A stretch of 64,000 nucleotides of DNA from contig JAHIMR010000096.1 of the NCBI GenBank assembly GCA_018896525.1, positions 55,462-119,461 on the forward strand. The letters are read 5' to 3'. How positions within the stretch are numbered: the stretch's first letter is position 1; each line of letters begins with the position of its first letter. Position numbers and translations under genes: made by a program. Positions 1 through 64,000 of the stretch are shown here, piece by piece. Under the pieces are notes generated by a model that was given only the letters and a program-made list of their open reading frames with translations, was not told the DNA's origin and searched no databases. This DNA is from Actinomycetota bacterium (GTDB lineage Bacteria > Actinomycetota > Geothermincolia > Fen-727 > Anoxymicrobiaceae).

Positions 1-386
1 ACGGACTGGGAGAGGCGTGCCACGACTCCATCGGGATGAGCGAGCCCCATACCACGTTCTACCTCCCCGACGGCCAGACAAGCGACGGGCGCGAGACCTA
101 CACCCTGGTGGCCAACCCCAACGACACCCCCGTAACCGTGGAGATAAGCTACCTGACACCGGGCGGTACCGACAACGTCACCTTCGAGGAGACAATCCTC
201 GCCAACTCCCGCATGACCTACAACATGGCCGACAAGGGCATAAGTGACCGCGCCGCTGTCACGGTCACCTCGAAGACAGAAGGCAAGAAGATAATGGTGG
301 AGCGGGCCATGTACTGGAGCATCGGGGCAATCAGGGCAGGAGGTACGGATACGATCGGGGGGTACACGGACCCCTATTCTGAATAA
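1..386 (+). CDS. 3' end of a larger gene; beta-rich repeat-type domain protein of unknown function (partial, continues upstream of window)
   Basis: The frame of the 36..386 ORF has no stop between nt 3 and 35, so it is open to the window edge. Sequence TTFYLPDG...ETYTLVANPN..VTVEISY looks like a surface or secreted beta-sandwich repeat. No family confidently recognised. Confidence 0.5.
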   Translation, partial: GLGEACHDSIGMSEPHTTFYLPDGQTSDGRETYTLVANPNDTPVTVEISYLTPGGTDNVTFEETILANSRMTYNMADKGISDRAAVTVTSKTEGKKIMVERAMYWSIGAIRAGGTDTIGGYTDPYSE

Positions 387-412
387 CACACTGGTGCCAG
401 GCACCAGACGTG

Positions 413-452
413 AAAAACGCAACAATGGTGCCAGGCACCATTGTTGCGTTTT
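413..452. terminator. Bidirectional intrinsic terminator hairpin between convergent genes (member of the GGTGCCAGGCACC repeat family)
   Basis: Perfect inverted repeat AAAACGCAACAATGGTGCC / GGCACCATTGTTGCGTTTT with A-run and T-run flanks. It lies between the stop at 386 (+) and the stop at 460 (-). Confidence 0.6.
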
Positions 453-459
453 GGACTCC

Positions 460-1872
460 CTACCTCTTCTTACGGGGGGCGACGTGGATCGCCCTGCCGT
501 GGGCGGCCTCGGCGGCCTCCATTATCGCCTCGGGGAGCGACGGATGCGCGTGAATGGTTGTCGCGATGTCCTCAGCGGTGGCTCCGAGCTTTATCGCTAC
601 CGCGGCCTCGTGGATAAGGTCGGAAGCGTGAGGTCCCATTATCTGGGCTCCCAGCAACTTGTCGGTCTCAGGATCTATCACCAGTTGCACGAAGCCGCGG
701 TCTTCCCCCATGGCCATCGCTTTTCCCAGGGCGCCGAACGAGAACCGGCTGACGTTGATCTCGATCCCCTGCTCGGCCGCCTTGTCGGTGTTAAGGCCAA
801 CGCTTCCCACCTCCGGCGAGGTGAAGATGCACGCCGGGACCACTTTGTAGTCGATGACGGAGCTCCCACCGGTGGCGTTCGCGGCCGCGACCAGGCCCTC
901 GGCGGTCGCGGTATGGGCGAGAAGTATGCCCCCTACCACGTCCCCGATGGCATAGACCCCGTCCACGTTTGTTTCCATGCGGTCGTTGACCACGATCGTC
1001 CCGCGCCTGTCGAGCTCCACGCCAACCTCCTCCAGGCCCAGGCCCGAGGAGTTGAGTCTGCGGCCGATGGACACCAGCAGCTTCTCGGCTTCCAGGGTGT
1101 CGCCGCTGGAGAGCTCGACCTTTATGTGGTCGTCACCGTACTCGAGAACCTCGCTCACAGTGGTCTCGAGCCGGATGTCGATGCCTTCCTTGCGGAACGT
1201 GCTCCGCATCTGCTTGGCCACCCTGCTGTCCTCGGTGGGGAGCATGCGGTCCATCAGTTCCAGCATCACGATCTCGGTGCCCAGCGGCTTGAAGATGCCG
1301 GCAAACTCGCTTCCAATTACACCGCTACCGACGATAATAAGGCTTTCCGGGATGTGGTCCAGCTCCAGCGCGTCGGTCGAGGTCATCACCGTGGGCTGGG
1401 AAAAGTCGAAAGTGGGCAGCTCCGCGGGGTCGGACCCGGTGGCTATGATTATTTTGTCGGTCTCGAGGACCCGCTCACCGTCGGCTGATTTCACCGCCAC
1501 GTTCCTCTCCAGCGTCACTCGCCCGGTGCCGCTTATCAGGTCGACGCCGTTGGCCTTCAGGAGATGGGTGACCCCCTTGACCAGCGTATCGGTAATCTTC
1601 TGCTTGCGCTCCATTATCGCGGTCCAGTCCGGCTCGACCCCCTCGATCTTCACCCCGAACTTATCCGACTCGCGGGCAAGGGTGACAACCTCGGTGGAGG
1701 CCAGCAGCGACTTGGTGGGAATGCATCCCTGGTTGAGGCAGGTTCCGCCGACCTTTTCTTTCTCGACAACCGCTACTTTCGCCCCCATCTGGGCGGCCCG
1801 TATCGCTGCGGGGTACCCACCGGGTCCCGCACCTATGACAACAACGTCATATTTGGATTCATTACCTGACAT
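460..1872 (-). CDS. lpdA: Dihydrolipoyl (dihydrolipoamide) dehydrogenase
   Basis: N-terminus KYDVVVIGAGPGGYPAAIRAAQMG (FAD fold) and redox-active GGTCLNQGCIPTK motif. Full-length pyridine nucleotide-disulfide oxidoreductase. Start moved to ATG at 1872 (MSGNESKYD) rather than the 1929 ORF start. Confidence 0.9.
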   Translation of the reverse strand: MSGNESKYDVVVIGAGPGGYPAAIRAAQMGAKVAVVEKEKVGGTCLNQGCIPTKSLLASTEVVTLARESDKFGVKIEGVEPDWTAIMERKQKITDTLVKGVTHLLKANGVDLISGTGRVTLERNVAVKSADGERVLETDKIIIATGSDPAELPTFDFSQPTVMTSTDALELDHIPESLIIVGSGVIGSEFAGIFKPLGTEIVMLELMDRMLPTEDSRVAKQMRSTFRKEGIDIRLETTVSEVLEYGDDHIKVELSSGDTLEAEKLLVSIGRRLNSSGLGLEEVGVELDRRGTIVVNDRMETNVDGVYAIGDVVGGILLAHTATAEGLVAAANATGGSSVIDYKVVPACIFTSPEVGSVGLNTDKAAEQGIEINVSRFSFGALGKAMAMGEDRGFVQLVIDPETDKLLGAQIMGPHASDLIHEAAVAIKLGATAEDIATTIHAHPSLPEAIMEAAEAAHGRAIHVAPRKKR

Positions 1873-2030
1873 CGCAGACCCCTTTCTTACCGTCCTGTTA
1901 CAGGTGGAAAACACGCTGAAAAACGCCATTACTCTCTCATATCAGTGAGGGGCAGTCAAACATAGATCTACGCCGAACCTGCCGTTATACAGGGGGAAGA
2001 AGCCGTCCCGTGGATGCCTTTTCGCCTTGC

Positions 2031-2059
2031 TTGCAATAGGGTGGGGCATCTAATATAAT
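2031..2059 (+). promoter_or_regulatory. Candidate sigma70-type promoter for the fhs operon
   Basis: TTGCAA (2031-2036), a 17-nt spacer, then TATAAT (2054-2059). It sits about 180 nt upstream of the fhs start, in the lpdA/fhs divergent region. Confidence 0.4.
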
Positions 2060-2237
2060 TTCCGGCAGCGTGCCTCCGTAAGGGAGGCCCTATTTGTGTT
2101 CATATTTGAGAAGACGGCCCGGGAGCAGGCGGAAAGGGGTTGATGCCAGGGCGCGGATGGCTTGCTGATTATTCAGGGCGGGAGTTACCCGTTCTAAGCG
2201 GATTTGACCGGTAAATGGTTGATAAGAAGGAGGGGCA

Positions 2238-3953
2238 ATGGCAGCAGTACCCAGTGACATCGAGATTGCGCAGGCCGCGAAGCTGAAGCCGATTACCGAG
2301 ATCGCGAAAGAGATAGGGCTCCAGGAAGATGACCTGGAGCTTTACGGGAAGTACAAGGCCAAGGTCAATCTGAATGTTGTAGACAGGATAAAGAACAACC
2401 CAACCGCCAAGTACATCGACGTCACCGCCATCACCCCCACGCCTCTCGGCGAGGGCAAGACGGTGACCTCCATCGGCCTCGACGAGGCGCTGAACAGAAT
2501 AGGCAAGAACGCGATAATCTGCATCCGTGAGCCCAGCATGGGCCCGGTGTTCGGTATCAAGGGAGGCGCCGCCGGCGGGGGATACAGCCAGGTGGTCCCC
2601 ATGGAGGACATCAACCTCCACTTCACCGGCGATATCCACGCGATAGGTGCCGCGAACAACCTGCTGGCGGCGTACATAGACACCAGCGTCCTGCTCAAGA
2701 ACCCGTTGAACATCGACCCGTTGACAATATCCTGGCGCAGGGTCGTGGACATCAGCGACCGCGCGCTGCGAGATGTCGTGGTGGGCCTGGGCGGAAGGGC
2801 CAACGGCTACCCGCGCCAGACCGGTTTCGATATAACCGTCGCGTCCGAGGTAATGGCGATCCTGGCGCTCGCCGACGGCCTGGAGGACCTGAAGGAGCGC
2901 CTGAACCGCATAGTGGTGGCGTACACCTACGAGGGCAAGCCGGTCACCGCCAAGGACCTCAAATGCTCCGGGGCGATGGCGGCCCTGCTCAAGGACGCCA
3001 TTAACCCCAACCTGATACAGACCCTGGAGGGCAACGCCTGCTTCATGCACGCCGGCCCGTTCGCCAATATCGCCCAGGGGAACAGCTCGGTGGTGGCCGA
3101 CATAATCGCCACCAAGCTGGCGGATTACGTGGTCACCGAGAGCGGTTTCGGCGCCGACTGCGGGGCCGAGAAGATGATGGACATCAAGGTCCGGGCCATG
3201 GAGAAGTACGGAATTCGCCCCGACTGCGTGGTCATCACCACCACCATCAGGGCGCTCAAGATGCACGGCGGCGCGTTCCCGGCGGTACCGGGCAGGCCCA
3301 TCCCCGAGGACGTGCAGGCCAAGGAGAACTACGGGGCCCTGGAAGAGGGAAGCGACAACATGGTCAAGCATATCGAGAACATGAAGCTGTTCGGCATCCC
3401 GGTGGTGGTCACCATCAACCGCAGGACCTCTGACCGTGACAAGGAAGTCGAGATGGTACACGATATCGCCTTGAAGGCGGGGGCGGACTTCTGTGAGCCC
3501 ATCGACGTGTGGGCAAAGGGGGGCGAGGGTGGCATCGCCGCGGCCGAGGCCCTGGTCAAGGCTTGCGAGCTGCCCAGTGACTTCAAGTACCTCTACAGCG
3601 ACGACGACTCGATCAAGGAGAAGATAGAGAAGGTCGCCACCAGGATATACGGCGCGGACGGCGTCGATTACTCACCGGTTGCCGAGGCCTCGATCAAGCG
3701 CCTCAACGACGGGGGTTTCGACAAACTGCCGTTGTGCATGGCCAAGACCCATCTCTCGCTTTCTCACGACCCGACCAAGAAGGGCCGCCCCACCGGCTGG
3801 CGCCTGCCCATCCGGGATATCCGTCCCTCTGTCGGCGCAGGGTTCATCTTCCCGCTCTGTGGGGACATGAAGACCATGCCGGGCCTTCCCACCACACCGG
3901 CCGGCAATGCGGTAGATGTCGAGGCGGACGGCAGGATAGTAGGCCTTTTCTAA
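2238..3953 (+). CDS. fhs: Formate--tetrahydrofolate ligase
   Basis: 571 aa. Motifs ITPTPLGEGKTVTSIGL and MHGGAF, with a typical FTHFS C-terminus. RBS AGGAGG lies upstream. Confidence 0.95.
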   Translation: MAAVPSDIEIAQAAKLKPITEIAKEIGLQEDDLELYGKYKAKVNLNVVDRIKNNPTAKYIDVTAITPTPLGEGKTVTSIGLDEALNRIGKNAIICIREPSMGPVFGIKGGAAGGGYSQVVPMEDINLHFTGDIHAIGAANNLLAAYIDTSVLLKNPLNIDPLTISWRRVVDISDRALRDVVVGLGGRANGYPRQTGFDITVASEVMAILALADGLEDLKERLNRIVVAYTYEGKPVTAKDLKCSGAMAALLKDAINPNLIQTLEGNACFMHAGPFANIAQGNSSVVADIIATKLADYVVTESGFGADCGAEKMMDIKVRAMEKYGIRPDCVVITTTIRALKMHGGAFPAVPGRPIPEDVQAKENYGALEEGSDNMVKHIENMKLFGIPVVVTINRRTSDRDKEVEMVHDIALKAGADFCEPIDVWAKGGEGGIAAAEALVKACELPSDFKYLYSDDDSIKEKIEKVATRIYGADGVDYSPVAEASIKRLNDGGFDKLPLCMAKTHLSLSHDPTKKGRPTGWRLPIRDIRPSVGAGFIFPLCGDMKTMPGLPTTPAGNAVDVEADGRIVGLF

Positions 3954-4023
3954 GCGACTTGACAGAAATCCCTCGACGCGGCCGGCTTCATACCGGCCGC
4001 CGGGGGAATAGGAAGTGTAGGGC

Positions 4024-6003
4024 ATGGAGAAGTGCAAGGTTTGTTTTCACCCGGAGGACCGGTGCCTGGAGGTCGACAAGGGGGAGAACCTGCTTCGCGC
4101 GGCCATGCAGGCGGACGTTCACATCAACGCCTCCTGTGGAGGGGAGGGCTACTGCGGCAAGTGCCGGGTCATCGTCGAGAAAGGCGAGGTGACCCATAAG
4201 CTGGGGGTGAAACTCACCGAGGAGGAGGTAAAGCAGGGCTACGTCCTGGCCTGCTGCGCCACCATCGAGTCGGACCTGGAGGTCCGGGTGCCCCTGGAGA
4301 CCCAACTGGGGGACAAGAGCGCGCTGACCAGGCGTCCCCCGATACCGCTCAAGGGGTACACGTTGACCGCCAGGGACTGGGCGGAGCGCCTTCCACAGTG
4401 GGAGCTCAATCCACCCACCGCCAAGTTCCACCTCATGATGGACAAGCCCACCCTGGAGGACAACCTGAGTGACGCCGAGCGCATCAAGCGTGAACTGTCC
4501 AGGCTGGCGGACATGAAAGACGTTGTCATGGATTACCCGATGCTCCAGTCGCTGCCGGGGTTGATAAGGGCCTCGAGCTTCGACGTTACGGTAACGGTGC
4601 TGGACCGGGGCCGGGACCTCCGGGCGGTCCGCATGGAGAAGGGTGATACCTCGCGCCGGCAGGCCGCGATAGCGGTTGACCTTGGGACCACCACGGTGTC
4701 GGCCCAACTGGTGGACCTGCAGACCGGAGAGATAATCGCCGAGGCCTCCGATTACAACGGGCAGATATCCCTGGGGGAGGATGTCATTGCCCGCATAATA
4801 TACTCCACCCGCTCCACCGGCCTGGCCAAGTTACAGTCGGCGGCGGTGAACACCATCTGGAATCTCATTCAGCAGATGGTGGAGAAGACGGACATCGAGT
4901 TTTGCAGCATCACCCACATGTGCCTGTCGGGAAACACCACCATGATTCACCTGCTCCTGGGGCTCGACCCCCGCTACATCAGGGTGGACCCCTACATACC
5001 GGTGGCGCAGCATTTCCCCTGGATCAAGGCCAGCAACATCGGCATCAGGATAGCGTCCGGGGTGTACATGCGGTGCACTCCCGGTGTTGCCTCCTACGTG
5101 GGGGGGGACATCGTTTCCGGGGTGCTGGCCTCGGGGATGTTCAACTCGGAGAAACTGACTCTTTATATAGATATCGGCACCAACGGCGAGATGGCGCTGG
5201 GAAACAAGGAGTGGATGCTCTCCTGCTCCTGCTCGGCCGGTCCCGCCTTCGAGGGTGCCGGGGTCAAGCACGGCATGCGCGCCACCAGGGGGGCCATAGA
5301 GCAGGTGCGGATAAACGAGGTCACACTGGAACCGATGATAATCACCGTGGACAACAGGCGCCCGCTGGGCATCTGCGGTTCCGGCCTTATCGACACGCTG
5401 GCGGAACTGTTCCTTACCGGGATTCTCGATGAGCGCGGAAAGGTCAATCTTGATCTCGAGACCCCGCGGGTGCGGGAAGGGAACAACGGCGGCGAGTACG
5501 TCCTGGCCTGGGCGGACGAGAGCGGGACCAACCGCGACATCGTCATCACCGACGTGGACGTCGATAACCTGATGAGGGCAAAGGCCGCGGTTTACGCCGG
5601 CATCAGCGTGCTCCTGGAAGAGGTGGGGATGGAAATCGACGCGGTCGAGGAGATGCTTATCGCCGGCGCGTTCGGCAGGTACCTGGAGATCGACAAGGCG
5701 ATAATCATCGGGCTGCTCCCGGACATGGATATCGAAAAGATCAAGTTCGTGGGCAACGGCTCGCTACTTGGAAGTTACCTGATGGTCCTCTCCAAGAACC
5801 TGATTGCCGAGGCGGACCGGATCGCCGACATGATGACCTACCTCGAACTGTCCACCAGCAATCGTTTCATGGACCAGTACGTCTCAGCGATGTTCCTGCC
5901 CCACACTGACATCGAGAAGTTCCCCACTGTGAAGCGACGGCTCCAGGAAGCGCGGGAGACCGCCCGCCTGGGATCCACCAACCCAGGGGGTGGAGAGGAT
6001 TGA
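4024..6003 (+). CDS. Reductive activator of corrinoid Fe-S protein (RACo-type; 2Fe-2S ferredoxin domain + ASKHA ATPase, DUF4445)
   Basis: N-terminal plant-type ferredoxin motif SCGGEGYCGKCRV. Central DLGTTTV and DIGTNGE ASKHA phosphate motifs. Located inside the acs cluster. Confidence 0.85.
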   Translation: MEKCKVCFHPEDRCLEVDKGENLLRAAMQADVHINASCGGEGYCGKCRVIVEKGEVTHKLGVKLTEEEVKQGYVLACCATIESDLEVRVPLETQLGDKSALTRRPPIPLKGYTLTARDWAERLPQWELNPPTAKFHLMMDKPTLEDNLSDAERIKRELSRLADMKDVVMDYPMLQSLPGLIRASSFDVTVTVLDRGRDLRAVRMEKGDTSRRQAAIAVDLGTTTVSAQLVDLQTGEIIAEASDYNGQISLGEDVIARIIYSTRSTGLAKLQSAAVNTIWNLIQQMVEKTDIEFCSITHMCLSGNTTMIHLLLGLDPRYIRVDPYIPVAQHFPWIKASNIGIRIASGVYMRCTPGVASYVGGDIVSGVLASGMFNSEKLTLYIDIGTNGEMALGNKEWMLSCSCSAGPAFEGAGVKHGMRATRGAIEQVRINEVTLEPMIITVDNRRPLGICGSGLIDTLAELFLTGILDERGKVNLDLETPRVREGNNGGEYVLAWADESGTNRDIVITDVDVDNLMRAKAAVYAGISVLLEEVGMEIDAVEEMLIAGAFGRYLEIDKAIIIGLLPDMDIEKIKFVGNGSLLGSYLMVLSKNLIAEADRIADMMTYLELSTSNRFMDQYVSAMFLPHTDIEKFPTVKRRLQEARETARLGSTNPGGGED

Positions 6004-6773
6004 GTACGGTTATTGCCATCTCCGGCAAGGGTGGCACCGGAAAGACCACCTTCGCCGCCCTGGGCGTGAGGTACCTCCTGGAGGAGGGCCTGGGGCCGGT
6101 CCTGGCGGTGGACGCGGACTCCAACAGCAACCTGGACATGGCCCTGGGGATCGACCTCACCTCCACCATAGGCGCGGTCAGGGAGGACCTGAGCGAGAAG
6201 GTCCAGAAGCGGCAGTTACCGGCCGGTATGCCCAAGCAGGACCTGCTGGAGATGCAGATCGAGCAGGCGCTGGTGGAGACGAAGGAGTTCGACCTGATGA
6301 GCATGGGCCGGGCGGAGGGCCCCGGATGCTACTGCGCCATTAACAACATGCTAAGGGTTTTCCTGGACCGCCTTGTTGAGAACTACCGGTTCGTGGTCAT
6401 AGATAACGAGGCGGGAATGGAGCACCTGAGCCGCCGCACCGCGCGGGGGGTGGACATGATGTTCGTGATGAGCGACCAGTCACGGCGCGGCCTGGAGACG
6501 GCGGTCCGCATCAAGGACCTGGCCCGGGAAATGAAGCTGGAGATAAGGAAGGTGTTCCTGGTGGTGTCACGGGTAACGATGCCCGTGGAGGGTGATCTGG
6601 AGAGGTCTATAGAGAGCACCGGCATGGAGTTGGCGGGAATCATTCCCGAGGACGACCGGGTGGGTCGGCTGGACCTGGCGGGAGAGCCGCTGGTCGGACT
6701 GGCCAGGGACTCGCAGGCTTCCGTGGCGGTGCGAAACATAATGGAGAGCGTGCTCCAGGGGGTGATGTGCTAA
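6000..6773 (+). CDS. cooC: CODH/ACS nickel-insertion accessory ATPase (CooC/AcsF family)
   Basis: Deviant Walker A AISGKGGTGKTT and the CxC-type metal motif GPGCYCA. The TTG start overlaps the upstream TGA. Confidence 0.85.
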   Translation: MSTVIAISGKGGTGKTTFAALGVRYLLEEGLGPVLAVDADSNSNLDMALGIDLTSTIGAVREDLSEKVQKRQLPAGMPKQDLLEMQIEQALVETKEFDLMSMGRAEGPGCYCAINNMLRVFLDRLVENYRFVVIDNEAGMEHLSRRTARGVDMMFVMSDQSRRGLETAVRIKDLAREMKLEIRKVFLVVSRVTMPVEGDLERSIESTGMELAGIIPEDDRVGRLDLAGEPLVGLARDSQASVAVRNIMESVLQGVMC

Positions 6774-6967
6774 TGTCCCGTCTCATAAATACGCTGGCAT
6801 TCGAACGCCGCTGCATCCACTCCGGCTTCGTTCCGCTCCCTCGAAGTACTCCAAGAGTACGACTCGGTCGCGCGCCTTGCCGGAGCGGCGCTTCGACGCT
6901 CTCGGTGCTTAACCGTATTTATAAGAAGGGACAGTATGTGCTTAACCGTACTTATGAGAAGGGACAC
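6773..6967 (+). repeat. MITE-like palindromic intergenic element, copy A (with a 33-bp duplication of its 3' arm)
   Basis: Shares termini (A/G)TGTCCCGTCTCATAAATAC ... GTACTTATGAGA(A/C)GGGACAC and an internal core with copies at 32358, 44930, 47344 and 53692. Starts on the last base of the cooC TAA stop. Confidence 0.8.
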
Positions 6968-6972
6968 TGTAG

Positions 6973-7602
6973 ATGATGTACCTTGAAGGTTCGATTCTGG
7001 GTTTCATGGACAAGCTGGCATCAAGTTCGCCCGAGCCGGGCGGGGGCGCGGCCAGCGCTCTTGCAGCGGCGGTGGGGGCGGCGCTGGTCAGCATGGTGGC
7101 CAACCTGACGGTGGGCAAGGAGAAGTACTCAGGCGTACAGGACCGCGTTCGCGAATTGCTTACGTCCTCGGAGGAGGTCCGGGGGTCGCTCCAGGCCCTG
7201 GTGCAGGAGGACACCGAGGTGTACGGGGTGCTGTCGGTGGCGTTCAAGATGCCACGAGAGACCGATGAGGAGAAGGAGAAACGGCGACAGGCGGTCCAGG
7301 CGGCGTTGAAGGAAGCGACGTGGGTGCCGTACCGGATCGCGGAGCAGTGCCTTCAGGTGGCCCGCTTGAGCGAGATCGCGGCCGATATCGGCAACGTCAA
7401 CGCGGTGAGCGACGCCGGGGTGGCGGTCCTGCTGGCGGAGGCAGGCGCGCAGTGCGCTGCATTAAACGTGAAAATAAACGTCAACAGCATTGACGACGAG
7501 ATATTCACCAGTGAGAAGTGGGCGGGAATACAGGATATACTCTCACGTACGGGAGAGTTGCGGGAAAAGGTCGTAGGGGTCACCTACGACAAGCTTGGTT
7601 GA
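6973..7602 (+). CDS. fchA: Methenyl-THF cyclohydrolase / formimidoyl-THF cyclodeaminase family protein
   Basis: N-terminal FMDKLASSSPEPGGGAASALAAAVGAALVSMV is the hallmark of the FtcD C-terminal (cyclodeaminase/cyclohydrolase) family. Sits between fhs and folD as in acetogen clusters. Confidence 0.8.
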   Translation: MMYLEGSILGFMDKLASSSPEPGGGAASALAAAVGAALVSMVANLTVGKEKYSGVQDRVRELLTSSEEVRGSLQALVQEDTEVYGVLSVAFKMPRETDEEKEKRRQAVQAALKEATWVPYRIAEQCLQVARLSEIAADIGNVNAVSDAGVAVLLAEAGAQCAALNVKINVNSIDDEIFTSEKWAGIQDILSRTGELREKVVGVTYDKLG

Positions 7603-7612
7603 GGAGGTAAAG

Positions 7613-8524
7613 ATGGCGGAGATTATTGATGGAAACGCGATTGCGGAGGAGATCAAGGCCGAGATAGTCGCAGAGGCCGGGAAGCTGAAGGAGAAAGGCA
7701 TCAGTCCCGGGATAGCCACACTGCTGGTGGGGGACGACTTCGGCTCCAGGATGTACCGCAAGCAGGTGGAGAGGAACTGCGAGTCGGTGGGGTTCAACTA
7801 CATCGAGAGGACCCTTCCCGCGGAGACCACCGAGGAGGAGGTCGTCAAGGTGGTCCAGGAGTTGAACGACGATCCGGCGGTCAGCGGGATACTTCCCCTG
7901 CGGCCGTTCCCGGAGCACATCTCCGACTCGGCGGTCATCAACACCATCAGGGTGGACAAGGACATCGACTGCTTCCACCCGTTCAACATGGGCCGCCTGA
8001 TGCTGGGGGAGCCCACGCTTACCCCCTGCACGCCCGCGGCGTGCATCGAGTTGCTGGAGCGAGTGGGAGTCGAGTTTGAGGGCGCGGAGATAGTGGTGGT
8101 GGGCCACAGCAATATCGTGGGGAAGCCGGTGGCCATGCTGGCTCTCAACCGTAACGCGAACATTACCGTTTCCCACATATTCACCTCGCAGGCGGGGAAC
8201 CTGGCCAAGCACACATGCGGCGCCGACATCCTGATAGTGGCCGCCGGCAAGGCCGGGCTGGTTACCGCGGACCTGGTGAAGGACGGTGCGGTGGTGATAG
8301 ACGTAGGCATCAACCGGGTGAAGGTGCTCGACGATGAAGGCAACCCGGTGACCAATGAGAAGGGAAAGCCAAAGACCAGGACGGTTGGCGACGTCGATTT
8401 CGACAACGTGAAGGACAAGACCAGGGCGATAACCCCGGTCCCCGGTGGGGTTGGGGCGGTCACCAACATGATACTGCTGGGGAACGCGCTCACCGCCGCG
8501 AAGATGCAGGCGGGATTGGAGTAG
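7613..8524 (+). CDS. folD: Bifunctional 5,10-methylene-THF dehydrogenase / methenyl-THF cyclohydrolase
   Basis: MAEIIDGNAIAEEIK..., GRSNIVGKP-like VVGHSNIVGKPVA and PVPGGVGAVT motifs. Start set at ATG 7613 after GAGGAGG. Confidence 0.9.
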   Translation: MAEIIDGNAIAEEIKAEIVAEAGKLKEKGISPGIATLLVGDDFGSRMYRKQVERNCESVGFNYIERTLPAETTEEEVVKVVQELNDDPAVSGILPLRPFPEHISDSAVINTIRVDKDIDCFHPFNMGRLMLGEPTLTPCTPAACIELLERVGVEFEGAEIVVVGHSNIVGKPVAMLALNRNANITVSHIFTSQAGNLAKHTCGADILIVAAGKAGLVTADLVKDGAVVIDVGINRVKVLDDEGNPVTNEKGKPKTRTVGDVDFDNVKDKTRAITPVPGGVGAVTNMILLGNALTAAKMQAGLE

Positions 8525-8598
8525 GTGCGCTCGAGTGCGCGTTTGGGTAAAATCAATAAGTTTGTGGATGGCCGGATGCAGGAAGGAAGTGAGAGTTG

Positions 8599-9537
8599 AT
8601 GGCGTTCGAGATGCCTAAGGAGACAACCGATTCAAGGATAAGGGAGGTAACTCTTGGAACCACCGACGTCAAGGTCGGCGGGGAGAACGTGATGCCTTTC
8701 TGTCTTTTCGAGGGCGAGATGCCCAACCGGCCGCTTATCGCGGTCGAGGTCTACGACGACAACCCTCAGGAGTGGTCGCCGGTGGTGGCCCAGCCGCTGG
8801 CGGACGTCCTGGCGGACCCTGTGGCCTGGGCCAGGAAGGCCCAGGACGAGTGGGGAGCGGACATCATAGCGCTGCGCCTCAGGAGCACAGACCCCAAGGG
8901 TGACGATAACTCCCCCGAGGAAGCGGCCCAGACCGTCAAGGCGGTGGCCGAGGCGGTGGATATCCCGGTGATCGTCTACGGCCCCGAGGACGTGGATAAG
9001 GACGGCGACGTCCTGAAGGCGGCGGCGATAGCGGCTGAAGGGAAGAACGTAGTGCTGGGGCCGGCCATGGAGGACAACTACAAGACCATTGGAGCGGCCG
9101 CCCTGGGATACAAGCAGACGGTCGCCGCCAAGACCCCCATCGACGTCAACCTGGCCAAGCAGCTGAACATCCTGCTTTCCAACCTGGGTGTCGACACCGG
9201 GAAGATCATCGTGGACCCCACCACCGGGGCGCTGGGTTACGGGCTGGAGTACACCTACTCGGTGATGGAGCGGCTCAAGCTCGCAGCCCTGCAACAGGAC
9301 GACACCATGACCCAGATGCCGCTCATGGCGGATGTCGGAGTTGAAAGCTGGAAGGCGAAGGAAGCCAAGTTTCCCGCCGCCGATGAGCCGGCCTGGGGCG
9401 ATGAGAACAAGAGAGGCGTGATGTGGGAGATAATCACAGCGACCACCCTGCTGGTGGCCGGGGCGGATATCGTTATCATGCGCCATCCCGACGCGATAAA
9501 GACAGTCAGGGAAGTAATCGACAACCTGATGGGGTAG
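8599..9537 (+). CDS. acsD: Corrinoid Fe-S protein small subunit (AcsD / CdhD delta)
   Basis: About 312 aa TIM-barrel type sequence (VKVGGENVMPF..., IVIMRHPDA) typical of AcsD. Adjacent to cooS/acsB/acsC. Confidence 0.85.
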   Translation: MAFEMPKETTDSRIREVTLGTTDVKVGGENVMPFCLFEGEMPNRPLIAVEVYDDNPQEWSPVVAQPLADVLADPVAWARKAQDEWGADIIALRLRSTDPKGDDNSPEEAAQTVKAVAEAVDIPVIVYGPEDVDKDGDVLKAAAIAAEGKNVVLGPAMEDNYKTIGAAALGYKQTVAAKTPIDVNLAKQLNILLSNLGVDTGKIIVDPTTGALGYGLEYTYSVMERLKLAALQQDDTMTQMPLMADVGVESWKAKEAKFPAADEPAWGDENKRGVMWEIITATTLLVAGADIVIMRHPDAIKTVREVIDNLMG

Positions 9538-9593
9538 AAGCGGGCCGCAGTTGGCCTTTGACAAGCTCAAGAAGAGCGAGGAGTTGAGGTAAG

Positions 9594-11543
9594 TTGGCAG
9601 ATTCAGGAGAAAGAAGCGCATGCGAAGCCACCATCGAGATGCTCCAGAAGGCTTGCGAGGAGGACCAGTCCACGGCGTTCAGCAGGACCGAGAAGATGAA
9701 ACCCTGCACCATAGGCGCCAGCGGCATCTGCTGCAAGAACTGCGCCATGGGGCCGTGCAGGCTTACCCCCCCCAAGAAGGAGGGCGACGAGCCCAAGCGT
9801 GGCATCTGCGGGGCTACCGCTGAGGTTGTCGCGGCGAGGAACTTCGTGCGAATGATAGCGGGAGGCTCGTCGGCCCACTCCGACCACGGCCGGGCGGTCG
9901 CTGAGACGATGATACTGGCGGCCAGGGGCGAGGCCGAGGGATACCGGGTAAAGGACCGTATCAAGCTGCTGGAGGTGGCCGCCGATCTGAGCATCGAGGT
10001 CGCCGACCGGCCGGTCGAAGAGATAGCCCTGGACGTCGGCGAGAAGTGCCTGGCCATGTTCGGGCAGCAGGAAGGCGAGCTGGCTTTCGGCTGGAGGGCG
10101 CCCGAGGCCCGCAAGGAGATATGGCGCAAGCTCGGCATCTTCCCTCGGGGCATCGACCGCGAGGTGGTCGAGACCATGCACCGCACCAGCATCGGCGTGG
10201 ACCAGGAGATGGAGAACATCATACTGCAGGGCTCCCGGTGCGCGCTGGCCGATGGCTGGGGCGGTTCCATGATAGCCACCGAGCTTCAGGACATACTGTT
10301 CGGTACCCCCACCGCGATAAAGTCCAAGATCAACCTTGGGGTGCTGGAGGAGGACCAGGTCAACCTCATCGTTCACGGGCACGAGCCGCTTCTGTCGGAG
10401 ATGATACTGCTCGCCGCCCGGAGCGAGAAGATGATAAAGAAGGCGGAGGAGAAAGGCGCCAGGGGTATCAACCTTGCCGGGATATGCTGCACCGCCAACG
10501 AGATACTCTCCCGGCACGGCATACCGATCGCGGGCAACGTCCTGCAACAGGAGATGGCCATCCTGACCGGGGCGGTGGACGCGATGGTGGTGGATGTCCA
10601 GTGCATCTACCAGGCGATAGGGGAACTGTCTCAGTGCTATCACACGAAGATAATAACCACAAGTCCCAAGGGCAGGATGCCTTTGGCCGAGCACATAGAG
10701 TTCCACGAGTCCGACGCTATAGCTATAGCCGAAAGGATAGTGGAAACCGCGATAGACAACTTCCCCAACAGGGGAAAGGTGGATATCCCCGATGTTAGCA
10801 GCGACTTCACCGGTGGCTACGACCACGAGTATATCAACTACATGCTGGGAGGCCGCTTCCGCGCCTCCTATCGCCCCTTGAACGACGGCATCATCGACGG
10901 CCGCATCCGCGGGGTTGTGGGCGTTGTCGGATGCAACAATCCCAGGGTGCCCCACGATGCAATACACGTGCAGGTGGTCAGCGAGCTGGTGGCCAACGGA
11001 TGCCTGGTGGTAATGACCGGCTGCGCCGCGCAGGCGGTGGCCAAGACTGGCCTCATGAAACCGGAGACGGCGAAGGACGTTTGCCCCCAGGGGCTCTACG
11101 AGATATGCGAGGCGGTCGGGATACCGCCGGTCCTGCACATGGGCTCCTGCGTTGACAACAGCCGGATACTCATAGCACTCACCGAGATGGTCAAGGAGGG
11201 AGGGCTGGGAGACGACATATCAGACCTCCCCGCGGTCGGGTGCGCGCCCGAGTGGATGAGCGAGAAGGCGATATCCATCGGCCATTACTTTGTAGCGAGC
11301 GGCGCGGCGGTGGTGTTCGGGGTGGAGTGGCCGACATCCGGCAGCCAGGAGTGTACTGACTACCTGCTCGAGGGGATCTTCGAGCAGTACGGGAACTCCT
11401 GGCACTACGAGCCGGACCCCGACAAGATGGTAGCCAAGCTGCTAAGCCTGATAGATTCAAAGCGCGATGCCCTGGGCATCCTGGGGAAGCGCGAGCGCGT
11501 CCTGTTCGACATGGCCGCGAGACGCGAGCTGTCGATAGACTGA
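9594..11543 (+). CDS. acsA: Anaerobic carbon-monoxide dehydrogenase catalytic subunit
   Basis: N-terminal cluster-B/D cysteines CTIGASGICCKNCAMGPCR, plus internal GCNNP and HMGSCVDNSR motifs of Ni-CODH (CooS/AcsA). TTG start. Confidence 0.9.
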   Translation: MADSGERSACEATIEMLQKACEEDQSTAFSRTEKMKPCTIGASGICCKNCAMGPCRLTPPKKEGDEPKRGICGATAEVVAARNFVRMIAGGSSAHSDHGRAVAETMILAARGEAEGYRVKDRIKLLEVAADLSIEVADRPVEEIALDVGEKCLAMFGQQEGELAFGWRAPEARKEIWRKLGIFPRGIDREVVETMHRTSIGVDQEMENIILQGSRCALADGWGGSMIATELQDILFGTPTAIKSKINLGVLEEDQVNLIVHGHEPLLSEMILLAARSEKMIKKAEEKGARGINLAGICCTANEILSRHGIPIAGNVLQQEMAILTGAVDAMVVDVQCIYQAIGELSQCYHTKIITTSPKGRMPLAEHIEFHESDAIAIAERIVETAIDNFPNRGKVDIPDVSSDFTGGYDHEYINYMLGGRFRASYRPLNDGIIDGRIRGVVGVVGCNNPRVPHDAIHVQVVSELVANGCLVVMTGCAAQAVAKTGLMKPETAKDVCPQGLYEICEAVGIPPVLHMGSCVDNSRILIALTEMVKEGGLGDDISDLPAVGCAPEWMSEKAISIGHYFVASGAAVVFGVEWPTSGSQECTDYLLEGIFEQYGNSWHYEPDPDKMVAKLLSLIDSKRDALGILGKRERVLFDMAARRELSID

Positions 11544-11603
11544 CACTGAAAGTGTTCAGAAGGGAACGGCAAGTAGCCGGACCCGTCACAAGGAGGGAAT
11601 TGG

Positions 11604-13790
11604 ATGTCCAAGATCATAGCAAGCGCGGCGATCAGAGGTACTCACGCCATCCGTGAGAGGGTAGGCAAGAGGCTCGATGAGGCGCTGGAGAAGTACGGTG
11701 AGAAGCAGGAGATAAGCTTCCCCAACACCGGCTACTACCTGCCGATAATATTCGGGATGACAGGGGAGAAGGTTGAGAATCTCGGTGACTGCCCCAAAGT
11801 GATGGCAATAGCCGACGACCTGATACCCCCGGTGCCGGCCGAGAACCTGTGGACGCCGTACCTGGGCCCCACCCTGGACGCGGGCATGGCTACCCTGTTC
11901 ATGGAGGAGATCGAAGAGGCCATCAAGTACCTCGACGGCCCCAACCCGGTGGACGGGATATGGCTGGGCGCGGCGGATGACGTAATAATGCGCGAGCGCG
12001 GGGTGGAGTTCGTGGACGGGTCCGCCCCCGGTTTCTGCGCGCTGGCCGGTTCCGCTCCCACCCCCGAGATTGCCGAGGCGGTCGTCAAGGAACTGCAGGA
12101 GAAGAACCTCTACATCTGGTGCAGCGGGAACTTCAACGGCACCACCGTGTCGGAGCAACTGGACAGCCTGGGCGTGCAGCTCGGCTGGGAGACCCGGATC
12201 GTTCCCTACGGGCGGGAGATAGGGTCGGCGGTCTATTCCCTGGGGTTCGCCGCCCGCGCCGCCCTGAGCTTTGGAGGGGCCGAGCCCGGTGACTACCGCA
12301 AGGTACTCCTGTACAACAAGAACCGGATATTCGCGTTCGTGCTGGCGCTTGGCGAGGTGACCGACGAGTGGTACGCCAACGCCGCCGGTGCCATCAGCTA
12401 CGGGTTCCCTACCATAGCCGACACGCCTATACCCGAGATCCTGCCGACCGGTGTCTGCACCTACGAGCACGTGGTCTCGAATATCCCCCACGACGAAATC
12501 GTGCAGAAGGCGATAGAGGTCCGGGGTCTGAAGATAATGGTAGACAAGGTCCCCATACCCATGGCCTACGGTCCCGCTTTCGAAGGGGAGCGCATCCGCA
12601 AGGACGATATGTACTGCCAGTTCGGCGGCAACATAACCCCCGCGTTCGAGTTCGTCCAGATGAAGGAGATGGACGAGGTCGAGGACGGCAAGATCGAGGT
12701 CATCGGCCCCGAGGTAGATGACATCGGCGAGGGCGACGCCCTCCCGCTGGGGATCGTGGTAGACGTCGCCGGCCGTAAGATGCAGGAGGACTTCGAGTCC
12801 ATACTGGAACGCCAGATCCACCACCTGATAAACGGTGCCGAGGGAGTCTGGCACATGGGGCAGCGCGACATCGTCTGGACCCGTATCAGCAAGAAGGCCA
12901 AGGAGAAAGGTTTCAAGATAAGGGATTACGGGACCATTCTTCACACTAAACTGCTGGGTGAGTTCCCCTCGATTGTGGACAAGGTCCAGATAACCTTATA
13001 CACCACCGAGGAGGATTGCCTCCAGTGGCAGGAGAAGGCCAGGGCCAAGTACAAGGAGCGTGACGAGAGGACCGCCGGCATGACCGACGAGACCACCGAG
13101 ATATTCTACTCCTGTACACTGTGCCAGTCGTTCGCTCCCACCCACGTGTGCGTGGTGACACCCGAGCGCCTCGGGCTGTGCGGGGCCTACAACTGGCTTG
13201 ACTGCAAGGCCGCCTACGAGATTGACCCCACCGGCCCCAACCAGCCGATACCCAAGGGCGACACGATCGACGAGAGATTGGGGCAGTGGAAGAACGTCAA
13301 CGAGTTCGTGTATAACAATAGCGGCAAGGCCCTGGATAAGTTCAACGCCTACTCCATGATGGAGGACCCGATGACCTCCTGCGGCTGCTTCGAGTGCATC
13401 GTGTCGTTCCTGCCCATCTGTAACGGCGTGATGATCGTCAACCGCGAGTTCACTGGAAAGGAAACCCCCTGCGGGATGTCGTTCTCAACGCTGGCCGGCA
13501 CGGTCGGCGGAGGGAACGTGACCCCGGGGTTCGTGGGAATCGGGAAGGTCTATATCACCAGCAAGAAGTTCATCAGCGCCGACGGGGGTTTCCACCGCAT
13601 AGTCTGGATGCCCAAGGCCCTGAAGGAGACGCTGACCGACGAGTTGGCGAAGCGGGCTGAGGAGTTGGAGACCCCCGACTTCGTAGACAAGATAGCCGAC
13701 GAGACGGTAGGTGTAACCGAGGACGAGATACTCCCGTTCCTGACCGAGAAAGAGCATCCCGCCCTCACCATGGACCCGATGCTACAGTAA
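11604..13790 (+). CDS. acsB: CO-methylating acetyl-CoA synthase (ACS alpha, A-cluster subunit)
   Basis: 728 aa. A-cluster ligand region MTSCGCFECI and upstream CTLCQSFAPTHVCVVTPER are characteristic of bacterial AcsB. Confidence 0.92.
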   Translation: MSKIIASAAIRGTHAIRERVGKRLDEALEKYGEKQEISFPNTGYYLPIIFGMTGEKVENLGDCPKVMAIADDLIPPVPAENLWTPYLGPTLDAGMATLFMEEIEEAIKYLDGPNPVDGIWLGAADDVIMRERGVEFVDGSAPGFCALAGSAPTPEIAEAVVKELQEKNLYIWCSGNFNGTTVSEQLDSLGVQLGWETRIVPYGREIGSAVYSLGFAARAALSFGGAEPGDYRKVLLYNKNRIFAFVLALGEVTDEWYANAAGAISYGFPTIADTPIPEILPTGVCTYEHVVSNIPHDEIVQKAIEVRGLKIMVDKVPIPMAYGPAFEGERIRKDDMYCQFGGNITPAFEFVQMKEMDEVEDGKIEVIGPEVDDIGEGDALPLGIVVDVAGRKMQEDFESILERQIHHLINGAEGVWHMGQRDIVWTRISKKAKEKGFKIRDYGTILHTKLLGEFPSIVDKVQITLYTTEEDCLQWQEKARAKYKERDERTAGMTDETTEIFYSCTLCQSFAPTHVCVVTPERLGLCGAYNWLDCKAAYEIDPTGPNQPIPKGDTIDERLGQWKNVNEFVYNNSGKALDKFNAYSMMEDPMTSCGCFECIVSFLPICNGVMIVNREFTGKETPCGMSFSTLAGTVGGGNVTPGFVGIGKVYITSKKFISADGGFHRIVWMPKALKETLTDELAKRAEELETPDFVDKIADETVGVTEDEILPFLTEKEHPALTMDPMLQ

Positions 13791-13879
13791 GTAATTCTGA
13801 GCGCCGACCGTTCCCCTGGCGGGGGATGGCGGCAGGCGAAAAGATAAATAGGTGAAGGAGTAATGAAAGGAGTAAGCAG

Positions 13880-15232
13880 ATGGCACTGAGTGGTCTTGAC
13901 ATCTTCAAGATGCTCCCCAAGACGAACTGCGGTGAGTGCAAGTTGCCGACCTGCCTGGCGTTCGCCATGAAACTGGCCGGCGGACAGGCCAAGCTCGATG
14001 ACTGCCCCTACGTCTCTGACGAGGCCAGGGAGGCGCTTGCCGAGGCCTCCGCGCCGCCGATAAGGGGAGTCACCGTCGGGACCGGTGACAAGGAGTTCCT
14101 CACAGGGGAGGAACTGGTCCTGTTCCGCCACGAGAAGCGGTTCGTGAACCCGGCCGCGATCGGCGTCATGTTATCCGACGCGATGCCCGACGATGAGATA
14201 GAAGCGAAGGTACAGGAGGCCGGCAAGGATTCCTGGGAGCGGATAGGGCAGCAGCTTGAGGTAAAGCTGCTGGCGGTCAAATGCGAGTCCGGCGACGCGG
14301 GCAAGTTCAAGGACGTGCTGGCCAAGGTCAAGGGTGCTTCCGACCTGGCGATGATGCCCATGACCGAGGATCCCGCGGTGATGTCGGCGGCCCTGGAGGT
14401 GGTGGGTGACGACAACCCGCTTCTCTACTGCGCCACAGAGGCGAACCTGGACGAGATGGGCGCCCTGGCCAAGGAGAAGGGGCTGCCGCTTGTCCTCAAA
14501 GGCACCGATATTCATACACTGGCCGCACTTTCCGAGAAGGCGATGGAGATGGACCTGGCTGACCTGGTACTGGACCCGGGCACCCGAAACCTCAAGGACA
14601 CCCTCGAGTCGCTTATCGGGATCAGGAGGGGCGCGCTGAACTCCAAGTTCAAGCCGTTCGGGTTTCCGTCGATAGCGTTACCCTGTGAGGAGACCGATGA
14701 CCTGTTCTTCGAAGGCGCGCTGGCCAGCATCTACATCGCGAAGTATGCCGGCATAGTAGTGACCTCCAGCCCGGAGCCGTGGCTGCAGTATCCGCTCCAG
14801 GTGGAGATACAGAACATCTACACCGACCCCCAGAAGCCGATGGCGGTCGACTCGGAGTTCTACGAGATAGGCAGCCCGGGACCCGATTCCCCGGTGCTGG
14901 TAACCACCAACTTCTCGCTGACCTACTTCATCGTCTCCGGTGAGATTGAGGCCAGCAAGGTGGACGCCTGGCTGGGCATCGTCGACTCCGAGGGCCAGTC
15001 GGTACTGACCGCGTGGGCGGCCGGTAAGTTCGTACCGGACATAATCGCCAAGTTCATCAACACCAGTGGCATCGCCGACAAGGTTGAGCACCGGAAGCTG
15101 ATAATCCCCGGTTATGTGGCCCAGATATCCGGTGAGCTCGATGAGGAGCTCCCCGACTGGGAGGTCCTGATAGGGCCGCGTGAGGCGGCCGATCTATCTA
15201 CGTACCTGAGGCAGTACGTTTCCGCCAGCTAG
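13880..15232 (+). CDS. acsC: Corrinoid Fe-S protein large subunit (AcsC / CdhE gamma)
   Basis: N-terminal 4Fe-4S motif LPKTNCGECKLPTCLAFAMKLA. About 450 aa, typical CoFeSP large subunit. Confidence 0.9.
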   Translation: MALSGLDIFKMLPKTNCGECKLPTCLAFAMKLAGGQAKLDDCPYVSDEAREALAEASAPPIRGVTVGTGDKEFLTGEELVLFRHEKRFVNPAAIGVMLSDAMPDDEIEAKVQEAGKDSWERIGQQLEVKLLAVKCESGDAGKFKDVLAKVKGASDLAMMPMTEDPAVMSAALEVVGDDNPLLYCATEANLDEMGALAKEKGLPLVLKGTDIHTLAALSEKAMEMDLADLVLDPGTRNLKDTLESLIGIRRGALNSKFKPFGFPSIALPCEETDDLFFEGALASIYIAKYAGIVVTSSPEPWLQYPLQVEIQNIYTDPQKPMAVDSEFYEIGSPGPDSPVLVTTNFSLTYFIVSGEIEASKVDAWLGIVDSEGQSVLTAWAAGKFVPDIIAKFINTSGIADKVEHRKLIIPGYVAQISGELDEELPDWEVLIGPREAADLSTYLRQYVSAS

Positions 15233-15266
15233 GCCGGCGAACCAGTGGATATAACAGGAGGAGCAG

Positions 15267-15941
15267 ATGATTATCACCAAGCAGAAGCCCTTCGAGGTGG
15301 TACTCGAGGAGCTCGGAGACGCGAAAAGCGTCTTCCTGGTGGGTTGCGGCGACTGCGCCACGCTCTGCGAGACCGGTGGTGAGGACCAGGTCAAGGAGAT
15401 GGGCCAGAAGCTGGAGTCCGAGGGTAAGAAGGTGGCGGGATCGGTGGTGCTCGAGGTGGGCTGCCACGAACTGGACGCCAAGAAGCAGTTCCGCGTCCAG
15501 AAAGACGAAATCGCTGAAGCGGACGTAATCCTGGTCATGTCCTGCGGGGCGGGTACCCAGGCGGCCCGGGCGGTCACCGACAAGCCGGTGTTCCCGGCGA
15601 ACGACACGCTGTTCCTGGGCAACATCCTTCGCTACGGAAACTTCGAAGAGAAGTGCAGCCTCTGCGGTGACTGCATACTGGACGAGACAGGGGCGATCTG
15701 CCCGGTTACCCGGTGCCACAAGGGAATCCTGAACGGCCCCTGCGGCGGCACCGACAAGGGCAAATGCGAGGTGGACCCCGACAAGGAGTGCGGCTGGACC
15801 CTTATCTACCAGCAGTTGGAGAAAGAGGGAAGAGTGGAAGCGATGAAGGAGTACCGGCCGGCTAAGAACTGGAACGCCGTCCTCAAGCCGGGCAATTTCG
15901 TGATTCCAAGCAGGCGGAAGGGCGGTGATGAGGGTGAGTAA
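15267..15941 (+). CDS. metV: Methylene-THF reductase-associated Cys-rich subunit (MetV; MTHFR C-terminal-like domain protein)
   Basis: Cys-rich CSLCGDCILDETGAICPVTRCHKGILNGPCGG motif. Overlaps the metF start by 17 nt, as in acetogen metVF pairs. Confidence 0.75.
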   Translation: MIITKQKPFEVVLEELGDAKSVFLVGCGDCATLCETGGEDQVKEMGQKLESEGKKVAGSVVLEVGCHELDAKKQFRVQKDEIAEADVILVMSCGAGTQAARAVTDKPVFPANDTLFLGNILRYGNFEEKCSLCGDCILDETGAICPVTRCHKGILNGPCGGTDKGKCEVDPDKECGWTLIYQQLEKEGRVEAMKEYRPAKNWNAVLKPGNFVIPSRRKGGDEGE

Positions 15942-16860
15942 CGTGTTAGGGATAGAGAACAAGAAGCCTTCCATAGAGGAGATACTGGACTCCGGGAAGT
16001 TCCTGGTATCGGGAGAGATAGGGCCGCCCAAGGGGCCGGACATCGAGGAGATGATAGGTCACATCGACCTTCTCAAGGACAGAGTCCACGCCATGAACAT
16101 CACCGACAACCAGAGCTCGGTGATGAAGTACCCGTCCCTGGCGACCGCGCTCATAATACTGGAGCACGGCGGCGAGCCGATCCTCCAGGTGACCTGCCGC
16201 GACCGCAACCGAATGGCCATCGAGTCCGACCTGCTGTTCGCCTACACCCGCGGAGTGCGCAGTGTCCTCTGCCTGACCGGCGACTCGGTCCCGGTGGGCG
16301 ACCACAAGGAGTGCAAGTCGGTGTTCGACCTGGAGTCGGTCCAGCTCCTCAACCTCTTCCGGACAATGGAGGAGGGCAACGACATGGGCGGAAACGAGAT
16401 GAACGGCCCGGTGAAGTTCTTCCCGGGCGCCATCGTGACCCCCGAGGCGGACCCGCTTGAGCCGCAGCTTCTCAAGTTCGAGAAGAAGGTCGAGGCCGGC
16501 GCCAGGTGGTTCCAGACCCAGGCGATTTACGACATGGACCACTTCGCCAAGTTCATGAAAGGGGCCAGGGAGTACCCGGTAAAGATACAGGCAGGGCTCG
16601 TGCTCCTGGTATCCGCTGGTATGGCCAAGTACATGAACAAGAACGTGCCGGGCGTGTTCGTGCCCGACGAGCTGGTAGGCGAGATGGCGGCGTCGGAGAA
16701 GGGAAAGGCCCTGGACACCGGCATCAGGATAATGGCAAGGCAGATAAAGAGGATCCGGGAGGAAAACCTCGCCGACGGCGTGCATATAATGGCCATCGGC
16801 AAGGAGGGTGTCGTACCCCGGATACTCGAAGAGGCCGAGCTGGATATTAACGACCTGTAG
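15925..16860 (+). CDS. metF: 5,10-methylenetetrahydrofolate reductase
   Basis: 311 aa MTHFR TIM barrel (NITDNQSSVM, CLTGD, FQTQAIYD motifs). Confidence 0.85.
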   Translation: MMRVSNVLGIENKKPSIEEILDSGKFLVSGEIGPPKGPDIEEMIGHIDLLKDRVHAMNITDNQSSVMKYPSLATALIILEHGGEPILQVTCRDRNRMAIESDLLFAYTRGVRSVLCLTGDSVPVGDHKECKSVFDLESVQLLNLFRTMEEGNDMGGNEMNGPVKFFPGAIVTPEADPLEPQLLKFEKKVEAGARWFQTQAIYDMDHFAKFMKGAREYPVKIQAGLVLLVSAGMAKYMNKNVPGVFVPDELVGEMAASEKGKALDTGIRIMARQIKRIREENLADGVHIMAIGKEGVVPRILEEAELDINDL

Positions 16861-16897
16861 GCGAGACCCGGGGAGCGTTCGAGTGGAGCCAAGGTTC

Positions 16898-17923
16898 ATG
16901 GCGACCGCCATCGGAAGCCTGCCGCATACTGACACCGGGGCGGCGTGCCGGTTGATGCTGGAGAACCTCACCGGGATGCCCCCATGGCCGCAACTGCCTG
17001 CGAGATGCTTCCTGGAAAACATGTACGCCCAGTACAGCGAGGGCCTGCCCGGGATACGGGTGGACGAGTCCGCCCGGCGGGTCTGGTTCCAGTCCGACGA
17101 GATGACCGCGGACGAGCTGGAGGAGTTCTACCGGTTGGTCATCGAGGAGGACCTGGATTCATTCGCGGTGAGCGAGCGTTACGCGGCCGGGCTGGCGGGC
17201 TTCCTTGGAGGGGAGTTCGAGGAGGAGCTCGAGGGGAGGCCGTTTATCAAGGGCCAGGTCACCGGTCCTGTCACGTTCGGCCTGACCGTTAGCGACCAGG
17301 ATGGGAGGGCGTCTCTATACGACGGGACGCTGGAGCAGGCCATAGTCAAGGGCCTCAACCTCAAGGCCAGGTGGCAGAGCCGCGAGCTCAAGCGGGCGGC
17401 GCCGGAAGCCGACGTGGTCCTGTTCTTCGACGAGCCGTACCTGGTGTCGGTGGGCTCGGCGCTGGTGGGCGTCACCAGGGAGCAGGTGATAAGGGATATC
17501 AAGGAGTGCATAGCCGGCTGCGGGGCGGACGTGACCGGGATACACTGCTGCGGAAACACTGACTGGTCGATCTTGTTCGAGGTGGGGGTTGACATAGTAA
17601 ACTTCGACGCGTTCGGTTGCCTGGAAGGTTTCACCGCCTACCACCGGGAGATAGAGGCACACATAAGCCGCGGAGGTGTGATCGCCTGGGGGGTCGTCCC
17701 GGACAGCGAGAAGGCGATCGGCCTCTCCGCCGGAGGACTGGCCGACATCCTGGAAGGCGCGTTCGACACGCTGGAGGGCAGGGGGATAGACCGCGAGACG
17801 CTTGCCCGCCAATCGATAGTGACACCGGCGTGCGGGTTGGGCCCAACGTCGGTGGAGGCGGCCGGAGCGGCGCTTTCCCTGACCGGGGAGCTGTCGAACC
17901 TTCTTAGGATGAGGTACTTCTAG
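16898..17923 (+). CDS. Short MetE-fold (UROD/MetE superfamily) methyltransferase; candidate folate-independent 'core-MetE' methionine synthase
   Basis: About 341 aa. Starts AIGSLPH (compare MetE GSFPR). Zn-ligand-like IHCCGN (H-x-C) and TPACGLG (compare MetE PDCGLK). Start set at ATG 16898. Confidence 0.6.
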   Translation: MATAIGSLPHTDTGAACRLMLENLTGMPPWPQLPARCFLENMYAQYSEGLPGIRVDESARRVWFQSDEMTADELEEFYRLVIEEDLDSFAVSERYAAGLAGFLGGEFEEELEGRPFIKGQVTGPVTFGLTVSDQDGRASLYDGTLEQAIVKGLNLKARWQSRELKRAAPEADVVLFFDEPYLVSVGSALVGVTREQVIRDIKECIAGCGADVTGIHCCGNTDWSILFEVGVDIVNFDAFGCLEGFTAYHREIEAHISRGGVIAWGVVPDSEKAIGLSAGGLADILEGAFDTLEGRGIDRETLARQSIVTPACGLGPTSVEAAGAALSLTGELSNLLRMRYF

Positions 17924-18844
17924 ATGGCACGGGTCGAGAAGGCCAGGATGCCCCGGTGGATGCGCCGCCGGGTGGTGTATGGGCCGGCGCTGCGCCGGGT
18001 CGAGGAGGTATTGGCCGAGGAGGGTTTGGCTACAGTGTGCGTAGGGGCACGCTGCCCCAACCGGGGGGAGTGTTACTGTGCCGGTACGGCCACCTTCATG
18101 ATACTGGGTGACCGGTGCACCCGGGACTGCCGCTTTTGTGCCGTGCCCTTTGGGCCGGTCTCACCGCCGGACCCCGGGGAGCCGGAAGCGCTGGCCCGGG
18201 CCGCGTCCAGGATGGGTCTGAGGCACGTGGTGATTACGTCGGTCACCCGTGACGACCTCCCCGACGGTGGGGCAGGGCAGTTCGTGAGGACGGTCAAGGC
18301 GGTGAGGGAGGCGCTGCCGAAGGCGACGGTGGAGGTTCTCATCCCCGATTTCAACGGGGACCGTGCCGCCGTTGATAAGGTAATCGGGGTTGGGCCGGAC
18401 GTCTATAACCACAACGTGGAGACGGTCAAGCGGCTGTATCCCCAGGTAAGGCCGCGGGCCGCCTACGAGAGGTCTCTGGCGGTGCTGTCAATTGGCCGGG
18501 AGGCGGGGCTTATCACCAAGAGCGGCTTCATGGTAGGCCTCGGCGAGTCTGAGGCGGAGACCGGTCGGTTGCTGGGGGACCTGCTGGTGGCGGGCTGTTG
18601 CCTGCTGACGGTGGGACAGTACCTGCGGCCGACCGCGGAGAGCGAAACGGTCAGACGCTACTACCGGACGGAGGAGTTCGATGCGCTGCGCGAGAAGGCG
18701 CTCGACATGGGGTTCGAGGCGGTGGCCGCCGGGCCTTACGTGAGGAGCTCTTACTTCGCGGGCGAGATGCTTCAGAGCGTGCGCGAGAAGCGCACTGCTG
18801 ATAGACGGAAACGGTGTTCACAGGACGAGATGGCAAGGAGGTAG
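17924..18844 (+). CDS. lipA: Lipoyl synthase
   Basis: Auxiliary cluster CPNRGECY and radical-SAM CTRDCRFCAV motifs. ESE motif (GLGESEAE) present. Confidence 0.9.
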   Translation: MARVEKARMPRWMRRRVVYGPALRRVEEVLAEEGLATVCVGARCPNRGECYCAGTATFMILGDRCTRDCRFCAVPFGPVSPPDPGEPEALARAASRMGLRHVVITSVTRDDLPDGGAGQFVRTVKAVREALPKATVEVLIPDFNGDRAAVDKVIGVGPDVYNHNVETVKRLYPQVRPRAAYERSLAVLSIGREAGLITKSGFMVGLGESEAETGRLLGDLLVAGCCLLTVGQYLRPTAESETVRRYYRTEEFDALREKALDMGFEAVAAGPYVRSSYFAGEMLQSVREKRTADRRKRCSQDEMARR

Positions 18845-18846
18845 GC

Positions 18847-19722
18847 ATGTTCACGATCGCGGAGAAGGTAAACGTCATTACCACCAGTATCAGGGACGCC
18901 ATGAAGGCGGAGGACAAGAAGCCCATCCAGGAGATGGTGGAACTGCAACTCGAGGGCAAGCCGGACTGCATCGACATCAACCTGGGCCCCGCCACCAAGA
19001 AAGGCCCCGAGACAATGCAGTGGATGGTGAAGATTATCGAGGAGGTGACAGACCTTCCCCTGTCCCTGGATACCATGAACATGGAGGCGATGGAGGCGGG
19101 CCTTCAGATAGCGTCCAACCAGGCAATCCTCAACTCGATATCGGCGGCGCCGGAGCGGATGGAGAAGCTGATACCGATGGCGACGAAGTATAACGCCAAG
19201 GTTGTCGGTTTGTGCATGAGCGAGGCGGGCGTTCCCAGGGACGAGAACGAGAGACTGGAGAATGGCTATAACCTGATGATGGCGTTCGAGGCGGCCGGCA
19301 TCGGGATTGACGACTACTGGATCGACCCTATCGTCCTGCCGATCTGTGTGACCCAGGATCATGTTCACGCACTTATCAAGGCGACCAAGATGTTCAGTGA
19401 GCTTCCCGAGAAGCCGCATATGGTATGCGGGCTGTCCAACGTGAGCAACAACTGTGACCCCAAGGTACAGGACCTGCTGAACCGTATCTACCTGGCGGTA
19501 CTGATGGGCTACGGCATGGACGCCGTAATACTGGATCCCAACGACGAGAAGCTGATGGCGGTAGCCCGAGGTGAGAGCCCGGAGAACGAGTGGGCTTTGA
19601 TAGCCGCGGGCATAAAGGAAGGAGAGCTTGACCTCTCCGACCCCGACCAGCTCGCGGTAAAGAAGACGGTGAAGCTGTTCTTCGAGAAGACGCTGTACGC
19701 CGACTCCTACCTGGAACTGTAA
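18847..19722 (+). CDS. acsE: Methyl-THF:corrinoid Fe-S protein methyltransferase (MeTr; pterin-binding domain)
   Basis: Pterin-binding barrel sequence (IDINLGPA, SLDTMN, GLSNVS). Start at ATG 18847 after AGGAGG. Located in the acs cluster. Confidence 0.85.
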   Translation: MFTIAEKVNVITTSIRDAMKAEDKKPIQEMVELQLEGKPDCIDINLGPATKKGPETMQWMVKIIEEVTDLPLSLDTMNMEAMEAGLQIASNQAILNSISAAPERMEKLIPMATKYNAKVVGLCMSEAGVPRDENERLENGYNLMMAFEAAGIGIDDYWIDPIVLPICVTQDHVHALIKATKMFSELPEKPHMVCGLSNVSNNCDPKVQDLLNRIYLAVLMGYGMDAVILDPNDEKLMAVARGESPENEWALIAAGIKEGELDLSDPDQLAVKKTVKLFFEKTLYADSYLEL

Positions 19723-19793
19723 GACGAGCGACGATCAGGCCCGAGGGCCGGAGGCGGGAGCGTAAGACGATAAGCCGACAGGGGGATGGCAAG

Positions 19794-20312
19794 ATGGCTG
19801 GCAAAGCCGGCAAGGTAACGGACGAGGAGAAACAGCGAATCGCGCTGGACAGGGTGCTCAAGAAGTACAGTAAACAGAAAGGCGCGCTCATCCCCGTCCT
19901 CCAGGAAGCCCAGGAGGGCCTGGGGTACCTCTCCGAGGAGACGCTTGGGTATATCGCGCGGAACACGGGCAGGACGTTGGCCCAGGTCTATGGCGTGGTC
20001 ACGTTCTACACCCAGTTCCGCCTGGAACCGATAGGCCGCCACCTGGTACGCATCTGCCACGGCACCGCCTGCCACGTGGGCGGGGCCGAGGACATAGACG
20101 CGGCGGTCTGTGGTCATCTGGACCTTGACCAGGAAGGGGGGACCACCCCCGATATGGAGTTCACCGTGGAGAAGGTGGTATGTGTGGGCGCCTGCAGCCT
20201 GGCCCCGATAATATTGGTGGATAACGTGGCCCACGGCCGGCTCGATTCCGAGAAAGCCCGCAAGGTCATCAGGGAGTACCAGAAGCGGAAGCAGGGGGCG
20301 AGGGGTTCTTGA
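19794..20312 (+). CDS. NADH-quinone oxidoreductase subunit E-like 2Fe-2S protein (NuoE/HydC/FdsG type)
   Basis: Motifs CHGTACHVGG ... CVGACSLAP are the thioredoxin-like 2Fe-2S signature of NuoE. Confidence 0.85.
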   Translation: MAGKAGKVTDEEKQRIALDRVLKKYSKQKGALIPVLQEAQEGLGYLSEETLGYIARNTGRTLAQVYGVVTFYTQFRLEPIGRHLVRICHGTACHVGGAEDIDAAVCGHLDLDQEGGTTPDMEFTVEKVVCVGACSLAPIILVDNVAHGRLDSEKARKVIREYQKRKQGARGS

Positions 20313-22087
20313 AGAAGAAAGACAAGGTCGTTGTGGGCCTGGCCACCTGCGGCATAGCCGCCGGCGGTGTCGAGGTGATGGACGAGATCGCCCGCGAGCT
20401 GAAGAAGCGGCGACTCGACGTCGAGCTCGACGAGACCGGATGCATCGGATGCTGCTTCGCCGAGGTCTTAGTTGATTTCGAGAAGGAGGGAATGCCCAGG
20501 GTCACCTACGGGGACGTACGGCCCGAGGACGTGCCCGCGCTGGTGGAGTCCCACCTGGTGAACGGCAAGATACTAAAAGAAAAGGTGCTCCTCATAGAGG
20601 GAAGAAAGACCACCGAGGCAGACTTCCTCAAGAAGCAGACCCGTATCGTTCTTGGCAACTGCGGGATCCTCGACCCCGAGGACATCGAGGATTACATGGG
20701 AATCGGAGGGTACGAGGGCCTCCGAAAAGCGCTCTCAGGGATGACCCCCGAGCAGGTGCGTAAGGAGGTCCTGGACTCGGGACTCCGTGGCAGGGGGGGC
20801 GCCGGTTTTCCCACTGGGGCCAAGTGGAACTTCTGCGCGCGCGCCGAGGGCGAGGACAAGTACATCGTCTGCAACGCCGACGAGGGAGACCCGGGCGCGT
20901 TCATGGACAGGAGTGTGCTGGAGGGCGACCCCCACGCGGTGCTGGAGGGCATGATAATCGCCGGCTACGCCATCGGGGCGACCCACGGATATATCTACTG
21001 CCGCGCCGAGTACCCGCTGGCTGTGAAGCGCTTGAAGATGGCTATCCGTGACGCGACCGGGAAGGGGTTCCTGGGTAGTGACATCCTTGGTTCCGGATAC
21101 AGCCTCGACATAATCATCAAGGAAGGGGCCGGGGCTTTTGTCTGCGGTGAGGAGACAGCCCTGATAGCCAGCATCGAAGGGGTAAGGGGGATGCCACGTC
21201 CCCGCCCGCCGTTTCCCGCCAACAAGGGTATCTGGGGCATGCCCACTAATATAAACAACGTGGAGACCCTTGCCAACGTGCCCTGGATAATCCGTGAGGG
21301 TGCCGGGAAGTTCGCGCGCCTGGGCACAAAGGGCAGCAAGGGCACCAAGGTTTTCTGCCTTACCGGCAAGGTAAGGCGCGGTGGGTTGGCCGAGGTGGCC
21401 ATGGGGACCACTCTCCGGGAGGTCATATTCGGCGTTGGTGGCGGGATAAAGAATGATCGCCCGTTCAAGGCGGTCCAGATAGGGGGCCCTTCGGGAGGAT
21501 GCCTTCCCGCCGAACTGCTGGACACACCGGTGGATTACGACTCGCTTCCAGCCGCGGGTGCCATAATGGGTTCCGGGGGGATGGTGATAGTCGACGACAC
21601 CACCTGTATGGTCGACCTCGCCAAGTACTTCCTCACGTTCACCCAGATGGAGTCGTGCGGCAAATGTACCCCCTGCCGGATAGGTACCAAGCGGATGCTG
21701 GAGATACTTACCCGCATATGTGAGGGGAAGGGGGAGCCGGAGGACATCGAGCGACTGGAGAAGCTGGCGGTGGATATCAAGGACGGGTCACTCTGCGCTC
21801 TGGGGGGAACCGCGCCGAACCCGGTGCTTACCACCCTGCGCTACTTCAAGGATGAGTACGAGGCCCACATCTTCGATAAGCGGTGCCCGGCGGGCCTGTG
21901 CTCGGAACTGGTGACGTTCCACATAGACCCCGAGAAGTGCAACGGATGCACCGTCTGCGCCCGCAACTGTCCGACGGGCGCAATAACCGGGGAGAAGAAA
22001 GAACCGCACGGGATAGACCAGGAGAAGTGCATAAAGTGTCGGGAGTGCCTGAGGCGTTGCCGCTTTGACGCGGTATACACCGTGTAG
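20309..22087 (+). CDS. NuoF-like NAD(P)H/FMN-binding Fe-S subunit (HydB/FdsB type) with C-terminal 2x[4Fe-4S] ferredoxin domain
   Basis: GRGGAGFPTGAKW (FMN/NADH site), ESCGKCTPCR (N3 cluster) and C-terminal CNGCTVCARNCP / CIKCRECLRRC. The TTG start overlaps the nuoE-like stop. Confidence 0.9.
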   Translation: MKKKDKVVVGLATCGIAAGGVEVMDEIARELKKRRLDVELDETGCIGCCFAEVLVDFEKEGMPRVTYGDVRPEDVPALVESHLVNGKILKEKVLLIEGRKTTEADFLKKQTRIVLGNCGILDPEDIEDYMGIGGYEGLRKALSGMTPEQVRKEVLDSGLRGRGGAGFPTGAKWNFCARAEGEDKYIVCNADEGDPGAFMDRSVLEGDPHAVLEGMIIAGYAIGATHGYIYCRAEYPLAVKRLKMAIRDATGKGFLGSDILGSGYSLDIIIKEGAGAFVCGEETALIASIEGVRGMPRPRPPFPANKGIWGMPTNINNVETLANVPWIIREGAGKFARLGTKGSKGTKVFCLTGKVRRGGLAEVAMGTTLREVIFGVGGGIKNDRPFKAVQIGGPSGGCLPAELLDTPVDYDSLPAAGAIMGSGGMVIVDDTTCMVDLAKYFLTFTQMESCGKCTPCRIGTKRMLEILTRICEGKGEPEDIERLEKLAVDIKDGSLCALGGTAPNPVLTTLRYFKDEYEAHIFDKRCPAGLCSELVTFHIDPEKCNGCTVCARNCPTGAITGEKKEPHGIDQEKCIKCRECLRRCRFDAVYTV

Positions 22088-22111
22088 GCGCCGGTAACCC
22101 GGGAGGAGACA

Positions 22112-24805
22112 ATGTCCGAGGATATGAAGCTGACGATAGACCGCAGGAAGTGCGTCGGGCGGAAGGGCCAGACCATCGTGGAGGTGGCCCGGGAGAACGA
22201 TATATGGATACCGACACTGTGCTTTGACGAGCGGATGGAGCCTTATGGGGCGTGCCGCGTCTGCCTGGTAGAGGTGGAGGGGGCGAGGGCGCTGCTCCCG
22301 GCGTGCACCGCGGAGATAACCCCGGACATGGTGGTCACGACCTCCAACGAGCGCATTGACTCGATAAGGAGAACGGTTATCGAGCTGATTCTCTCCGACC
22401 ACCCGAAAGACTGTCTGACCTGTGAGTCCAACGGCTCCTGCGCCCTGCAGGACCTGGCGTACCGGTACGGTGTCAAGGAGTCCTCCTTCGGGGGGGAGGC
22501 ACACAGCTACCACTTGCTCGACGACAACCCGGTGATCGAGCGCGATCCCGACAAGTGTATCCTCTGCGGACGGTGTGTCCGGATATGCGAGGAGATCGTG
22601 GGGGCGGGCGTCTACGGGTTCGTGGGGCGGGGCTTCGATACGACGGTCGGTACACCGTACGAGCATCCGCTGGAGGAGAGCCCGTGCCTGTTCTGCGGGC
22701 AGTGCATTTCCACCTGCCCGGTGGGGGCGCTGGCTTCGAAGCTCTCCAAGGGTGCCGGAAGGCCGTGGGAACTCGAAGAGACCGACACCACCTGTCCGTA
22801 CTGCGGGGTAGGGTGCACGTTGACACTGTGGACACGGGACAACAAGGTGGTTAACATCACGGCCCCGCTTGACAGGGGTGTCAACAGGGGGAACCTCTGC
22901 GTCAAGGGGCGGTTCGGGTTCCAGTATATTGATTCACCCGAACGGTTGAAGCACCCGATGATCAGGGGCAAGGACGGTCGGTTGCGGAAGACGAGCTGGA
23001 ACAAGGCGATATCGTTGGTGACCGAGCGGTTCTCCGGGATAGTGGAAAAGCACGGAGCCGACGCCGTGGGAGGGCTTTCCAGCGCGCGGTGCACCAACGA
23101 GGAGAATTACCTTTTCCAGAAGTTCATGCGGGCGGTGGTGGGCACCAACAACGTGGACCACTGCGCCAGGTTGTGACACAGTCCCACGGTCGCCGGTCTG
23201 GCGGCCACGTTCGGGAGCGGTGCCATGACCAACTCCATCGATGACCTCGCCTGCGCTGACGTTACGCTGATAATCGGGTCCAACACCTCGGAGAACCATC
23301 CGGTCATCAGCATGGAGATCATCAAGGCGGTGAAGGCGGGCAGGAAGCGCCTCATCGTTATCGATCCCAGGAACATCATGATGACCGAGTTCGCCGACGT
23401 GGTGCTCAACCACCGGCCGGGCACCGACGTGGCCGTTCTGAACGGGATGATGCACCAGATAATCAAGAAGGGGCTTTACGACAGGGAGTTCGTGGAGGCC
23501 CGGACCGAGGGCTTCGGGGAACTGAAGAAGCTGGTAGCCGCCTATACACCGGCGTATGTCGAGAGGATATCCGGCGTACCCGCCGCCAAGCTCAAGGAGG
23601 CCGCGGAGCTGTTCGCGGGAGCGGACCACGCGAATATCCTCTACGCCATGGGCATCACCCAGCATATAACAGGCACCGACAACGTGATGTCGGTCGCCAA
23701 CCTGGCTTCGCTCACCGGGAACCTGGGGATACCCGGGGGTGGTGTCAACCCGCTGCGGGGCCAGAACAACGTACAGGGGGCGTGCGACGTGGGCGCCCTT
23801 CCCAACGTCTACACCGGCTACCAGAAGGTCGCCGACGAAGGCGTGCGGCACAAGATGGAGTCGGCGTGGGGCGTTGAACTGCCGGATACCCCCGGTCTTG
23901 TAGCCACCGAGATGGTGCGAGAGCGTTCTAAAGGCGGGGTCATGGCAATGTACATCATGGGTGAGAACCCGATGGTCTCCGACCCGGACCTCAATCACGC
24001 CGCTGCGGTTCTGGAGGACCTGGAGTTCCTGGTGGTCCAGGACATATTCATGACCGAGACCGCCGAGATTGCCGACGTGGTCCTGCCCGGCCTAACCTAC
24101 GCCGAGAAGGACGGCACCTTCACCAACACCGAGCGGCGGGTGCAGCGCGTCCGCAAGGCGGTCCAAGGCCCGGGGGAGGCGAGGGACGACTGGCGGATAA
24201 CCTGCGATATCGCTCGCGCGATGGGTTACCCGATGGAGTACGATCACGTATCCGATGTGAAGAGGGAGATCTGCGCTCTCACCCCGAGCTACGCCGGGAT
24301 AACCTGGGAGCGGCTGGAGGACGGGGGCGTGCAGTGGCCGTGCCCCACACTGGAACATCCCGGAACGCCGATACTGCACGTGGGGCAGTGTACCCGCGGC
24401 AAGGCCAGGTTCATGCCGGTAGAGTTCAAGGAGCCGGCGGAGAAGACCAGCAAGAAGTACCCGCTGGTGCTCACCACCGGTCGTGTGCTCACCCACTTCC
24501 ACACCGGTTCCATGACCAGGCGCTGCGAGGCGCTCGACGAGCTGGTGCCCCGGGCGGTGGCGGAGTTCAGCCCTGAGGACGCAAAGAAGTACCGTATAAA
24601 GGACGGCGACACCGTCTGCCTCACCAGCCGCCGCGGGACGATAGATGTAACAGTAAAGGTCACCGAGAAGTCGAACCCGGGCGTGGTCTTCATGCCGTTC
24701 CACTTCGCCGAGTGCGCGGCGAACGTGCTGACCGGCGGTGCGCTCGACCCGGTAGCCAAGATCCCCGAGTACAAAGTAAGCGCGATAAAGGTCCGGAAAA
24801 AATGA
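22112..24805 (+). CDS. fdhA: Formate dehydrogenase catalytic subunit, selenocysteine-containing (NuoG-like N-terminal Fe-S domains + Mo/W-bisPGD domain); in-frame UGA at 23174-23176
   Basis: The two track ORFs (22112..23176 and 23225..24805) share one frame. The junction reads [30 protein letters not shown], the conserved FDH active-site Sec/Cys context. A hairpin lies 11 nt downstream of the UGA. Confidence 0.85.
23188..23206 (+). promoter_or_regulatory. Candidate bacterial SECIS apical hairpin
   Basis: GGTCGCC-GGTCT-GGCGGCC forms a 7-bp stem (one G.U) with a GGUCU loop. It starts 11 nt after the UGA. The position and G/U-containing apical loop resemble bacterial fdh SECIS elements. Confidence 0.5.
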
Positions 24806-24860
24806 CAAAATAGTGCCAGGCACCATTTTGTCATTCCTTCCAATGCACCATTGGTGCATT
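24801..24860. terminator. Double hairpin after fdhA (variant of the GGTGCCAGGCACC family followed by the AATGCACCA/TGGTGCATT palindrome)
   Basis: AATGACAAAATAGTGCC/AGGCACCATTTTGTCATT is a near-perfect palindrome overlapping the fdhA stop. A second perfect 9-bp palindrome lies at 24842-24860. Confidence 0.55.
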
Positions 24861-24879
24861 CCCAAGAGGGGGCATAGCG

Positions 24880-25590
24880 ATGATCGATAACCGGGCGTAC
24901 CGGGGGGTAATGGAACCTGAGGGACTCGACTGCTACCGGGTGGTCATCGGTGAGAGTGACCTCTACATCTGTACTGAAGGTGAGTGGAAGTCCCGGGCCC
25001 GCGAATCACTGGCGGAGCGCAGGAGGGAGCTGGAAGAGTACCTGGAGAGTCATCCCTCTTTCGGCATGAGCTTCAAGCCGGTTCCCGCTACCGGTGACGC
25101 GCCCGGTATAGTCGAGGAGATGGCACGGGCGGCCTCCGTTTTCGATGTCGGCCCCATGGCTTCGGTCGCGGGGGCTATCGCACAGAGAGTGGGGCGCGAC
25201 CTCCTGAACCTCTCGAGCCAGGTGATAGTGGAGAATGGCGGCGATATTTTCATGGCAGGCGGCCGCAAGCGAAGAGTCCGGGTGTTCGCCGGGGAGGGGG
25301 CGCCGGCCATCGACATAAAGCTCGCCTGTTCGCCCGGGGGGATGGGCCTCTGCACGTCCAGTGCCACCGTGGGCCCGTCGGTATCGCTGGGGGCGGCGGA
25401 CGCGGTGGCCGTGCTCGCGCAGACAGCCACGCTCGCCGACGCCGCGGCAAGCGCGTTCGGTAATATGGTCAACTCGACGGAGGAGATCGGGGACGTCCTT
25501 ACCGGGGCGTCCGAACACGCCGAGGTCCTGGGCATCGTCGTGGTGGCGGGGGGTTCCGTTGGCGTATGGGGTGGGCTGGAGATAGCTTGA
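24880..25590 (+). CDS. UPF0280 / ApbE-superfamily-like protein (function unknown)
   Basis: 236 aa. YRV.IGESDL.I ... GPMA.VAGAIA ... ENGGDIF pattern as I recall for UPF0280 proteins. Assignment from memory of the family pattern only. Confidence 0.5.
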   Translation: MIDNRAYRGVMEPEGLDCYRVVIGESDLYICTEGEWKSRARESLAERRRELEEYLESHPSFGMSFKPVPATGDAPGIVEEMARAASVFDVGPMASVAGAIAQRVGRDLLNLSSQVIVENGGDIFMAGGRKRRVRVFAGEGAPAIDIKLACSPGGMGLCTSSATVGPSVSLGAADAVAVLAQTATLADAAASAFGNMVNSTEEIGDVLTGASEHAEVLGIVVVAGGSVGVWGGLEIA

Positions 25591-25709
25591 CCTACCGGAC
25601 TGTCGGTGGCTGCTGGTACGATTAGATATATTCACAATGACCGTAAAGGGTTTCAACAGTTGAAATAATCATAGACATAATATGTTATATCATGTAATAT
25701 ATAGCCACA

Positions 25710-26300
25710 ATGAAGTTATCAGAATGGGCCAGAAAACAGAACGTGTCCTACAGGACCGCATGGCGCTGGTTCCACGAGGGAAGGCTTCCCGTCCGAGCCG
25801 AACAGGTCGGTGAAGGGAAGACCATTCTCGTCTTTGAAGACGAATCCGGACCTGCTTACGATGAGAGCGTAGTTATTTACTGCCGTGTATCCGGTCACGA
25901 CCGGAAGGATGACCTGGGGAGGCAGACCGAAAGGTTGAAGTCCTTCGCCTCGGCAAAAGGCTGGCCGGTCAAACAGGTTGTCGAAGAGATCGGCTCCGGG
26001 CTCAACGGCAAGAGGACGAAGCTCTTGAAGCTCCTCTCCAGCCCGGAAGTGGGGAGAATAATCGTCGAGAACCCCGACCGCCTGGCGCGCTTCGGTTTCG
26101 AGTTTATAGAGGCCGCAATGATGTCACAGGGCAGGAGTATCATAGTAGCAGATGAGACGGAAGAGACAGCGGACATATGGGCCGACTTCATTGACGTGGT
26201 GACATCCATGTGCGAGAGAATTTACGGCAAGCGAGGAGCACGCGACAGGGCGAGGAAAGTTCTGGACACGCTGAAGAGCGAGGACAAGGAAACCAAATGA
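25710..26300 (+). CDS. tnpA: IS607-family serine recombinase transposase (MerR-like HTH + resolvase catalytic domain)
   Basis: MKLSEWARKQNVSYRTAWRWFHEGRLP (HTH) followed by VVIYCRVSGHDRKDDLGRQ (catalytic Ser context). Clear paralog of the 61057..61569 protein. Confidence 0.9.
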   Translation: MKLSEWARKQNVSYRTAWRWFHEGRLPVRAEQVGEGKTILVFEDESGPAYDESVVIYCRVSGHDRKDDLGRQTERLKSFASAKGWPVKQVVEEIGSGLNGKRTKLLKLLSSPEVGRIIVENPDRLARFGFEFIEAAMMSQGRSIIVADETEETADIWADFIDVVTSMCERIYGKRGARDRARKVLDTLKSEDKETK

Positions 26301-26785
26301 TGAGATTTGACGTAAGGCTAACTGAACTCATAACGTTAATCAGGGGAACGTTTGCTAACGAGAGCATTTACCTGACCTGCCGCCCATTGAAACAAGGGGA
26401 GGCACAGCACCCCTCCACGTTCGCCGCCGATAACATCACAGACCTGGATATCTGGACGCTTCTCATGCAAGCGAAGATCTGCTCGGGAAACATCGACGCC
26501 GTAGCATTGGTCTTGCGCATATTTCGAAACGAGAAAACACATATTCAGAATGAAGAGGGAGTAAGGGTCGAAGTCCCCTACAAAGACCTCTACATGTTTC
26601 TCGCAGAAGAAGCCGGAGTGACTGGCTTTGACCTTCAAACAACTCTCGATATGCACTGCACCTACGCCCCATCGGGCGAACCCATATCCCCCGAGCCGGC
26701 CGTTAATTATAAGGCGTCGATCGACCTATTGACAGAGGCCGGATACCAGCCAAGAATGATGATACAAGAGAAGAAGGAGCCGTGA
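26297..26785 (+). CDS. Hypothetical 162-aa protein with RNxxxH (HEPN-like) motif, encoded between tnpA and the tnpB-like gene
   Basis: The ATG overlaps the tnpA stop (ATGA), and its stop overlaps the next start. Helical-looking sequence with LRIFRNEKTHI (R77-x4-H82; nt 26525-26542). No other recognisable domain. Confidence 0.6.
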   Translation: MMRFDVRLTELITLIRGTFANESIYLTCRPLKQGEAQHPSTFAADNITDLDIWTLLMQAKICSGNIDAVALVLRIFRNEKTHIQNEEGVRVEVPYKDLYMFLAEEAGVTGFDLQTTLDMHCTYAPSGEPISPEPAVNYKASIDLLTEAGYQPRMMIQEKKEP

Positions 26786-28347
26786 TGGCCGTCAGTAGTA
26801 ACGGTTCTGTGACAAGGGCTTACGATTATCGTCTGCCCAGAGAGATTCAAAAGGACTGCCTGCGGACCCTGGGCCTCGTACTGCCCATCGAGAATGACCT
26901 ACTCGAATCCCTATGGTCGGAGAGCTTTCTGGAACAGCTCGGCTTGACGTGCGACACGAAGTACGTCTGGAAGTGGCTGGAGCCCAGGATGGAAAGGCCC
27001 GAAGGCCTTCCGTCACGCATATGGAGAGGCATACTGGAACAGGTCGGAAGGATACTCAAGGCACAGGCGGTCAGGCTCGACCTGTTCCGCTTTCTCAAGT
27101 CCATAACCACCAACGAGCAGGAGTGGTGCTGGCAGCTCTGCCGGGACAACGGCAAACCTTTCGTCAAGGCGAACCACATATACTCGATAAAAGAGGCTGT
27201 CTGCCGGTACAGGTGCAAGAACGCGGGCAAGTTCCCCGAGAGATACTTCGACATCACGGGTTGCCCCAGACTGAGGAACGGCATCATTACCTACGCCCCC
27301 GACGACGGACAGGCGATACGCTACGACCTGGAGGGAACCACCTTCAAGGTCCGACTGAAAGTAATTGACGAAGAAGGCACCTGGACCTGGAGGGAGACGT
27401 CATTCGAGCTTCCCGGCATCGTTCTCGAACGGCTGGGGGACGGGACCATGAGGTCTCCCGACCTCAGGTGCAAAGACGGCAAGGCATTCCTCGATTTGAA
27501 GGTGGAGTCCAAGAACAGCGGCGCCCGCGATAATTGCCCGCGCAACAAGCTGTTCGCGGACTGGGGGACCACCAGGAAGCTACTGGCTATCATAGCCGTC
27601 ACCCCCGGGGGTGCCCAGATGGGTCCCCCGATCTTCTTGAAGTACGAAGGTGTCTTCGGGAAGCTCCATCGAATCAGGCAGCATATCGACCACTTGAAGA
27701 AGGCAAGGGCCAAGGTCGCCAGGAGGAAAGACAGGCGGCGTTGGGACAGGTACACGGCCCTGATAGGACAGGCATGGAGTAAGTACCATGAGCTACAGAA
27801 GGAGCTGGCGCACCTCGCCTCCAACGCCCTGGTGGACATAGCAGAAGCGTACGGTTGCGACGCAATCTACGTGGAAGACCTCTCCACGTGTAAGTCAAAG
27901 AACTTCAGCAGGAAACTCAACAGGATAATCAATAACACCGTTCGATCGCAGATCTATAACAAGGTGGCGTACAAGGGAAAGCTGAAGGGCCTGAGCCTCC
28001 ACTACGTAAAGGCGTGGTGGACCTCCCAGACGTGTCCCTTGACAGGTGTTCGAGGAAAGAGATTTACGGCCCCCGATGGCATCCGGCGCGCGGGAGGCGG
28101 CTGGTTCATCTCTGAGGCCTGCTCTTTGGACGCTGATTATGTGGCCTGCAAGAACCTGGCTCGAAGAGCCTTGTTTGATTTCTCACTCAACAGAGCAAAA
28201 GCCCTTGCCTACAAGGAGAGGGCTACTCTTGCCAAGCAGTTCAGGCAAGGCACTGGAGGGCTACGGAATCTGCGGAAGGCTCTCTCCGGATGGAACTACG
28301 GCGTCAAGATAGTGCCCGGTTCTGTTTTCTATCCGTTGAGGGCTTGA
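26782..28347 (+). CDS. Enlarged TnpB/Cas12-like RuvC nuclease (521 aa) with degenerate zinc finger
   Basis: TnpB-like N-terminus TRAYDYRLP. RuvC-I LFADWG (D260, nt 27559-27561), RuvC-II AIYVEDL (E365), KLNRII...YKGK..G...V..WWTSQTC, and RuvC-III LDADYVACKNL (D452). The usual CxxC...CxxC is replaced by CPLTG...EAC. Confidence 0.8.
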   Translation: MMAVSSNGSVTRAYDYRLPREIQKDCLRTLGLVLPIENDLLESLWSESFLEQLGLTCDTKYVWKWLEPRMERPEGLPSRIWRGILEQVGRILKAQAVRLDLFRFLKSITTNEQEWCWQLCRDNGKPFVKANHIYSIKEAVCRYRCKNAGKFPERYFDITGCPRLRNGIITYAPDDGQAIRYDLEGTTFKVRLKVIDEEGTWTWRETSFELPGIVLERLGDGTMRSPDLRCKDGKAFLDLKVESKNSGARDNCPRNKLFADWGTTRKLLAIIAVTPGGAQMGPPIFLKYEGVFGKLHRIRQHIDHLKKARAKVARRKDRRRWDRYTALIGQAWSKYHELQKELAHLASNALVDIAEAYGCDAIYVEDLSTCKSKNFSRKLNRIINNTVRSQIYNKVAYKGKLKGLSLHYVKAWWTSQTCPLTGVRGKRFTAPDGIRRAGGGWFISEACSLDADYVACKNLARRALFDFSLNRAKALAYKERATLAKQFRQGTGGLRNLRKALSGWNYGVKIVPGSVFYPLRA

Positions 28348-28482
28348 CGTGGTGAACGTGGGTGTTGTGGAACAGATGTACACATTTGTTGAACGGTTTA
28401 ACGCATGTCGCCGACGAAGATATTAAGCGATAAGTACGATTTGAACGGAACCTGGTGACGCACGGTAAGGGCGGGTAATGGT

Positions 28483-29118
28483 TTGAACGGGCAAAGGTAT
28501 GCGGGCGGGAATGGGTCATGGCCGAACTCCCAGTGGGTGCCACCACCGGGGCCGTACGGAATGCCACCCGGAATGCCACCTATGGCGCCGATTCCGCCAC
28601 CGGAGCAACCCCGGATAAGGCCGGGGCTCATACGGTGGCTCTGCCTGTCCCTTATCCCGTTCGTCGCCTTGTTAGTACTGTTCCTCCTGCTGTTTGTTGT
28701 CGGGAGACCGTACGTTGTTGACGGGCAGTCGATGATGCCGACGCTGCTGGACGGCGACAGGGTCTTCGTGGTGCCTTACCGTGGAAACACAACAGAGGAC
28801 AGGGGGGACATTGTCGTCGTCAAGTGTGTGACCGGGATGCAGGAGTTGTTGATAAAGCGTGTTGTGGCGATATCCGGGGACAGGATCAAGTCCGGTGACG
28901 GCAAGATCGTCGTGAACGATACTTTCATATACAAGGACACCAACGGGTCTGGTTCCGAGGAGTACGACACCCTGGTGCCGGACGGGCACGTATTCGTGAT
29001 GGGAGATAACGAGAGCAACTCATTCGACAGCCGGTCTTTCGGGCCTGTTCCGAAGAGCGATATCATCGGGAAGGCAATGTTCATTTTCTGGCCGCCGGGA
29101 GACATCAAGAGCTTATAG
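28483..29118 (+). CDS. lepB: Signal peptidase I
   Basis: VDGQSMMPTL (catalytic Ser), LIKRVVAISGD (catalytic Lys box) and GDNESNSFDSRSFGPV. The start is uncertain: TTG 28483 gives a Pro-rich 48-aa extension, with alternatives GTG 28537 and ATG 28561. Confidence 0.85.
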   Translation: MNGQRYAGGNGSWPNSQWVPPPGPYGMPPGMPPMAPIPPPEQPRIRPGLIRWLCLSLIPFVALLVLFLLLFVVGRPYVVDGQSMMPTLLDGDRVFVVPYRGNTTEDRGDIVVVKCVTGMQELLIKRVVAISGDRIKSGDGKIVVNDTFIYKDTNGSGSEEYDTLVPDGHVFVMGDNESNSFDSRSFGPVPKSDIIGKAMFIFWPPGDIKSL

Positions 29119-29167
29119 CTCAAAGGCCAGGGAACCTCGGGAAGGGCGGAGTCAAAGAAAGCTGTTT

Positions 29168-29572
29168 TCAGGTCCCGGTTTTTATCCCTACCTCCTTCCC
29201 CTTGAGGACCATGTATCTCACGATTGTAGTGATAAGACCAACAAATCCTACTCCAGCAATGGATATCCCCAATATTATAAATGGTTGTGCTTCCAACAAC
29301 AGAAGCATAACAATACCAACAATTAGAAAGACCATGCAGATAATCGTGTTTTGCAGTTCGATCCTGTACGGTTGCCCGAGGTCCCTTTCACTCAACTCGA
29401 GAAACTTTTGCAAAATTACGGAAAACACCACGTACCTGTATTCAGGCCGTTCGGGATTCGGGCTTATCCTTTCTATCCGTACCCGCTCCCCTTTCCGGAA
29501 AGCGAGCTCACCCTTAATATGAATATTCTTTTTGATACTACCAAGATCTCCCGGACTGAGTGTTTTCCTCAT
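29168..29572 (-). CDS. Hypothetical membrane protein (2 predicted TM helices at the C-terminus)
   Basis: 134-aa ORF in a visibly AT-richer patch. Hydrophobic stretches MVFLIVGIVMLLLL and FIILGISIAGVGFVGLITTIV. No family recognised. Confidence 0.45.
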   Translation of the reverse strand: MRKTLSPGDLGSIKKNIHIKGELAFRKGERVRIERISPNPERPEYRYVVFSVILQKFLELSERDLGQPYRIELQNTIICMVFLIVGIVMLLLLEAQPFIILGISIAGVGFVGLITTIVRYMVLKGKEVGIKTGT

Positions 29573-29715
29573 TTCATCCCATTTTCCAATTGGCTTTTCC
29601 CATATCTTCCTCTTGACCCATATGTTACCACCATCTTGAGCACCGCTCCAGGTTCAGGTTGGAGCGGCTGCCTTGCGGCGGCGTTCTGTTATCATATCGG
29701 GGAAAGTGACCATGA

Positions 29716-32064
<2,349 letters not shown>

Positions 32065-32073
32065 GGGGTCCGG

Positions 32074-32358
32074 ATGGCGATCAGCATGGAGGAAGTCGAG
32101 CATGTGGCAAAGCTTGCCAGGCTTGCGCTGAGTGGCGAAGAGAAGGAGGCGATGAGGTGCCAGCTTTCCGACGTGCTGGAGCATGCTCACAGGGTATCCG
32201 AGGTTGACACCGAAGGTGTATTACCCACCAGCCATGTCGTACCACTGGTGAACGTCTTCAGGGAGGACGTGGTACGGCCGTCCATCACTCCCTTCGAGGC
32301 CACCGGCAACGCGAGTTGGGCCGAGGAGGGCGCCTTCAGGGTGCCGAGGATACTATGA
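32074..32358 (+). CDS. gatC: Asp/Glu-tRNA amidotransferase subunit C
   Basis: 94 aa. EEVEHVAKLARLALSGEE ... typical GatC. Confidence 0.9.
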   Translation: MAISMEEVEHVAKLARLALSGEEKEAMRCQLSDVLEHAHRVSEVDTEGVLPTSHVVPLVNVFREDVVRPSITPFEATGNASWAEEGAFRVPRIL

Positions 32359-32520
32359 TGTCCCGTCTCATAAATACAATGGCATTCGAACGCCGCTGCA
32401 TCCACTCCGGCTGCGTTCCGCTTCATCGGCGTACTACAGAGTATGCCTCAGTCGCGCGCCTTGCCGGAAGCGGCGCATCGACGTTCTCGGTGCTTCACTG
32501 TACTCATGAGAAGGGACACT
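32358..32520 (+). repeat. MITE-like palindromic intergenic element, copy B
   Basis: Same family as 6773, 44930, 47344 and 53692. Begins on the last base of the gatC TGA and ends 8 nt before the gatA start. Confidence 0.8.
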
Positions 32521-32528
32521 AAGCGGGG

Positions 32529-34001
32529 ATGGGAATGGATATCATCAACCTGGACGCGCTGGCGATAGCGGAGTCCATACGGGAGGGGGAGATCAGCGCG
32601 GTGGACGCTACCACCGCGTTCCTGGAGCGGATCCGGGAGGTCGAGGCGATCGTCAACGCCTATATCAACGTATCGTACGAGGAGGCCGCGCGGCGCGCCG
32701 AGATGATAGACGCGATGCTCGCGGAGGGCCGGGATCCCGGGCCGCTGGCTGGTGTGCCGATAGCGGTGAAAGACCTCCTTTCCACCAGGGGGTTCACAAC
32801 CACATGCGGGTCCCGGATGCTCGAGAACTTCGTTCCCGTCTATGACGCTACGGTGGTTGGGAGAGTGGGCGAAGCGGGGATGGTCATGCTTGGCAAGGCG
32901 AACATGGACGAGTTCGCCATGGGCTCCTCGACCGAGACCTCTTACTTCGGGCCGACGCGAAACCCCTGGAATCCGGACACGGTTCCCGGAGGTTCCAGCG
33001 GCGGCTCGGCGGCGGCGGTGAGCGCCGGGGAGGCCCCGTGGGCCCTGGGTTCGGATACCGGGGGGAGCATAAGACAGCCCGCCGCGATGTGCGGGATAGT
33101 GGGGATGAAACCAACTTACGGCCTGGTTTCCAGGTACGGCCTCGTCGCCTTCGCTTCGTCACTGGACCAGGTAGGCCCGATGGCACGGAACGTTGGAGAC
33201 TGTGCGGCCCTCCTGGGGGTCATCGCCGGGCACGACCCGATGGACTCGACGTCAATCCCCGCGGAGAAGGTGGATTACCAGGGTAGACTCGACGGCGAGG
33301 TGCGCGGGCTCAAGGTGGGGGTAGTAAAGGAGATATCGAGCCGGGGCATCGACGAGGGGGTGCTGGAGCGTTTTCGGGCCGCCGTCTCCAAACTGGAGGG
33401 GCTGGGCATGGAGGTGGGGGAGATATCGCTTCCCAGTTTTGAGTACGCGCTGTCGGCGTATTACGTGATTGCCCCGGCGGAGGCGTCCAGCAACCTGGCA
33501 CGCTTCGACGGGGTCAGGTACGGTTTCCGCGCAAGCGCGGAGGGCGAAGACATCTGGGAGATGTACGACAGGACACGCTCCATAGGGTTCGGTAGCGAGG
33601 TAAAGCGGAGGATAATACTCGGCACCTACGTGCTTTCGGCGGGGTACTACGACGCCTACTACGGGCAGGCGCGGAAGGTGAGGACCCTTATCGTCAAGGA
33701 GTTCGAGCGTGCTTTCCGGACCTATGACGTGCTGGTGTCGCCGACAACGCCGTCGGTCGCGTTCCGCCTGGGTGAGAAGGTTGACGACCCTCTGACGATG
33801 TACCTCTCCGACATGTGCACGATACCGGTGAACCTGGCGGGAATCCCGGCGATAAGCCTGCCTTGCGGCCTGTCGGAGGGTATGCCGGTGGGGTTCCAGT
33901 TGATGGGGCCCGCGCTGGGGGAGGCAACGGTCCTCAACGTGGCCTACGCGCTGGAGTCCGAGCTCGGGTTCGACCAGCGCCCCCCGATCGGCCGCAGTTA
34001 A
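32529..34001 (+). CDS. gatA: Asp/Glu-tRNA amidotransferase subunit A
   Basis: Amidase signature [11 protein letters not shown] and PIAVKD. Confidence 0.95.
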
Positions 34002-34002
34002 A

Positions 34003-34084
34003 AAAAACGCAACAATGGTGCCAGGCACCAGACGTGCAAAACGCAACAATGGTGCCAGGCACCAGACGTGCAAAACGCAACAAG
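34003..34084 (+). repeat. Tandem (34-bp period, ~2.3 units) REP-like hairpin repeat ACGCAACAATGGTGCCAGGCACCAGACGTGCAAA
   Basis: Direct reading of the sequence. The same unit occurs at 387-459 and a variant at 24801-24835. The core GGTGCCAGGCACC is palindromic. Confidence 0.8.
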
Positions 34085-34122
34085 TTTAGACGTAAAATAA
34101 AAAAAAGAGGCGAGGGGAATAG

Positions 34123-35562
34123 ATGGAGTTCGAGACAGTCATAGGGCTTGAGATACATGTCGAGCTGTCCACCGATTCAAAGATGTTCTGCTCATGCTCC
34201 GCGGGGTTCGGTGGCGAGCCGAACACCAAGACGTGTCCGGTGTGCCTGGGACATCCGGGCTCCCTGCCGGTGCCCAACCGACGGGCGGTCAATGACACCA
34301 TACTGCTGGCGCTGGCATTGAACTGCGATATCACCGGCTGCTCAATATTTCACCGCAAGAACTACTTCTACCCGGACATGCCCAAGAACTTCCAGATATC
34401 CCAGTACGACATCCCGATCTCCTCGGGCGGCACTCTGGAAATCGACATGGGGGAGTATACGCGTACGGTGGGGATAACCAGGGTCCACCTGGAGGAGGAT
34501 ACCGGCAAGAGTGTACACGTGGGGGAAAGCGGGCGAATTCACGGCGCGGAGTACAGCCTGGAGGACTTCAACAGGGCGGGCATACCGCTGGCCGAGATAG
34601 TTTCCGAGCCCGACCTTCGCACGCCGGATGAGGCGCGGAAGTTCATGCAACTCCTTCATTCCACTATTCGGTACCTGGAGATAAGCGACTGCAAGATGGA
34701 GGAGGGTTCCCTGCGCTGTGACGCCAACATATCGGTGGCGGTTGATGGCTCCATGGGGACCAAGGTGGAGATAAAGAACATGAACTCCTTCAGGGCTATG
34801 CACAGGGCGCTCACTTACGAGGAGCAGCGGCAGCGGCGGACCATCAGGGACGGGGGCGAAGTGGTACAGGAGACCCGTCACTGGGACGACGCCCGGGGCA
34901 CCACCAGCCCGCTACGCAGCAAGGAGGAGGCGTTCGACTACCGTTACTTCCCCGAGCCGGACCTGGTGCCGCTGGAGCCGGACGAGGCATGGGTGAGAGA
35001 GTTGCGGGAGGGACTGCCGGAGCTTCCCGGAGACAGGGTGCGGAGGTTCGTCTCGGAGTACGGACTTTCCCGGGAGATAGCGGAGACGCTCACCGGCGAG
35101 AGGGCGCTGGCCGATTACTTCGAGGATGCGGCGGGTAAAGGCCAGGACCCGGTGGCGGTGGCAAAGTGGATTGCCGGGGACCTGGGGGCGCTCCTCAACG
35201 ATGCCGCCGTTACTATCCAGAGTTGTCCGGTCGGCACCGGTGGGCTTTCCGAACTGGTGGAACTGATAGATGGCGGCGTCATCTCGGGCAAGATGGCCAA
35301 GGACGTGCTGAAGGAAGCGTTTGAGACCGGCAACTCTCCCCGGCTGATAGTAGAGGAGAAGGGCCTCACCCAGATAGCCGATGAGTCTGAGCTCGATACA
35401 CTGGTTGACGAGGTCATTGAGGAGAACCCCGGGGCGGCCGACGACATGCGCGACGGAAAGGAGCAGGCCCTCAAGTTCCTGATGGGTCAGGTCATGAAGA
35501 AGACGCGCGGCAAGGCCAACCCGAAGGCCGCGTCGGACATCATCCGCAAGAGATTAACCTGA
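34123..35562 (+). CDS. gatB: Asp/Glu-tRNA amidotransferase subunit B
   Basis: MEFETVIGLEIHVEL...CPVCLGHPGSLP, typical GatB. Confidence 0.95.
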   Translation: MEFETVIGLEIHVELSTDSKMFCSCSAGFGGEPNTKTCPVCLGHPGSLPVPNRRAVNDTILLALALNCDITGCSIFHRKNYFYPDMPKNFQISQYDIPISSGGTLEIDMGEYTRTVGITRVHLEEDTGKSVHVGESGRIHGAEYSLEDFNRAGIPLAEIVSEPDLRTPDEARKFMQLLHSTIRYLEISDCKMEEGSLRCDANISVAVDGSMGTKVEIKNMNSFRAMHRALTYEEQRQRRTIRDGGEVVQETRHWDDARGTTSPLRSKEEAFDYRYFPEPDLVPLEPDEAWVRELREGLPELPGDRVRRFVSEYGLSREIAETLTGERALADYFEDAAGKGQDPVAVAKWIAGDLGALLNDAAVTIQSCPVGTGGLSELVELIDGGVISGKMAKDVLKEAFETGNSPRLIVEEKGLTQIADESELDTLVDEVIEENPGAADDMRDGKEQALKFLMGQVMKKTRGKANPKAASDIIRKRLT

Positions 35563-35576
35563 TTTTCCCGGTAACG

Positions 35577-36302
35577 CTATCTGTCAACGTCGTACCAGAT
35601 GGGCCGGCAACGAACGGGGTCCCTGACTTTCCTCTTCAATCCCCACATCATAGGCAGGCGGGTTCTCAACATCTTCCACCTGGGCGCGACCCTTCTGGCC
35701 GACGTTACAACGCGGCAGTCGGAGATGACCACGAACCTTTTACCCGACAGCTTCCCGTCCGCCCTGAGGAGTTTCGCCAGTGCGACGTCCTCCAGCCCGT
35801 ACATGGTTTTATCGAAGCCACCGGCCCTCTCGAACGCCGCCCTTTCGCAGAACAGGAAAGCGCCCCACTGTTTTCGGAACACGAAGCACAGGTAGTTCAT
35901 GAGTCTCGCGAGCACTCGAAGGTCCCAGTGGGCGTCATAATCGATGAAGACACCTCCACCTATGACGGCGCCGCTTTCCAAGAGTCCGTCCACCCTCCGG
36001 AGAAGGCTCGAGTCAATAGTCGTATCGGCGTCAAGGAACACCAGGTACTCGCCCCTCGAAGCCCGTGCTCCCGCGTTCCGCGCCTTCGCTATCATATTCT
36101 CCCCCTCGAATACCACCCTGGCGCCGTACCCGGTCGCTACGGCCGCGGTTCCGTCGGTGGAGTTGTTGTCGACCACGATTACCTCGACGCCACCGGCGTT
36201 GCCGTACGCGCCTATGGCCCGCTTCACGGATTCGAGGGTATTCCCGATGTAGCCCTCCTCGTTATAGGCAGGAATAATCACTGATAGGTGAGGTTCTTTC
36301 AC
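35577..36302 (-). CDS. Family 2 glycosyltransferase
   Basis: LSVIIPAYNEE ... VVDNNSTDGT ... FLDADT (DxD) motifs. Confidence 0.8.
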   Translation of the reverse strand: MKEPHLSVIIPAYNEEGYIGNTLESVKRAIGAYGNAGGVEVIVVDNNSTDGTAAVATGYGARVVFEGENMIAKARNAGARASRGEYLVFLDADTTIDSSLLRRVDGLLESGAVIGGGVFIDYDAHWDLRVLARLMNYLCFVFRKQWGAFLFCERAAFERAGGFDKTMYGLEDVALAKLLRADGKLSGKRFVVISDCRVVTSARRVAPRWKMLRTRLPMMWGLKRKVRDPVRCRPIWYDVDR

Positions 36303-36338
36303 TGTTTAACCGGTGCGGTCATGACGCGGCGTGTGCAT

Positions 36339-36722
36339 TTAGCCCTCTTCCCCGGAGACCAGTTCCTTGTACTCGGCCGCGGACAGGAGACTCTCCAACT
36401 CGCCGGCGTCACTCATTTCGATTATGGCGACCCAGCCTTTGCCGTAGGGGTCCTCGTTGATTAGCTCAGGCTCGTCCTCAACCTCGGAGTTGACCTCTTT
36501 GACGGTCCCCGATACCGGGGCGTAGAGGTCGGAGACTGACTTACGGGACTCTATCTCACCAAACTCCCCTCCGGCCTCGACCTCGCTGCCGGCCTCCGGC
36601 ACCTCCAGGAACACTACCTCGCCAAGCTGGTCCTGCGCGAAGTAGCTGATCCCAACGGTGCCGTCACTCCGTACCCACATGTGCTCCTTGTGATACTTCA
36701 GATCCTCGGGAAAGTTATCCAT
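36339..36722 (-). CDS. gcvH: Glycine cleavage system protein H (lipoyl carrier)
   Basis: KYHKEHMWVR..., lipoyl-lysine region GEIESRKSVSDLYAPVSG. Start set at ATG 36722 preceded by AGGAGG. Confidence 0.9.
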   Translation of the reverse strand: MDNFPEDLKYHKEHMWVRSDGTVGISYFAQDQLGEVVFLEVPEAGSEVEAGGEFGEIESRKSVSDLYAPVSGTVKEVNSEVEDEPELINEDPYGKGWVAIIEMSDAGELESLLSAAEYKELVSGEEG

Positions 36723-36834
36723 CCTATCTACCTCCTGTTGTTGTACCGAAAGGAATATATCAAATGGCCGGTGATATTTCAATCACGATCAGGACCCGGA
36801 GAACGTTCCCGCATGAGTCCCTACCGGCAAAGGG

Positions 36835-37029
36835 TCAACGCCTGTACCAGTTAACCCCATCGGGGTCCACGATATGCTTACCTTCATACAGGATCTTGTA
36901 CTCGACGGTCTGTCCCGACAGATTGGGTACCCTCTCCGCCTCTCCGAAGACCGCCGTCAGCTTGTCGCCTTCCACCTCGTACGTTCCGGTGATTGTTCCG
37001 GTGCCTCTTGATGTCATGACCTTGTACAC
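36835..37029 (-). pseudogene. Possible remnant of a small beta-rich (lipocalin-like?) protein gene
   Basis: 64-aa ORF with only a GTG start. The upstream frame is closed by a TGA 13 codons earlier, with no ATG or RBS. The sequence GTITGTYEVEGDKLTAVFG...YKILYEG looks like part of a beta-barrel domain. Confidence 0.3.
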
Positions 37030-37170
37030 GAACGTACCGTCGGGCTTGAGCCCTATGGTCCTGATTCACAGCGACTCACAGTCCCCACTCTTGCCGATAG
37101 TTTATAATGTTACTGGTCGAGGTGTTATCTGGAGTCGAATTCCAGGGCATCATGAGCGAAGGGGGTGTAG

Positions 37171-37497
37171 ATGCGTGACATAAGGAACATTAGAAGCCTC
37201 GTTGAACGCGTGAAGCGGGGCCTTGTCGACCTTCACGGTAATGGAATAAAAGAGGTCCTTGTCTACGGGTCATTTGCGCGCGGGAACGCCACCGACGATT
37301 CGGACATCGACATAGCTGTTATTGTCGACGCGAGCATGAGTCCCCCTGAAGTGGAGTCAAGCATCAGCGACCTGCTGTTCGAAATCCTCATCGAGGATGG
37401 CGAGCTTGTCTCGCTGATAGCGATTCCGGAGGAGATGTACAGGGAGTACGATTCGCCGTTTCTGATGAATGCTCGGGTGGAGGCTGTTACGGTTTGA
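37171..37497 (+). CDS. Minimal nucleotidyltransferase (MNT) antitoxin of a HEPN/MNT module
   Basis: VLVYGSFARGNATDDSDIDIAVIV is the GS-x10-DxD Pol-beta-type NTase motif. Its stop overlaps the downstream HEPN gene by 4 nt. Confidence 0.8.
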   Translation: MRDIRNIRSLVERVKRGLVDLHGNGIKEVLVYGSFARGNATDDSDIDIAVIVDASMSPPEVESSISDLLFEILIEDGELVSLIAIPEEMYREYDSPFLMNARVEAVTV

Positions 37498-37865
37498 GCG
37501 CCACGGAAGACCTGACGATAAAAGCGGGCAGATTCATCAAGACGGCGGAGCTCGCCCTCAGTGACGGGGATTATGATTCATGTGTCTCGCGTTGCTACTA
37601 CGCGATGTTCTTCATGGCAGAGGCGCTTCTTGCGAAAAAGGGCTTGGCGGCTTCCTCGCACAAGGGTGTCATCAGCCTCTTCGGCGCCCATTTCGTCAAG
37701 TCCGGGGCGATGAAGCCGGAATTCGGAAAAGCCCTCAGAAGGGCGTTTGACCTCCGGCAGAAAGGCGACTATTCTACCGGCCTTGTTGTAACCAGGCAGG
37801 AGGCAGAGGACTGCCTGCAGAGGGCCAAGGACTTCGTATCCAAGGCTGACTCCCTCTTGGGATGA
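37494..37865 (+). CDS. HEPN domain protein (toxin partner of the MNT)
   Basis: 123 aa. CYYAMFFMAEALL...SSHKGVISLF...LRQKGDY pattern of COG2250-type HEPN proteins. Translationally coupled to the MNT gene. Confidence 0.8.
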   Translation: MSATEDLTIKAGRFIKTAELALSDGDYDSCVSRCYYAMFFMAEALLAKKGLAASSHKGVISLFGAHFVKSGAMKPEFGKALRRAFDLRQKGDYSTGLVVTRQEAEDCLQRAKDFVSKADSLLG

Positions 37866-38158
37866 GACGTCACCGCAGCTCAATCTGAGCGGGCCCTGTG
37901 TGTCAACGTGAGTGAGACACTTACCCCCCAAGAGCTTAGTGTACAACTGAGGGCGGGAAGGGGTAGCACGATTATCCAGGTTTGATACAATGCTTCGTTT
38001 TAGTAGTATTCATACAGGTAACAGCAAAGCAGCCGGTTAATGCGATAAAAGCGCTTCCAATAGCTGCTTGAAACCAATACAATATGTTGTCAACCAGTTC
38101 CCCGCCGGGGCCCGGAGGCTCCAGGGGGGAACATCGATTATTGGAGGGATATTCTGCT

Positions 38159-39415
38159 GTGGGAAAGACAATATCCGAGAAGATACTGAGCGCGCACTCG
38201 GGCCGGGACGCGTGCGCCGGTGACATAGTGATAGCCGAGCTGGATTTCATGATGGCCCAGGACGGGACCGCGCCGCTTTCCATACGGTCTTTCGAGGGCA
38301 TGGAGGGCACGGCGGTCGCCCATCCTGAGAGGGCGGCGTTCTTCATCGACCACAGCGCGCCGAGTCCACTGCGGGCGGTCTCCGATCTGCACGACCTGAT
38401 GCGCGCCTTCGCGTCCAAATACGGCTTCGAGTTGAGTGATGTTGGCGAGGGGGTCTGCCACCAGGTAATGCTGGACAGGGGACACGCGCTACCCGGCGGC
38501 CTGGTGATAGGCGCGGATTCCCACACCTGCACCTACGGCGCAGTCAACGCTTTTTCCACCGGGGTCGGCTCTACCGACCTCGCGGCGGGACTGCTGTCCG
38601 GCTCCCTGTGGTTCAGGGTCCCCGAGACGATGAAGGTGACAGTGAGCGGGGCGCTACGGCCGGGGGTTTTCGCCAAGGACATAGCGTTGATGATGGTGGG
38701 CGACATCACCGCCGACGGCGCCACCTACCACGCGCTGGAGATAGGCGGCGAGACGATCAGCGCCATGGAACTGGACGGTCGGATGACCATCAGCAACCTG
38801 GCTGTCGAGATGGGGGCCAAGGCAGGACTCATGGAGGCGGACGATAAAACGCTGGCGTTCTTCCGGGGGAGGACCGATGCCGCGCTGAAGCCGGTATCAC
38901 CGGACCCCGACGCAAAGTACATAGAGGTGGTCGAATTTGACGTCTCGGACCTGGTTCCGCAGGTGGCAAGCCCGCATACCGTGGACAACGTCGGCGCGGT
39001 GGGGGAGGTCGAGGGAACACCGGTGGCCGAAGGCCTCATCGGCACCTGCACCAACGGGCGGCCCGACGACCTGAGGGTCGCGGCGCGGATAGTCGAGGGA
39101 GGGAAGGTGGCACCGGGGGTGCGGCTGATCGTTGCCCCGGCGTCGAGGGAGGTCATGCTGAGGGCGCTTGCCGAGGGGCTCATAGAGGTGTTCGTCGAGG
39201 CGGGCGCGGTAGTGGTGCCCCCCGGGTGCGCCTGTTGCGTGGGGACGCACCAGGGGGTGCCGGGTGACGGGGAGAACGTGATATCGACCGCCAACCGGAA
39301 CTTCAAGGGGCGCATGGGAAACCCCGAGGCTTTCATATACCTGGCCTCGCCGGCAACGGTCGCGGCCAGTTGCCTGGAGGGCAGGATAACGGACCCACGG
39401 AGGCACTTTGACTGA
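38159..39415 (+). CDS. Aconitase-family dehydratase large subunit (LeuC/HacA-type; paralog of 50686..51942)
   Basis: GKTISEKIL..., DHS.P..., GADSHTCTYGA and CTNGR Fe-S ligand motifs. Start set at GTG 38159 after GGAGGG. Confidence 0.85.
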   Translation: MGKTISEKILSAHSGRDACAGDIVIAELDFMMAQDGTAPLSIRSFEGMEGTAVAHPERAAFFIDHSAPSPLRAVSDLHDLMRAFASKYGFELSDVGEGVCHQVMLDRGHALPGGLVIGADSHTCTYGAVNAFSTGVGSTDLAAGLLSGSLWFRVPETMKVTVSGALRPGVFAKDIALMMVGDITADGATYHALEIGGETISAMELDGRMTISNLAVEMGAKAGLMEADDKTLAFFRGRTDAALKPVSPDPDAKYIEVVEFDVSDLVPQVASPHTVDNVGAVGEVEGTPVAEGLIGTCTNGRPDDLRVAARIVEGGKVAPGVRLIVAPASREVMLRALAEGLIEVFVEAGAVVVPPGCACCVGTHQGVPGDGENVISTANRNFKGRMGNPEAFIYLASPATVAASCLEGRITDPRRHFD

Positions 39416-39463
39416 CGGGCCGCCATCAAAGAGGGTACGGATAGTAACGTTTGAGAGGTTGAG

Positions 39464-39964
39464 ATGGTTATAAAGGGAAAGGCGCACCGGTTCTCAGACG
39501 ATGTCAACACCGATTACATCATATCCGGGCGGTACAAGTTCAAGACGCTGGACATGAACGAACTGGGACGCCACGTGATGGAGGACCTCGACCCCGGGTT
39601 CCATGCGCGCCTGGAGAAGGGGGACTTCCTGGTTGCGGGAAAGAACTTCGGGTGTGGCTCGTCCAGGGAGCAGGCGCCCCTTGCGCTGAAGGCGGCGGGG
39701 GTTGCCGCGGTGCTGGCGGAGTCGTTCGCCAGGATCTACTTCCGCAACTCGATAAACAACGGGCTTCCGGCGCTGGTCTGTGACACGTCGCAAATAGCGG
39801 ACGGGGACCAATTGGAGATTGACCTGGAGAGCGGTACGATAAGCGATGTGGCAAGCGGTGCCACGGTGGAAAGCAGCCCCCTGTCCGGGGTGATGGTGGA
39901 TATACTGTCGGAGGGTGGCCTGGTGGAGTACATCAAGAAGCATGGTGGGTTGGTAACGGAGTGA
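39464..39964 (+). CDS. Aconitase-family dehydratase small subunit (LeuD/HacB-type, short form)
   Basis: 166 aa. DVNTDYIISGRY ... GKNFGCGSSREQAP ... FARIYFRNSINNGLP. Confidence 0.85.
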   Translation: MVIKGKAHRFSDDVNTDYIISGRYKFKTLDMNELGRHVMEDLDPGFHARLEKGDFLVAGKNFGCGSSREQAPLALKAAGVAAVLAESFARIYFRNSINNGLPALVCDTSQIADGDQLEIDLESGTISDVASGATVESSPLSGVMVDILSEGGLVEYIKKHGGLVTE

Positions 39965-39977
39965 ATAGACGAAAATA

Positions 39978-41003
39978 ATGGAGGGAAGCATGGCCAGGAG
40001 GAGAGTAACGCTCATCCCCGGTGACGGGATTGGTCCGTCAATCGTGGAGGCGGCGCTGGCGGTGATGGACGCGGCGGGGGCCCAGGTTGAGTGGGACCGG
40101 CAGGAGGCCGGCGCCGACGTAATGGACAAGTACGGAACACCGCTTCCCGAGGCGGTACTCGATAACATCCGCGAGAACGGCGTCGCCTACAAGGGGCCTA
40201 TCACTACCCCGGTGGCAAGCGGATTCAGGAGCGTCAACGTGGCGCTGCGCAAGAAGCTGGACCTGTACGCCTGTGTGCGTCCGGCGTTCTACATCGAGGG
40301 TGTGCGGACCCCGTACAGGGACATCGACCTGGTGGTGGTGCGGGAGAACCTGGAGGACCTGTACGCGGGCATCGAGCACATGATTACCCCCGATGTGGCC
40401 GAGTCCATCAAGGTTATCACCAGAAAAGGGTCAGAGCGGGTAATCCGCTTCGCGTTCGAGTACGTGAGGAGGTACAACCGCAAGAAACTCACCGTGGTCC
40501 ACAAGGCCAACATAATGAAGATGACCGACGGACTGTTCCTGGAAACCGCGCGGAGTCTTTCCGGGGAGTATCCCGACGTGGAGTTCGAGGAGCGGATCGT
40601 GGACAACATGTGCATGCAGCTTGTCCAGAAACCCCAGATATATGACGTGATGGTAATGCCTAACCTCTACGGTGATATACTCAGCGACCTGTGCGCCGGC
40701 CTGGTGGGCGGCCTCGGGATAGCCCCCAGCTCCAACCTGGGGGACGGGGAGATGGCGGTGTTTGAGCCGGCCCACGGCAGCGCCCCCAAGTACCTCGGCA
40801 TGGACAAGGTCGACCCCACCGCGCAGATACTCTCCGGGTACCTCATGCTCCAGCATATCGGCCAGCAGGAGGCGGCCGAGAGGGTTCTCGCGGGGGTTTC
40901 CGAGGTGATAGGGGAGGGCAAGGTCGTCACCTACGACATTGGCGGCGACGCCAGGACCAGCGAGATGGCCAGCGCAATCGTGAGCGCGATAGAGAGGATG
41001 TAA
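39978..41003 (+). CDS. Isocitrate dehydrogenase-like beta-decarboxylating dehydrogenase (NAD(P)-dependent)
   Basis: [11 protein letters not shown]; [31 protein letters not shown] and [14 protein letters not shown] resemble IDH3/homoisocitrate-DH-type enzymes more than Leu[10 protein letters not shown] present. Confidence 0.75.
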
Positions 41004-41030
41004 TGGAGCGGCTGAAGGTGGGGGAAAAAC

Positions 41031-42707
41031 ATGCGTAGCGATATGATGAAGAAAGGTCGCGAGAGGGCGGGGCACCGCTCGCTCCTGCGGGCGCTGGGGC
41101 TATCCGGCGAGGAGATAGACCGGCCGATAATAGGGATCGCCGGCTCGGCCAACGAGCTGGTGCCGGGCCACATCCACCTGGACAGGGTGAATGACGCCGC
41201 CTGCGCCGGGGTGCGGATGGCTGGGGGTACCCCCCTGGTGTTCAACACCATAGCGGTTTGCGACGGCATAGCCATGGGCCATCCGGGGATGAGGTACTCA
41301 CTCCCCTCGAGGGAGATAATCAGCTATACGGTGGAGATAATGGTCAGGGCACACGCGCTGGACGGCGTGGTCCTGGTACCTAACTGCGACAAGGTCGTGC
41401 CGGGGATGTTGATGGCCGCAGCCCGCATGGACGTCCCGGCGGCGATGGTAAGCGGCGGGCCGATGATGGCGGGCCGTATCCAGGGGCGCAAGAGCGACCT
41501 TATCCAGGTGATGGAGGCGTCCGCCTCGGGGGAGGTCAGCGACGAGGAGCTTGCACGGCTGGAGGAGTGCGCCTGCCCGGGCGCCGGTTGCTGCTCCGGC
41601 CTGTTCACCGCCAACAGCATGAACTGCCTGTCGGAGGCGCTGGGTATGGCGTTGCCCGGCAACGGCACGATCCCCGCGATAGACGCGGCCAGGACCAGGA
41701 TCGCCACCGCCACCGGCGCTGCGGCGGTACGGCTGGCGAAGGCGGAGACGGCACCCGCGGCCATACTGACCGAGAGGGCGTTTCACAACGCACTTGCGGT
41801 GGACATGGCGATAGGGGGCTCGACGAACTCGCTGCTCCACCTGCCCGCGATCGCCCACGAGGTGGGGATATCGCTCGACCTGGAGGTCGTGGACAGGATC
41901 TGTGCCGCAACGCCGAACCTGTGCCGGATAGCACCGTCGGGCGGCAGCAGGCACCACATGGAGGACCTCTACCGTGCGGGAGGGGTCCCGGCGGTCCTGG
42001 GAGAATTGGATTCGATAGGGGCGGTAGACCTCGACGTGCCCACCGTGACCGGGAAGACACTGGCCCAGAACATCGCCGGGGCGCGGAGCCTTGACACAGA
42101 GGTGATAAGGCCCGCGACAGATCCGTACTCAACCAGCGGAGGGCTTGCCGTCCTCAAGGGGACGCTGGCGCCGGACGGCGCCGTGCTCAAGGAGGCGGCG
42201 ATCGGGGAGAAGATGCGCCGTCACCGAGGCCCGGCCAGGGTGTTCGATTCCGAGGAGGATGCCATAGAGGTAATAAGGGGCGGCGGCATCAACAACGGCG
42301 ATGTCGTACTCATAAGGTACGAGGGGCCACGAGGCGGCCCGGGTATGAGGGAGATGCTACTGCCTACCGCCACCATAGCCGGGATGGGCCTCGACGACGA
42401 GGTGCTCCTGGTGACCGACGGCCGTTTCTCGGGGGGGACTAGAGGGGGGGCAGTCGGGCACGTGTCGCCGGAGGCGGCGGCGGGCGGGCCGATCTCGCTG
42501 GTGGCCGAAGGGGACATGGTGGAGATAAACGTGGAGGAGCGGAGGCTGGACCTGCTGGTCGAAGACCAGGAGTTGGAGCGCAGGCGGCGGAAGTGGAGTC
42601 CTCCCGAGGGAGAGGAGGGCAGCGGCCTGCTGGCGGTCTACTCTAGAATCGTGGGAAGCGCGGCGGGTGGCGCGGTAGTGGACGTCAGGAACATCAGGCC
42701 GGATTGA
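41031..42707 (+). CDS. ilvD: Dihydroxy-acid dehydratase
   Basis: RSLLRALG..., [13 protein letters not shown] and TDGRFSGGT motifs. Confidence 0.95.
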
Positions 42708-42757
42708 TAAGCACCGGTGGAGTGCGGAGCATCGAAGCAGAGAGGAGGTCGGCCAAC

Positions 42758-44452
42758 GTGAGGATGAGCGGCGCTGAGGCCATATTGAAGAGCCTGGAGA
42801 AAGAGGGAGTGGACGTCATCTTCGGCATCCCCGGGGGCGTGATGATACCGTTGTACGACGTGCTGATGGATTCGAAGAATATCAGGCATATCCTTACCAG
42901 GCACGAGCAGGGTGCCGCGCACGCAGCCGACGGTTACGCCCGGGCCACCGGGAAGGTTGGTGTGTGTATGGCGACCAGCGGGCCCGGGGCCTGCAACCTG
43001 GTCACCGGACTTGCCACAGCGAACATGGACTCGGTGCCGGTCGTCGCGATAACCGGACAGGTCGGGACCCACGTGATAGGCACCGACGCCTTCCAGGAGG
43101 CCGACACCACGGGGATAACGTTGTCCATGGTCAAGCACAACTACCTGTTGAAGGACCCCTCCGAGATACCGGAGGTCATGCAGGAGGCTTTCCTGATAGC
43201 GTCAACCGGCCGCCCCGGCGTGGTGGTGGTGGACCTTCCCGTCGATGTCTGCAGGGGAGAACTCAACTTCAAGTACCCCGAGAAGCGGACAAGACTTCCC
43301 GGCTACAAACCTACGACAACAGGTAACGCCCGCCAGATAAAGGCGGCGTCGAAGCTCATCGTTTCCGCCGAGCGTCCCGTCCTGTACGCCGGCGGCGGCG
43401 TGGTGGCCTCGGGCGCATCTCAGGAGTTGCGGAAACTTGCGCGCTTGCTCGAACTGCCGGTGACCACGACGCTACTGGGCAAGGGCGTGTTCCCCGAGAC
43501 CGATAAGCTGTCACTGGGCATGCTGGGGATGCACGGGACCTCTTATGCCAACTTCGTGATGATGGAGACGGACCTCATAATCGCGGTGGGTGCCAGGTTC
43601 GACGACCGCATCACCGGGCGGCTGGACACGTTCGCGCCCCACGCGAAGGTAATCCACGTGGACATCGACCCCGCCGAGATAAGCAAGAACGTGAAGGCGG
43701 ACATCCCGATCGTGGGGGACGCCGGGAAGGTCTTGAAAGAGATGCTGACGGCTCTTGAGCCGGAGGTCGAAGCGGGCAAGGGGAAGGACCTGAAGCCGTG
43801 GCACCGCCTGATAAGGGAGTGGAAGAAGGAGTACCCCCTCCTCGTCCCCGAGGGGGGCTTGAGGCCCCAGTTCGTGGTAAGCGAGATATACCGCGTTACA
43901 AAGGGGAAGGCGTTGATCGTGACCGAGGTAGGGCAGAACCAGATGTGGGCGGCCCAGTTCTACAAGTCGACGAAGCCCCGTCACTTCCTGTCCTCCGGCG
44001 GCCTGGGAACGATGGGGTACGGCTTTCCGGCGGCGATCGGGGCCAAGGTGGGGTGCCCGGACTCGCTGGTCATCGATATCGCGGGCGATGGGTCCATACA
44101 GATGAACGTCCAGGAGCTCGCCACCGCGGTCATCGAAAAGATCCCGGTGGTAGTAGCCATACTCAACAACGGGTACCTGGGGATGGTAAGGCAGTGGCAG
44201 GAACTGTTCTACGACAGGCGTTACTCGCATACCGACCTGCAGACAAACGTGTCTCCCGACTTCGTCAAGCTCGCCGAGGCGTACGGGGCTATGGGGTTAC
44301 GGGTAACCAAACCGGAGGAGGTCGCGCCGGCGCTTCGCCGGGCGTTCAAGGCACGCGTACCGGTTTTCATAGATTTCGTGGTCGAACCCGAGGAGAACGT
44401 CTTTCCGATGGTGGCACCGGGGGCGTCACTGGACGATATGATTGGGGGTTAG
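42758..44452 (+). CDS. ilvB: Acetolactate synthase large subunit
   Basis: [24 protein letters not shown], and ThDP motif [14 protein letters not shown]...NNGYLGMV. Start GTG 42758 or ATG 42764, downstream of GAGGAGG. Confidence 0.92.
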
Positions 44453-44456
44453 GGCG

Positions 44457-44930
44457 GTGAAACACACCCTGTCGATACTGGTGGAGAACAAGCCGGGGGT
44501 CCTGGCGCGGGTGGCGGGGCTTTTCTCCCGGAGGGGTTTCAACATTGACAGCCTGGCGGTGGCGGTGACCGAGAAGCCGGAGTTGTCCCGCATGACCGTG
44601 GTCGTTGATGTGGAGGAGCACTCCCTGGAGCAGGTGCACAAGCAGCTCAATAAGCTGATAAACGTCATCAAGGTCACCGACCTGCCGGCCGAGAACAGCG
44701 TCCAGAGAGAACTGGTGCTGTTCAAGGTGAAGACGAACCCCAACACCAGGGCGGAGATCATAGAGATAGTGGATATCTTCCGGGGGAAGATAGTGGATGT
44801 AGGAAGCGGAACTCTGGGCGTTGAGATAACCGGTACCGGCACCAAGATAAAGGCTCTGGAGGACCTGCTGAAGCCGTACGGAGTGGTCGAATGCGCGCGC
44901 ACAGGCATGGTGGCACTCCCCAGGGGCTAG
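44457..44930 (+). CDS. ilvN: Acetolactate synthase small (regulatory, ACT) subunit
   Basis: HTLSILVENKPGVLARVAGLFSRRGFNIDSL. GTG start 5 nt after the ilvB stop. Confidence 0.9.
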   Translation: MKHTLSILVENKPGVLARVAGLFSRRGFNIDSLAVAVTEKPELSRMTVVVDVEEHSLEQVHKQLNKLINVIKVTDLPAENSVQRELVLFKVKTNPNTRAEIIEIVDIFRGKIVDVGSGTLGVEITGTGTKIKALEDLLKPYGVVECARTGMVALPRG

Positions 44931-45092
44931 TGTTCCGTCTCATAAGTACGGTGACGCACCGAGAGCGTAGAAGCGCCGCTCCGGCAAGGCGCGCGACTGA
45001 GACGTACTCCTGTAGTACGTCGAGAGAGCGGAACGCAGCAGGAGCGGATGCAGCGGCGTTCGAATGCCATTGTATTTGTGAGACGGGACACT
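44930..45092 (-). repeat. MITE-like palindromic intergenic element, copy C (inverted orientation; TA on both flanks)
   Basis: Reverse complement closely matches copy D. Its first base is the G of the ilvN TAG stop. Flanks are TA|...|TA. Confidence 0.8.
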
Positions 45093-45108
45093 AACTGAAC
45101 AAGGAGGC

Positions 45109-46104
45109 GTGATGGCGGCGAAGATATACTACGAAGACGACGCGAACCCGGAGGCGCTTAGAGGGCAGAAGATAGCGGTCATCGGCTACGGGAGCCAGGG
45201 GCACGCGCAGGCGCAGAACCTGAACGATAGCGGGCTTGACGTGGTTGTCGGCCTCCGCGAGGGGGACCCGGACGTGGGGGCGGCACGCGACGCGGGCCTG
45301 GAGGTGGCGACGGTGGAGGAGGCGGCACGTTCGGCCGACATCATAATGATGCTTATCCCCGACGACCAGCAGGCGAAGGTCTACAGGGACTCCATCCGCC
45401 CGGGATTGAAGAGCGGAAACGCGCTGTTTTTCGCGCACGGATTCAACATCCATTTCGACCAGATAACACCGCCCGACGACGTGGACGTGATAATGGTTGC
45501 GCCCAAGGCCCCGGGCGTCATGGTACGGAAGACTTATGTCGAAGGGAACGGCGTTCCCTGCCTGCTGGCGATCGAGCAGGATTACACCGGCAAAGCGCAC
45601 GAGCGCGGCCTGGCATACGCCCGGGGGCTCGGGGCCACTCGCGCCGGCGTCCTCGAGACCACGTTCGCCGAGGAGACCGAGACGGACCTGTTCGGGGAGC
45701 AGGCGGTCCTGTGCGGAGGCGCCTCGGAGCTTATCAAGGCCGGGTTCGACACGCTTGTGGAGGCGGGCTACCAGCCGGAGATAGCTTACTTCGAGTGCCT
45801 GCACGAGTTGAAACTGATAGTTGACCTGATACACTACCACGGTATCAGCGGGATGCGCGCCCGCGTGAGCGATACCGCCGAGTACGGGGACCTGACCAGG
45901 GGCAAGAGAGTCATCAGCCCCGCCGTGCGCGCGGAGATGCGCGCTATGCTGGAGGAGATACAGACCGGAAAGTTCGCCACCGAGTGGGTGCTCGAAAACC
46001 AGGCGAACCGGGCGTCGTTCAAGGCGCTTGAGCGGCTCGAGGCGGCCCACCCCCTGGAGGAACTGGGAGAACGCCTGCGGTCGATGATGAAATGGCTGGA
46101 TTGA
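45109..46104 (+). CDS. ilvC: Ketol-acid reductoisomerase (class I)
   Basis: [18 protein letters not shown] and typical 331-aa length. Confidence 0.95.
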
Positions 46105-46189
46105 GGGGCGACTTCAGTCGCCCGACCCCCCACTTGAGAGGCGACGCCCGTTCGCCCGATTGGGCGGGAGAAACAAAGGAGAAAAGACA

Positions 46190-47347
46190 TTGAAGAAGGA
46201 CCGTATATTCACGCCGGGCCCGACACCGGTGCCGCTCCCGGTGGGCCTGTCGCAGGTGAGGATGGTGCACCACCGCTCCCCCGAATTCGGAGAGCTGCTC
46301 GGGCGGGTCCTGGATGGGCTCAAGTACGTTTTCCAGACTGACAACGAGGTGCTCCTGTTCACGTCCAGCGGCACCGGTGCGATGGAAGGGGCGGTGGCGA
46401 ACTGCTTCAGCCCCGGCGACAGGGTGGCGGTGTTCTGCGGTGGCAAGTTCGGAGAGAGGCTTGCCGACATAAGTGAGTCATTCGGGTTGGACGTTATACG
46501 AGTGTCCTATGAGTGGGGCCAGTCCGCGGACCCGCTCACAGCCGAGAAGCTCCTGGAGGAGAACCGTGACCTCAAGGGGGTCATGCTGACCCAGAGTGAA
46601 ACGTCCACCGGGGCAGTGAACGACGTTGAGGCGTTCGGGCGCGTGGTGAGCGGGAGCGACGCGCTCTTCGTGGTAGACGCGATAAGCGGGCTGGGCGCGG
46701 TTCAGTTCAAGACCGACGACTGGAACGTGGACGTGGCGGTGAGCGGCTCACAGAAAGCGTTGATGACACCGCCGGGGCTCGCGTTCGCGGCGTTGAGCGA
46801 TAAGGCCTGGAAGGCGGTGGAGCGCGCCACGCTGCCGAGTTACTACTTCTGCTTCAAGACAGCCCGCGAGACGCAGCAGAAGAAGCCGCCCCAGACCCCT
46901 TTCACCCCGGCGATAACGCTGGTGCAGGCGCTTGACCAGGCGATCGAGATGATGAAGCGGGAGGGCCTTACACAGATATTCGCGCGTCACCGCTTGCTGG
47001 CGGAAGCCACCCAGGCGGCGGTGGAGGCGCTGGGTCTCAGGTTCGTGGCAGCAGACCGCTCCCGGGCGTTCGTGACCACCTCGGTGTGGTCCCCCGAGGG
47101 CGTCGACTCCGGAGACCTGGTGCGGCTGATGCGGAACGAGTACGGGGTATTCATCGCCGGAGGTCAGGGGAAGCTCAAGGGAAAGATATTCCGGCTGGGC
47201 CACGTGGGGTACTTCGACGGCTTCGATATCGTGGCCCAGGTAAGCGCGTTGGAGATGGCGCTGGGGCGACTGGGGTACCGGTTCGAGGTCGGGAGTGGGG
47301 TCGCGGCCGCGCAGGGAGTGCTGGTAGACGGGCAGGAAGTCCAGTGA
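46190..47347 (+). CDS. Class V aminotransferase (serine-pyruvate / phosphoserine aminotransferase type)
   Basis: FTPGPTPVP..., SGSQKALM (PLP lysine). Immediately upstream of serA, suggesting SerC-like function. The start (TTG 46190 or earlier 46160) is uncertain. Confidence 0.8.
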   Translation: MKKDRIFTPGPTPVPLPVGLSQVRMVHHRSPEFGELLGRVLDGLKYVFQTDNEVLLFTSSGTGAMEGAVANCFSPGDRVAVFCGGKFGERLADISESFGLDVIRVSYEWGQSADPLTAEKLLEENRDLKGVMLTQSETSTGAVNDVEAFGRVVSGSDALFVVDAISGLGAVQFKTDDWNVDVAVSGSQKALMTPPGLAFAALSDKAWKAVERATLPSYYFCFKTARETQQKKPPQTPFTPAITLVQALDQAIEMMKREGLTQIFARHRLLAEATQAAVEALGLRFVAADRSRAFVTTSVWSPEGVDSGDLVRLMRNEYGVFIAGGQGKLKGKIFRLGHVGYFDGFDIVAQVSALEMALGRLGYRFEVGSGVAAAQGVLVDGQEVQ

Positions 47348-47506
47348 CCCGTCTCACAAATACAATGGCATTCGAACGCCGCTGCATCCGCTCCCGCTGC
47401 GTTCCGCTCCCTGCGACGTACTCAGTGAGTACGCCTCAGTCGCGCGCCTTGCCGGAGCGGCGCACCGACGCTCTCGGTGCGTCACCGTACTTATGAGACG
47501 GGACAC
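47344..47506 (+). repeat. MITE-like palindromic intergenic element, copy D
   Basis: Same family. The aminotransferase TGA stop (47345-47347) lies inside the terminal GTGACCCGTCTCA. Confidence 0.8.
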
Positions 47507-47525
47507 TACTAGATCGGAGGGGAGT

Positions 47526-49121
47526 ATGGGCGATACGCCCACGTACAAGGTGCTGGTCGCGGAGAAGATATCTCTCGAGGGAATCGAGAAGCTGAAGGAG
47601 AGGTTCGAGGTTGACGCCTACACCAAGATGTCCGGAGAGGACCTGCTCGACTGCATAGGACGGTACGACGCCCTGGTGGTGAGAAGCGGCACCATGGTCG
47701 ATAGCGAGGTCATCGAGAAGGCGGAAAACCTCAAGATAATCGGCCGGGCGGGCATCGGTATCGATAACATAGACGTGGAGGCCGCCACCAGGAAGGGCGT
47801 GATGGTGGCCAACGTCCCCGAGAGCAACATCATCTCCGCCGCCGAGCACACGATGGCGATGCTGATGGCGGTAGCCAGGAACATACCGGAGGCCAACATC
47901 TCACTTTCCGGCGGCGAGTGGAACCGGTCGGCGTACCAGGGTGTGGAGCTTTACGGCAAGACGCTGGGCATCATCGGCCTGGGCCGGATCGGGGCCCTGG
48001 TGGCGGAGAGGGCGCTGGGGTTCGGCATGAAGCTGGCCGGGTTCGACCCGTTTATCTCCGCCCAGAAGGCGAAGCATCTCGGCGTGGAGTTGAAGGGGAG
48101 CCTGGACGAGGTCCTCCAGGTGGCGGACTTCATAACGTTGCACGTGCCCCGCAACGAGGAGACGTATCACCTCATCGGAAAAGACCAGCTGGCGATGGCC
48201 AAGGACTCGGTGAGGATAGTAAACGTCTCCCGGGGCGGTGTGGTGGACGAGGAGGCACTGGCCGAGGCGATGGATAGCGGCGTGGTCGCGGGGGCCGCCA
48301 TCGACGTGTTCGAGCATGAACCACCGGTGGACAGCCGCCTGTGCAAGATGCCGGGAGTGGTGGTAACGCCGCACCTGGGCGCCAGCACGACCGAGGCGCA
48401 GTACAAGGCCGGCGTGGCCATAGCCGAGCAGGTGATAGCGGCGCTGGAGGGCGAGTTCGTGGGGGGGGCGGTCAACATCGCGATGCCCCACAAGGAGGTG
48501 GTGGAGGCGCTCAAGCCGTACCTGCCTCTCTGTGAGAAGCTTGGCAAGCTCATCACCCACCTGGTGCACGGTGTCATCGACGAGATCGAGTTCGAGACGC
48601 TGGGGTTGATAAGTGAGTACGATACCTCCCTGCTCACGGTCGCGCTCTTGAAGGGGTTTCTGGAGAACGTGTCGACCGAGTCGGTCACCTACGTGAACGC
48701 GCCGATGCTGGCGATGGAGCGCGGCATCACGCTGAAGGAGAGCAAGAGCCGGCAGTCGAGGGATTACTTGAACCTCATCAACGTCTCCGCCCGCGACGAT
48801 AGAGGAAGGGTAACCGCCGGCGCCACGCTGGTCGGGAAGGACCAGGAGATGCTGGTCAACGTCCTCGATTTCAGCATTGATATCGCGCCAAGCAAGCACC
48901 TGGCGTTCATCAGGTACGAAGACCGGCCGGGGATGATCGGGAGGATCGGCAGCATCCTGGGCGAGAATAACATCAATATCGCCAGCCTGCGGGTGGGGCG
49001 AAGGAAGATAGACGGTGACGCGGCGATGGGAATTACCCTGGACAGGCCGATCACCCCTGATATCAAGGACCAGCTCAACTCCGAAGAAGGCATCGTAGAT
49101 GTCATATTCCTCTTCCTCTAG
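47526..49121 (+). CDS. serA: D-3-phosphoglycerate dehydrogenase (long form with ASB and ACT domains)
   Basis: KVLVAEKIS..., GIIGLGRIG (NAD), C-terminal ACT (GMIGRIGSILGENNINI). Start set at ATG 47526 after GGAGGGG. The track start 47493 lies in the repeat. Confidence 0.9.
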   Translation: MGDTPTYKVLVAEKISLEGIEKLKERFEVDAYTKMSGEDLLDCIGRYDALVVRSGTMVDSEVIEKAENLKIIGRAGIGIDNIDVEAATRKGVMVANVPESNIISAAEHTMAMLMAVARNIPEANISLSGGEWNRSAYQGVELYGKTLGIIGLGRIGALVAERALGFGMKLAGFDPFISAQKAKHLGVELKGSLDEVLQVADFITLHVPRNEETYHLIGKDQLAMAKDSVRIVNVSRGGVVDEEALAEAMDSGVVAGAAIDVFEHEPPVDSRLCKMPGVVVTPHLGASTTEAQYKAGVAIAEQVIAALEGEFVGGAVNIAMPHKEVVEALKPYLPLCEKLGKLITHLVHGVIDEIEFETLGLISEYDTSLLTVALLKGFLENVSTESVTYVNAPMLAMERGITLKESKSRQSRDYLNLINVSARDDRGRVTAGATLVGKDQEMLVNVLDFSIDIAPSKHLAFIRYEDRPGMIGRIGSILGENNINIASLRVGRRKIDGDAAMGITLDRPITPDIKDQLNSEEGIVDVIFLFL

Positions 49122-49129
49122 GAGTCATC

Positions 49130-50635
49130 ATGGAAGACCGGGTTCGCGTTTTTGACACGACGCTCCGTGACGGCGAGCAGTCTCCGGGGATAAGCCTGGG
49201 GGTGCGGGAGAAGGTCGAGATAGCAGAGCAGTTGCAGCGCCTGGGGGTGGATGTGATCGAGGCCGGGTTCCCGGCAACCAGCCAGGGCGACTTCGATGCC
49301 GTAAGCCTTATAGCCGGGAAGCTCCCGGAGACGGTCGTCTGCGCGCTTGCCCGGGCCAACACCGGCGATATAGACAGGGCCTGGGAGGCGGTCGCCGGCG
49401 CGGAGAGGCCGCGCATTCACACGTTCGTGAGCACCTCCGACATACACCTCGAGCACCAGCTGCGAAAGTCGCGCGACGAGGTGCTGGAGATGACCCGGGA
49501 ATCGGTGGCGCGGGCGCGCAGCCACTGCCCCGACGTGGAGTTCTCACCGATGGACGCCACCAGGAGCGACCCCGAGTACCTCTACCGGGTGCTAAGGGTC
49601 GCTATCGAGAACGGAGCCGGTGTCTTAAACATCCCCGACACCGTCGGGTACGCGGTCCCCCGGGAGTTCGCGGAACTCATCCGGGGGATCTTTGAAAACG
49701 TCGAAGGCATCGAGGGAGTCACTGTGAGCGTTCACTGCCATAACGACCTGGGACTGGCGGTGGCGAACTCGCTGGCGGCGCTGGAGGTGGGGGCCAGGCA
49801 GGTGGAGTGCGCCGTCAACGGCCTCGGGGAGAGGGCGGGCAACGCCAGCCTCGAGGAGATAGTCATGACGCTCAAGGTGAGAAACGACAGGTTGGGGCTA
49901 TGTACCGGGATAGACTCCACCGAGATAAGCAGGACCAGCCGCCTGGTCGCTTTGCTGACCGGGTACCCGGTGCAGCCCAACAAGGCGGTGGTGGGGAAGA
50001 ACGCCTTCGCCCACGAGTCGGGCATACACCAGGACGGGGTACTCAAGGAGAGGATCACCTACGAGATCATGGACGCGGCCAGCGTCGGTCTCGTGGAGAG
50101 CCACATCGTCCTGGGCAAGCACTCGGGCAGGCACGCATTCCGGGAGCAACTGGAGAGGCTGGGCTACTACCTGGAAGACGAGGAGTTGAACCAGGCGTTC
50201 ACCAGGTTCAAGGAGCTTGCCGACAAGAAAGGGTCGCTCAGCGGCGAGGACATCGAAGCGATCGCCGTAGAGTACATCAGGACCGAGGGACAGGAGTGGA
50301 AACTGGGCGGATACGAGGTCCACAGCGGTGGCAGCCAGGCGCCGCCAAGCGCCACCATAACGCTCGAGCGGGGGGAGGAGCACGTGACCGAGCGCGCCAT
50401 AGGGGACGGTATGGTTGACGCCGCCTGCAAGGCGATACGCGCGGCGCTGGGCATCGAGGCGCGGCTGTGCTCTTTCACGGTGGAGGCGATTACCGAGGGG
50501 CTCAACTCCCTGGGGGACGTAACGATCCAGCTCGACGTAAAAGGGCGAAGGGTAGTGGGGAGAGGGGTCTCGACCGACATCGTCGAGGCCAGCGCCCGCG
50601 CCTACCTGAACGCCGTTAATAAAGTGCTACGCTAG
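49130..50635 (+). CDS. leuA: 2-isopropylmalate synthase
   Basis: VFDTTLRDGEQSPG, HCHNDLGLAVANSLAA, and C-terminal LeuA dimerisation/regulatory domain. Confidence 0.9.
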   Translation: MEDRVRVFDTTLRDGEQSPGISLGVREKVEIAEQLQRLGVDVIEAGFPATSQGDFDAVSLIAGKLPETVVCALARANTGDIDRAWEAVAGAERPRIHTFVSTSDIHLEHQLRKSRDEVLEMTRESVARARSHCPDVEFSPMDATRSDPEYLYRVLRVAIENGAGVLNIPDTVGYAVPREFAELIRGIFENVEGIEGVTVSVHCHNDLGLAVANSLAALEVGARQVECAVNGLGERAGNASLEEIVMTLKVRNDRLGLCTGIDSTEISRTSRLVALLTGYPVQPNKAVVGKNAFAHESGIHQDGVLKERITYEIMDAASVGLVESHIVLGKHSGRHAFREQLERLGYYLEDEELNQAFTRFKELADKKGSLSGEDIEAIAVEYIRTEGQEWKLGGYEVHSGGSQAPPSATITLERGEEHVTERAIGDGMVDAACKAIRAALGIEARLCSFTVEAITEGLNSLGDVTIQLDVKGRRVVGRGVSTDIVEASARAYLNAVNKVLR

Positions 50636-50685
50636 CATGCGAAAAGTGGACTTGATATTTACATGTTTAAGGTAAGGACCGGAAG

Positions 50686-51942
50686 ATGAGTCAATCGAGA
50701 AGGATACTGGCGGAGCACGCGGGCCGCGACAACGTCGAACCGGGGGAGTTTATCGAGATCCCGGTGGACCTGGTGCTGGCGAACGACGTGACCGCGCCCC
50801 TGGCCATCAAGGAGTTCGAGCGGCTGGGCTCGGGGGGACTGTTTGACCCGGAGAAAGTGGTGATGGTGCTGGACCACTTCACCCCCAACCGCGACATAGC
50901 CTCCGCCGAGCAGTGCGCGCTCATACGGCGCTTCGCCGGAGAGTACGGCCTGAAGCACTTCTACGACGGCGGGGAGGTGGGGATCGAGCACGTGCTCCTT
51001 CCCGAGGAGGGGCTTATCAGGCCGGGGAGCGTGGTGATAGGCGCGGACAGCCACACCTGCACCTACGGGGCGCTGGGCGCGTTCGCGACCGGCGTCGGCT
51101 CAACCGACGTGGCCGCCGCGATGAGCAGCGGCATGATATGGCTGAAGGTCCCCGAGGCGATACTGGTGGAGGTAACCGGCTCCCTGGGCCGGTACGTCGG
51201 GGGCAAGGACATCATCCTGTACCTCATAGGGCAACTGGGGGTCGACGGGGCCACCTACCGCTCGCTGGAGTTCACCGGGGACGGCCTGGAAGACCTGGGG
51301 GTGGAGGGACGGTTGACGGTGGCGAACATGGTCATAGAGGCAGGCGCCAAGAACGGAATATTCCCGGTGGACGACAAGACCGTTCGGTACCTGGCGGAGG
51401 TCGGGGTCGAGGCGCGGGAGGCCGAAGTTGAGCCTGACGAGACCGGGTACGCCGGCCGGATAGAGATTGACCTGGGAGAGCTCCCGCCCCAGGTCGCGCT
51501 TCCGCCGCTTCCCAGCAACTCGGTACCGGTAGGAGAGGCCCCCCGGGAGAAGCTGGACCAGGTTGTCATCGGCTCCTGCACAAACGGGCGAATCGAGGAC
51601 CTGCGCCTGGCGGCGGAGGTCCTTGCCGGAAGGAAGGCGGCTCCCGGAGTGCGGCTTGTCATAATCCCGGGATCGCCCAGGGTGTACCGGGAGTCGATGA
51701 CAGAGGGACTTTTCGACGTGTTCCTCGATGCCGGTGCGATAATATCGCCCCCCACCTGCGGCCCGTGCCTGGGTGGCCACATGGGAGTGCTCGCCGCCGG
51801 CGAAAAGGCGCTCTCCACCACGAACCGTAACTTCGTGGGACGGATGGGGCATCGCGAGAGCGAGGTCTACCTGTGTAACCCGGCGGTGGCGGCGGCATCC
51901 GCGGTCACCGGCAGGATTACCGACCCCGGGGAGCTGACATGA
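50686..51942 (+). CDS. leuC: 3-isopropylmalate dehydratase large subunit
   Basis: GADSHTCTYGALGAF, SCTNGR and CGPCLG Fe-S ligands. 418 aa. Confidence 0.9.
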   Translation: MSQSRRILAEHAGRDNVEPGEFIEIPVDLVLANDVTAPLAIKEFERLGSGGLFDPEKVVMVLDHFTPNRDIASAEQCALIRRFAGEYGLKHFYDGGEVGIEHVLLPEEGLIRPGSVVIGADSHTCTYGALGAFATGVGSTDVAAAMSSGMIWLKVPEAILVEVTGSLGRYVGGKDIILYLIGQLGVDGATYRSLEFTGDGLEDLGVEGRLTVANMVIEAGAKNGIFPVDDKTVRYLAEVGVEAREAEVEPDETGYAGRIEIDLGELPPQVALPPLPSNSVPVGEAPREKLDQVVIGSCTNGRIEDLRLAAEVLAGRKAAPGVRLVIIPGSPRVYRESMTEGLFDVFLDAGAIISPPTCGPCLGGHMGVLAAGEKALSTTNRNFVGRMGHRESEVYLCNPAVAAASAVTGRITDPGELT

Positions 51943-52445
51943 GTGGGGACGGGGCGATGATAGAGGGCAGGGCCCACAGGCTGGAAGACCATGTGAACAC
52001 GGATCTCATCATACCGGCCACATACCTGGTGGCGTCCGACCCGGCCGAGCTGGGGGAGCACCTGTTGGAAGGCCATGACCCCGAGTTCAAGTCACGGGTG
52101 AGGCCGGGCGACATCATCGTGGCCGGCGAGAACTTCGGCACCGGCTCCAGCCGGGAGCACGCCCCGCTGGCGATAAAGGGCGCCGGCATCGCCTGCGTAA
52201 TCGCAAGTTCGTTTGCCCGGATCTTCTTCAGGAACGCCATCAACGTGGGGCTCCCGATACTGGAATCGCCTGATGCGGTCAAGGTTACCGGAGAGGGGGA
52301 CCGGATCAGGGTTGACCTGGCGGCCGGGACAATCGAGAACCTGACCACGGGGGACACGTTCACTGTCCCGGCGTACCCGGAGTTCATGCGCCGCATCGTG
52401 GACGAGGGCGGGCTGATAAAGTACGTGATGAGCAAGGATTCGTAG
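51939..52445 (+). CDS. leuD: 3-isopropylmalate dehydratase small subunit
   Basis: VNTDLIIPA..., GENFGTGSSREHAP. The ATG overlaps the leuC TGA. Confidence 0.9.
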   Translation: MSGDGAMIEGRAHRLEDHVNTDLIIPATYLVASDPAELGEHLLEGHDPEFKSRVRPGDIIVAGENFGTGSSREHAPLAIKGAGIACVIASSFARIFFRNAINVGLPILESPDAVKVTGEGDRIRVDLAAGTIENLTTGDTFTVPAYPEFMRRIVDEGGLIKYVMSKDS

Positions 52446-52573
52446 CGCCGGCACCTTGCCGGCATCCGCGGGGAACGTAGCGCCGGCACCTTGCCGGCAT
52501 CCGCGGGGAACGTAGCGCCGGCACCTTGCCGGCATCCGCGGGGAACGTAGCGCCGGCACCCTGCCGGCATCCG
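52441..52573 (+). repeat. Tandem 35-bp hairpin repeat (3.8 units of CGTAGCGCCGGCACCTTGCCGGCATCCGCGGGGAA)
   Basis: Unit starts at 52441, 52476, 52511 and 52546. Each contains the hairpin GCCGGCA-CCT-TGCCGGC. The first unit includes the leuD TAG stop. Confidence 0.9.
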
Positions 52574-52618
52574 AAACTGATCGTGGTGGCTGATGGGGGA
52601 CGGAGACAAGGAGGATAC

Positions 52619-53692
52619 TTGCACAGGATAGCGGTGATACCGGGGGACGGAACAGGCCCGGAGGTGGTGGTAGAGGGATTGAAGGTGCTGGAGGCGGCGG
52701 CCTCCCATGCCGGCTTCTCCTACGATACGACCACGTTCGACTTCGGAGGTGAAAGGTACCTGGCCAGCGGGGAGACCCTGCCCGAAGGAGCGATAGACGA
52801 ACTGAAGTCGTTTGACGCCATATTCCTGGGCGCGATAGGCCACCCCGACGTGAGGCCCGGAATCCTTGAGCAGGGAATACTGCTCGAGATAAGGTTTGCG
52901 CTGGACCAGTATATAAACCTGCGGCCGGTCAAGCTCTACCCGGGGGTTGAGTGCCCGCTTCGTGATAAGGGGCCCGAGCAGGTGGACCTGGTGGTGGTGA
53001 GGGAGAACACCGAGGGCCTGTACGTGGGTTCGGGAGGGTTCACCCGCAAGGGGACCAAGGATGAGATAGCGATCCAGGAGTCGGTCAACACCAGGATGGG
53101 GGTGGAGCGCTGCATCCGCTACGCGTTCGAGTGCTGCCGGGCCCGCGACAGGGACAGGAAACTGACACTCTGCGGCAAGACCAACGTACTGACGTTCGCC
53201 CATAACCTGTGGGAGCGGGTCTTCAATGAGGTCGCGGAGGAGTACCCCGACATAGAGACAGACTACGCGCACGTGGACGCGATCTGCATGTGGTTGGTGA
53301 AGAACCCGGAGTGGTTTGACGTGGTGGTGACCGATAACATGTTCGGGGACATCATCACCGACCTGGGGGCGATGATACAGGGTGGGATGGGCATAGCCGC
53401 CGGGGGGAACATCAACCCGGAGGGCACATCGATGTTCGAGCCGATAGGTGGTTCAGCGCCCAAGTACACCGGCAAGAACGTCATCAACCCGCTCGCCGCG
53501 ATATCGGCGGTGCAGATGATGCTGGAGTTCCTGGGGGAGGAGGAGGCCGCGCGGCGAATCGAGGGAGCGGTTATCGAGGTGCTTTCAACCGGTAAGGTGA
53601 GGAACCTGTCCGCCGGCAAGATGGGAATGGGCACAGGCGAGGTCGGTGACCTCGTTGCGGGTTACGTCAGCAAGGGAGTACCTGGCGTCTAG
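52619..53692 (+). CDS. leuB: 3-isopropylmalate dehydrogenase
   Basis: [13 protein letters not shown]..., [18 protein letters not shown]. Start set at TTG 52619 after AGGAGGA. The track start 52526 lies inside the tandem repeat. Confidence 0.9.
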
Positions 53693-53856
53693 TGTTCCGT
53701 CTCATAAGTACGGTGATGCACCGAGAGCGTCGGTGCGCCGCGCCGGCAAGGCGCGCGACCCAGGCGTACTCCCTGAGTACGTCGCAAGGAGCGGAACGCT
53801 CACAGGAGCGGACGGGAGCGGTGTTCGAATGCCATTGTAGTTGTGAGACGGGGCAC
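53692..53856 (-). repeat. MITE-like palindromic intergenic element, copy E (inverted orientation)
   Basis: Same family. Its first base is the G of the leuB TAG stop. Confidence 0.8.
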
Positions 53857-53890
53857 CAGTAGCGGGCACGGCCCGCCGGAAGGAGAAAAA

Positions 53891-54766
53891 ATGGGGCTTC
53901 AGGTTTACCTCGATGGGGAGTTCGTACCGGAGGACGAGGCCGGGATATCGGTCTTTGACCACGGCCTGCTCTACGGAGACGGGGTCTTCGAGGGGATCCG
54001 CATATACGGAAGAAAGCTGTTCATGCTGGACGAGCACCTGAAGCGCCTCTATGCGGGGGCAAAGGTCATCATGCTGGAGCCGCCGCTTACGATCCGGGAG
54101 ATGGAGGACGGGATACGCGAGACCGCGCGGGTGAACGATATCAGTGACGGATACGTGAGGCTTATCGTGACCCGTGGCAAGGGGGACCTGGGCCTCAGCC
54201 CCTTCAAGTGCTCCAACCCAAGCGTGATAATCATCGCCGCAACCATCAAGATATACCCCGACGAACTGTACCGGAAAGGCCTGAAGATAATAACGGTCGC
54301 CACCCGGCGCAACAATCCCGACGCGCTCAGCCCCCAGATAAAATCGCTCAACTACCTGAACCACATCCTGGCCCACTTCGAGGTGGTGCATGCCGGGGCG
54401 GATGAGGGCCTCATGTTGAACGACCAGGGGTACGTCACCGAGTGCGTCGTGGACAACCTGTTCGTGGTCAGGAACGGGGTGGTGGTGACACCGCCCTGTA
54501 ACGTTGGAGCCCTGGATGGGATAACCCGCGAGGTGGTCTTCCGTCTGTGCTCCGACCTTGACGAGAAGATAATTGAGCAGAACCTGAGCCTGGTTGAGTG
54601 CTACATGTCCGACGAGTGTTTCCTGACCGGGACCGCGGCGGAGATAGCGCCGATAACCCATATAGACGGCAGGGCCATCGCCGACGGTACTCCCGGCCCG
54701 GTGACCAGGAAGTTGATGAAGGCATTCAAGGAGTTCCGGGAGAGCCACGGCACCCCGATAGATTGA
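53891..54766 (+). CDS. ilvE: Branched-chain amino acid aminotransferase (fold type IV)
   Basis: VFDHGLLYGDGVFEGIR..., KSLNYLN (PLP Lys), TGTAAEIAPI. Start ATG 53891 after GGAAGGAG. Confidence 0.9.
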   Translation: MGLQVYLDGEFVPEDEAGISVFDHGLLYGDGVFEGIRIYGRKLFMLDEHLKRLYAGAKVIMLEPPLTIREMEDGIRETARVNDISDGYVRLIVTRGKGDLGLSPFKCSNPSVIIIAATIKIYPDELYRKGLKIITVATRRNNPDALSPQIKSLNYLNHILAHFEVVHAGADEGLMLNDQGYVTECVVDNLFVVRNGVVVTPPCNVGALDGITREVVFRLCSDLDEKIIEQNLSLVECYMSDECFLTGTAAEIAPITHIDGRAIADGTPGPVTRKLMKAFKEFRESHGTPID

Positions 54767-54788
54767 CGGGAAAGAAAGGAAGAGTTAT

Positions 54789-56366
54789 TTGCCGGACGTA
54801 TTGATCTACGACACAACCCTCCGTGACGGCGCGGCGCGCGAGGGATTGACGTTCTCACTGGAGGACAAGCTGAAGATACTCAGGCACCTGGACGCCTTCG
54901 GCATTCACTACGTTGAGGGCGGCTACCCGGCCTCCAATCCAAAGGACCTGGAGTTCTTCGACGCCGCCTCCGAGATCGACCTCCAGACCGCGAAGCTGGT
55001 GGCTTTCGGGTCAACCCGGCGCGCCCTTATCTCCGCGTCCCGTGACAAGGAGATGCGAGCGCTGGTGAAATCAGGGGCGAAGGCAGCCTGCATCTTCGGG
55101 AAGTCGTGGGACTTTCACGTGGAGACCGCCCTCAAGATATCGCTTGATGAGAACATCTACATGATCGAGGAATCGGTGAAGTACCTGAAGAAGAAGGAAC
55201 TGGAGGTCATCTACGACGCCGAGCACTTCTTCGACGCGTTCAAGGAGAACCCCAAGTACGCTCTGCGGACGGTCGAAGCCGCAGCCGCCGCGGGGGCGGA
55301 TTGGGTGGTCCTGTGCGACACCAACGGTGGGACACTCCCCCACGAGATAGCCGGAATCGTGAGGGAGGCGCGTGAAAAGGTCTCCGCGCCGCTGGGCATA
55401 CACGCTCACAACGACAGTGAGTGCGCGGTGGCGAACACCCTCTCAGCGGTAAGGGAGGGCGTTCGTATGGTCCACGGCACCATCAACGGCTACGGAGAGC
55501 GTTGCGGAAACGCCAACCTCTGCTCGGTGATACCGGACCTGGTGCTGAAGATGAACGTCGATTGCATGAGCCGGGAACGGCTGGCCAACCTGACCGAGTT
55601 GTCCCATTACGTGAGCGAGGTGGCGAACCTTACGCCCGACGCGCACCAGCCATTCGTGGGGCTTAGCGCGTTTGCCCACAAGGGCGGCATACACGCCAGC
55701 GCCGTCGCCAGGGAGGCGCGAACTTACGAGCACATCAGGCCGGACCTGGTGGGCAACATACAGCGCGTAGTGGTCTCCGAGCTGTCAGGTAAGTCCACCC
55801 TGATAATGAAGGCGAAGGAGATGGACATCGACCTGGAGGAAGAATCCAAGACGCTCTCGGAGATACTGAAAAAGATAAAGCAACTGGAGCATGTCGGTTA
55901 CCAGTTCGAGGCCGCCGACGGCTCGTTCGAGATACTGGTCCGAAAGGCCCTGGGCACCTACAAGCGGTTCTTCCGCCTGGAGTCGTTCAGGGTAATAATG
56001 GAGAAGCGTGAGGACGGCAAGGTGATGACTGAGGCCACCGTCAAGATACACGTGGGCGGTAAAAGGCTGATAGCGACCGCCGAGGGAAACGGGCCGGTGA
56101 ACGCGCTGGACCGCGCGATCCGCCTCGTATTAGCCAGGAGCTTCCCGGCGATCAGGAACATCGAACTCACCGATTACAAGGTCCGGGTACTCGATGAGAA
56201 GAAGGGGACCGCCGCGGTCACCCGGGTCCTCATCGAGACATCCGACGGGGAGAAGAACTGGGGCACCATCGGGGTTCACGAGAACATTATCGAGGCGAGC
56301 TGGGAGGCGCTTGTGGAAAGCATCGAATACGGCCTGATGCACAAGAGACAGAAGCCGAAAGAGTAA
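54789..56366 (+). CDS. cimA: (R)-citramalate synthase (long CimA/LeuA-family form)
   Basis: IYDTTLRDGAAREG (not GEQ), HAHNDSECAVANTLSAV, 525 aa with a C-terminal regulatory domain. The pattern matches the CimA subgroup. Confidence 0.8.
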   Translation: MPDVLIYDTTLRDGAAREGLTFSLEDKLKILRHLDAFGIHYVEGGYPASNPKDLEFFDAASEIDLQTAKLVAFGSTRRALISASRDKEMRALVKSGAKAACIFGKSWDFHVETALKISLDENIYMIEESVKYLKKKELEVIYDAEHFFDAFKENPKYALRTVEAAAAAGADWVVLCDTNGGTLPHEIAGIVREAREKVSAPLGIHAHNDSECAVANTLSAVREGVRMVHGTINGYGERCGNANLCSVIPDLVLKMNVDCMSRERLANLTELSHYVSEVANLTPDAHQPFVGLSAFAHKGGIHASAVAREARTYEHIRPDLVGNIQRVVVSELSGKSTLIMKAKEMDIDLEEESKTLSEILKKIKQLEHVGYQFEAADGSFEILVRKALGTYKRFFRLESFRVIMEKREDGKVMTEATVKIHVGGKRLIATAEGNGPVNALDRAIRLVLARSFPAIRNIELTDYKVRVLDEKKGTAAVTRVLIETSDGEKNWGTIGVHENIIEASWEALVESIEYGLMHKRQKPKE

Positions 56367-56377
56367 GGGGTGTTGGA

Positions 56378-57142
56378 GTGCGGCTGGTACGGTTCCGGTC
56401 CGGTGATCGTGACGGCTTTGGGATTCACCACGGTGATTTCATCCAGCCGATATCCTGGGAGCCGTTCGATGATGTGTCAGGCGACCTCGAGAAGATAGAC
56501 GCCGGGTCGGCGCGACTGCTGGCGCCGGTGCTCCCCACCAAGATCGTCGGGGTCGGGCTGAATTACACCGACCACGCGGCGGAACTGGGGATGGAGACGC
56601 CGGATGAGCCGATACTTTTCTTGAAGCCGGCGGAAACGTTGCTGGGGCCGGGCGGGACCGTCGTATACCCCTCCCAGTCAGAGAGGATCGATTACGAGGC
56701 GGAACTCGCGGTTGTGATAGGGGAGAGGACGAGGTCGGTTGAGCCACGGGATGCGCTGGATCATGTCCTGGGGTACACTTGCGGGCTCGACATCACGGCA
56801 AGGGACCTTCAGGTGACAGACGGGCAGTGGACCAGGGCCAAGAGTTTCGACACGTTCTGCCCGCTTGGGCCGTGGGTCCAGACGGAGCTGGACCCGGGAG
56901 GATTGGCCATCGAACTGCGGCTGAACGGCGAGGTCCGGCAGTCCTCCAACACCTCGAGGATGATCTTCGACGTGCCGTTCCTTGTCTCTTTCATCTCGTC
57001 GGTAATGACTCTCAACCCGGGGGATGTCATCATGACCGGAACGCCTCCCGGGGTGGGCGAAATTTCACCCGGCGACGACATAGAGGTGTCCATCGAGGGC
57101 ATAGGCACGCTTGGGTGCTCCGTCGGCATCCCGGGAGAGTAG
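56378..57142 (+). CDS. Fumarylacetoacetate hydrolase (FAH) family protein
   Basis: GVGLNYTDHAAE..., DYEAELAVVIG, GTPPGVG motifs. Confidence 0.8.
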   Translation: MRLVRFRSGDRDGFGIHHGDFIQPISWEPFDDVSGDLEKIDAGSARLLAPVLPTKIVGVGLNYTDHAAELGMETPDEPILFLKPAETLLGPGGTVVYPSQSERIDYEAELAVVIGERTRSVEPRDALDHVLGYTCGLDITARDLQVTDGQWTRAKSFDTFCPLGPWVQTELDPGGLAIELRLNGEVRQSSNTSRMIFDVPFLVSFISSVMTLNPGDVIMTGTPPGVGEISPGDDIEVSIEGIGTLGCSVGIPGE

Positions 57143-57148
57143 GGACCG

Positions 57149-58426
57149 GTGAAGACCGACGGGTTCGAGGTACTGAAGAGGGCCTGGCTTCACGTCAGGC
57201 GGAACCGTTTCCTGTGGCCGTACGCTTTCTTTATCGCCCTGGCCGGTATCGGCCCCCAGGGATTCAGCCTATGGGCGCAGAGCCCGATTCCCAGGGGGAT
57301 GACCGGCTACAGCCCCATACACCAGGTAGGCGCTCGCATCACCGATTTCGCCCATGGGAACTGGGTGCTGTGGGCGGTTTTCATCGGTCTAGGTATCGTG
57401 GTCGGACTCGCGGTCATAGCGGTGGGGTCGTTCGCGCAGGTGGCGGCCATAGGCGGGGTCGCCCAGATAGAGGCCGGTGGTAAGGGTGGCTTCGGTGAGG
57501 CGTTTCGCTGGGGGCGGGACCATTTCCGGCGATACCTGGTGTTACTCCTCGCTTACGTTGCCGTACTTGCGCTGGTCGCGGTGCCGTCAGTGCTGTTCTG
57601 GTGGTTACTGGGGAGCGGCGACGACGGGTTTTTCTTTCCCTGCGCCGGAGGGCTCATCCTCGGCCTGGTTTTCATACTGGTTTCAATACTGGCCTCAATC
57701 ATGATGGAGATCTCGGGGCGCTTCCTGGTACTCGAGGACAGAGGTGTGCTCGAATCGGCGCGGATGGCCGGGACACTCATCAAGGATTTTCACAGGGACG
57801 TGCTCATCACCTGGCTCTACGTTGCCGTGGTAACAATTGCCGGCGTCTTCTCGATGGCGATACTGATAGCGATTCTTGGGTCGCCCCTCTCCTGGATATT
57901 CACCATGGCCAACCGGCACCATAACGGCTTCCTCATCGCCCTCAGCATGCTGGCGTTTCTCATCGCCTGGGCTCTCGCGGCGGCCCTCTCCGCCGTATTC
58001 GCCATAACCGCCAGCGCCATGTGGACCATACTTTTCGCCGAGCTCCAGCCGGACGCCCTCCTCTTGCAAAAGGGGCCAGGCCCCAAACGCACATGCATTA
58101 CGCCTTTAATGTCGCGGTCCCAACACACCGGACGCGCAATGAAGTGCGCACTCAATAGGGGGGGATATCCAATCTCCCTTGTAGCGCCGGCAACCTGCCG
58201 GCATCTGCTCCCACGCCGATACTATGGGATATTCTTGAGGGGGTTCAGTCGCCCTCCAGGGGAGGTTGAGAACCCTCAAGGCGTGCGGGGTTTGATACGC
58301 CGACCGCTGCGCCGGCATCAAATTAGGTATGTGTTACTGAAGAGGTGTGTAGTCAATTGCAGGAATCAAGACCAACTGAATTCTCCGCGTTCGAGGAGAT
58401 GCCTGAACCAAGCGGCGCTACGGTGA
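57149..58426 (+). CDS. Polytopic membrane protein of unknown function; the last ~120 codons look like read-through into non-coding sequence
   Basis: Residues 1-~300 have several hydrophobic helices. After about nt 58060 the translation becomes R/C/P-rich, and it crosses a solo copy of the 35-bp repeat (58181-58205). Confidence 0.45.
   Translation: MKTDGFEVLKRAWLHVRRNRFLWPYAFFIALAGIGPQGFSLWAQSPIPRGMTGYSPIHQVGARITDFAHGNWVLWAVFIGLGIVVGLAVIAVGSFAQVAAIGGVAQIEAGGKGGFGEAFRWGRDHFRRYLVLLLAYVAVLALVAVPSVLFWWLLGSGDDGFFFPCAGGLILGLVFILVSILASIMMEISGRFLVLEDRGVLESARMAGTLIKDFHRDVLITWLYVAVVTIAGVFSMAILIAILGSPLSWIFTMANRHHNGFLIALSMLAFLIAWALAAALSAVFAITASAMWTILFAELQPDALLLQKGPGPKRTCITPLMSRSQHTGRAMKCALNRGGYPISLVAPATCRHLLPRRYYGIFLRGFSRPPGEVENPQGVRGLIRRPLRRHQIRYVLLKRCVVNCRNQDQLNSPRSRRCLNQAALR
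58181..58205 (+). repeat. Solo copy of the GTAGCGCCGGCA-NCC-TGCCGGCATC hairpin unit
   Basis: GTAGCGCCGGCAACCTGCCGGCATC matches the 52441-52573 tandem unit. Confidence 0.7.
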
Positions 58427-58481
58427 ACAAGCGGAGTCCACGCACTCGCACACAAGCAAGACCAACGTTACACATCAGAAC

Positions 58482-58550
58482 TGGTGGCGCATAGGGGATT
58501 TGAACCCCTGTTACCGCCTTGAGAGGGCGGCGTCCTAAACCAGGCTAGAC
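58482..58550 (-). pseudogene. Truncated tRNA-Glu copy (3' 69 nt, lacks a 5' acceptor strand)
   Basis: 66/69 identical to 62982-63050. The sequence where nt 1-9 should be (CGAGGTGTG) cannot pair with the 3' strand ATGCGCC. Confidence 0.75.
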
Positions 58551-58796
58551 CACACCTCGTTGTTTCCCAGTCTAACGCCTTTCCATGCCATCCACCGCTG
58601 GTTTCACCGGTAAAAACACACCCGCCTTGCATGATCCTTGCAGGACAATATTAGGGATCCTGCAACCTGCCCGAAGGGACAAAATCGCGCTAGAATATCA
58701 CTGTTAGGGGAGGCATATGGGGAATACCGGGTAAAGATATCTATCCGTGTGTCGATACCCTTAACAGGAGGGCCGTTATGCAAGGGGGATAAGGTC

Positions 58797-59435
58797 GTGC
58801 GTGCTTCGAAGAGGCCGTGGATCGTAAGCAGGGTATTCACGGGCGCTGATTGCGCCGGGTTCACCTTGCTCGAACTCATGATCACCATAATAGTCATCGG
58901 CATCCTGGTCGGCATTGCCATCCCCGTTTATCTTAACATTTCATCGAAGGCGGAGACGGCCGTTGCCACCGCGAACGAGAGAATAATCTGTGCCACGATG
59001 GACCAAATCTGGTTCAATCTGTTGGGGAACGGGGCCGAGACCTACAGGGACCCGGACCCTCCTCCCGATCTTGCCGGCCCCAGGGAAGTGGACGCCGAAT
59101 ACATGAGCTACATAACGCCAAGCAACAGGTGGGTAGAGCTGGAGGTGTTGGGAGACCGCTGGAGGATAAAAGGAATATGGAAGAACAAGACGCTGGTCCC
59201 GGGGTCCAGCGGGCCTGCGAACTACTACAACTGGGACCTGCTCTACGGCAACCTTGGCGTCCTGCAGGACTGGTACTACTGGGACGATTCGAATTGGCGT
59301 CCGAACGCCCACCGCGAGTACGTGTTCGTCCTGACGCTCCAGAAAAACGGCGTCGCCAGATACACCCAGTTTTACCAGGGCAAAGTCGACATTTCCGGGG
59401 AGTTTGACTGGGATGACGGGTGGGGCCACCCGTGA
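58797..59435 (+). CDS. Prepilin-type N-terminal cleavage/methylation domain protein (type IV pilin / pseudopilin-like)
   Basis: ...CAG|FTLLELMITIIVIGILVGIAIPVY is the class III signal peptide motif. Start proposed at GTG 58797. The track ORF starts at 58638. Confidence 0.65.
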   Translation: MRASKRPWIVSRVFTGADCAGFTLLELMITIIVIGILVGIAIPVYLNISSKAETAVATANERIICATMDQIWFNLLGNGAETYRDPDPPPDLAGPREVDAEYMSYITPSNRWVELEVLGDRWRIKGIWKNKTLVPGSSGPANYYNWDLLYGNLGVLQDWYYWDDSNWRPNAHREYVFVLTLQKNGVARYTQFYQGKVDISGEFDWDDGWGHP

Positions 59436-59502
59436 CCTATTGACGTTATTTGAAAAAAACCCCAAATGACTCAATCCATGTAGTACCCTGACTGCAAACG
59501 GG

Positions 59503-59703
59503 CTATAGAGCCTTACACCTTTGAGTCCTGGAGACGGGATGTCCTGCCAGCACGGGAATAGTACGTTGCCAGCTTTTCAACGGTGAGAAGTTGCGCGCGT
59601 CACGTGGTTTCTTCTTCGCAACCTGTATCAACTTCTTTATGTCATCGTCAGACAGCACTGCTGGGAAGCGTTGGGACACATGGGGATTTGGGATAGCCGC
59701 CAT
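59503..59703 (-). pseudogene. Short ORF, possibly a decayed fragment of a tyrosine recombinase gene (weak)
   Basis: FPAVLSDDDIKKLIQVAKKKPRDA loosely resembles the LP..LS.EE...LL.......RD.A junction of Xer/phage integrases. It abuts the right end of IS607 #2. Confidence 0.2.
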
Positions 59704-59722
59704 CGGGTCGGACCATAGATAA

Positions 59723-59856
59723 CCGTTCCTCAGAATGATGACAAATGCGCCATCTCTCCTGATTGACGTTTCTCAGGCGTCCGCCTCTCGGAAACGAGAG
59801 GTCTTACGTCCCCTCCACGTCCGTTTACCCTCTCCGTCGAACTGACGGCGAGCAAT
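59723..59856 (-). ncRNA. Candidate omega-RNA (reRNA) scaffold overlapping the tnpB 3' end
   Basis: By analogy with characterised TnpB systems, the guide RNA scaffold spans the 3' end of tnpB to the IS right end. The segment has the hairpin CCTCTCG-GAAA-CGAGAGG and is duplicated as a solo copy at 62525-62658. Confidence 0.45.
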
Positions 59857-61007
59857 CGTATGTTTTCAGATGCGTTGTCGTCCCTGTCCGCTGTGTGCCC
59901 GCCGGAGTCGCACACAAACACACGGTCGGACAGCGTGAGGTCCTCCTTGACCCACCCGCACTTGGAGCACGGCTTGGAGGTGGCCTCAAAGCGGGGGACC
60001 ACCACCAGATCGATGCCGTACCAGTAGCACTTGTAGGCAAGTTGCCTCCGGAACTCACGCATGGAGGAGTCGGCAACGGCACGGGCGAGCCTCCTGTTCT
60101 TCATCATGCCGGACACGTTCAGGTCCTCGACGCCGATCACGTACGGCCTCTCAGACGGCGGCTTGGCTTTCGCCACTATCCGTGAGGTCGCCTTGTGTAC
60201 GGCGTCTGAGCGCACGCGGGATATCCGCATGTGCTGCCTGGCTATTCTTTTCCTGGTCTTCTCCCGACGATTTGAGCCTTTCTCCTGGCGGGACAGCTTC
60301 TTCTGGAGACGGGATAGCTTCTTCGCGCCCGTATAGAGCGCCTTCGGGTTCTCGCAGTGAGTGTGGTTGTCGTTGCCATGCGAGCAGACAGCCAGCGTCT
60401 TCACCCCGAGGTCTACACCTGTGGGAGGGCCTGTCGCTTCTTCTACCTCCATCTCCTGTTCTACCTGGAGGCTTACGAACCACCTGCCGGCGCGCTCGGA
60501 GACGGTCGCGGAGAGAACGTGAACGCCGGGGGTGCCGTCTGCCGGCAGGTATCCCTTCTCCTTCAGCCTTGTCCAGCCCAGGCAGGGGAGCTTCACCCGC
60601 CTGGCTTCCACGTGTATGGAACCGGTGAGGCGGAAGGAGCCCAGGCCCCGCCTGCGACTCTTGAAGCGCGGGAAGCCCACCTTGCCCTTGAGCTTTCCTT
60701 TCTTCTTCTCTTTCGCCCTCCGGTAGAAGTGGGTGAAGGCCCTGTCCAGGTCCCGGAGCGCCTCCTGGGGGGCGCACTTGGAGACCTCGTAGAGCCAGGG
60801 GAACTCCGTCTTCTTGAGGGCGTTCAGCTCGCGGTGGAGTTCAATAGCGTTTGGGGACCTCCCGGTGAGGCGGTAGCTCTCACTCTTTCGCGCAAGCCCC
60901 CAGTTGTAGGCGAAGCGGGCGGCGCCCGCGTGGTTTGCCAGGGCCTTCTCCTGTGTCCTGTTGGGCTTGAGCTCCGTCTTGTAGGCCCGCTTAGTCTTCA
61001 GGGTCAC
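59730..61007 (-). CDS. tnpB: TnpB (IS605 OrfB-family RNA-guided RuvC nuclease), canonical
   Basis: KRAYKTELKPN.TQ N-terminus. RuvC-I GVDLGVK, RuvC-II VIGVEDLNV, Zn finger TSKPCSKCG...FVCDSGGHTADRDDNASENI (RuvC-III). GTG start. Confidence 0.92.
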   Translation of the reverse strand: MTLKTKRAYKTELKPNRTQEKALANHAGAARFAYNWGLARKSESYRLTGRSPNAIELHRELNALKKTEFPWLYEVSKCAPQEALRDLDRAFTHFYRRAKEKKKGKLKGKVGFPRFKSRRRGLGSFRLTGSIHVEARRVKLPCLGWTRLKEKGYLPADGTPGVHVLSATVSERAGRWFVSLQVEQEMEVEEATGPPTGVDLGVKTLAVCSHGNDNHTHCENPKALYTGAKKLSRLQKKLSRQEKGSNRREKTRKRIARQHMRISRVRSDAVHKATSRIVAKAKPPSERPYVIGVEDLNVSGMMKNRRLARAVADSSMREFRRQLAYKCYWYGIDLVVVPRFEATSKPCSKCGWVKEDLTLSDRVFVCDSGGHTADRDDNASENIRLLAVSSTERVNGRGGDVRPLVSERRTPEKRQSGEMAHLSSF

Positions 61008-61056
61008 TCACCGCCTCTACCGCTTTCTTTGCCCTGTTCCTCGCGCCGCGCTTCCC

Positions 61057-61569
61057 CTAGATCCTCGCGCACATTGAGGTAACCACGTCTATGAAGTCGG
61101 CCCACATGTCTGCCATCTCCTCAGTATCATCGGCAACTATGATACTCCTGCCCTGTGACACCATTGCGGCCTCTATATACTCGAAGCCGAAGCGGGCCAG
61201 CCGGTCTTTGTGCTCCACCAGGATCCGACCGACTTCGGGGGTTTGCAGCAACCCCGTGAGCTTTCTTTTGCGGCCATTCAAGCCCGAGCCTATCTCCTCC
61301 ACCACCTGACCAACCTTCCACCCGTTTGCCGCGGCATAATCCTTGAGCCGCGAGACCTGGCGACCCATGTCTTCCTTTTGGTCGTGAGAGGATACACGGG
61401 CGTATATCGCTACCTGGGCTGGTGGCTTCATCCTGAGGGCTTCTTCGTAGACGAGAATCGTGCCTGTTTCCAACTGTTCTGCTCTCGCCGGAAGCGTACC
61501 ATCGTGATACCAGCGAAGAGCGGTCCTGTAGGATATCCCGTTCTTGCTTGCCCATGCAGACAGTTTCAT
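61057..61569 (-). CDS. tnpA: IS607-family serine recombinase transposase (C-terminal tail cut off by an in-frame TAG)
   Basis: MKLSAWASKNGISYRTALRWYHDGTLP + VAIYARVSSHDQKEDMGRQ. Paralog of the 25710..26300 protein. The TAG replaces the Tyr codon of the paralog, and the downstream frame still encodes GKRGARNRAKK... Confidence 0.9.
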   Translation of the reverse strand: MKLSAWASKNGISYRTALRWYHDGTLPARAEQLETGTILVYEEALRMKPPAQVAIYARVSSHDQKEDMGRQVSRLKDYAAANGWKVGQVVEEIGSGLNGRKRKLTGLLQTPEVGRILVEHKDRLARFGFEYIEAAMVSQGRSIIVADDTEEMADMWADFIDVVTSMCARI

Positions 61570-61842
61570 GTGTATATAATATCATGATAATACACAGATG
61601 TCATCATATCAGTGAACTGCTAACAACCCTCCGCTGTCAGCTATCGGTTACCGACGGAGAACGACTCAAACCCGTGTCAGTCGTCAATAGCGGGAACGAG
61701 GCTGAACGTGCAACCCCAAATCAATACGGTGCTAAGAATCCACAACTCAAAGACCTGCGCCACGTTACCGGGAATTCCATGGCTTAACATTGACATACAC
61801 AGCATTATGTGTTACACATAAAGATGTGTTCAAGTCATAAGA

Positions 61843-62103
61843 ATGTGGAAGGAGAATGCTTTGTCCAAGAGGAATCTCACACTCTCCCTGTCCGAGAGCC
61901 TCATCAAGAAGGCAAAGACTGAGGCGGCCAGGGAAGGGGTCTCGATGAACTTCTACATCCAGGAAGCGGTGGAGGAACGGCTCAGAGCACGCTCTGGTTA
62001 CATGGCCGCGATGCGAAGGCAGTTGAAAGACCTCGATGCCGGTCACGACCTGGGGACCAGGGGAGATATTCGGTACACCAGGGACGAGCTCCATGAGCGA
62101 TAG
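61843..62103 (+). CDS. vapB: Ribbon-helix-helix (CopG/VapB-like) antitoxin
   Basis: KRNLTLSLSESLIKKAKTEAAREGVSMNFYIQEAVEERL is a typical RHH. It overlaps the downstream PIN gene by 11 nt. Confidence 0.7.
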   Translation: MWKENALSKRNLTLSLSESLIKKAKTEAAREGVSMNFYIQEAVEERLRARSGYMAAMRRQLKDLDAGHDLGTRGDIRYTRDELHER

Positions 62104-62512
62104 AGTCTTCGTGGACACGAACATCCTGGTCTACGCGCACGATATCTCCGCGGGGAACAAACACCAAAAGGCCAGGGACATAGTCTCTGACCTCTGGGTT
62201 TCCGGGCTCGGCGTAATCAGCACCCAGGTCCTGCAGGAATTCTACAACGCCGTCACAAGGAAGGTTCCGAAGCCGCTACCACTTCAAGAGGCAAGGAGGA
62301 AGGTCAGTGACTTCTCAAAGTGGGGAGTGGTGGTGATCGGGGTTGATGACGTCCTGGACGCGATCGACATCCAGGCGAGGTACGGCTTCTCCTTCTGGGA
62401 CTCCCTAATAATATCCGCGGCGATAACCGCCGACGCGAGAGTCCTCATAACCGAAGACCTGACCGACGGGCAAGAAGTCCGCGGAGTGCTTGTTTCAAAT
62501 CCGCTGCTGTGA
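62093..62512 (+). CDS. vapC: PIN-domain toxin (VapC family)
   Basis: MSDRVFVDTNILVYAHD (first acidic residue), ...SFWDSLIISAA..., ITEDL. Start at ATG 62093. Confidence 0.85.
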   Translation: MSDRVFVDTNILVYAHDISAGNKHQKARDIVSDLWVSGLGVISTQVLQEFYNAVTRKVPKPLPLQEARRKVSDFSKWGVVVIGVDDVLDAIDIQARYGFSFWDSLIISAAITADARVLITEDLTDGQEVRGVLVSNPLL

Positions 62513-62524
62513 GCAGCCTTGTCC

Positions 62525-62658
62525 ACCGTTCCTCAGAATGATGACAAATGTGACGTCTCTCCTGATTGACGCTTCCCGGGCGTCCGCCTCCCGGAACCGA
62601 GAGGTCTTACGTCACCTCCACGTCCGTTTACCCTCTCCGTCGAACTGACGGCGAGCAA
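62525..62658 (-). repeat. Solo copy of the tnpB 3'-end / IS607 right-end segment (stand-alone omega-RNA-like scaffold or IS remnant)
   Basis: 125/134 nt identical to 59723-59856 with no indels. Homology begins exactly at the same CCGTTCC terminus. No tnpB body is attached. Confidence 0.7.
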
Positions 62659-62981
62659 TAATATGTGTGTAATGACCATAGTAGGGAGCCTGCAACCGTA
62701 TCGCAACGGGCGGGCCCGGCCTGGTCATGGCATCCAGTTGCTTTTACATCTCACCAAGGCTCTTTGCAACAGGATGCACAATATTCCGAGTTTTGGGTAC
62801 TGTTCTGGACGGTTGCCATTTCGACTTTTTGGCTTGCCGAAGGCATTGGTGGACAATAGTGTATTTGAACCACTGACTCCAGGCACGCGGAAATCCAGGT
62901 TCAAATACACTCGGATGCAATGATATCCAAACGGTCCGCGAGCAAACGCACAGAAGCAAATGAAACGATACACAGCAGAGC

Positions 62982-63059
62982 TGGTAGCGCATAGGGGATT
63001 TGAACCCCTGTTACCGCCTTGAGAGGGCGGCGTCCTGGACCAGGCTAGACGAATGCGCC
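62982..63059 (-). tRNA. tRNA-Glu (anticodon CUC), CCA encoded
   Basis: Manual cloverleaf: acceptor GGCGCAT/ATGCGCT (G1.U72), anticodon stem CCGCC/GGCGG with loop CUCUCAA, T arm AGGGG-TTCAAAT-CCCCT, discriminator A, CCA. Confidence 0.85.
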
Positions 63060-63428
63060 ATGTCTCAATAATGCTTATTCTAAAGGGTTTCTAAGTACCT
63101 GCTCGTGACCAAAGCATTATCTTGTACAGCCCCTTACCCTATTCTCCTGTCCATAATGACACATGATAACAAAAAAAACGAACAAACTGTGTAGCTTGTG
63201 TGTGGCGAGCGCGAGATGCTGAAAACGGCGGGGCACCTGCGCCCAACCCGCTCAGGCGCTTTTCGAGTGCGGTCGCTCGCTGGTCACGCCGCTCATTCCT
63301 GTCACCGGCCTGTGCTAGAATTACCTCGGTCCATCGATGATTCCCATGCTTTCTGGGGTTCGTCTAAGGGACACAAGGCGGCAGTATAGGTTGCTGAAGC
63401 AAAACAACGGTCGATACCTGGGGGCCAA

Positions 63429-64000
63429 ATGGATGCTTTCGCTCTTCGCAACTCAGTAATCAGCGACTACAGGAACTATATCGAGGGTTTCCTGACCATC
63501 AAAGACCAGCGGATCGACGCTTTCGTCAAAGACAAATTCGAGGCGGGCACTCTTTGGCCTGAGCCCCTTCTCCAACTTAACCCCCAGTACGAGAAACCAA
63601 CCTCCATCGGTGAACTTGTCGAAGAAGGGGTGCTTCATCCAGAGTGCCGCTCCATTTTCGGTGACTTGAACCTGTACGCCCACCAGGTTCGAGCAATTGA
63701 GGCAGCGGGACGCTGGGAACATTACATCCTGACTACCGGGACCGGCTCGGGGAAGAGCCTCACTTATCTTGTCCCCATAGTCGATCACAGCCTCAAGAAC
63801 CCGTCCGAGGAGCGAAAGGTCCGGGCAATAATCGTTTATCCGATGAACGCCCTGATCAACTCCCAGGAAAAAGCTCTCCGGGAAATGTTAAAAGACACGC
63901 CTCAAGTCACCTACGCCCGTTACACCGGCCAGGAGGGTGATGAGAGGAAGAAGGAAATCCAGGCTGAACCGCCTGATATTCTTCTCACAAACTATGTGAT
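63429..64000 (+). CDS. DEXH/DEAD-box superfamily 2 helicase, N-terminal part (continues beyond window)
   Basis: Not in the ORF track because it is open-ended. ATG 63429, then MDAFALRNSVISDYRNYIEGFL...LWPEPLLQLNP...LYAHQVRAIEAA...ILTTGTGSGKSLTYLVPIV (Walker A)...VYPMNALINSQ...ILLTNYV. Confidence 0.8.
   Translation, partial: MDAFALRNSVISDYRNYIEGFLTIKDQRIDAFVKDKFEAGTLWPEPLLQLNPQYEKPTSIGELVEEGVLHPECRSIFGDLNLYAHQVRAIEAAGRWEHYILTTGTGSGKSLTYLVPIVDHSLKNPSEERKVRAIIVYPMNALINSQEKALREMLKDTPQVTYARYTGQEGDERKKEIQAEPPDILLTNYV

Follow-up and report, generated by a model that had tools for sequence, protein, structure and literature searches.

An IS607-type insertion element carrying an extra gene between tnpA and a divergent large tnpB

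The window analysed here, a 64,000-nucleotide stretch of an Actinomycetota genome, contains a compact group of three co-oriented genes on the forward strand, comprising tnpA, a 162-aa ORF and a gene for a 521-aa TnpB-like protein. The locus raises the question of what the middle gene is, and whether it belongs to the machinery of the element or merely travels with it. According to the original prediction, which placed an IS607-like element at 25620-28490, the 162-aa ORF encoded a HEPN-motif protein paired with an enlarged nuclease lacking a Zn finger. The overall best explanation, which we regard as probable when taken as a whole, is that the locus represents one IS607-family insertion element of ~2.75 kb, located roughly at 25648-28396, in which the 162-aa gene (hereafter the passenger) is carried as cargo. 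IS607-type elements with a rare extra cargo gene are of a kind that has already been described (Altae-Tran et al. 2023).

Organization and boundaries of the element

25648-25709, + strand: left end (LE), with a GGG junction at 25648-25650 followed by TTTCAACAGTTGAA and an AT-rich leader of 27% GC
25710-26300, + strand: tnpA, an IS607-family serine recombinase/transposase of 196 aa with an N-terminal HTH and a resolvase catalytic domain
26297-26785, + strand: passenger gene encoding the 162-aa protein, whose ATG at 26297 overlaps the tnpA stop codon (ATGA)
26782-28347, + strand: tnpB, encoding a divergent large TnpB-family protein of 521 aa, with a GTG start and an alternative ATG start at 26785
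28395-28396, + strand: GG core dinucleotide of the right end (RE), from 7-8 aligned right ends

TnpA scores 185.6 bits against the NCBIfam IS607 transposase model NF033518 (cut-off 110) and 63 bits against Pfam Resolvase, with the resolvase domain at residues 54-174 and weak HTH matches at residues 5-43, that is, in the inverted, HTH-first domain order. Its sequence shares 68% identity with the TnpA of a second element in the window (61057-61569), and tnpA shows a dN/dS of 0.11 against the related locus L007. The prediction of an IS607-like element whose three genes run in one direction is borne out. The 4-nt overlaps between the ORFs (ATGA, GTGA), also part of the prediction, are present here but are not conserved, as the corresponding genes in L007 lie ~10-25 nt apart. 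Gene callers prefer ATG 26785 over GTG 26782 as the tnpB start, giving a 1-nt overlap. The second IS607 copy at 59.7-61.6 kb, which had been called canonical, has an in-frame stop at tnpA codon 171.

Comparison with sister copies defines the ends of the element. Homology starts at GGG/TTTCAACAGTTGAA (25648-25650) and stops at ...TTGTTGAACGG (28396), and the left breakpoint of homology with L036 and L007 reads GGTTTC(A/G)ACAGTTGAA. At the right end, homology to all sister copies stops at 28395-28396 or at most 2 nt away (7-8 right ends). The breakpoints GGG/TTTC... and ...GAACGG are common to eight sister copies, while the sequence directly after GAACGG differs in every one of them. Published rules for IS607 elements comprise a strict GG core, a TGGG TAM and an omega-RNA scaffold ending in ...UCGG (10.1101/2023.11.20.567912); the ends observed here match these rules and count for the IS607 insertion model. 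A search for inverted repeats pairing the two ends of the element found none. By sister-copy homology, the element is slightly smaller than the predicted interval. Its leader contains two sigma-70-like promoter matches, at 25653-25681 and 25672-25700.

The element is flanked by an AbpE-like host gene and a signal peptidase gene, which form a conserved pair, with a DNA ligase gene also among the neighbours. In a related genome (L049), the two flanking genes lie next to each other, separated by ~300 bp and lacking the element; at ~60-65% amino-acid identity, this locus is too diverged from the host locus for the exact insertion junction to be read. The exact element was found at one genomic site only, on 10 contigs with the same neighbours. 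Mobility is evident at the level of the lineage, with at least nine full-length copies and one fragment in Ca. Uabimicrobium and several copies in Ktedonobacter, and the flanks differ among L001, L002, L003, L036 and L038.

A divergent large TnpB and its RNA

The prediction held for the third gene, which does encode an enlarged TnpB relative whose Zn finger is degenerate. At 521 aa, the protein exceeds the 425-aa TnpB of the second element (59730-61007) by 96 aa, and its RuvC triad (D260, E365 and D452) is intact, invariant in 24 family members and aligned with the catalytic motifs in solved structures of TnpB/Cas12f. The Zn ribbon between RuvC-II and RuvC-III retains two of four Cys residues (C418 and C447), and distant members of the large-TnpB family keep CPxCG...CxxCG. 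The protein is recognised by Pfam Cas12f1-like_TNB (PF07282; 38.1 bits, cut-off 26.3). Its scores against the NCBIfam TnpB models, which match residues ~290-465 only, lie below their cut-offs (guided_TnpB 63.2 against 100, IS607_TnpB 25.2 against 350 and IS200_TnpB 24.3 against 425), indicating a divergent subfamily rather than a canonical TnpB member. The family profile likewise matches solved TnpB/Cas12f structures over residues ~200-467 only, with TnpB and Cas12f chains (8hr5, 9nzp, 8j1j and others) as the best sequence matches; the N-terminal ~200 aa are family-specific, and a conserved C-terminal tail is present. A dN/dS of 0.20 against L036 was obtained for tnpB. The protein belongs to a distinct lineage of large TnpBs that is associated with IS607 elements, usually of two genes, and Zn coordination has been lost in the sub-clade to which it belongs. 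Altae-Tran et al. (2023, PNAS, PMC10691335) describe some TnpB branches that no longer carry the C4 Zn finger.

28186-28396, + strand: omega-RNA-like structured region, comprising the last ~160 nt of tnpB and a 49-nt tail, ending at RE ...GAACGG
28397-28416, + strand: putative guide portion of the omega-RNA, flanking host DNA TTTAACGCATGTCGCCGACG, assigned according to the TnpB/IS607 paradigm (10.1101/2023.11.20.567912)

The 3' end of tnpB shows a covarying RNA structure, which is probably the omega-RNA. In an RNAalifold analysis of eight relatives, the region formed 50 pairs, with 92.5% of cells paired versus 31-47% when the partners were slid, and 16 pairs carried compensatory changes versus 3-6 when slid, a result reached by none of 500 shuffles. 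The helices span about 28186-28361. The position at about 28.19-28.40 kb agrees with the predicted omega-RNA at about 28.2-28.5 kb. The candidate scaffold ends in ...ACGG, compared with ...UCGG in the published IS607 scaffolds (10.1101/2023.11.20.567912), and no Rfam match to the region was found, including any group I intron.

A variable cargo slot between tnpA and tnpB

Most large-TnpB relatives have tnpA directly upstream of tnpB, and the two genes abut in L002/L039, L008, L010-18, L022, L025 and L034. A family-profile scan of 47 loci detected the passenger in L007 only among large-TnpB loci other than this one, of which ~34 were examined. In the closest sister copy, L036, whose TnpA and TnpB are 91% and 92% identical to those described here, the passenger has been deleted except for remnants, ~26 nt from the head and ~35 nt from the tail, and tnpB is intact. 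Since tnpA of L036 has a stop at codon 3, however, passenger loss there may reflect decay rather than dispensability. In L003, a 51%-identical relative, the same slot holds a 1240-aa MmeI/PglX-like (restriction-modification-like) gene and an unrelated 160-aa ORF. The tnpA-tnpB junction is thus a variable cargo slot. Conserved linkage with TnpB, whose lack had been named as grounds for refuting the original prediction, did not hold up, given the single further occurrence, the deletion in L036 and distant homologs that mostly lie outside TnpB contexts. Frameshifts of the ORF in sister copies had likewise been named as a sign against the prediction; the L036 deletion comes close to this, although it is not a frameshift as such.

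The passenger protein and its possible roles

The passenger represents an uncharacterised family whose members are carried by mobile elements and by phages, in the latter within early or auxiliary regions. Distant homologs are encoded in phage-like clusters alongside SSB, NAMPT, PRPP synthetase and HNH genes and after HTH-HipA genes (HipA being a toxin gene), and tandem paralogs are also seen. IS607 components lie beside homologs in two of seven independent extra contexts: in L045, a 36%-identical homolog is immediately upstream of an unrelated IS607-type tnpA, while in L047 a homolog lies 0.8 kb from a solo IS607-type TnpB, outside the element and beyond the TnpB 3' end. This adjacency, above chance expectation, speaks against the preferred cargo reading, as it hints that the function of the family is tied to IS607 biology.

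The AlphaFold model of the passenger, built with 57 homologs (pLDDT 96.9, pTM 0.88), has a mixed alpha/beta fold with seven strand segments, including two strands of 15-17 residues, and four helices, arranged in a beta-alpha-beta-beta-alpha topology with additional long beta-hairpins. The core domain has no match in PDB, BFVD, Pfam, NCBIfam, PADLOC or PHROG, and among the best 50 Foldseek matches per library (PDB and BFVD) no fold analogue was found. With a pI of 4.9 (family median 5.7), the protein is acidic, and neither Pfam nor NCBIfam scans detected a domain for binding DNA or RNA in it.

In the proposed model, TnpA would act as it does in the IS607 elements that have been studied, excising and integrating the element at GG core dinucleotides with neither terminal inverted repeats nor duplication of the target. 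TnpB, together with the structured RNA, would cut the empty donor site (a G-rich TAM plus the right-flank target), and the element would thereby be reinstalled by recombination. The passenger would have been acquired between tnpA and tnpB by the ancestor of a small sub-clade and would be expressed from the promoter of the element, presumably by co-transcription, and translationally coupled to its neighbours, while standing outside the transposition and nuclease core. Our best guess at its role is a benefit to the element or the host in mobile-element-versus-host conflict, for instance through anti-defence or host takeover, rather than in guide-RNA processing.

Two other readings of the ORF are both very improbable. 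One regards the ORF as a chance ORF or decaying remnant between tnpA and tnpB, in keeping with just two matches in a word-indexed search of 5.8 billion proteins, the deletion in L036 and a somewhat lower GC content (50.5% versus 55-57% in neighbouring genes). Yet an exhaustive HMMER search recovered 59 matches at E<=1e-3 (including P0002, which is part of the query), 38 of them below 1e-10, with common conserved motifs (STFxxDN, W53, R74-x-F76 and P94-x-K96); the model obtained from the family alignment is very confident, and an AAGGA Shine-Dalgarno-like sequence precedes the ATG. Because its dN/dS against L007 is 0.26 at a dS of 0.54 (155 aligned codons), the passenger is a real gene under purifying selection. 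The other reading, to which we give even less credence, is the original proposal of a HEPN RNase paired with TnpB, whether as a toxin, for defence, for guide processing or on the way to a Cas12-like complex. The RNxxxH motif behind it does exist, as RNEKTH at residues 77-82 (R77 to H82), and the ORF runs in the same direction as tnpB, with an overlap. Across the family, however, the motif is not conserved: R77 is Q in P0002, the only close homolog (73% identical), and columns 77 and 82 vary in the 40- and 57-sequence alignments, whereas R74, F42, D45 and N46 are conserved. No HEPN match was obtained for the passenger or 40 homologs in Pfam, NCBIfam and PADLOC, for the passenger in a PDB sequence search, or among the best 50 Foldseek matches per library (PDB and BFVD), and the alpha/beta model is not a four-helix bundle. 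The HEPN assignment was therefore rejected. The idea of an intermediate toward a Cas12-like effector complex finds no support: the 14 kb scanned (20000-34000) contained no CRISPR array, and none of the ORFs on either side of the element is a cas gene. TnpB linkage is not conserved either.

More serious, though still unlikely, is the reading of the 162-aa protein as a dedicated accessory factor of IS607-type elements, an Arc-like regulator or cofactor of TnpA or TnpB that is recurrently retained and tunes transposition or RNA-guided homing. The tight operon position with start/stop overlaps, purifying selection similar to that on the TnpB N-terminus, the independent association in L045 with another IS607 tnpA and a different order of genes, the homolog near an IS607-type TnpB in L047 and the precedent of Arc as an accessory regulator in the superfamily all point this way. 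Against it stand the occurrence in only one other large-TnpB locus among those examined, the deletion in the closest sister copy, the homologs in phage-like clusters and in the HipA neighbourhood without IS607 genes, the acidity of the protein, in which Pfam and NCBIfam scans showed no domain for binding DNA or RNA, and the position of the L047 homolog outside the element. A broader view, which we likewise consider unlikely, holds that the protein founds a new family without PDB or BFVD analogue that has been recurrently recruited by IS607-type transposons and phages as an accessory factor. If so, the passenger might be an anti-defence or host-manipulation protein or a modulator of serine-transposase/TnpB activity, and IS607 elements would be vehicles for cargo in the tnpA-tnpB slot, as with the restriction-modification-like gene in the relative. 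The cargo reading nevertheless remains our preferred explanation.

Comparison with known systems

HEPN RNases, such as those of Cas13, Csm6/Csx1, abortive-infection systems and toxins, share with the passenger a single Rx4H string present in this sequence only; they are all-alpha four-helix up-and-down bundles, in contrast to its alpha/beta fold, and the motif is not conserved and is unaccompanied by any profile or structural match. Cas12f/Cas12n-type miniature type V effectors resemble the 521-aa protein in their RuvC and TNB core, whereas the locus lacks a CRISPR array and adaptation genes, its tnpB is embedded in a transposon with TnpA, and the putative guide would derive from the right end of the element. 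Arc, a ribbon-helix-helix accessory repressor in IS605-family elements (bioRxiv 10.64898/2026.09.24.754181), is likewise a small third gene inside a TnpA/TnpB element that overlaps its neighbours. Unlike the acidic, alpha/beta and patchily distributed passenger, which has no RHH or HTH, Arc is a basic RHH DNA binder widely conserved with its elements.

Closer parallels are provided by cargo-carrying serine-recombinase-associated TnpB transposons, such as branch Ser-3, as described by Altae-Tran et al. (2023, PMC10691335), where rare cargo within the element and branches lacking the C4 Zn finger both recur. The large TnpB reported here could not be mapped to one of their named branches, and the 162-aa family does not appear in the keyword-matched text of that paper. 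Compared with IS607-family insertion sequences (IS607 of Helicobacter pylori, IS1535 and CboIStron-type elements), the present element differs in its third gene between tnpA and tnpB, in the absence of a group I intron (no Rfam match), and in a divergent TnpB of ~520 aa with a degenerate Zn ribbon and a C-terminal tail but no HTH_OrfB_IS605 N-terminus. It shares with them an N-terminal-HTH serine recombinase that passes the NCBIfam equivalog model, a tnpB downstream on the same strand with structured RNA over its 3' end, ends without terminal inverted repeats, a GG core at both junctions and a right end/scaffold terminating in ...CGG.

Gene content of the element

Direct reading and the ORF listing place three co-oriented, overlapping ORFs in the element, together with a second IS607 element of ordinary two-gene layout on the minus strand:

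25710–26300, + strand: tnpA, IS607-type serine transposase, 196 aa (ORF listing, direct reading; NF033518, Pfam Resolvase)
26297–26785, + strand: middle ORF, 162 aa; its ATG at 26297 overlaps the tnpA stop (ATGA)
26782–28347, + strand: tnpB-like ORF, 521 aa; GTG at 26782, with a GTGA overlap with the middle ORF
59730–61007, − strand: tnpB of the second element, 425 aa (ORF listing)
61057–61569, − strand: tnpA of the second element (ORF listing)

The description in the original prediction was correct, as the three ORFs, the RNEKTH string at residues 77–82 of the middle-ORF product, and the two-gene second element were all confirmed. The window tnpA product scores 185.6 bits against NF033518 (cut-off 110) and also matches Pfam Resolvase, and gene callers choose an alternative start, ATG 26785, for the 521-aa ORF. 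Promoter-like hexamers lie in the AT-rich left end of the element. In addition, a sigma-70-like match (TTGACA-17-AAGAAT, 10/12) is present at 26729–26757, within the 3′ end of the middle ORF and 25 nt upstream of the tnpB start. This site may be an internal tnpB promoter; its −35 part is missing from the closest sister copy, L036, through a deletion.

Elsewhere in the window, an in-frame TGA occurs at 23174–23176 in a molybdopterin formate-dehydrogenase-like gene (22112–24805, + strand), in the context ...NNVDHCARL*HSPTVAGL..., which one assembly's gene caller reads through as 897 aa and another splits into 354 + 526 aa. From this context, we take the TGA to be a candidate selenocysteine codon, at the position classically known from FdhA/FdhF-type enzymes.

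Element ends and putative guide RNA

In alignment with sister copies, homology begins with GGG (25648–25650) directly followed by TTTCAACAGTTGAA and ends with ...TTGTTGAACGG (GG at 28395–28396) in eight copies; the left junctions are AGGG, CGGG, GGGG, and ACGG, and no inverted repeat pairs the two ends of the element. According to published experiments on IS607 elements (10.1101/2023.11.20.567912), the core is strictly GG, the target/TAM is TGGG, and the omega-RNA scaffold ends in ...UCGG; the ends of the window element, as judged from sequence, match these rules. In the relative L049, the AbpE-like and signal-peptidase genes that flank the element here are adjacent without it, indicating that the window element is an insertion, the two loci being too diverged for the exact empty-site junction to be read.

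A conserved RNA fold of 50 pairs covers the last ~160 nt of tnpB and a 49-nt tail. Pairing is found in 92.5% of cells versus 31–47% with the partners slid, compensatory changes occur at 16 pairs versus 3–6 with the partners slid, and none of 500 shuffles (0/500) reaches the observed values. This covarying structure, at about 28186–28396, is read as a putative omega-RNA scaffold, with the guide predicted to start at 28397. Since no Rfam family matches the element, neither a group I intron (IStron) nor a known omega-RNA family is recognized in it.

The motif TTTGAACGG occurs again at 28440–28448 and 28482–28490, 52 and 94 nt downstream of GTTGAACGG at the right end and on the same strand. Comparison with the locus L048 identifies both copies as host sequence, the last one overlapping the listed TTG start of the signal-peptidase ORF, and they may represent either a target preference of TnpA or chance.

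The large-TnpB lineage

TnpB/Cas12f models match the 521-aa protein over residues ~290–465 only, with Pfam TNB at 38 bits (above its cut-off) and NCBIfam guided_TnpB at 63 bits (cut-off 100, not reached). A database search yielded 43 relatives of about 520 aa, 24 of which were aligned. The RuvC triad of the window protein is intact; the CPxCG...CxxCG Zn ribbon is kept by distant members, and the window's sub-clade is down to two cysteines in the 24-member alignment. The family-specific parts are the N-terminal ~200 residues, in which YAPDDGQA is conserved, and a tail at the C-terminus (LSGW...PLR), and the family profile matches solved TnpB/Cas12f structures over positions ~200–467 only. When loci taken from genomes and metagenomes were scanned by tblastn, a serine recombinase gene directly abutted tnpB in most large-TnpB loci, some copies were solo, and the elements were multicopy in several genomes, with several copies in Ktedonobacter. 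On the basis of homology and gene order, the 521-aa protein is a member of a mobile, normally two-gene IS607 lineage.

The chromosome of the planctomycete Candidatus Uabimicrobium sp. HlEnr_7 (L010–L018, L026) contains at least nine near-identical full-length large-TnpB IS607 copies and one fragment. In one copy (L011) the tnpA match is in two pieces, and in another (L013) it covers residues 51–134 only, which suggests frameshifts or truncation of tnpA.

A variable cargo slot between tnpA and tnpB

Although variable as a passenger, the middle ORF is a genuine gene. Its product has a single close homolog, P0002 (73% identity), encoded at locus L007; there its gene is flanked by tnpA (90% identical) and a tnpB N-terminus (78% identical), without overlap among the genes. 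Between the window and L007 (dS about 0.54), dN/dS is 0.11 for tnpA, 0.26 for the middle ORF, and 0.28 for the tnpB N-terminus, so that the middle ORF encodes a protein under purifying selection, as do the other two genes of the element.

In L036 (TnpA 91% and TnpB 92% identical), an internal deletion has taken out the passenger, of which about 26 nt remain at the 5′ end and about 35 nt at the 3′ end. The tnpB gene of this copy is intact (dN/dS 0.20), and tnpA codon 3 is TAA (L036:2410–2418) where the window has TTA, so that the copy may be decaying. TnpB commonly outlives TnpA, a pattern that this copy fits. In L002/L039 (65% identity), tnpA overlaps tnpB and the slot is empty. At L003:161–6611 (TnpA 70% and TnpB 51% identical), a 1240-aa MmeI/PglX-like N6-methyltransferase-endonuclease gene and a 160-aa ORF lie between tnpA and tnpB, and the left-end motif is found upstream of tnpA; this locus is an IS607 element with what looks like defence-type cargo. 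Its 160-aa ORF, considered as a possible passenger homolog, proved unrelated to the 162-aa ORF. The conserved linkage of passenger and TnpB that the original prediction envisaged is not borne out, as the passenger is deleted in L036 and a scan of 47 loci, translated in six frames, with the passenger-family profile found it in no large-TnpB locus besides L007.

Possible modular exchange in the two elements of the window

The two TnpAs of the window are 68% identical, and its two TnpBs align over 130 residues only, at 25%, being essentially unrelated beyond the RuvC core. End motifs are common to both elements (59723–59732 and 61600–61690 versus 25648–25665 and 28388–28396): the left ends are similar (GGGTTGTTAGCAGTT versus GGGTTTCAACAGTT), and both right ends read ...GGAACGG, which in the second element directly follows the tnpB stop. 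Similar transposase/end modules are thus paired with very different nuclease modules, as if the nuclease/guide module had been exchanged in modular fashion; this pairing fits the polyphyletic TnpA–TnpB associations described in PMC10691335.

In the tnpA of the second element, codon 171 is an in-frame stop (...TSMCARI*GKRGARNRAKK..., at about 61057–61059, − strand) where homologs have Tyr, and homologous coding sequence runs on to about 61009. Its transposase is therefore C-terminally truncated, and this copy may be non-autonomous. Beside it, at 61843–62512 (+ strand), an 86-aa ORF overlaps a 158-aa ORF (..RVFVDTNILVYAHD..) that, from a reading of the translation alone, resembles a PIN/VapC toxin; the two may form a VapBC-type toxin–antitoxin pair.

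Fold and family of the passenger

The middle ORF had been proposed to encode a HEPN protein because of its RNEKTH string, an identity that motif conservation and the predicted fold rule out. When 1.84 billion representative sequences were searched exhaustively by HMMER with a profile made from two sequences, 59 matches were listed, of which 38 had E-values below 1e-10. The 40- and 57-member alignments show T41, F42, D45, N46, W53, R74, F76, P94, and K96 to be conserved and R77 and H82 to vary, and R77 is Q in P0002; the family lacks any conserved 7–10-residue stretch. The AlphaFold2 model built on the 57-sequence alignment reaches pLDDT 96.9 and pTM 0.88 (a two-sequence alignment gave a useless model, pLDDT 44) and shows a mixed alpha/beta topology of beta-alpha-beta-beta-alpha, then two long beta-strands, then additional beta/alpha elements. 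HEPN domains are all-helical bundles. Foldseek of this model against PDB and BFVD, the fold libraries used, gave nothing better than E = 0.017 or TM 0.35 among the matches listed, and none to HEPN. The protein had no match in Pfam, NCBIfam, PADLOC, PHROGs, or PDB sequences, and no family member matches HEPN or any informative family, six homologs having an uninformative DUF6576 match. The passenger is acidic (pI 4.9 versus a family median of 5.7).

A search for CRISPR arrays over 20000–34000 found none. The pairing of HEPN with TnpB, attractive as it was, does not hold and is not worth pursuing as a proto-CRISPR effector complex.

Genomic contexts of the passenger family

Nine contexts of passenger-family genes were read, including the following.

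Selected genomic contexts of passenger homologs
L041: homolog after an Xre-HTH/HipA pair
L042: compact cluster on one strand that includes a phage-type SSB and other PHROG families
L043: tandem passenger paralogs
L044: phage-type PRPP synthetase, NAMPT, nucleoside deoxyribosyltransferase, and HNH genes
L045: member with 36% identity, immediately upstream of another, different IS607-type tnpA (177 bits; ~30% identity to that of the window)
L047: homolog 0.8 kb past the 3′ end of a convergent solo IS607-type TnpB

The phage-like context is read from two metagenomic contigs whose neighbour genes match PHROGs, and tblastn of the passenger and one homolog against 50,697 deposited phage genomes gave no match. 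One passenger copy on a phage-like contig (L044:992–1500) is split into two adjacent ORFs, and a small contig (L043:1–1183) carries three tandem paralogs, namely a fragment and copies of 160 and 152 aa. In L045, left-end-like sequence lies upstream of the homolog; its third ORF resembles neither the large-TnpB family nor any NCBIfam model.

It is unlikely that the passenger is a dedicated IS607 accessory factor. This explanation is retained since two of the seven independent contexts (L045, L047) are IS607-linked, which is above our chance expectation. We prefer to regard the middle ORF as a variable passenger.

Proposed working of the element

Drawing on the IS607/TnpB literature, the three genes would be co-transcribed from the left end, and TnpA would use GG sites to excise and integrate the element. 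Together with its omega-RNA, TnpB would cut the vacated or a naive site, consisting of a G-rich TAM and the right-flank target, and the cut would lead to recombinational re-copying of the element. The passenger, as a guess, may serve the element or the host in mobile-element-versus-host conflict rather than the nuclease.

Implications and comparison with known systems

According to the sister copies, the tnpA–tnpB junction of this IS607 lineage is a cargo slot that can be empty or hold a 162-aa gene or a 1240-aa restriction-modification-like gene, which bears on how minimal insertion sequences begin carrying passengers. The divergent ~520-aa TnpB, with its degenerate Zn finger and likely guide position, may be of interest for work on compact RNA-guided nucleases, and the passenger family, with members in phage-like contigs and mobile elements, would be a sensible choice when screening for anti-defence or accessory functions.

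Two features of the locus are already on record in Altae-Tran et al. 2023 (PMC10691335), where the C4 Zn finger is lost in some TnpB branches, as seen here, and where cargo-carrying TnpB transposons are described, of which the window locus is a further case. Arc in IS605 elements likewise provides a precedent for accessory genes (10.64898/2026.09.24.754181). New here are the specific uncharacterised passenger family with its unmatched predicted fold, the documentation of cargo gain, loss, and replacement in one slot, and the definition of ends and a putative omega-RNA for the divergent large-TnpB lineage.

Follow-up and report, generated by a model that had tools for sequence, protein, structure and literature searches.

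The tnpB-like gene at positions 26782-28347 (forward strand) of the 64-kb window, by which we mean the whole stretch of DNA analysed, encodes a protein that is both longer than usual and degenerate at the zinc site of its TNB domain, and the locus raises the question of whether such a protein still serves as the RNA-guided nuclease of a mobile element or has turned into something else. The open reading frame starts with GTG and has an ATG one codon later, which gives 521 aa from the GTG or 520 aa from the ATG at 26785. We consider it probable that the product serves an autonomous insertion sequence of the IS607 family as its TnpB (OMEGA) RNA-guided endonuclease, and by homology we infer that it would be guided by RNA and would cleave DNA; a TAM and a role in homing would likewise be expected.

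The gene comes third and last in an IS607-family element of 2,748 bp (25649-28396, forward strand), which is flanked by an ApbE-like gene and by lepB in an actinobacterial MAG that resembles Geothermincolia. The element consists of a GG core, the left end (LE), tnpA, orfX, tnpB, an omega-RNA region and a right end (RE) that closes in GG. Its limits follow from a second copy (L003) with 92-93% nucleotide identity in another context: the two are alike from about 25646-25649 up to 28397-28398 and have unrelated flanks, so that the ends are GG-TTTCAAC... on the left and ...TTGAACGG on the right. In each of nine relatives the terminus is ..[AG]GAAC[GA]G, with divergence beyond it, and the GC content of the element is 0.546, compared with 0.625 in the flanking host DNA. 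Alignment with L003 and with a further copy, L011, gives a left end upstream of tnpA (25649-25709, forward strand) in which the GG core (25649-25650) is followed by TTTCAACAGTTGAAATAATCATA; read from the sequence, an RE-LE junction would be GTTGAAC-GG-TTTCAAC, an inverted repeat around the GG. IS607 elements are characterised by ends that have a GG core dinucleotide at each junction, as seen above, and by a TnpA of the serine-recombinase type that has a MerR-like HTH at its N terminus, represented here by the 196-aa product of tnpA [25710-26300, forward strand; 185.6 bits on NCBIfam NF033518 transpos_IS607, above the equivalog cutoff of 110; E = 4e-17 for Pfam Resolvase]. The three genes, in the order tnpA-orfX-tnpB, are translationally coupled.

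Copies with different flanks (L003, L005, L006, L002, L012, L013 and L015, some of them without tnpA), together with relatives in which the ApbE-like gene is followed directly by lepB and the element is absent (L016-L018), indicate that the element is mobile. An exact empty site was not recovered, as the relatives that lack the element were found only at 59-66% amino acid identity and offer synteny with no alignable intergenic DNA. The left flanks read NGGG, 6 of the 7 copies having G at -1, and nothing firmer than NGGG emerged from these 7 flanks, on which the derivation of the TAM rests. For comparison, the experimentally characterised IS607 element CboIStron has a GG core, a TGGG target and TAM for its TnpB and a scaffold ending in UCGG (10.1101/2023.11.20.567912).

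The original prediction placed the catalytic triad of the protein at D260, E365 and D452, and we find each of the three to be an invariant column (33/33) in a family alignment of 33 sequences, the close zinc-less clade comprising 12. RuvC-I Asp260 (27559-27561, in FADWG, with the codon checked), RuvC-II Glu365 (27874-27876, in YVEDL, aligned with the E of Cas12f MEDL) and RuvC-III Asp452 (28135-28137, in DADYVACKNL, aligned with the D of Cas12f NADYNAA), all on the forward strand, match the motifs of both Cas12f and TnpB. The protein thus has the split RuvC domain with a D-E-D triad that is shared across the TnpB superfamily. Known models match its C-terminal half only: Pfam PF07282 (TNB) scores 38.1 bits (cutoff 26.3) over residues 390-459, NCBIfam guided_TnpB (NF040570) scores 63.2 bits, under its cutoff of 100, with the match confined to residues 291-462, and the matches to TnpB, Cas12f and Cas12u HMMs cover residues 290-465.

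The prediction that the zinc finger is lost also stands, in that three of the four TNB ligand positions are no longer conserved cysteines, with one cysteine of each pair surviving in the window copy. The degenerate site (TSQTC418PLT421G ... S444EAC447SL; 28021-28131, forward strand; from the alignment and AF2) has C418, T421, S444 and C447 at the ligand positions. Within the 12-sequence close clade C418 is the sole conserved ligand position, and position 447 is C, F or Y; with one cysteine per pair left here and this variation at 447, a C4 site is impossible across the clade. The TNB domain has in addition a 2-residue deletion. The remaining clades of the lineage all retain CPxCG...CxxC or a CxC variant, and the IS607 sister clade, at ~37% identity, keeps the CxxC...CxxC ligands that are typical but not universal in TnpB. 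The domain itself is present between RuvC-II and RuvC-III (PF07282), and AF2 folds it as small strands (pLDDT 82-87); within the lineage, a small clade has exchanged the C4 zinc ribbon for a form of this little beta domain that does without zinc. Loss of the zinc finger in some TnpB branches has been published before (Altae-Tran 2023, PMC10691335), and the RIIIr-4 proteins of that study resemble ours in having lost the C4 finger between RuvC-II and RuvC-III, with a conservation that suggests activity. They differ in that their RuvC-III catalytic residue is rearranged, whereas the triad here is in the canonical positions.

An altered zinc site could be a sign of plain erosion, as expected if the gene were a decaying or domesticated relic without a current role, and decay does occur among the relatives: in L003 codon 3 of tnpA is TAA and orfX is deleted, tnpB of L004 is interrupted by an in-frame stop, tnpA of L005 has an internal deletion, and in L002 the stop codon of tnpB is lost. 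In the window copy, however, all three open reading frames are intact and overlapping, and AF2 remains confident through the TNB domain. The zinc-site substitutions are common to 12 clusters that are 50-70% identical, which points to an ancient loss that has since been kept. We also observe that tnpB is under purifying selection (dN/dS = 0.20 against L003, about 0.20-0.24 for close pairs and <0.1 for distant pairs), of the same order as that on tnpA (dN/dS = 0.11 against L011). With dN/dS at about 0.2 or lower, a relic is very improbable, and the gene appears to be still functional and mobile.

What the TNB zinc ribbon contributes to TnpB and Cas12 continues to be called unclear (PMC10691335); in Cas12 enzymes the TNB domain aids the loading of DNA into RuvC (PMC10097598), and loss of the ribbon could weaken substrate loading into RuvC. 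The product might then be a weak nuclease or a binding-only protein, which still binds omega-RNA and DNA but serves as a roadblock or regulator like TldR or Cas12m and not as a homing nuclease, and the loss of three of the four zinc ligands, the 2-residue TNB deletion, the presence of Cas12m structures among the Foldseek matches and the several copies without tnpA that retain an intact tnpB are all consistent with this. It is RuvC inactivation, however, that defines the TldRs (nuclease-dead TnpB-like repressors), whereas D260, E365 and D452 are invariant in the clade. The gene also lies with tnpA inside an IS607 element with conserved ends, a setting that TldRs have lost, and where no obvious regulated host gene adjoins it, its purifying selection is comparable to that on tnpA, and RIIIr-4 and other zinc-finger-less TnpB branches have been judged likely active (PMC10691335). 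We therefore regard a binding-only role as unlikely and retain the reading of the product as an RNA-guided endonuclease of the element.

The last ~210 nt of the element are a candidate omega-RNA, judging from a conserved structure in the RNAalifold consensus over 9 elements. The scaffold (28186-28396, forward strand) would begin with six helices (28186-28361) that run over the 3' end of tnpB and continue with a terminal hairpin at ~28364-28388 and a ...UUGAACGG terminus. In the consensus 91.5% of cells pair, compared with 35-50% with slid partners, 16 pairs show compensatory changes, compared with 3-6 when slid, and none of 500 shuffles reaches the observed values; the covariation, part of which falls within a coding region, is drawn from no more than 9 related sequences. 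The stem of the terminal hairpin varies by copy (TGTGGA/TCCACA, GTGTAC/GTACAC and GTGGAAT/ATTCCAC), and that of the window copy has one G-A mismatch that is absent from L003. A permissive Rfam scan of 25000-29500 found no family match. Overlap with the 3' end of tnpB and a terminus at the RE agree with what is seen for structured omega-RNAs in the TnpB superfamily. Following the IS607/TnpB paradigm (10.1101/2023.11.20.567912), with a scaffold that finishes in ..CGG at the RE and read-through into the flank supplying the guide, the predicted guide would be TTTAACGCATGTCGCCGACG, the first host bases past the RE (28397-28416, forward strand; a length of 20 nt is assumed).

These features would fit a cycle in which TnpA cuts the element out at its GG core dinucleotides, releasing a dsDNA circle, and closes the donor site again. 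A transcript through the 3' end of tnpB would fold into the scaffold and extend into the flank as guide, and the TnpB-RNA complex would recognise a short TAM ending in the GG core. The RuvC site of TnpB would then cut the emptied donor joint, and homologous repair from the sister chromosome would restore the element.

Of the claims made about the size of the protein, the extra length holds: 246 residues separate the first strand from RuvC-I, against about 180 in ISDra2 TnpB (D191; PMC10097598), and the extra residues are distributed over REC, WED, RuvC and the C-terminal tail. The two segments singled out as insertions fared less well, since EQEWCWQLC is not inserted but belongs to a stretch of REC that the lineage conserves (W115, W117 and C120 do not vary in the clade), and CRYRC is not conserved. 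A new metal site in these segments was considered and rejected, because their cysteines are unconserved outside the clade and those of CRYRC not conserved within it either. The proposal of a REC lobe enlarged along a TnpB-to-Cas12 trajectory is also unsupported or overstated. In the AF2 model (pLDDT 81.8), with a strand at 9-17, helices at 20-146 and strands at 168-244, the WED beta-barrel has an inserted helical REC of six helices and ~130-140 aa, compared with 104 aa in ISDra2 TnpB (PMC10097598), and we find no REC2-like coiled-coil insertion in it. The whole ~520-aa lineage is of this size, including the members that bear zinc fingers, so the length and the loss of the zinc finger are independent.

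Structural comparison, suggested as a check in the original prediction, gave Cas12f and not ISDra2 TnpB as the closest solved structures, by both Foldseek with the AF2 model and a family profile [full-length Foldseek matches: AsCas12f E = 5e-14, ISFba1 TnpB E = 1e-9, ISDra2 TnpB E = 5e-6; profile against Cas12f and TnpB structures, E = 5e-21 to 3e-9]. The Cas12f proteins (AsCas12f 8dzj/7wju, CnCas12f1 8hr5 and OsCas12f 9nzq) lead both searches (Foldseek E = 5e-14 to 1e-10 over ~485-505 aligned columns; profile E = 5e-21 to 1e-18) and are similar in size and domain order, yet the sequence identity is only 12-16% and the TM-scores are 0.3-0.4, and Cas12f keeps the CxxC...CxxC TNB zinc finger (PMC10097598) that the product here does not. 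ISDra2 TnpB (PDB 8exa/8bf8), a much weaker match (profile E = 3e-9), shares the domain order, the disordered C-terminal tail and an omega-RNA over the 3' end of the gene (a candidate here), but has 408 aa, a Y1 transposase as partner (IS200/IS605) and a C4 zinc finger (C331, C334, C351 and C354). The likeness to IS607 TnpBs (CboIStron TnpB; ISFba1 TnpB, PDB 8iaz) includes a tnpB downstream of and coupled to a serine-recombinase tnpA, the GG core at both ends, an RE and candidate scaffold ending in ..CGG, a structured RNA over the 3' end of tnpB, the WED-REC-RuvC-TNB order and the D-E-D triad; the differences include the loss of the C4 zinc site and the presence of orfX between tnpA and tnpB.

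The best structural and profile matches, together with the Cas12f-like size, could also be read as those of an early CRISPR-like (proto-Cas12f) effector, with the RE-terminal octamers repeated downstream acting as a primitive array of repeats and guides: within 100 nt the forward strand has three copies of TTGAACGG, one at the RE and the others shortly after it, and the 64 kb has only two more. But the likeness of the three sites stops at the octamer, their spacing is irregular (52 and 42 nt), the third overlaps the probable start of lepB, and the pattern is not clear in other copies of the element. Type V-F Cas12f genes adjoin a CRISPR array and/or cas adaptation genes, whereas the neighbours here are tnpA, orfX and lepB and the 64-kb window holds no CRISPR array or cas genes. 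We consider a proto-Cas12f effector exceedingly improbable. The two extra downstream octamers were considered as decayed RE remnants as well, and this was rejected, as there is no similarity past the octamer. We judge the IS607 element and its tnpB to be an interesting variant and not a new kind of system, and these results leave the basic picture of TnpB biology unchanged. A transposon-borne lineage that is nearest to Cas12f in fold may help to relate Cas12f-like proteins to IS607 TnpBs.

This sublineage carries orfX as an extra translationally coupled gene. It is an orphan of 162 aa (26297-26785, forward strand) whose start overlaps the stop of tnpA (ATGA) and whose stop overlaps the start of tnpB (GTGA). 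The only homologue found (P0045, 73% identity) is in L011, in the same tnpA-orfX-tnpB order, with a dN/dS of 0.30. Searches of Pfam, NCBIfam, PHROGs and PADLOC gave no match, and the AF2 model is poor (pLDDT 44), too low for a fold search. Conserved and translationally coupled as it is, orfX is a candidate accessory factor of the OMEGA transposon. A bolder proposal, to which we would give only an outside chance, is that the clade comprises fully active, zinc-independent RNA-guided nucleases with the orfX product as dedicated partner. If so, orfX might supply a subunit or chaperone of TnpB-omega-RNA or of TnpA, or regulate one of these, and the whole would be a three-component IS607/OMEGA system; alternatively, the protein might work as a Cas12f-like dimer although it is encoded by a transposon.

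Sequence comparison places the tnpB product in a rare IS607 lineage of ~520 aa. It had been asked whether the protein is an ordinary member of a well-populated clade, and it is not: 5.8 billion clusters at 90% identity hold 43 clusters of relatives, with 13 clusters for the zinc-less clade, and among 1.84 billion 50% representatives there are 21 relatives at E <= 1e-30, only one of which exceeds 50% identity. No relative was found in 185,579 species-representative genomes, or in IMG/VR viral contigs and a phage collection, and plasmids yielded only haloarchaeal and Streptomyces TnpB-like genes of ~25% identity. The zinc-free clade and its zinc-bearing sister have the same IS607 context and RE/omega-RNA terminus and so amount to a natural experiment on the zinc ribbon, in which activity, stability and metal dependence would be directly comparable. 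The window does contain the canonical TnpB copy that had been described in it (59730-61007, reverse strand, 425 aa). Typical IS607 TnpBs, such as this copy and the 431-position IS607_TnpB model (NF038280), against which our protein scores only 25 bits, are ~100 aa shorter, and our protein can barely be aligned with the genome's own canonical IS607 TnpB (BLASTP E = 0.03).

The tnpB-like reading frame (26782-28347, forward strand; 521 aa when read from GTG, 520 aa when read from the ATG that follows one codon later) encodes a protein with the full RuvC triad where the original prediction had placed it (D260 in FADWG, E365 in YVEDL and D452 in DADYVACKNL). These three catalytic positions are unchanged in all 33 aligned family members (alignment range 22-71% identity). 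The dN/dS ratio of tnpB is 0.20 between the window copy and its closest copy (L003), 0.24 between two further loci with relatives (L005 and L006), and below 0.1 for distant pairs. We regard the protein as a true, if divergent, TnpB of the IS607 type and most likely an active omega-RNA-guided nuclease, with RNA guidance and cleavage activity assigned by homology.

The predicted loss of the zinc finger is borne out, and the C4 zinc site is gone from the whole close clade and not just from the window copy: in its 12 sequences C418 is the only invariant cysteine of the zinc positions (C418-P-L-T421 ... S444-E-A-C447 in the window protein), T, S or G stands at position 421, Ser always at 444 and C, F or Y at 447, and the zinc-ribbon domain between RuvC-II and RuvC-III (TNB) has a 2-residue deletion. 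The sister clade, with proteins of ~520 aa at ~37% identity and likewise borne by IS607 elements, retains CPxCG...CPxC. Among 131 full-length relatives, the four cysteines are missing only in the clade of the window protein, and the other relatives that fail the strict Cys pattern carry CxC variants. Altae-Tran et al. (PMC10691335) described a clade without the zinc finger (RIIIr-4), so variation of this kind was already known; what sets the present case apart is that a canonical triad is combined with an IS607 setting, membership of a rare Cas12f-like lineage of ~520 aa, a sister clade that keeps the zinc site, and an added orphan gene. The zinc-less TnpB would be of use chiefly as a natural test case for the role of the TNB zinc ribbon.

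The protein is not an ordinary member of a well-populated TnpB clade. Only 43 matching clusters exist among 5.8 billion 90% clusters, 13 of them forming the zinc-less clade (51-100% identity), and searches of 185,579 species genomes, IMG/VR and a phage collection turned up no relative. Among 1.84 billion 50% representatives, 370 match at E<=1e-3, 21 at E<=1e-30, and one exceeds 50% identity. Profile searches against solved structures return Cas12f (E 5e-21 to 1e-18), ISDra2 TnpB (E 3e-9) and Fanzor2 (E 3e-4). A Foldseek comparison of the AF2 model gives AsCas12f as top match (E 5e-14), followed by ISFba1 TnpB (E 1e-9) and ISDra2 TnpB (E 5e-6). No CRISPR array is present in the 64-kb window; two perfect or near-perfect tandem repeats (34 nt x 2.4 at 34004-34083 and 35 nt x 3.8 at 52441-52573) were ruled out as arrays, having no spacers.

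The AF2 model (pLDDT 81.8) comprises a WED strand (residues 9-17), REC helices (20-146), further WED strands (168-244), RuvC from residue 255, and the TNB as a small folded beta domain (residues ~405-450, pLDDT 82-87). The original interpretation is supported in part, but its suggestion of an enlarged REC lobe was overstated: REC is ~30-40 aa larger than that of ISDra2 TnpB (104 aa in four helices; PMC10097598), but there is no REC2-like insertion in the model, and the remaining extra length is distributed across WED, RuvC and the tail. We judge the protein to be no step towards large-REC Cas12, as a TnpB-to-Cas12 trajectory would have had it. Residues 478-521, the C-terminal tail, are modelled as disordered but are conserved in sequence (LSGW...PLR), and this conservation may partly reflect RNA constraint, because the same stretch encodes the tail and a candidate omega-RNA.

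When the last 240 nt ahead of the right element end (RE) are aligned for nine elements, the consensus contains six helices (window 28186-28361). Pairing is found in 91.5% of cells, compared to 35-50% with partners slid by 1-3 columns, and 16 pairs show compensatory double changes, compared to 3-6 with slid partners; none of 500 shuffles reached the observed values. Helix 3, for example, reads CTTGCC/GGCAAG, CTCGAC/GTCGAG, CTCCCC/GGGGAG or TCGGAC/GTCCGA in different copies, and an extra hairpin past the tnpB stop codon varies in stem sequence among copies and retains its pairing. The region matches no Rfam family. Judged from this alignment, the conserved RNA has the look of an omega-RNA scaffold, whose guide segment would start at 28397.

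Directly upstream of the orphan gene orfX lies tnpA, an IS607-type serine recombinase (25710-26300, forward strand; NF033518, 185.6 bits against a cutoff of 110). L003, on another metagenome contig, is 92-93% identical to window 25646-26322 and 26754-28398 and has unrelated flanks, and because identity stops there the element ends can be fixed at GG|TTTCAACAGTTGAAAT (25649) and ...CACATTTGTTGAACGG| (28396). The terminus ..[AG]GAAC[GA]G occurs in 9/9 relatives, which diverge straight afterwards, and also in more distant zinc-bearing relatives. The predicted junction of right and left ends, GTTGAAC-GG-TTTCAAC, is an inverted repeat centred on GG, in line with a serine-recombinase core. CboIStron, an IS607 element characterised by experiment, requires a GG core, uses TGGG both as its target and as the TnpB TAM, and has an omega-RNA scaffold terminating in ..UCGG (10.1101/2023.11.20.567912); by comparison, left flanks are NGGG in 6/7 copies here and the scaffold would end in ..ACGG. 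The GC content is 0.546 in the element and 0.625 in flanking host DNA. The host is judged to be a Geothermincolia-like actinomycetote by the nearest relatives of the adjacent ApbE-like gene, and those relatives carry ApbE-like, lepB and ligA without the intervening element.

The gene orfX (26297-26785, forward strand, 162 aa) overlaps both neighbours, tnpA through ATGA and tnpB through GTGA, and is thus translationally coupled to them. Across 5.8 billion clusters it has a single homologue, 73% identical (dN/dS 0.30), which sits in L011 in the same tnpA-orfX-tnpB order. It matches no family in Pfam, NCBIfam, PHROGs or PADLOC, and the AF2 model of its product is poor and unusable. The more distant elements L001 and L006 never had orfX, and it was deleted from the 92%-identical L003 (~3023-3035), where codon 3 of tnpA is TAA (L003 2411-2413).

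Copies of tnpB occur in many contexts, accompanied by tnpA or by a broken version of it, or standing alone. Relatives have reached different states of decay. L004 has an in-frame tnpB stop within a small duplication (DLF*DLF, ~6301-6306), L005 a tnpA internal deletion upstream of 6001, and in L002 (7613-7635) the tnpB stop codon is lost and the frame reads through RE (544 aa). The solo-tnpB element of L013 carries the 12-nt GGTTCTGAGCAG at its left start (~1462-1473) and right behind the RE core (3203-3214), longer than the GG core explains.

The RE-terminal octamer TTGAACGG occurs thrice within 100 nt on the forward strand, at RE (28389-28396) and twice in the host flank ahead of lepB (28441-28448 and 28483-28490), with no similarity among the sites past the octamer; the only other two copies in 64 kb are on the opposite strand. 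Motifs like GA[AG]CGG are also seen in right flanks of L003, L007 and L012. Target preference, remnants of earlier insertions or chance could each account for the repetition. Between lepB and ligA lies a 134-aa frame (29168-29572, reverse strand) without a Pfam match or a tblastn match in the element-free loci L016, L017 and L018, where this gap is at most ~90 bp (L016, L017) or ~210 bp (L018); the GC content of 28397-29700 is 0.52.

A second IS607 element (59730-61569, reverse strand) encodes a 170-aa TnpA (NF033518, 180 bits) and the canonical TnpB cited in the original prediction (59730-61007, reverse strand; 425 aa; guided_TnpB, 298 bits). Identity between the TnpA proteins of the two elements is 68%, yet their TnpB proteins hardly align (BLASTP E 0.03), which suggests modular tnpA/tnpB exchange. 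Two tRNA-Glu(CTC) genes (58482-58558 and 62982-63059, reverse strand) flank the lower-GC stretch (0.54-0.58) with this second element, and the stretch may be an integrated island.
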